Shown here piece after piece: positions 1-27,193 of a stretch of 27,193 bases of DNA. Made by a program: the position numbers and the translations under genes. The DNA is from Rhizaria sp. SCN 62-66 (taxonomy: Eukaryota): contig MEDY01000077.1 of assembly GCA_001724265.1 (NCBI GenBank), positions 62,001 to 89,193 of the forward strand, in the 5' to 3' direction. Numbering within the stretch: the stretch's first letter is position 1; every line of letters starts with the position of its first letter. Below the pieces are notes generated by a model. It was not told the origin of the DNA. It saw nothing but the letters and a program-made list of their open reading frames with translations, and did no database searches.

Positions 1-1
1 G

Positions 2-2536
2 CAATCTCGTGTGCAGTCCCCGTCTGATACGCAGTCGCATGTCACAAATGCCGGCATCAAGTCAAACGGCGCGAACATGAAGAAGGACACGCCCAGCAGT
101 CTTGTGTATAGCAACAGCATGCATGAGGTGAGCGACATTGGTGACATGTATGCCCCGAATAGTGTGTTCACGTGGCACACGCAAATCAACCCAGACATGC
201 CTGAACACTCTCAGGCAAACACCCCCGCTGTGACCACGGCTCGAAACGGCCGGCGCGGAAGCGCAGAGCCTGGCAAGCGCGGTGCAAGTGTGTTGCAAAA
301 GCAACAACGGCCCAATCACGCGCAGAGTCACAGTGTGGGTCACGAAGAAGAAGAGGAAGAAGACGGCGGAGGTGCGCACAGTGCCAGCACGAGTCCAATC
401 GCGAGTCCTCTGGCAACGTCACCTGAAATCGAGATAGAGCTTGAGCGAGGGCAAGAGCACGAGCAAGATCATGGCTATCAGTGTCAGTGTGACACCAACA
501 AGAGAAAGGGTGCTCCGTGTGTGACGACAGGGCCGACGCCTGCATCAACACCAGTACCGTCAATCAGCAGCGCGAGCCACCTGCTGACTGAGACTATTAA
601 CTTCGAAGGGCCCACGGTCAGAGATGCGACCCAACTGCCTCCAGGTAGCGGCGCAGGCCAGATTCCGTCAGTGACGGATGTGAGTCAGATCCCCACGGTC
701 AGTAGCAGCAGCCTCACGCCCACAGTCCCCGACGCGACGCAAACCGTTGCCGACAAGCATGAAGGGGAAATGCTCGGTTTGAGCCACTTTGACTGGGCTC
801 AACCGATGAAATCAAGCTATCTACGCCGTTTGAGCTCGGCCGGCGTTGGCGTCGGCGCGCCCAACGTCGGCCCTCGTCCGGCCAATGCAAACAACAGGTG
901 TAGTTATTGTCATGGCACCTGCGCCCCTGCTGCAGCGGACTCTGACGCAGGCGCAGGCACTCAAACGCAGCCCAACGTGAAGCAAGCAGGGAATGATGAA
1001 ACCGCAAGAGAGAACGGTGCGAAGGTTGATAGCGACAGCACTTCGACGAGCGGTAGCGTCATCAGCGGCCGCTACAGTGAGAAGAGCGCAGTCATCGCAT
1101 CCACGCCTCGCGGTGGCGTGTTCATGACCCCGTTTTCGCTCGCCCACAGTCCCCTGCGCGGCAGACATCACCCGCAGTACCACAGCCGGGGCTACGGCCA
1201 GGGCCACAGCCACAACAACATCTACAGCCAAAGCCACGTCCCCAGCCCAGCTCAACAGCAGCAGCGCCACCAAAGCAACGCGAACGCCGTTGCGCCAGTG
1301 CCGATCGCCGGCATAGCGAGTCCCGACGTTGACGTCGGCGACACGCCCGTTGGCCGTGAGCAGCCCGGGCAAGCGCTCACGCCGTCAATGGACTCGGCGT
1401 CGGTCAGCATGTCGTCGCCGCCCAACTCGTTTGCGTCGACGCCGCCGTTGCGCGACGGCGTGCGCGACGGCATGCGCGACGGCGTGCGCGGGACGGCGCG
1501 CGGCGCAGTACGATGCGGCGCGAGGTCGGACTGTCCGTTGCCGGCGTCTGCTTCACAATCGCAACAGCTACAGCAGACGCAGCAGCAGCACCAGCAGCAA
1601 CCACAGCAGGCGCAGCAGCCACAGCAACAACAGCAACGGCCGCAAGCTCCTCAAGAGCAGGGCCCATCGCGCGACCAACATGGGCAGGGGCCGCAGCAGC
1701 CGCCGACCCAGCCGGCGAAGCCACCTGCGACGGGTCCAGACCGCACCAACGGCAGTCACGGCAACGGCAATCATGGGAGCAACGGCAACAGCAAAAAGCA
1801 GTCAGTGCCCGCGGCGCCGTCATCGCCGCCGTCGCCGCCGTCGCCGCCGCGGCCGCCGGTGATCTTGCCCGGCCGCTGGCATGTGGTCGCGCTCACGGTG
1901 AACACGTTGCAGAGCGTCGCCATAGCCTACGTCGACGGCGTGCGCGTCGACCACGCCGTGCTGCCGTCGTCGCACAACGCGGTCACGTACACGACGACGA
2001 GCGTGAACCCCAAAGCGACCGCAGGTGCTAATAACGTTCAAGCGACCACCACGAACTCAAACGCAGATGCACCCGCAAGCGCCGCCCTTGGGAGCGTTGG
2101 CGTCGACTGTTGCGGCAACAGCAGCACAGCGGCGCCCGCGGTTTCGACGAGCGCGCTGCCCGCGGTCGCTGCAAACCGCAGGAGCGTAACTGTGACAGTG
2201 ACGAACGTGAGCGCGAGCAGCAGCACCGGCGTCGACGGCGTGTACGCGCTCTCCGCGGTGTGCGGCATCGGCGGGCTAAGGGGCAGGGGCACTTCCAGCT
2301 CCCGGGATAGTGAGGAGCTTGGGGGCGCTCGTGAGTGCCAGTGTAAATGTCACGACCTGAAGCACTCAGGCACCACAGCAAAAGCCCCGTGTGCGTGCGA
2401 GTGTAGTGCCGGTGGAAGCAACAATAACAACAGTATGTGGCGACTGAAGAGCGTTGAGGTGCTTGATCGTGTGGTGCGGTCGAACAAGCTCAGCCGCATG
2501 GGGAAGGAAGCGTCGCACGCACTTTCGCACCAGTGA
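2..2536 (+). CDS. 3' part of a large low-complexity protein with a C-terminal LamG/concanavalin-A-like beta-sandwich fragment (5' end probably outside the window)
   Basis: The frame is open from position 2 to TGA at 2534-2536, followed by an AT-rich 3' region. Mostly S/P/Q/A/H low complexity. PGRWHVVALTVNTLQSVAIAYVDGVRV fits the LamG W-H-x-hydrophobic...YVDG pattern; further strand-like pieces (DGVYAL, WRLKSVEVLDRVV) are separated by inserts. Confidence 0.7.
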   Translation, partial: QSRVQSPSDTQSHVTNAGIKSNGANMKKDTPSSLVYSNSMHEVSDIGDMYAPNSVFTWHTQINPDMPEHSQANTPAVTTARNGRRGSAEPGKRGASVLQKQQRPNHAQSHSVGHEEEEEEDGGGAHSASTSPIASPLATSPEIEIELERGQEHEQDHGYQCQCDTNKRKGAPCVTTGPTPASTPVPSISSASHLLTETINFEGPTVRDATQLPPGSGAGQIPSVTDVSQIPTVSSSSLTPTVPDATQTVADKHEGEMLGLSHFDWAQPMKSSYLRRLSSAGVGVGAPNVGPRPANANNRCSYCHGTCAPAAADSDAGAGTQTQPNVKQAGNDETARENGAKVDSDSTSTSGSVISGRYSEKSAVIASTPRGGVFMTPFSLAHSPLRGRHHPQYHSRGYGQGHSHNNIYSQSHVPSPAQQQQRHQSNANAVAPVPIAGIASPDVDVGDTPVGREQPGQALTPSMDSASVSMSSPPNSFASTPPLRDGVRDGMRDGVRGTARGAVRCGARSDCPLPASASQSQQLQQTQQQHQQQPQQAQQPQQQQQRPQAPQEQGPSRDQHGQGPQQPPTQPAKPPATGPDRTNGSHGNGNHGSNGNSKKQSVPAAPSSPPSPPSPPRPPVILPGRWHVVALTVNTLQSVAIAYVDGVRVDHAVLPSSHNAVTYTTTSVNPKATAGANNVQATTTNSNADAPASAALGSVGVDCCGNSSTAAPAVSTSALPAVAANRRSVTVTVTNVSASSSTGVDGVYALSAVCGIGGLRGRGTSSSRDSEELGGARECQCKCHDLKHSGTTAKAPCACECSAGGSNNNNSMWRLKSVEVLDRVVRSNKLSRMGKEASHALSHQ
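1451..1490 (+). repeat. 12-nt coding tandem repeat (RDGV/RDGM/RDGV)
   Basis: cgcgacggcgtg cgcgacggcatg cgcgacggcgtg cgcg seen directly. Confidence 0.85.
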
Positions 2537-3015
2537 GTCATAATTGTCAGCAAACACAATTTACGAACAACCTGAAACAACGAAAACCTAACAGTGATAA
2601 TGATTCAATGAATATAAAATGCAAGAATAAGACCGAATTGAACTATAACATGTTTGAAGAAACAAACAACTCAATAAACAAACCTTTTCTAGTTACATGC
2701 ACGTGGCTAATCTTACGCGCATTAAAATGTCATAAGTCTAGAGAAATACGTTTGATGTGTGTATTATCAATTAACCTGTACAAGGCGTTAAGACTATATA
2801 AAGTGAAGCTGCATACGCAGAATGGCCATCAAGCATCATGCCTCCTGTCATAAGCTTGCATAACATACACACGACCTATTGTGAATCGATAGGGCGCATA
2901 ACGTGTCAAATCACGTCCAAAGTTCATCTTAACACAACACGTGATATTTCCCACGCATAATCACAGTTATACCACAGCATGACATCGATAAGAGTGTTAA
3001 TGTGCGATATTGGCT

Positions 3016-3788
3016 TCAATCCATGCCTCCCGCGGCGAGGCCGACGAACTCGGACCACCACGCACTGCTTTCCTTCATCACGGCCTCGCAGCGCGCCTGC
3101 ACCATGGGCACCGAGACGCCGCTCTGCGCGCGCGTGTAGTCGCCCACGCCCGTGGCGCCCGAGAAGACGACCGTGTCTGCGCCCTTGCACGCGCTCGGGA
3201 ACGTCGTCTGGCAGTGGTCGAACCCGCAGTAGGGCTCCAGCTCCTCGCTGAAGTACCACCGCAGCGGCGGCGCGGACCGCTTCTCCGCCAGCGCTGCCGC
3301 AACCGAAGACGCCGTGGCGTCGCTGCGGGTCGGGTCCGAGGCGCCGGGCGCGGTGGGGGCCAAGTCGGTGGCGTCGAGCACGGTCAGGGGGTCGTCGTCG
3401 TTGTGGGCCGTGATCGAATAGTCGGTCCCGTCGTCGCCGCAATAACAGCAGCAGAAGTTGCGTTCTACACAGAAAAAAAAACAGCATTCAATATTATCGC
3501 TAAGTTAGTGTTACGCACTTCAGTATTGACCAGTCCTAGTTCGATTGTGGCGAGATAGAGCAAAGATAAGTGGTTTAGCTCAACAGCGTATCATTGGTGG
3601 GGCTTGAAGAGTGAAGACGTACCACGACGCGGGTAATTTAGTGCGTTGTTGATGCGCTGTTCAATTGACATGCTGGCGGTAAAGGGGTGCAGGCCAGCAG
3701 CTGGCTCTTGTGCGTTGGCAAAAGCAGGGAGCCATGCCAGAGAGCCGCAGAGAGCGACAAGAAGGAGCGTCAGCGACATCACGCCCAT
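3016..3788 (-). CDS. Small secreted cysteine-rich protein of unknown function (~204 aa, 2 exons)
   Basis: Exons 3788-3623 and 3464-3016. The intron GTACGT...ttttctgtgtAG joins them in frame (YPRR-ERNFCCCYCGDDG). Hydrophobic N-terminus MGVMSLTLLLVALCGSLAWLPAFANA-QE resembles a signal peptide. TGA stop at 3018-3016. Confidence 0.75.
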
Positions 3789-4166
3789 CCGCCGAACGTG
3801 CAGTTATATACAATACAACGGAGACCTCCGAGTGTATAATTTAGGGAAAATAAAGAATTAAATCTCTGTATCTCCCAATCGGTGTGCTTGTCTCTTTTTG
3901 ACGATTAAGTGCAGAGATATTCAAGGAAGAAGAAAGCTGAACAAGCATGCTGCGCTTTTGTGGTGGACTAGCGGTTGGTGGTCGTTTCTTCTTGGGCGAC
4001 TCTTCTTTTGGCTGACTCGACTTACTCTGACCGTTAATGTGAATGTGACGCACATGTTGGACAAAAATCACAATATATTCTCATGCCCCTCAATTATCCC
4101 TTCTAAGACTTCTGCCCAAGCCCTCAAGTAGCGCCTTTGTCCTGGCACTTCACACACTCGTTGACC

Positions 4167-4715
4167 ATGTCTCTTGCCGACACCCCCGAGGACCCATGGA
4201 ATCAAGGTACGTCATCACAGGTCTATCATTGTATCTCCAACTTACCCTGAAGCCTATACTCATGTACTCACGGTTATCTCTCAATATGCGTCTCCTTTGT
4301 TGCACAGTCATCACGGTCTACGTCAAGCAGCCCACTGGCAAGACCCTCAGCTTCAAGGTACGTTGCAGAGCTATATATCGCCGCAATGACTTGGCTACAT
4401 GACTACTCCGTTATTCCCCGTTGCATTTACTACTATACTTTGACGCGAGCGTTTGTATGACCGAAATAACACCACCACAATCACAATTGACTCACCCCTC
4501 CGTTCGCCCCTCTTCTTATACGCTGTTTTCACTTTCAGGTCAAGAAGACCGACTCGATCCTGACCGTCAAGCGTTCTGTCCAAAAGTTCGACGGCTTTCC
4601 TCCCGCGTACTCGACGCTGTCGACGGACGACGGGGAGGTGCCGGACGAGTCGGAGCTGCTCATCAACCTCAACATCGGCGACAACTACACCTTCAACAAC
4701 GAGTACAAGTATTAA
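4167..4715 (+). CDS. Small ubiquitin-like protein lacking C-terminal di-glycine (88 aa, 3 exons)
   Basis: Exons 4167-4206, 4308-4357, 4539-4715; both introns GTACGT...CAG. Product MSLADTPEDPWNQVITVYVKQPTGKTLSFKVKKTDSILTVKRSVQKFDGFPPAYSTLSTDDGEVPDESELLINLNIGDNYTFNNEYKY* follows ubiquitin motifs (IFVKTLTGKT, SDTIENVK, EGIPP, YNI). Confidence 0.85.
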
Positions 4716-5553
4716 CCGGATGTCACCGGACTAAAGCTGGCTAGATGTTTCATAGTGAAATTGATTAACGTGGGTTTGTTTTTACACAGTGTTATTAGGG
4801 TTATCTATTGTATAAAGGGAGGAGAGGTAGCGCAGAGTTGTGTCTTGCGTTTGTTTTGCAACAAGAACAACGACACCAACGCTAACATCTCAGAATGATA
4901 TGAAAATCAAAAGAAAATAGAACTAAGAGAGAAAAAAGAAAATAAAGAAATACACGCAAGCACAAGCGCAATCACAAACCGTGACCTCCAAACATAACAA
5001 CAACAACCAGTCCATTTGGAAATGAAAAGAAAACACAAGTGCACATCAAGGGATATAAAATCTGACTGCTGCTAATCTAACGCTGTGGCTGGTAGCTGTT
5101 GTCACTCTCTTGCTTGTTTGTTTTCATACAGTAATAGCATTGCTCACTCGTCGTTGTCGTTGTTGTTGTTGATGCAGCTGATGAGCGAACAGCAACAACA
5201 GCCGGAGGTGGCGAGTGATAAGCATACACAGTGATAAAGCCTACACCGTGACTAAGCCTACACCACCAGCAGTCGCACATGCACTCGCACTCGCACACTC
5301 ACACACGCACACACTCGTCGTCACGGAACGGAACACCAACAAACGTAACCACGCACACTCCAAGAGTCGCGTTGCCCCATAAGCCGTACCCAACGACAAC
5401 AGTGCACGAGTGCCAATGCTTCAGTCGTCACAGGTTCCCAGTCACAGGTTCCCGGACGGCAAGGGGTCGTATTGCAAAGCCCTCTCCTCTGAAGTCTGAA
5501 CGAACGAAGCCCGCCGTGTGTAGCACTCCGTGTTTAGCATGATGTTTCGCAGC

Positions 5554-6573
<1,020 letters not shown>

Positions 6574-7455
6574 GTACGGTCTGCAAAGAAGCGGATACCG
6601 AACAGATGGTCGAGAGTTTAGAAAATAAAAAGCGAGAGCAAGGAAGAAAAAGTAAATTCAATCGTGAATAAGACGACATGATCAAACATGAGCTTAATTG
6701 AAGTCAGGAAACTCCAAATGAAAGTAGACGTCGCGTGAGGCGAGCAATGACCTCAGGTGTTTTGCCATGTTTGCAGAAGCTGTCAGAGAGGAGAAACCAG
6801 TGCAGACAGAGCGCATAGAAGGTGCGTTGCAAGAATTATGTTGTGGGATCAGTTAGGATCTGCAACAGAAAGACTACTAAGGACAGTAGAGGCACGATGC
6901 AAGAGTGGGCAGATTAAGACGACGCGTCTCCAGGCTAAGGAGTGGTGGCGGTGCAAAACGTGCATCTGCAACCCCAAGAGCATCGGAAAGAGCACCTTCA
7001 AAAAGCACCAACCACTCTTTTCTGCGCAATCCCAGTAGAATTATGTCGTGGTACTCTGTCACGGTCTCCTTGTCCCCATATATCCGTTTTTCAAAACGCC
7101 CAGCCTCGTGGCTCTCGGTCGGTCACTCGGTGTGTGGTCGAGAAGTGACTGTGAGCAACTGACCGACCCCAGCAAGCCACCACAAGTTAGCAGCAAGCCT
7201 GCCAACAAACTCGTAGTCACTCGCACAAAACCGGGGATATATCGTCAAAAATACGACATAAACCAAAATAATTTGCCTTTTCTAAAAGTAAGCGTTGTTT
7301 ATTCATATGTAAAATATCCTCTAAATCGTTATTAACGAAGGTTTCAGTGTTGTTAAAGTTGTTAAAGTTCAAAGCTGTCGGAGATATTTACGATCCACAG
7401 CCAGACGACCCCCAGCTCGTCGGATTCTACTTTCGCAGCGGCATCATTGCATTGC

Positions 7456-7699
7456 TTAGTAGTCGTCGTCGCCAAACAGCCCGCCCGAGGACGTGTTGCT
7501 CTTGCTTCCAGAGCTGAAGAGACTGCTGTGAGCGCTGCTTCCGCTCTTGTTCGCACCGCCGCTGCTGCTGCTGCTGCTGCTGCTGCCGAGGCCGAGGCCG
7601 AGTCCATCGTCGTCGTCGTCATCGAACACGCTCTTCACAGCATTCTTAGTGCTAGAGCTGGTAGCAGGCTTAACCGCAGTCGCAAAGGCAGTCGCAGAA

Positions 7700-7737
<38 letters not shown>

Positions 7738-10700
7738 CTTGGTCACAGCAGTAGCGGTGGCGGCGGCGGCACTAGCAGCGGCAGGCTTCGCTTTGGGCTG
7801 TGCGAAGAGATCGTCGTCGCCCTCGGCTGCGAAGATGTCAAAGGACACAGACTTCGCCTCAGCCTTAGCAGGCGCAGGCGCAGGCGCAGGCGCAGGTGTG
7901 TTGCTCGTTCCAGCAGCAGTCGCAGAAAGCTTCCCACTGGCATTGCTAGACTGAGCAACAGCGGTAGGAGTCATGCCAAACACGCCGTCGGCAACCGTGC
8001 TTCCGCCGACCAGCGCCGCCGCCGCCGCAGTCGAGGTGAGATTGTACCGGCTGCTGACGCTGGCGCTGTTGTTATTGAAGGGCAGCGACGGCGACCGCGC
8101 GAACCCGTCGATCGCGTCGTCGTCCTCGGCGAAAAGGGCCGAAATCGCGCTCTTAGTCTTGGTCTTAGCGGTGTTGTCGTTGTCGTCATCGTCGTCGTCG
8201 TCGCCGAATAACGAGTTCCTATCCTTCTTGCCCTTCGCAACAGCATTCTTCGTCGTGGTCGTCAAGCCAAGTGCTGCGAGCCCGTCACTGGCACGGACAC
8301 TGGCACTGGCGCTCGAGCTAGAGCCAGAGCCGGCGGAAGCAGAGTCGGCGGCCGCGTCGGCGTTGGTGACAACGCCTGAACTCGTGAGGAACACGGGCAT
8401 CGACTTGAGCGCGATCACCGGCGCTGCCACGGGCGCGGGCGCAGGCGCAGGCGCAGCAGCAGCAGCAGCCGCGGCAGCAGCAGCAGTCGCGGCCGCGGCG
8501 GCAGAAGCAGCGGCGGCGGAAGCAGCGGCCGACTTAGCGTTACTCCGCCCATTGGTGTCAACAACGCCGCTGCCGAAGATGGCGTCGAGGTCGGGGTCAA
8601 CGTCCTTCTGCGCCGCCCTCTTGGCGCCGCCCGCGGCGGACGTGGACGTGAGTCCCAGGTCGGTGCCCAGTGACAACTCGTCGGCGTCGAGCGCGCCCAG
8701 TCCGCCGGAGACCTCGGCCACGCCGAACACGCTCACGCTGCCCACGCTGCCCACGGTCGCCGTCGCCGTGGCCGCCGTGGCGGTCGAGTCCGCAGGTGCG
8801 GCCGCAGTCGCAGAGCGAGCGCCAGACTCGGCCGCGCTATCGCCGCCGCCGCTGCCGTGCACGTCGACGTTGTTGTCGGAGCTGAAGAGCGCGCTGAACT
8901 CGTCCTTGGCGGCGCGCGCCTTGGCCGGGTCCACCCACGTGGCCGGCGCCAGCGCGCCCACCATAACCGCGTGGTGATCGGTCACACTGCCGCTCGGATG
9001 ATCGCCGTTGGCGTTGCTCTCGGCGGCCTCGGCGGCGGCGACAGCAGCCAGCGCGTCGGCCTCGGCGGCGGCGTACGCAGCGGCCGCGGCGGCGTAGGCG
9101 GCGGCCGCGCTGTTGATCGCGCTTTGCTGGGAACCGGAACCTGTGCCCGTACCAGTGAGGGCTGAACCCGTGAGGGTGCTTGCGGTGTTGTTCGCGGTGA
9201 AATGGACGCCGCGCATCTTCGGCACCACAACCACACTGGAGCCAGCACTCGCGCTCGCGCCGGAACTCGCGCTCGTCGCTGCGGTGCGCTGCGTGTTGTA
9301 CGTGTTGCTGGCGTTGGACGCCGAGTAGTAGGACGACCGCGCGCCGGCATAGCCCGTGCCTCTCGCGTTCCCGCTTCCGCCTGTAGCAGCGCCGCCAGTC
9401 CCCGGACCAGTGGTCCCCGCGGAACCCGTGGGACCCGTGAGCGTGAGTGGGCGGACCCCAGCGGTGTTGGCGCACGGCAGCAGGGCGACGGCGGCGCGCG
9501 TGGAGGTGACCAGCGCTGCCAGTGCAGAGCGGGACACGGGCACGGTCGCGGGCACGACAGCGGCGGGCTTGGTCGTCGCGTCAGAATCAGCATCAGCATT
9601 AGCATCAGCATTAGCAGCACTGTCATCGTCAGCGTTATGCTTACCGGCGTCAGTCGTACGTTTATCGGAACCCGTGGTGGTACCGGTGGGGGCGCCTGTG
9701 GTGACGCCCGTGACGTCGCACAGCGCGGCGGCCGTGGCGAGCAGCTTCGTCGTGATGTCGCGCGCCGCAGCGAGCTTGTGCCCGCACGCGTCGATTTGAC
9801 TGGGCAGGATAAGGGGCACGCGTCGCATCACGCCCTTGCCAGCGCCCGCGCTCCGCACAGCGGACGAGCTCTTGCCGGCGCCCGCGTTGCCGCTGCCGCT
9901 GCCGCTGGTGTTGCTGCTGCTGCCGGCGCCTGTGACGCCTGTGGCGCTGAGAGCGGAGTTCAGCGACGCGACGGCCGTGTCGAGGAACGACGTCAGGGTG
10001 GACGCGCGCAGACTGCCGAACATGCCACGCACGCCGCCACTGGTACTCCCACCAGCAGCAGCGGTGCTGGCGCTGGACGTGCTGGAGGCGGTGGGGGACG
10101 CGGGCTTAGCGGCGCTGGACTTAGAGAGAGGACCGGCGGAGGCCACGGCTGCCATGTCGCGCTCGTCCTAAAACGATAAGAAAAAAAAATGATATTGACA
10201 CCGTATGTGAGAGAAATGATTCGAAAATAATATAAATTTCATACGTAGTAGTAAATAACACGTTGATAAAAAATTGAAGTAACTCGATAAGATGCACATG
10301 AAACGTACCTGCTCGATGAGCGCCTGCACCGTGGCCCTCAGGTCCTCCGTCGTCGCCGCCGCCGCCGCAAGCTCTGCCCCAGCCAGCGCCAACGCAGTCA
10401 CCTCGACCGCGACCGCAGACGCCGCACTGGAGCTGCTGCTGTTCGGGCTCGGCTGTGCTGCGACGGCGCCCTCGGCTCCCGCCCCGGCCTCGCCCATAGT
10501 AGCGCTCGCGGAGGCCGTGACGTTGGGCTGCGCCTGGACCTGCACGGCCCAAGCCGAGACCTGCGCAATGCGCTGCCGCAGCGCCGCCAGCGCGTCCTGC
10601 ACGGACGCGGGCAGCGCCGCCGCCGCGGCCGCCGCGGCGCCCGCGCTGGCGCGTGCCCACGCGAGCCTCTCCGCGCGCTTGTCCAGGCGGGCCTGGCGGC

Positions 10701-13060
10701 GCGCGGCGCGCGCGGCGAGCGCGGCGCGGCGGTGCGCGACGCGGGCGCGGTGGCGGGCGCCCTGGGCCGCGGCGCGCGTGTGGGCCGGCGCCGTCACGCG
10801 GTCGGGCTCGGACTCGTCGCCGCCGGAGCCATCGTGGTAGAAGGCCATGTCGAGCTCCTCCTCGTCGTCGTCCTCCGCCGTCACGCTCACGAGCACGCCG
10901 CCGCCAGAGCTGTTATGGCTCGAATTGTCATCGGGAGACTGTGCGAGGTAGTGCGTGTCGGGCGCCGGGGCCCAGATCATGTCGGGCGCGAGTGTGAAGG
11001 TGAACGGTGCGGCGTTGAACACAGACTCAGCCTCAGCCGCAGTCGCACTGCTGCTGCTCTCAACCGCAGCAGAGCCAGCCGCAGTCGCAGTGGCAGCGGC
11101 AGTGGCGGGGGAACTTGCTGAGTCAGCAGTGATATGAGCGGGGATATCGCAGGGCAGCACGGGGGGAACGCCTGTGGTCATGGTGACGGGGCCGTTAAAC
11201 ACCGCGCCCACGGGGGTCCGCTGTCGCTCCATGAGGTACACCGCGGCGTGCGCAATGGTCTGCACGTTCTCCACGTTGCAGTAGCGCATGAGACGCTTGA
11301 GTGCGTACGCGTAGTCGCCGAAGAGCACGTCCTCGCGCGCGTAAACGGCCATCGCGACGCACACGTAGTCGATGAGCGGGAACGGGTGCGAGTAAGACAG
11401 CACGGCGTCCCAGAGCACCGCCGCGTCCTTGAGGTGGAACTCGCGGGTGAAGAGCAGCCGCAGCCAGCGCAGCAGGAACACCACGGGCGGGATTTGGTGC
11501 TCCGTGATGTGCGCGTGGACAGCCGGGTCGTAGCGCTTGAGCAACACGTCGAAGATGTAGCCGCAGCGGTACACGATCGGGGGCTCCGACTCGCGGTCGC
11601 CGTCGCCCAGCGCGCCGCCGCGGCCGCTGCTGCTGTGGCGGCTGCCGGCGTGACCGTGAAGGTGACCGTGGGAGTGACCGTGGGTGCGGGAGGAAGGCGC
11701 GCCGCGGACGCCGGAGTTGAGCCCCGGCCCGCTGCCGCCGTGACCGCCGCCGCCCCTCGCCGCACCGGCACCAGAGCCAGAGCCAGAGCCAGAGCCGGAC
11801 TCGGTGGCGGTGCTGCCGCGGGTGTTTGTGGAGGTTTGCGAGGACCGGGGCTGAGGGTCCAGCGGGTGCAGGTGGGTGTTGCCGCGGCGAATCGCGTGGG
11901 CCGTGGAGTAATACGGCTCCAACTCGCGGAGAATCTCGGTCAGGAGATGGAACGCGTCGTGTTCGATGTACTTGGGATCGAAGATCACGCGGAAGGCTTC
12001 CTCTTCCTCTGCAGTTAGAGTCACAGAGACACTGGCGTCGTCCATCGTCTCAGACTCAACCTTCTCGCTCTCCGTCGCAGCATCACCCGCCGCGGACGCC
12101 GTGGCGGCGTCTGTGGCGAGTGCGTGGAGCAGCATCGCCGTCAGCTCGTTCATGCCCTGGCGGTACGAGCACTCAGGGTGCAGCGACGACCACGTGAACA
12201 GCACGTTCATCAGCTGCGACTGCGTGGCACCGTGCTTGAAGAACGCCGTCGTGGGGTGTGTGCGCGCCAGATCGCGCTTGATGGTCCCGCACAGCTCGTT
12301 GTTCTGCAGGTATCGCGCCCAGAGCGAGTCCTCCCCCACGGCGAGCGGGTTATTCGCGCGCAAGTCGACCTTGTGGCGGCTGCCGTCCTCGCCCAGCGCC
12401 TCGTCGTCGAGCGGGTTGACCGCGAAGCGCGCGAACGCAGCCTCGTACTCTGCGCGGCGCGCTGTCGCGGCGGCCGCCCAGCCGCGCGCGGGCGTGTTGC
12501 GGGGGAAATATCCTGTGAAGAGGCGCCAGAAGAGGGTGCGGAGGTGGGAGGAGAGGAACGACGCGCTGCGGGCTTCGGCGCGCAGGGAAAGCAGCGCGAA
12601 CGAGTCGACGCGGCCGTCGTTTTCTAACATAGTCGCAGTTGCAGTTGAAGTCGCGTCAGCGCTCTCGCTAGCGCTCGCAGTCGCAGTAGCAGTGGCAGCA
12701 GCGGTGCTCTTTGCGTTAGCGAGGGGCAGCGCCGTGTCGAAGGGGAGTTGGCTGTTGCTCGCGGAGAAGGCAGTGGCAAAGCGCCGCTTGAACTCGGCGC
12801 GGGCCGTGTTGGGGCAGGCCGTGAGACCGAGCTCGACGAGCGCAGAGGTGTCGGTACCGATAATCATCGCAAACGTGGTGTCCTCCTCCTCTTCGTCGTC
12901 GTTGCCGTCGCCGTGGTTATTCTCGTCGTTGTCGCCGTCACAGTCAGCATCCTGCTCCTGCTGCTGCTGATCACAGTCACCATCAGCGTTCGCGGCGTCA
13001 GCAGAGCTGTTATCAGGCTCGTCGTTGGCAGAGTATGTTTTAGTCTCGGCGCAACTATTG

Positions 13061-13128
<68 letters not shown>

Positions 13129-13158
13129 AGCAGCTGCTGTAAGGGCAGAGGGGCGCAT
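7456..13158 (-). CDS. TBC1D5: TBC1D5-like Rab GTPase-activating protein with a long low-complexity C-terminal tail (~1853 aa, 2 coding exons)
   Basis: Exons 13158-10309 and 10167-7456, joined in phase 0 by a GTACGT...ttttAG intron (IEQ-DERDMAAV). TBC catalytic motifs IKRDLART and YRQGMNE are intact. LRTLFWRLF, NNPLAVGEDSLW, EHDAF and LRWLRLLFTREF match the TBC1D5 subfamily. TAA stop. Confidence 0.88.
13066..13125 (-). repeat. (AGC)~20 trinucleotide tract encoding poly-Ser at the TBC1D5 N-terminus
   Basis: Uninterrupted gct/ctg run on the + strand; the translation gives about 20 consecutive Ser. Confidence 0.9.
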
Positions 13159-13805
13159 TACAGTTGCGAGTCCTCACCAGAGAACGCAATACTTTAAACT
13201 GCGGAGGACTGTAAGCGGGTACAAGCGGTATGGGGAAAGGTGGGTGACTGTACTGAAGTGCGCAGAGAGCAAGGTAGAGCGAGGGTGAATGTGTGGGGAG
13301 TGGGGAGTGAGAGAGAGGGGGAACAAGGACGAGAAGGGAGAAGTACAGTGGATCCGGGAAGACAACAACACCATATAGAAAGACCGAGTGAGCACAAAAC
13401 ATGAAATATAGCGTCATTAGCTACCGTGCATATCTCAATTGCGTGGTTTAATCACTAACAAACGATCAGAATATTGCCAATATCCTGTCTTAAATGGGAT
13501 GCACGTATCTCCCTCTTCACGATGTCGGTCCGGCCAGCCGATTTTCTGCGAACCGGCAGCCCTGCCGCGGCTGAGTCGCTCCGAGCGGTCAGTCGGAGAC
13601 CGCACTTTGTGTTAATCTGCATGTCAATTCTCGTCTATCGCTCCGACTGCTGACATTTTGGATAGTTTTTTTGGTAACCCTACATAGCTGTCTTGCTATC
13701 TGTCTTTTTACAGCACTAAAGTCGTTCACTAACCCCCTCTGTTCCTTCTCTTCTGTCACCCCACCGCTGACCCTAAACTGATGTCTCTCCCGCAGCCGGT
13801 ACACC

Positions 13806-14874
13806 ATGGCTAGCAGCCCTGTCGGCCAGCAGTCGTCCTTCTCCCGCATGCTGTCGTACATCGGTACGTGTTCTTCCTATCCGCGCTACTCCTGTGTCTA
13901 TCCGTATCTTTCTCGCTCTTATCTGGACTCGCTCCGGCTGCTCGACCTGCCTAACAGTTTGTCGATGTCCGTTGTTGCTCAATGCTCTCTGCTCAAGTCT
14001 CGCTCACATTATTCTTGCTCTCTCGCTGTACGAATATGGTATCCTTTATTTTAACATTGCTCCCCTGTGTAGACACGCCGCAAACCCGCCAGATTCTGTG
14101 GGACGTTGTCAAGAACGCCGCCATCTTCGCCGGCTCCGTCCTCCTCTTCCGCTCCGGCGCCGTACGTCTATTTTCAACCATATATCTCGCCCAACCAAGA
14201 GTGCATATATCTCTCACTGTTGCAATACGTGTTTATGGTGTAAATATAATGTATGTTGTTGTCTAGTAGTGCTTTGTCTCTATCTGGGATCTATATCTCA
14301 CTTCTCTTGAATCTTTTTTCTTTCACACCACCCATGTAGCTCGACGGCTACATCGTCGATGTCGCCCCTGTCAAGACCAAGGAGCCCCGCAACAACAACT
14401 TCGGCACCCTGGCTCCTCTGCCCTACGCGCACTCGCCCTACCCCGACGAGGACCAGCGCCTCATCTCCGAGTTCGACAAGGACTACGTCCAGCGCCAGGT
14501 ACGACAACGAAGACACTAAATCGACGATTCGGAGACATATCTCACGCTGAACACGTCGCATGTTCTGCAGGGCAATGCCAATAGTGTATATGTATTAAAT
14601 CCCTTAATTTTGAGTCTTTATGGATTTATTTAGCAGCATATCTCACCAATTTGTGTTCTTTATTTCTTTTTATTTAACGCCCCCACACAAAACCTCGAAT
14701 TGTGCTCTGTTTGTTGTTGTTGTTTTTGCGCGAGTGCAGGAGAACTCCGACGCGACGAGGCGTGAGATTCTGCACAACCCGCGGTACCGGGAGATCCGCG
14801 ACCAGAAGTACAAGAAGACTCGCAGTGATGTCGAGAAGGAGAGGGAGCTGGCGCAGCAGAAGCAGGAGGAGTAA
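13806..14874 (+). CDS. Small single-pass membrane protein, Tom6-like N-terminus with a hydrophilic C-terminal extension (146 aa, 4 exons)
   Basis: Exons 13806-13863, 14073-14161, 14340-14498, 14740-14874. Donors GTACGT, GTACGT, GTACGA; all junctions in frame. Product MASSPVGQQSSFSRMLSYIDTPQTRQILWDVVKNAAIFAGSVLLFRSGALDGYIVDVAP...ELAQQKQEE*. The gene model is solid; the Tom6 likeness is tentative. Confidence 0.8.
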
Positions 14875-15715
14875 GTCCCTTGTCGGAAGTACCTTCCACT
14901 TACGTCGGCTACAGTACACGCGCGCACCGGCGGCTGCTGCGCGCTCTCTAGCGGGGAAATGCAATAGCAAACACGGTTATGGAAACGGCGGTGTTGATGT
15001 GGTGAGTGTGCGTATATATTAAAGTGACACTGCGTCGTCTGTGTTTAACAGTCACAACCACTCGTATCAACACAACCGTTTGTATTCCCATTTGGTTTCC
15101 TAGCTTCTTTTCTCCTGTCATTTATTTCGATATAATATTATGTAGTATTTAGTATTAATAACAACAACAGTTGTATGTGCAACAAAACGCACGTATCTAC
15201 ACTAAAAGTACAACAGACAAAGCAAGTGTGTTGCAGCAAGACGCAAAGTTCAGTGTCGTTGAAAACATTGACTTGTTGAGCATCGTAACAACACAAACGA
15301 ACGCAAACCCTAATAATATAACACAAACAATACATTAGTGTAACCTATCTTCGCTCGCAGAATAGACAACAACGCTCTCTGAAGCGTATCACAGCTAACT
15401 AGCTACACGGATCAATCTTGAATGCAGAAGATGAACACTAAAAAACGGAACACGAAATTAGAATGTTGAATAAAATCACAATAAACACGTGTATTAAACT
15501 CTGATAACGAAACTATGTAACAGTCCTGCGTGATTATATCTAAGCCACTGATGGTCACAATGTTAGGACTGTGGCCTGGCCAGGAAGTAGCTGTGACAGC
15601 CAACGTGTGACGAAAACATCATCTCCCAAGCATGTGCAACACAATGGTTCAAATGACACAACGTGGCGCGGCAGAGAGAGAAATCCTAGTTCATTTCACT
15701 GTCCGTACATTCACT

Positions 15716-16420
15716 TCAAAACAGCGGCTCCCCGGTGTGTCGGGGCAGGTTCGACGACGCGGCCGAGAGATACGCCATCCAGTCGTTCATATCCATCAGC
15801 GACGAGATGCAGAAATAATAGGTGCGATCGTAAAACGAGTGCTTCGTGGTCACATTCCAGCTCTTGGTCGCCGTGACGCTGAAACAGTTCGTTTTCCGCT
15901 CCTTCGCGAGGGCCAGCTCGTCGCGCACGACGCAGTTGTCCAGAAGGATTACTCCGCGCGGCGCACGGTCGTCCTCGTCGGCGTAGTAATACAGGTATTT
16001 CCCGTGAATGACACAGAGACGGCGCTTCCAGTTGCGTACGGCGTGGCCCTGCTTGACCAAGTACCCGAACTTGATCGGCGTCAGCGCATGGAAGCGTGCC
16101 AGCGGGCAGTCAGACAGTGCGTCCACCTCGGTCGCGGCGGCGCCCGCGGCAGCGCCGCTGCCGGCAGCCGGAGAGGCAGAAGACGCGGCCGCAGAGGCGC
16201 CGGTCGCCGATGCGGCCGCGGAGGCCGCGGAAGACGAGGACGAGGACGACGGGGCCGCGGCAGGAAGGTGGGACGTGAAAGGACGGATGCCAAACATGCC
16301 AACGAGCCCGATCGAGCCGTCTGCGCTGACACCGATGTTCGCGGCGGCGAGGAGCTCGGGAGTAATGGCGGAGAAGGTGCTGTTGGCGAGCGCCTTCTCC
16401 TCGGCGCGCTGGTGCGACAT
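15716..16420 (-). CDS. PH-domain protein (234 aa, single coding exon)
   Basis: KFGYLVKQGHAVRNWKRRLCVIHGKYLYYY...PRGVILLDNC...NCFSV...RTYYFCISSLMDMNDWMAYL is a canonical PH domain with a basic beta1-beta2 loop and the C-terminal helix Trp. TGA stop. Confidence 0.92.
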   Translation of the reverse strand: MSHQRAEEKALANSTFSAITPELLAAANIGVSADGSIGLVGMFGIRPFTSHLPAAAPSSSSSSSAASAAASATGASAAASSASPAAGSGAAAGAAATEVDALSDCPLARFHALTPIKFGYLVKQGHAVRNWKRRLCVIHGKYLYYYADEDDRAPRGVILLDNCVVRDELALAKERKTNCFSVTATKSWNVTTKHSFYDRTYYFCISSLMDMNDWMAYLSAASSNLPRHTGEPLF

Positions 16421-17091
16421 CGCGAGCGGCTGGCAGACGGCTGCTTAGAGCGAGCAACAACTAGCGCGAGTAGGGGTGGGTTTGGTCCTGCAGAGAAGCG
16501 ATAAGAAGCTTTGAAAATACACAATAGAAAAAATTGCAGGATGAGATGTATTTAAATAAGCTGGGCAAGGCTTTTAGTCAAAGGACGGTCAAATTAAAGC
16601 ATGGCAGAGAGTCGAAAGCAGCCTCGTGCTGAGCTCTTTGACCACAGCCATACTGTCGAGCAAGAGACGTTACTGACGAGGACCGAAACAGCCAAACTTT
16701 AAACATGTGCATCACGGTCTAGATCCACTCACGCATGTCCTTGTGCCTGATACAGATTATTCGTGCCTTACATTATTTGATGCGTAAATTATGTGCTCAC
16801 TGGTAACGACCTCGCCTCTCGCCTACTTCTCCTAGCTTCCCCTTCTTCTTCCAAGTCCCCGCGGTTGTTGGCTCCGCCCCTTCGCCCCGCGCCTGCACCT
16901 GCACAGCCGGCTCTTTGCCGCGCCTTGTCCTGCTCCAGCACAAAACAAGCGTATCTCTCTTGTGATACCCTGCTGTGCTGACCGTACCCCGTCTCCCTTT
17001 GTCCAGAGCTCCCGCAGTCCCAGGCTCCCACACGAGCCTCACTAAAACACAACAGCAGCGCTTTTGTACAGCTCGCTAACTCCGCTCAACG

Positions 17092-19611
17092 ATGGATCAG
17101 TACGCGAGTCCCCTGAGCGCCGGCTCCGAGCCCAATGGTCAGCCCTACATTACGGCCCTGTTCAAGCAGCTCGGCCAAAAGATCGCCCACATCGTGCGCC
17201 AAGACGGCCAGTACCTGTCCCCTCTTTTGGCGAGCTTCACCGCCCGTATGATCACACTCGAACAAACGGGCCGTTTCCCAGTTGAGGGCCCCGCCGCGGT
17301 GGCGTCCCTCCCGCCCCAACTTGAGGACGAGCTCATCCAGCTGACCATCGAGCGCGCTCTCGTCCAAAACGACCCTCTGTACGAGACGGTCAAGATGCAG
17401 ATCACGTTCGAGAGCTTCTATTCGATGGAGCTCCAGCGTCTGCGCGCGCGCCAGGCGGCTGAGGAGCAGGCCAACGCGTCGCTTCTCGACTCGATTGTGC
17501 ATATCGGCACCAACCTGGTCTCGTCGCAGCAGGTTGCAGCGTTATATCGCATGATCTTCAAGCTTCTCATGGCTAACAGCGCCGTCGCTGAGTCCTCTCG
17601 TGACCGCGTCGTGGAGCGCGAAGTCGCCGTTGCGCTCGAATCAGTCTTCCCCCAGGCCGGGCTCAACGCGTTCAACCTGCTCTCGCCCGCCGACAAGCGC
17701 CGGCAAGTGACAAACTTGGTCAACATTGTGTTGGGCATCCGTCTTTTCAACAAGGAGATCCGTCACGGTGGCGCGGGCCTCCCTGACGTGCCCACTCTGC
17801 TCGTTGCCGAGACCGATCTGCTGTACGAGCGGCTCGAGGCCGAGGCGCAGGAGATGGGCGACATCTGCTTCACGCTCACGGACCTCATCTCGCTTGAGCA
17901 GCAGCGCCCCGGCACGCTCCTCGCCAGCACAAAGCGTCTGCAAGACGAGGTACGTCCTTTACTAACAAAAACAACCATAGCGAAATGATAAATGTCAATC
18001 AATTGGATTTAAATGTCCACTAAATGTGTAATTAATCATGGTTTCTTGTTTTATCTCGAAATATGAGCACTAGTGTTTCTTTAGTTCTCACAAAACCTTC
18101 CTTCTGTCCTTGTTTGTTCTTGCACAGCTGCTGAACCGCCGCCAGTACGTGCTGCTGATCCACCAGCTGCAGCACGAGGTTGTCGAGTCCCTGGACACGG
18201 CCAAGCAGCACCGCGCGGCCCTCGAGGACCAGCTTGCGCAGCTCAAATCCATCGTCGGCATCCGCACCTCAGTCCCCAAAGAGCAGGTTTACCCCACGTT
18301 CCACGTCATTGCGACGGCATGGCTCGCACTTATCCGCGAGCGCGAGCGTACGGCGCTGCGCACGGCGCTGCTTGTGCAGCTGCAGCAGTTTCGCACGTCG
18401 TTCACGGCCGCCCGCGTCGAGGACGACTTGCCGCAGCTCAAGCACCTCATCCCGGAGGGCCAGGAGCCTCTCCCGCAAGTATGTTTTGAAAGATAACTGA
18501 AGTAATCGAAAATATATTTCGCTATATCTAAATGTAATTTAGCTTTACAGTGTTAACGTTGCTGAATCTAATTTGGTTTTTTTGCAATTTGCGCTCTATA
18601 TATCTCACTTTTTGTGTTTTATTGTGTTGCTTTCTCTAGGGCATCACTCTGACTGCATCTGGCGCCGTCGACTTCGACGCCTTTGTCGAGACCGTGGTTG
18701 ACTCCGACGCCGGCAGCGGTTCCTCTGCCGCCGCCGCGGCCGCCGCTGCGGCCGCCGCTGCCTCAGCCCGCGGCGAGGACCCCGCCGCCGCCGCTGCCGC
18801 TGCCGCCGCCGCCGCGTCGCGCCCGCAACGTTTAGTGCGCGAAACGACTCTGAACTTCATGTCGCTGCCTTTGGAGCACCAGGGCTACTGCAGCTGGGCC
18901 ATCGTCATGCGCGCCGGGCTGCTGATCAGCGGCAACCCCGCGCTGGGCATCATCCGCTACCGCGGCCGCCACTACTCGTTCAGCTCGCTGACTGCGATGC
19001 GCGACTTCTGCATGGACCCGGATAAGTTCGTCGACGGCGTCGTGCTCATGGCGCGGCACCAGACGGCGCTGATCCACCTCCTGGGGCTCACGTCGGTCAT
19101 CCCCAACTCGGACATCAGCGAGTACTTCGACCTTTTGGACGCGAGCGCCGACGGCGGTGTCGCATTGGGCGCGCCGCACCGGTCAGACGCGCAGACGCAG
19201 GTCGGCGGCAGCGAGTACATCAACACGGACCTGCCGGAGCCCGGGCTGGAGTGGAACGAGTGGACGCTGCGCAAGCGTGCGATTCAGATGGCGAACCTGT
19301 GTGACATGCGTACCGTGAGTACGCAGACCGAGAGCTCGCACTTCCGCCGCGACAACTCGACGCAGACGTACACCAAGTCGGTCCAGAGCGATGGGACGAT
19401 GCCCGGCGTCGGCACGCAGACCGGCATCGACAAGGGCACCAACGTCGAGACTGTTAAGAAGTACCACTTCGGTCTCCGTGGCCAGCCCAACGCGCAGTAC
19501 AAGACGATTGAGGTCGTGACGCAGGCGCAGGTCGTGGACGCCAGTAACGGGGATTTGCGCAAGATGGCCGATAAGATCATCACGCGGCCCATTATCCGCG
19601 AGACCAACTGA
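17092..19611 (+). CDS. CFAP206: Cilia- and flagella-associated protein 206 (~726 aa, 3 coding exons)
   Basis: Exons 17092-17949, 18128-18478, 18640-19611 (donors GTACGT, GTATGT; phase 0). Motifs ETVKMQITF, ALESVFPQ, IVLGIRLFNK, TSVPKEQVYPTF, GYC...GLLISGNPALG, WNEWTLRKRAIQMANL and HFRRDNSTQTY match CFAP206/C6orf165. TGA stop. Confidence 0.92.
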
Positions 19612-20222
19612 GTGAGGTGACTTGTTTTTCTGACTTACTGTGTGTGTGTGCAGCGTTAGGAAGTTAGCACAGTCTTGTTAACTTAGTCGTACGAGTCAAC
19701 GAAGCTGTCATTGCCACGTACTATGAGGACATGGACGTATGTATCAAGAAATACGACATGTGTGTTTTATTTTGTGCTTTTTTTGTTGTTGTTGTGTTGT
19801 GCTTTTGTGCAGACCTCAAATGGCCTGACACAAAGTGAAGTAGCTTTGATTGTTGTGGCATTCAATAAACAAAGATAATTAGATTACTCCATAGAGTTAA
19901 CGATTGCTTATTCTTTTTGAATGTCTTTCGATATCTTGAGTTATTGTTTTTTATTTTTTACTTTTACTTTTGTTCTTAATAAATTTAGGCGTTCAAAATA
20001 TTTATCGATCAAATAATATCGAGAGTCGTCACATGCAGTTGATAACCATATCTATTAAGACAGCGTAATACATTAAGACAATCTCAATCCGAGAAATTAA
20101 GAGGAAATAATATGTGTATTGTAAAAAAAGGTCTAATTGTAACATTTGCTTCTTAAGTCAAGCATATAGTGCTCGTAAACTTAAGAAAACGATTCTAGGT
20201 AATACTGTACTTAGAGTTTTGC

Positions 20223-21440
20223 TTACTTGGAGGCAGCAGCAGCCTTGGCAGCGGCCTCCTCAGTAGCCACAGCGCGTTGCAAGTGCTCGAGAAAGCCGCC
20301 AAGCATGTGCTCGAGCTGGTTTAACGCGTCGATGTTCGGCGGCAACGCAGTCAAGTCAACACCAAGATTACTCGCTTCAGCATACGAGTTTGCACTCGTA
20401 TTTGCACCATCAGAGGAAGCGTTCGCAGCAGACTCGTCAGTCATAGCAGAGATAGAACTGGCAGCGCTGCCCGCATCACTTGACTGAGCGTTGCCGCTGT
20501 TGCTGTCGTCAGTGAGAGAGAGCTGTGCGGTGGACGCAGTGATTTCGCGCTGAAAGCGACGTGAAAGCGCCTGAAATTTCAATTAAAGAACATTAACAGG
20601 TTGGTCGCAAAGAAAACAGATGAGATACAAACCAGTTTGTGGTCGGTGTGACTGTCGATCGTGCCAGATATGGTGTTCATTTTAGTGTGTTTGGTTAAGG
20701 TCAGACAGACGCCCATGTCTCCACGGGGTACAAGATAAAGAATCACAAAGTTTCATATGTCCCTATCTATGAGTATCATCATAAACACAATTTCACAAAA
20801 ACAAACAAAAATCAGCCGCAAAGCTGCAGTCGTTGAACAATAGGTGCTGCTCCAGCAAGCTCAAGCTCTCAAGCAACGACACGCTGTTGGCAGAGTCAAG
20901 CAAGGAATCTTGATGAAGAGCGAGAGTTTGGAGCTTCGCGTATAGTCAGTGACAACAGCAACGTTGCTATGACAATGATGCAATAGGGGTGTTACGTACA
21001 CTGATGAGTTTGTTTGTGCTGCAGATCATGCCCTGCAAGTTGTACGTCAGCACGCTGTGCAGGTCGGGCAGCGCGTACACAGCCCCACGAGACAGGTCGT
21101 CGCCGTTGTACTTCATGTCCTTCGCAACAACAACATACGCGGCCTGCAGCACGACAGCGTCGCGCGACTTCCGCACCTGGCGGTTGATCACGAACATCTG
21201 GCCGTTGGTGCGGTCCGGCATGACCTAATACTCGAGCCCCACAGAGGTCTCCGGGTTCACGGTCAAAGTGGGCTGGAAACGCTCGTTGTTGCATGAACGG
21301 TCATAGAGCTCCGTGCAGCTAAAGTACTTCAGCACGTTCGTGCGGGAGATAAAGCCCGTGGTGTTTTCATCCTGCTGCAGCCACGGGAGGAAGAAAACGG
21401 GCGGCCGGTTGAGCTCCGATTCGCGCGTCCACGGCTGCAT
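20223..21440 (-). CDS. MED6: Mediator subunit MED6 with one in-frame TAG at codon 72 (recoded codon, nonsense allele/pseudogene, or sequence error)
   Basis: Exons 21440-21000 and 20570-20223, phase-0 intron GTACGT...tttcAG. NVLKYFS..LYDRSCNNE, VGLEY, MFVINRQVR, AAYVV and GAVYALPDLHSVL are MED6 motifs lying on both sides of TAG 21227-21225 in the same frame. TAA stop at 20225-20223. Confidence 0.85.
20701..20782 (-). ncRNA. Intronic box C/D snoRNA, snR64/SNORD74-type guide for LSU rRNA 2'-O-methylation
   Basis: Sense to MED6 within its intron: C box ATGATGA (20782-20776), guide TAGATAGGGACA (20769-20758), D' ATGA (20756-20753), C' GTGATT (20746-20741), D box CTGA (20704-20701); flanks TGTGTTT/AAACACA can pair. 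The guide is complementary to conserved LSU rRNA UGUCCCUAUCUA (recalled from memory). The D'+5 rule targets the C equivalent to yeast 25S Cm2337. Confidence 0.82.
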
Positions 21441-22027
21441 CTTTCCGTGTCCTCAGACAGGATGTTTCTCGTTCGTCCGCGCAGTGCCAATAATAAGCCA
21501 AACACTTTGCGCACTAAGTAATGTTGATTTGCGCGGCTTCAATCCTGTTGACGAAGATCTTCGTGTATGTCGGCTAATTTTGAAATGGCAATCCATTCGC
21601 CAGTCTGGTCAACTCCGGTTCGCAAAAAAGGACAAATCATTTTGACCACGATTGGTCGGTCGAGCTCTCTGTTTGCCGCCCTTTTTTTCGCCTTGCGCGG
21701 GAACGTTCCCTGTGACTCATATCGCGGTTAAAACAGTAGTGAGAAAAAATAGGCGGTTTTTAATCTGAGCGAGGCATCTTATGGAATTTTTGTTTTGCTT
21801 TGAAGTGAACATGACGAGCCATGCCAAACCGTTTCGTTGTTTCGCGCGCAGGGGCCACAAGAGCATTTCGGTCACCCTCATATCTCTCTTCGCCCCACTC
21901 CCCATGTTGCTATAACTACAATTTGATCCACGTCTCACATTTCCCACTCCGTTTTTATTCCAATTTAGCCCCCGTGCGTTCTTCCCTCGCCGGGTAATTG
22001 GCCTTATTATCTATTTACAGATCCTCC
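21441..22027. promoter_or_regulatory. Head-to-head MED6/LIN54 intergenic region with CCAAT, E2F-like and CHR-like motifs
   Basis: CCAAT 21487-21491, ATTGG 21651-21655, TTTGAA 21579-21584 and 21799-21804, GCGCGGGAA 21695-21703, TTTCGCGC 21840-21847. These are short motifs, so function is inferred. Confidence 0.4.
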
Positions 22028-25000
22028 ATGAGCTTGACAACAACGACAAAGCGAGCCTCCCTCGGCGCCAGCGGCCTCCCCGCTTCGCCCTCCTCCTCTT
22101 CTTCCGCCGCTTCCGCCACTTTCCAGCAGCACCAACAACACGCTCTCTACCCGCTTGCGTCCGGTGCTTCCGACAACTCGCGCGCGAGCACATCAATGGC
22201 GACTGCGACCGACCCTTCGTCCCCGCTTTCGCGCCGGATGCTCCACGCCACCGTCATCAGCGCCACGTCGCCAGACTTATCTCTCTCAATTGCCAACGGC
22301 ACCGGCGTGTCCACGCCCGAGTCTGTGCTCCGCGGCCCGCGCTCGCAGCCGGCCTCGGGCGCTTCCACCGCCTCCGCCACCGGCTTCTCGGGCTCCAGCA
22401 GCAGCAAGCATGGCGGCCGCAGTGGCCGCAGCAGCGGCAGCCGCGCCGCGCCGATCCCCGCCGTGCCGTCGCTCTCCTCACCCCCGCCCCTCGGCATTGC
22501 GCCGGCGTACAGCGCACAGCAGTACTCGCACGCGCACTCGCACTCCGGCGGTCACGGCCACTCTAACACACACACGAGCACGATGATGCGCTTCGGCGCC
22601 GGCCTGCCCCGCTTCACCCCGACGCCGCCCGCCGCCGCCTCTGCCCACAGCCACGGCCACAGCCTCGGCCCCAACCACGGCCACGCTGCGGCCGCGGCGG
22701 CGTCTGCGGTCGCAGTCGGGTCTCTTAACGGGACCCACAACAACTGCAACAACAACCACAGCATCAACAGCACTAGCATCAACAGCAGCACCGGCGGCGG
22801 CAGCAACGGCTCCCTGATGTCGATGTCACACAACAGCAGCAGCAGCTGCTGTCTGAGCCCTGCGCTGGGCCCGACCCCGTACCCGCCCGTCGCCGTCACC
22901 GCCGCCACGCCCGCCGGTGCCCACGGTCACTTCAGCGCCGTCGTCGCCTCCTCCTCGAGCAGCAGCAGCAGCAACAGCCCTCCTGGCTATAGTGGCAACA
23001 GCGGTCACGCCAACAGTCGTCTCGCCAGTGCCAGTGCGAAACACCACGGCCACGGGGGGGGGCCTGCCTCCGCTGCTGCTGCTGCTGCTGCCGCTGCTGC
23101 TGCTGCTGCGGCAGCCGCTGCGTCTGCTAATGCGAACAACAACGCGAACGGACTGATGCCCTACGGCTTAACTTCCGCCGGCGGCCTAAATTCGCTCTCC
23201 GGCAGCGCGATGTTCGGCCCCGTCTCGCCCCCTCCGGCCCACGGTCACAGCCACGGAGGCCATTATCTCTCCAGTACGTCTGCGTCTGCTGCGTCTGCGG
23301 CCGCCGCTGGGAACACCGGCGCACACGCTCTCAACAACAACAGTGGCAGCGGCAGCAGCAGCGGCAGTGGCAGTCATGGCAACATCGGGAATACCGCGAT
23401 TGCGGCGACTGTGGGGTCGAGCTCAACGACGCTGCCGCTGCCGCTGCCGATGCCGCTCGTGGTGGGCGGCACCAACCCTCTGGCGCTCACACCGGCTCAG
23501 GGCAGCAACATGCCCGCAGGTTCTGCTGCTCACAGTCACTCTCTTGCCCACGGTCACTCCTTAGGTCACGGCCACAACCACCATCACCATAACCATCATA
23601 GCCATCACTCGTTGCACCAAATGGCCGTGGCGACGCCGCTGCACTCGCGCTCACACCAGCTGCACCACAGTACCCATGCCGCCCACAGTCACTCTGCCCA
23701 CGGTCACGGCCACCGGTCGCAGTCGCACTTGCACTCTTCGCCGTTTGCGATGGGCAGAGTCGCGCCCGCTGCCACACCCTATTCCAGCAACAGTAGTGGC
23801 ACGGGCAGTATTGGTAATGGCAGTCACAGTGCACTCACGATGACGTCATCATCGTCGTCTTCGTCCTCGTCCTCATCCTCGTCGTCGTCGTCGTCGTCGT
23901 CGTCGGTGGCCGGCAAGTCAGGAGGCGCGTACTTCCGCGGCCCCTTGGCCACGCCGCCGAGCCACTTACACGCCCACACCGCCACTCACAGCGGCAGCAG
24001 CAACAACAACAACAGCTCTAGCTCTAGTTCTGGTGATGGTGTTGGTTCGACAACACATGGCTCCAGTGACGCCACGGGCTCCAGCGACAGCGTCGCACTG
24101 GGCCGCCACCGGCGCCGCGCGCAGGGACACGGCGCGTACCCGCGGTCAGCGGCCCCCACGGGGCTCTCGGCGGCCGCGGCGGGTACCTCTGACGCTCACG
24201 GTCACCCTGAGCACGGCGACGGCCACGATGACGACGACGCCGACGACTTTGAGGGCAACAGCAACAATAATACCAGCATTGGCGACGGAAACAGCGCTGA
24301 CGGCAACGACGACTTCGACGACGACGATGAGACCAACAACAACAATGCTGCCGCCGCCGCCGCTGCCGCTGCTGCGCACAGCGCCCGCAACCGGTCTATG
24401 ATGCAGATGTGGCAGCGCTCGCGCGCGCCCGCGCACGCCAGTGCCCACTCGAGCGCCCACAGCCACGGCCACGCGAACAACAGTACTAGTGCGCGTGCCG
24501 GCGGGAATGTAAGTGGGAATGTAAGTGGGAACGTCAGTGTGACGCGCCAGTCGCTCCGCGGCGGCTACAGCGCGGGGGTGTACCTCTCGCTCCACACTGG
24601 CACTGGCACGCCCCCCTCGGCCTCGGTCCCCGCCGCCTCCGCCTCCGCCTCCGCCGCCGCCGCCGCCGCCGCCGCCGGTGCCGCTGGCGCGAACAACGGC
24701 ACCAACAGCGGCAGCGGCGGTGCCAACAACGGTGGACTCGGTCGCCGGAGCAGTCTGAGCAACATGAGTGCCGGCAGTGCGATCGCCGGTGCTGCTAGTG
24801 CTGCGGGAGCGACTCGCGGCACCCGCAGCCACAACAACCACAACGATGGCATGAGCGGCAGCAACAGCGCTGGTGGTGTCGACGACGACGACACCGACGA
24901 CCTTGCGTACAGCTCTCTCAACGCGAGCTCGGTCGCGAACGGCGCCGACTTAAGCTTTGACGCCAACGGCACCGGTTCAGCGGCCTCGTTATCGTCGTCC

Positions 25001-26997
25001 TCTGTCACCGCGACGGGCGGAGCCGTGCCCGTGACTGCCCCTCTGGCCGCCGCCGTCGCCGCCGCTGGCGCCGCGGGCGCTGGCCACCAGCCGCACACCA
25101 AGACCAAGGGCTGCAACTGCAAGAAGTCCCGCTGCCTGAAGCTCTACTGCGAGTGCTTCGCGCGCCAGGGCTACTGCGTGGGGTGCTCGTGCACGTGCTG
25201 CCACAACATCCCGCGGCACGACGAGGCCCGCCAGCGCGCCATCCAGCAGACGCTCGACCGCGACCCCAACGCCTTCTTCCGCGGTGTCAACGCGGGGCTC
25301 GTCGGCGCCGCCACCGCCGCCGCCGCCACGGCTGCCGCCGCTGCCGCCGCTGCCGCCGTGAGCGCGACCGGCGGCGCCGCCGCCGCCACCGGGGGCGCTG
25401 CTGGGGGGGCGGGCGCCGCGGCGGGCGCGGGCTCTGTGGGCGGCGACGGCTCTGCGATCGATCCCGACGCCGACCCCGCCGCCGCCGCAGCAGCAGCCGC
25501 CGCCGCCGCCGCTGCCGCCGCCGCCGCGGCCGCCGAGTCGGCCGCAAAGCACCGCAAGGGCTGCCACTGCAAGAAGAGTGGGTGCCTGAAAAAGTACTGC
25601 GAATGCTTCCTGGCCGGCGTGGCGTGCGGCGCGCACTGCAAGTGCCTCGACTGCCGCAACGGCACCTGCAGCAGCAAGCGCGACGACGGCGCGGGCACCG
25701 GCGCCGGTGTCGCTGCGGCGGCTTCCGCTGCGGCGGCGGCATCGGCGGCGGCGGGGGGCCATGGTGGCCACAGCCACGGCCACAATAGCAGGTCGGCCGC
25801 GGCCGCTGCTGCTGCGGCGGCGGCGGCTGCTGCGGCTGCTGCGGGCGCCGCTAGCCACAGGGGCAACGATGACGGCGACGACGCTGACGTTGCGTTGGAG
25901 AGCAGTCACAGCCACAAGCCCCATGGGCACGATGCTGGTGCTGCGGCTGCTGCTGCTGCTGCTGCTGCGAGCAGCGGTTTGTTGGGCAGCAATCTCATGT
26001 CGCTCACTGCCCACGGTCACCACGGCCACGGTCACTCTGCCCACAGTCACTCTGCCCACAGTCACTCTGCTCACGGTCACAGTCAGTCGTCGTCGTCACT
26101 GGTATTTACGCCGGCTCGTGGCTTGATGCCTGCACACAGTCCCATGCCGCAGTCAGTCGACCCCACGGGCACTGCGTCCGCGCTCAACATTCACGGCCAC
26201 CACAGTCACAGGCTCCACGGCCACTCTGCTCACGGTCACGGTGTGCTTGACTCGGCGAGCAACGGCTCTGTCGGCTCTTCCACTGCCCATAACAACAGCA
26301 GCAACAACAACAACAGCAGCAGCAGCAGCAGCAGCCTGACCCTGGGTCTCGACCTCACCACCCCCGGCCCCGTCGTCCCCGTCGACGTCGCCACCGGCGG
26401 CCTCGCGGGCAGCAACGGGCTCACTGCAGGTGGCTTCACTGGCACCAGCGGACTCATGTCGCACTCGATGGACCTGAGTCTCGGCATGTTCGCGCCGTAC
26501 CCCGCGCCCGCCGCCGCCACTGCTGCCGCCGTCTCTGGGGGCGCCTCGGGTTCCGTAGCCGCCGGTACACGCGGGGGCAGCGTCACAGGTTCCGTGATGC
26601 TCGGCGGCGGCGCCGGGTTCGTCTCGCACCGCGGGACGCCGGTACGCATGACCTCGCGTACCCCCGCACACCACGCGCATCACGCAATCGGACACGGGCG
26701 CAGTCCCGCGATCGCTCTGAGCGGCGGCGTCATCTCCAACAGCGACGCCAGCAACAGCAGCAGCAACGGGGCCGCGGCCCGCACACCCGGCACGCGCACG
26801 CCAGTCACTCGCAGTCCCGCGCGCGCTGTCGGCAGCGCCATGGGCGGTGCAGCAGATGTCGACGTCGCAGCCGCGGCGGCCTCGTTCCTCGCCTTCACGC
26901 CAGCACCCCCCCTCACCACCACGAGCAGCAACAGCAATAGCAACGGCAGCAGCAACAGCAACAGCATCAGTACTGCGGCGAATGACACCGTCACTGC

Positions 26998-27035
<38 letters not shown>

Positions 27036-27193
27036 GTGGCAGTGGCAGTGGCAGCGGTGGCGACGCAAGCGCTCTGCTCACGGTCACCGCCCCCGTCGTG
27101 CTCACGGTCACTCCGGTGCTCACAGTCACCCCGACGGCGCGGCGTGTGCTCGCTCTGCCCCCCGCCCCCGCCCCCGCCCCCGCCCCCGCCCCC
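22028..27193 (+). CDS. LIN54/tesmin/TSO1-like CRC (tandem CXC) DNA-binding protein, >1720 aa, runs off the window end
   Basis: ATG at 22028. I found no stop in the stretches read by hand, and the ORF track reports no ORF ending in this frame, so it appears open to the window end. CXC1 GCNCKKSRCLKLYCECFARQGYCVGCSCTCCHN (~25108-25208), hinge RDPNAF, CXC2 KHRKGCHCKKSGCLKKYCECFLAGVACGAHCKCLDCRN (~25547-25660). The rest is His/Gly/Ala/Ser/Asn low complexity. Confidence 0.9.
27156..27193 (+). repeat. (GCCCCC)n hexamer tract at the window end
   Basis: Direct gccccc repeats; they read Pro-Ala in the LIN54-like frame. Confidence 0.85.

Follow-up and report, generated by a model that had tools for sequence, protein, structure and literature searches.

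Nuclear genetic codes in which only UAG is reassigned have been described in the rhizarian exLh (UAG as Leu), in Iotanema spirale (UAG as Gln) and in phyllopharyngean ciliates (Leu or Gln) (NCBI tables 15 and 16). By the figures given for exLh, 384 in-frame UAGs occur in 71 genes, about five per gene (PMC5304391), and the ciliate MAGs with UAG-only codes are credited with 1,131-2,431 UAGs at conserved sites (PMC11687900). In so far as these two sources describe them, UAG-only lineages carry several UAGs in each gene, at columns conserved as Leu or Gln, and tRNA-CUA genes are found where the assemblies allow (PMC5304391; PMC11687900). In-frame UAG is also read by near-cognate tRNAs in yeast, where readthrough inserts Gln, Tyr or Lys (PMC4150775). 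Two further groups that come near the present case are termination followed by reinitiation, including split proteins, and natural nonsense alleles or young pseudogenes. Basal stop-codon readthrough is usually low, and the known cases of efficient reinitiation involve short upstream ORFs or viral RNA signals.

The MED6 gene studied here is a conserved gene interrupted by an in-frame TAG, and the support for this stop as real, and as the sole allele seen, is unusually strong. It resembles the UAG-only codes in that the UAG lies in a conserved nuclear gene while UAA and UGA serve as stops and UAG is unseen at the sampled gene ends, but it differs from them in that only one UAG was found in 5,468 codons, and at a variable column. 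Like the UAGs of yeast near-cognate readthrough, it stands in an otherwise intact ORF with a conserved downstream part, at a site that would tolerate Gln, Tyr or Lys; it differs in that neither a stimulating context nor a downstream structure was found. The likeness to termination-reinitiation and split proteins lies in a same-frame AUG within 4 nt and in a break predicted to fall in a loop between beta strands. With natural nonsense alleles and young pseudogenes it shares a single one-step stop in a gene otherwise undamaged. On the other hand, the affected gene encodes a core, normally essential, single-copy subunit, and the TAG form is the sole allele in all six recorded contigs.

The gene lies on the minus strand of the window, by which we mean the whole stretch of 27,193 nt that was analysed, and consists of two exons with 262 codons (Table 1). 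Read from the ATG at 21440, the frame encodes MQPWTRESELN...SVGLEY*VMPDRTNGQMFVINRQ..., and codon 72 is the stop. The first-pass annotation had placed this TAG inside the conserved MED6 domain and had counted 190 further open codons. Both statements held: the Pfam Med6 profile (PF04934) aligns through its positions 9-124 of 133 with residues 26-147, a span that includes the TAG (E 1.1e-13; 51.6 bits, the curated cut-off being 27), and 75 codons of exon 1, down to position 21000, are followed by the 115 codons of exon 2 and a TAA.

Table 1. Features of the MED6 locus, in positions of the window.
Feature	Position	Strand	Details
MED6 exon 1	21000..21440	-	147 codons; ATG 21440..21438; Pfam Med6
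MED6 intron	20571..20999	-	429 nt; GTACGT...TTTCAG boundaries
MED6 exon 2	20223..20570	-	115 codons and TAA stop (20225..20223)
In-frame TAG	21225..21227	-	MED6 codon 72; plus strand reads CTA
ATG (Met74)	21219..21221	-	4 nt past TAG (TAG GTC ATG)

The two-exon model agrees with a relative, P0037 (259 aa), which belongs to the cluster of P0003 and whose sequence is that of P0003 up to ...ARMTE joined to P0036; P0037 is therefore a spliced product, with its intron at the aligned column of the window intron. The 262-residue MED6 model aligns with it from end to end (E 2e-35, 34% identity), with the X of the TAG facing Glu, and the N-terminus is similar to MQWTREQELN of the relative. An AlphaFold2 model built on a 26-sequence alignment reached a mean pLDDT of 88.7 and a pTM of 0.79. 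When it was compared with the PDB by Foldseek, Mediator entries made up all of the top 15 matches, including the S. pombe Med6 crystal structure (4h61), and the best match was 4h63_F (E 4.3e-8, TM 0.66/0.71). Moreover, the seven columns that are invariant in the 26 sequences (Y39, F40, Y46, N52, G68, R90 and P125), which flank the TAG on either side, are all retained. Thus, the Pfam match, the predicted fold and the full-length colinearity with the spliced relative establish the gene as MED6, as the annotation had named it, and apart from the TAG the gene is intact. The MED6 intron and the 141-nt intron of the TBC gene (10168-10308) both have lengths divisible by three, GTACGT donors and pyrimidine-rich acceptors ending in TAG or CAG.

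The TAG itself was found in independent assemblies. The source runs are wastewater, bioreactor, activated-sludge and fuel-cell metagenomes from 14 studies; 18 of the 20 listed hold part of the window, and four runs hold half or more of its words. Run X2, from a different study, yielded a 1,714-nt contig over 20740-22000 with three other letters (20958, 20979 and 21862) and the TAG unchanged, and run X4, from a third study, yielded a 2,362-nt contig over the same interval with no other letters. The JGI contig L001 is 100% identical to 20522-23672 (3,151 nt), TAG included. In a collection of 15 billion proteins, the two ORFs that flank the TAG, P0002 (71 aa) ahead of it and P0001 (84 aa) behind it, are each recorded on six contigs from four archives (JGI/IMG, Logan, ENA and MetaClust). 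Altogether, the TAG is present in all assemblies examined, which come from at least three studies with run dates of 2015, 2017 and 2025, and X2, X4, L001 and the six recorded contigs refute the base-call error that had been raised as one alternative.

Neither a word-based search nor an exhaustive HMMER search found an unbroken 157-aa or spliced 262-aa form of this MED6. The word-based search (lengths 81-259 aa, 90% clusters) returned P0001 as the sole match among six candidates, and the HMMER search of 1.84 billion representatives returned 35 proteins at E <= 1e-3, of which the best beyond the two halves from the window was P0003, at 42% identity and on one contig. A closer second copy of MED6 was thus seen in neither search. 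In all assemblies examined, the sole detectable MED6 carries this genuine nonsense-type codon. The haplotypes compared differ by three letters in about 6.5 kb, none of the three in exons, a sample too small for a test of selection; because they are this similar, the lack of further damage to the gene is no proof of selection. Two of the three, 20958 and 20979 in run X2, are SNPs in the MED6 intron. In the same run, two contigs stop at 20697-20769 with loose ends unlike the window, which suggests an insertion/deletion variant in that intron.

The residue replaced by the TAG was judged from 25 homologues. Its column holds Glu in 14, Val in four, Ile in three and Met, Ser, Ala and Thr in one each, so that Val, Ile or Met account for 8/25, Ser, Ala or Thr for 3/25 and Trp for none. 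The first-pass annotation had described the residue after GxEY as usually hydrophobic, which would have suited a TAG decoded as Leu or another hydrophobic residue. The nearest homologues carry mostly Glu, so that the description fails and the fit is not supported. The Glu-rich column instead makes a change of GAG to TAG, a single G-to-T step, the simplest origin. In the AlphaFold2 model a strand at 68-70 is followed by a loop at 71-81 and a second strand at 82-90 (pLDDT of 92 for the block 71-80), which would make the TAG the first residue of the loop. The length of the loop past the TAG column varies among homologues, and the site is, on the predicted structure, a permissive, variable surface hairpin loop.

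The sequence just past the stop was inspected for signs of recoding. The two columns that follow the TAG contain no Met in any of the 25 homologues, and the ATG of Met74 might serve as a start for reinitiation. Predicted RNA folding of the 123 nt past the TAG and of the 131 nt around it was no better than in shuffled sequences (z 0.15 and 0.46 against 200 shuffles each). The 3' context of the stop is GUC AUG, which does not conform to a leaky context of the CARYYA type. Thus, neither a leaky context nor a stimulatory downstream RNA structure for programmed readthrough was found at this TAG.

The use of UAG elsewhere in the window was counted in seven confident coding parts. The single TAG in their modelled codons corresponds to about 0.18 per 1,000 (Poisson upper bound, about 0.9 per 1,000), in a sample that includes 170 Gln, 162 Glu and 344 Leu codons. 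Among the modelled gene ends, the 5'-open gene, the PH gene and the FAP206 gene stop at TGA and the Rab, TBC and MED6 genes at TAA; in addition, the unconfirmed ORF 3016-3504 ends in TGA, and the exon-like ORFs 4491-4715 and 14340-14519 end in TAA. None of the 84 TAG-ending ORFs of at least 40 codons in the window offered a credible gene end, the best-scoring ones being an antisense shadow (3233-3421), ORFs entering introns and pieces of MED6. The shadow, an ORF on the plus strand with a high coding score, was rejected because its third codon positions coincide with those of ORF 3016-3504 on the minus strand. Two in-frame TAGs that were considered as sense codons, at 10168 in the TBC gene and at 18637 in a FAP206 exon, proved to be the ends of AT-rich GTACGT...YAG introns. 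The earlier observation that no gene in the window ends in TAG therefore stands, at 0 of 6-7 modelled ends. TAG typically makes up about 20% of terminators, and at such a share its absence from 6-7 ends has an estimated probability of roughly 0.2-0.3; the outcome is weakly unusual and, in so small a sample, does not stand apart from an ordinary low share of TAG.

The proposal of a UAG-only reassignment across the genome finds no support in the window, where TAG stands in frame within a modelled gene once, at a non-conserved column; TAG ends no modelled gene. Since that column is variable, the site names no amino acid. The 27-kb window does not show many UAGs at columns conserved for one amino acid, and it holds no tRNA gene and no Rfam match. 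Genome-contig scans with the 298-aa ORF 17092-17985 and with TBC exon 1 returned no further contigs of the organism, and the metagenome-contig scan returned only the MED6 locus (L001). A classical, well-used reassignment of UAG is excluded for this window.

The host is an uncultured, intron-containing, GC-rich eukaryote of wastewater and bioreactor metagenomes, and its FAP206 domain gene suggests that it is flagellated. Two or more exons encode the FAP206 domain, with profile positions 53-155 falling at about 18110-18496 and positions 175-268 at 18640-19611; the 298-aa ORF upstream of them on the same strand gave no Pfam match and no usable protein-atlas match. Very long ORFs at 22028-27193, 7456-10167 and 2-2536 are dominated by poly-Ala, poly-Ser, His-Gly and Gln runs, and an open frame of 1,722 codons contains two Tesmin/TSO1 CXC domains (E 2.8e-22). 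The TBC intron has no in-frame TAA or TGA, so that 13158..7456 forms one frame of 1,905 codons if its TAG is discounted; the second exon of the TBC gene (903 residues) gave no Pfam match. ORF 3016-3504 on the minus strand (162 codons) has a high GC3 and a cysteine-containing motif, and also gave no Pfam match. Runs X2 and X5, from one study, contain contigs about 86-90% identical to the window at 17140-17294 and 19249-19533. One of them has 40 other letters in 285 nt, and the differences within 17151-17280 are almost only at third codon positions. These contigs were absent from X4 and X14 at both places, and they point to a co-occurring sister lineage.

Two runs labelled as RNA-derived were compared with the locus. 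In the polyA run X5 the TAG is uncovered by contigs, and the bin 21084-21317 has a depth of 0.03. The contigs of this run at 20722-20953, 20907-21085 and 21468-21677 represent the intron, an unspliced exon-intron boundary and the upstream spacer, and they may be DNA carry-over or pre-mRNA. Since they include unspliced intron, X5 does not demonstrate expression of MED6, and it gives no sign of editing either way. The cDNA-labelled run X14 has zero contig cover of MED6 exon 1. Neither the run contigs nor the exhaustive protein search put a spliced or expressed form of the MED6 in the window on record.

As the explanation of this TAG we tentatively favour a Glu-type codon mutated to a stop under the standard code and tolerated through readthrough or reinitiation, to which we assign a probability of about 0.35, a value that, like our ranking of the other readings, rests largely on priors. 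Most likely, one G-to-T change would have turned the Glu codon GAG into TAG at the first residue of the surface hairpin loop. UAG would keep its standard meaning in the organism, and we infer that MED6 function would be kept because the stop is bypassed in translation. The bypass might take place by readthrough with a near-cognate or suppressor tRNA, which would place a residue at a position tolerating almost any. Alternatively, ribosomes might terminate and then start again at the AUG 4 nt further on, producing fragments 1-71 and 74-262, which could assemble because the break is in a loop. In favour of this reading are the presence of the TAG in all assemblies examined, the failure of the searches to find an intact form or close second copy, the otherwise undamaged gene, the permissive site, the adjoining ATG and the residues inserted at UAG in yeast. 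Against such a bypass are the 3' context and the predicted RNA folding described above; moreover, eukaryotic ribosomes normally reinitiate poorly past a 71-codon ORF, and a stop ahead of an intron would normally be expected to trigger mRNA decay.

The simplest molecular reading is a null allele or young pseudogene, in which the stop ends MED6 at residue 71 and the gene no longer works, its function being dispensable in the lineage or supplied by a copy missed by the public assemblies. One step from GAG is what such a mutation would be expected to take in a column with Glu in most homologues, and, because the strains compared are near-identical, a recent nonsense mutation would still be without other damage; a second copy could be missed since contig depths are low (about 4-7), and the record holds no spliced or expressed form of this MED6. 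On the other hand, MED6 is a core Mediator head subunit that is essential in the model organisms tested, and neither the 1.84 billion representatives nor the 90% clusters yielded an intact allele, a duplicate or a relative more than 42% identical. Both halves of the gene are recorded on six contigs and the best other match on one, the TAG recurs throughout the assemblies examined, which represent at least three studies, and a random inactivating mutation need not have fallen at a loop with an adjoining ATG. We regard a dead gene as only slightly less likely than a bypass. Less likely again is that UAG is sense, or ambiguous and poorly terminating, throughout a genome that stops at UAA and UGA, as an early reassignment of very low usage decoded by a CUA-anticodon tRNA or by efficient near-cognate reading. 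It would make a TAG in a single-copy core gene cost-free and would fit its absence from all modelled gene ends and credible ORFs, and reassignments of UAG alone with UAA and UGA as stops do exist, as the two sources on them report (PMC5304391; PMC11687900). However, the one TAG in the window compares poorly with the hundreds of UAGs in the exLh genes and the thousand or more conserved sites in the ciliate MAGs that these sources give, its only site is a variable column, and the window is without a tRNA gene. The more specific form, in which UAG no longer serves as a terminator, is decoded or very poorly terminated genome-wide and has so far entered only a handful of genes, MED6 included, is slightly less likely still.

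Two other explanations we consider very improbable. A-to-I editing at the middle base would convert UAG to UIG, read as Trp. Such editing of premature UAGs is known in some filamentous fungi and animals, and the described fungal editing favours the U-A-G neighbourhood that is present here, at a site where varied residues are tolerated. However, the surrounding RNA has no stable hairpin, no homologue has Trp at this column, and the Tesmin/TSO1 CXC and FAP206 flagellar proteins encoded in the window do not suggest the ascomycetes with such editing. An artefact, either an error of sequencing or assembly or a mis-modelled intron that would remove the TAG, is the least probable of all. The contig is of metagenomic origin and modest depth, and TAG is common here as the end of a 3' splice site, as in the TBC intron and one FAP206 intron, but contigs of three studies and four archives agree on the letters of the TAG. 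An intron ending at the MED6 TAG was also considered and rejected: the conserved G68 and Y71 abut the TAG, and no insertion interrupts the alignment at this point, so that no intron can end there. The sole GT..AG pair around the TAG is 7 nt long, and its removal would shift the frame.

Finally, a stop in a core, normally essential gene should not persist unless it is bypassed or the gene is no longer needed, and this one belongs to an organism met repeatedly in the wastewater, bioreactor and activated-sludge data of several studies. If the TAG is bypassed, as we favour, MED6 would be a natural case of nonsense tolerated by readthrough or by a split protein. If the gene is dead, it would mean the loss of MED6 in a free-living eukaryote. 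The rarest outcome would be that UAG is sense; the organism would then have a transitional code in which UAG is just entering sense use, an intermediate toward a UAG-only variant nuclear code, and this is a stage that, to our knowledge, theory predicts and surveys have rarely caught.
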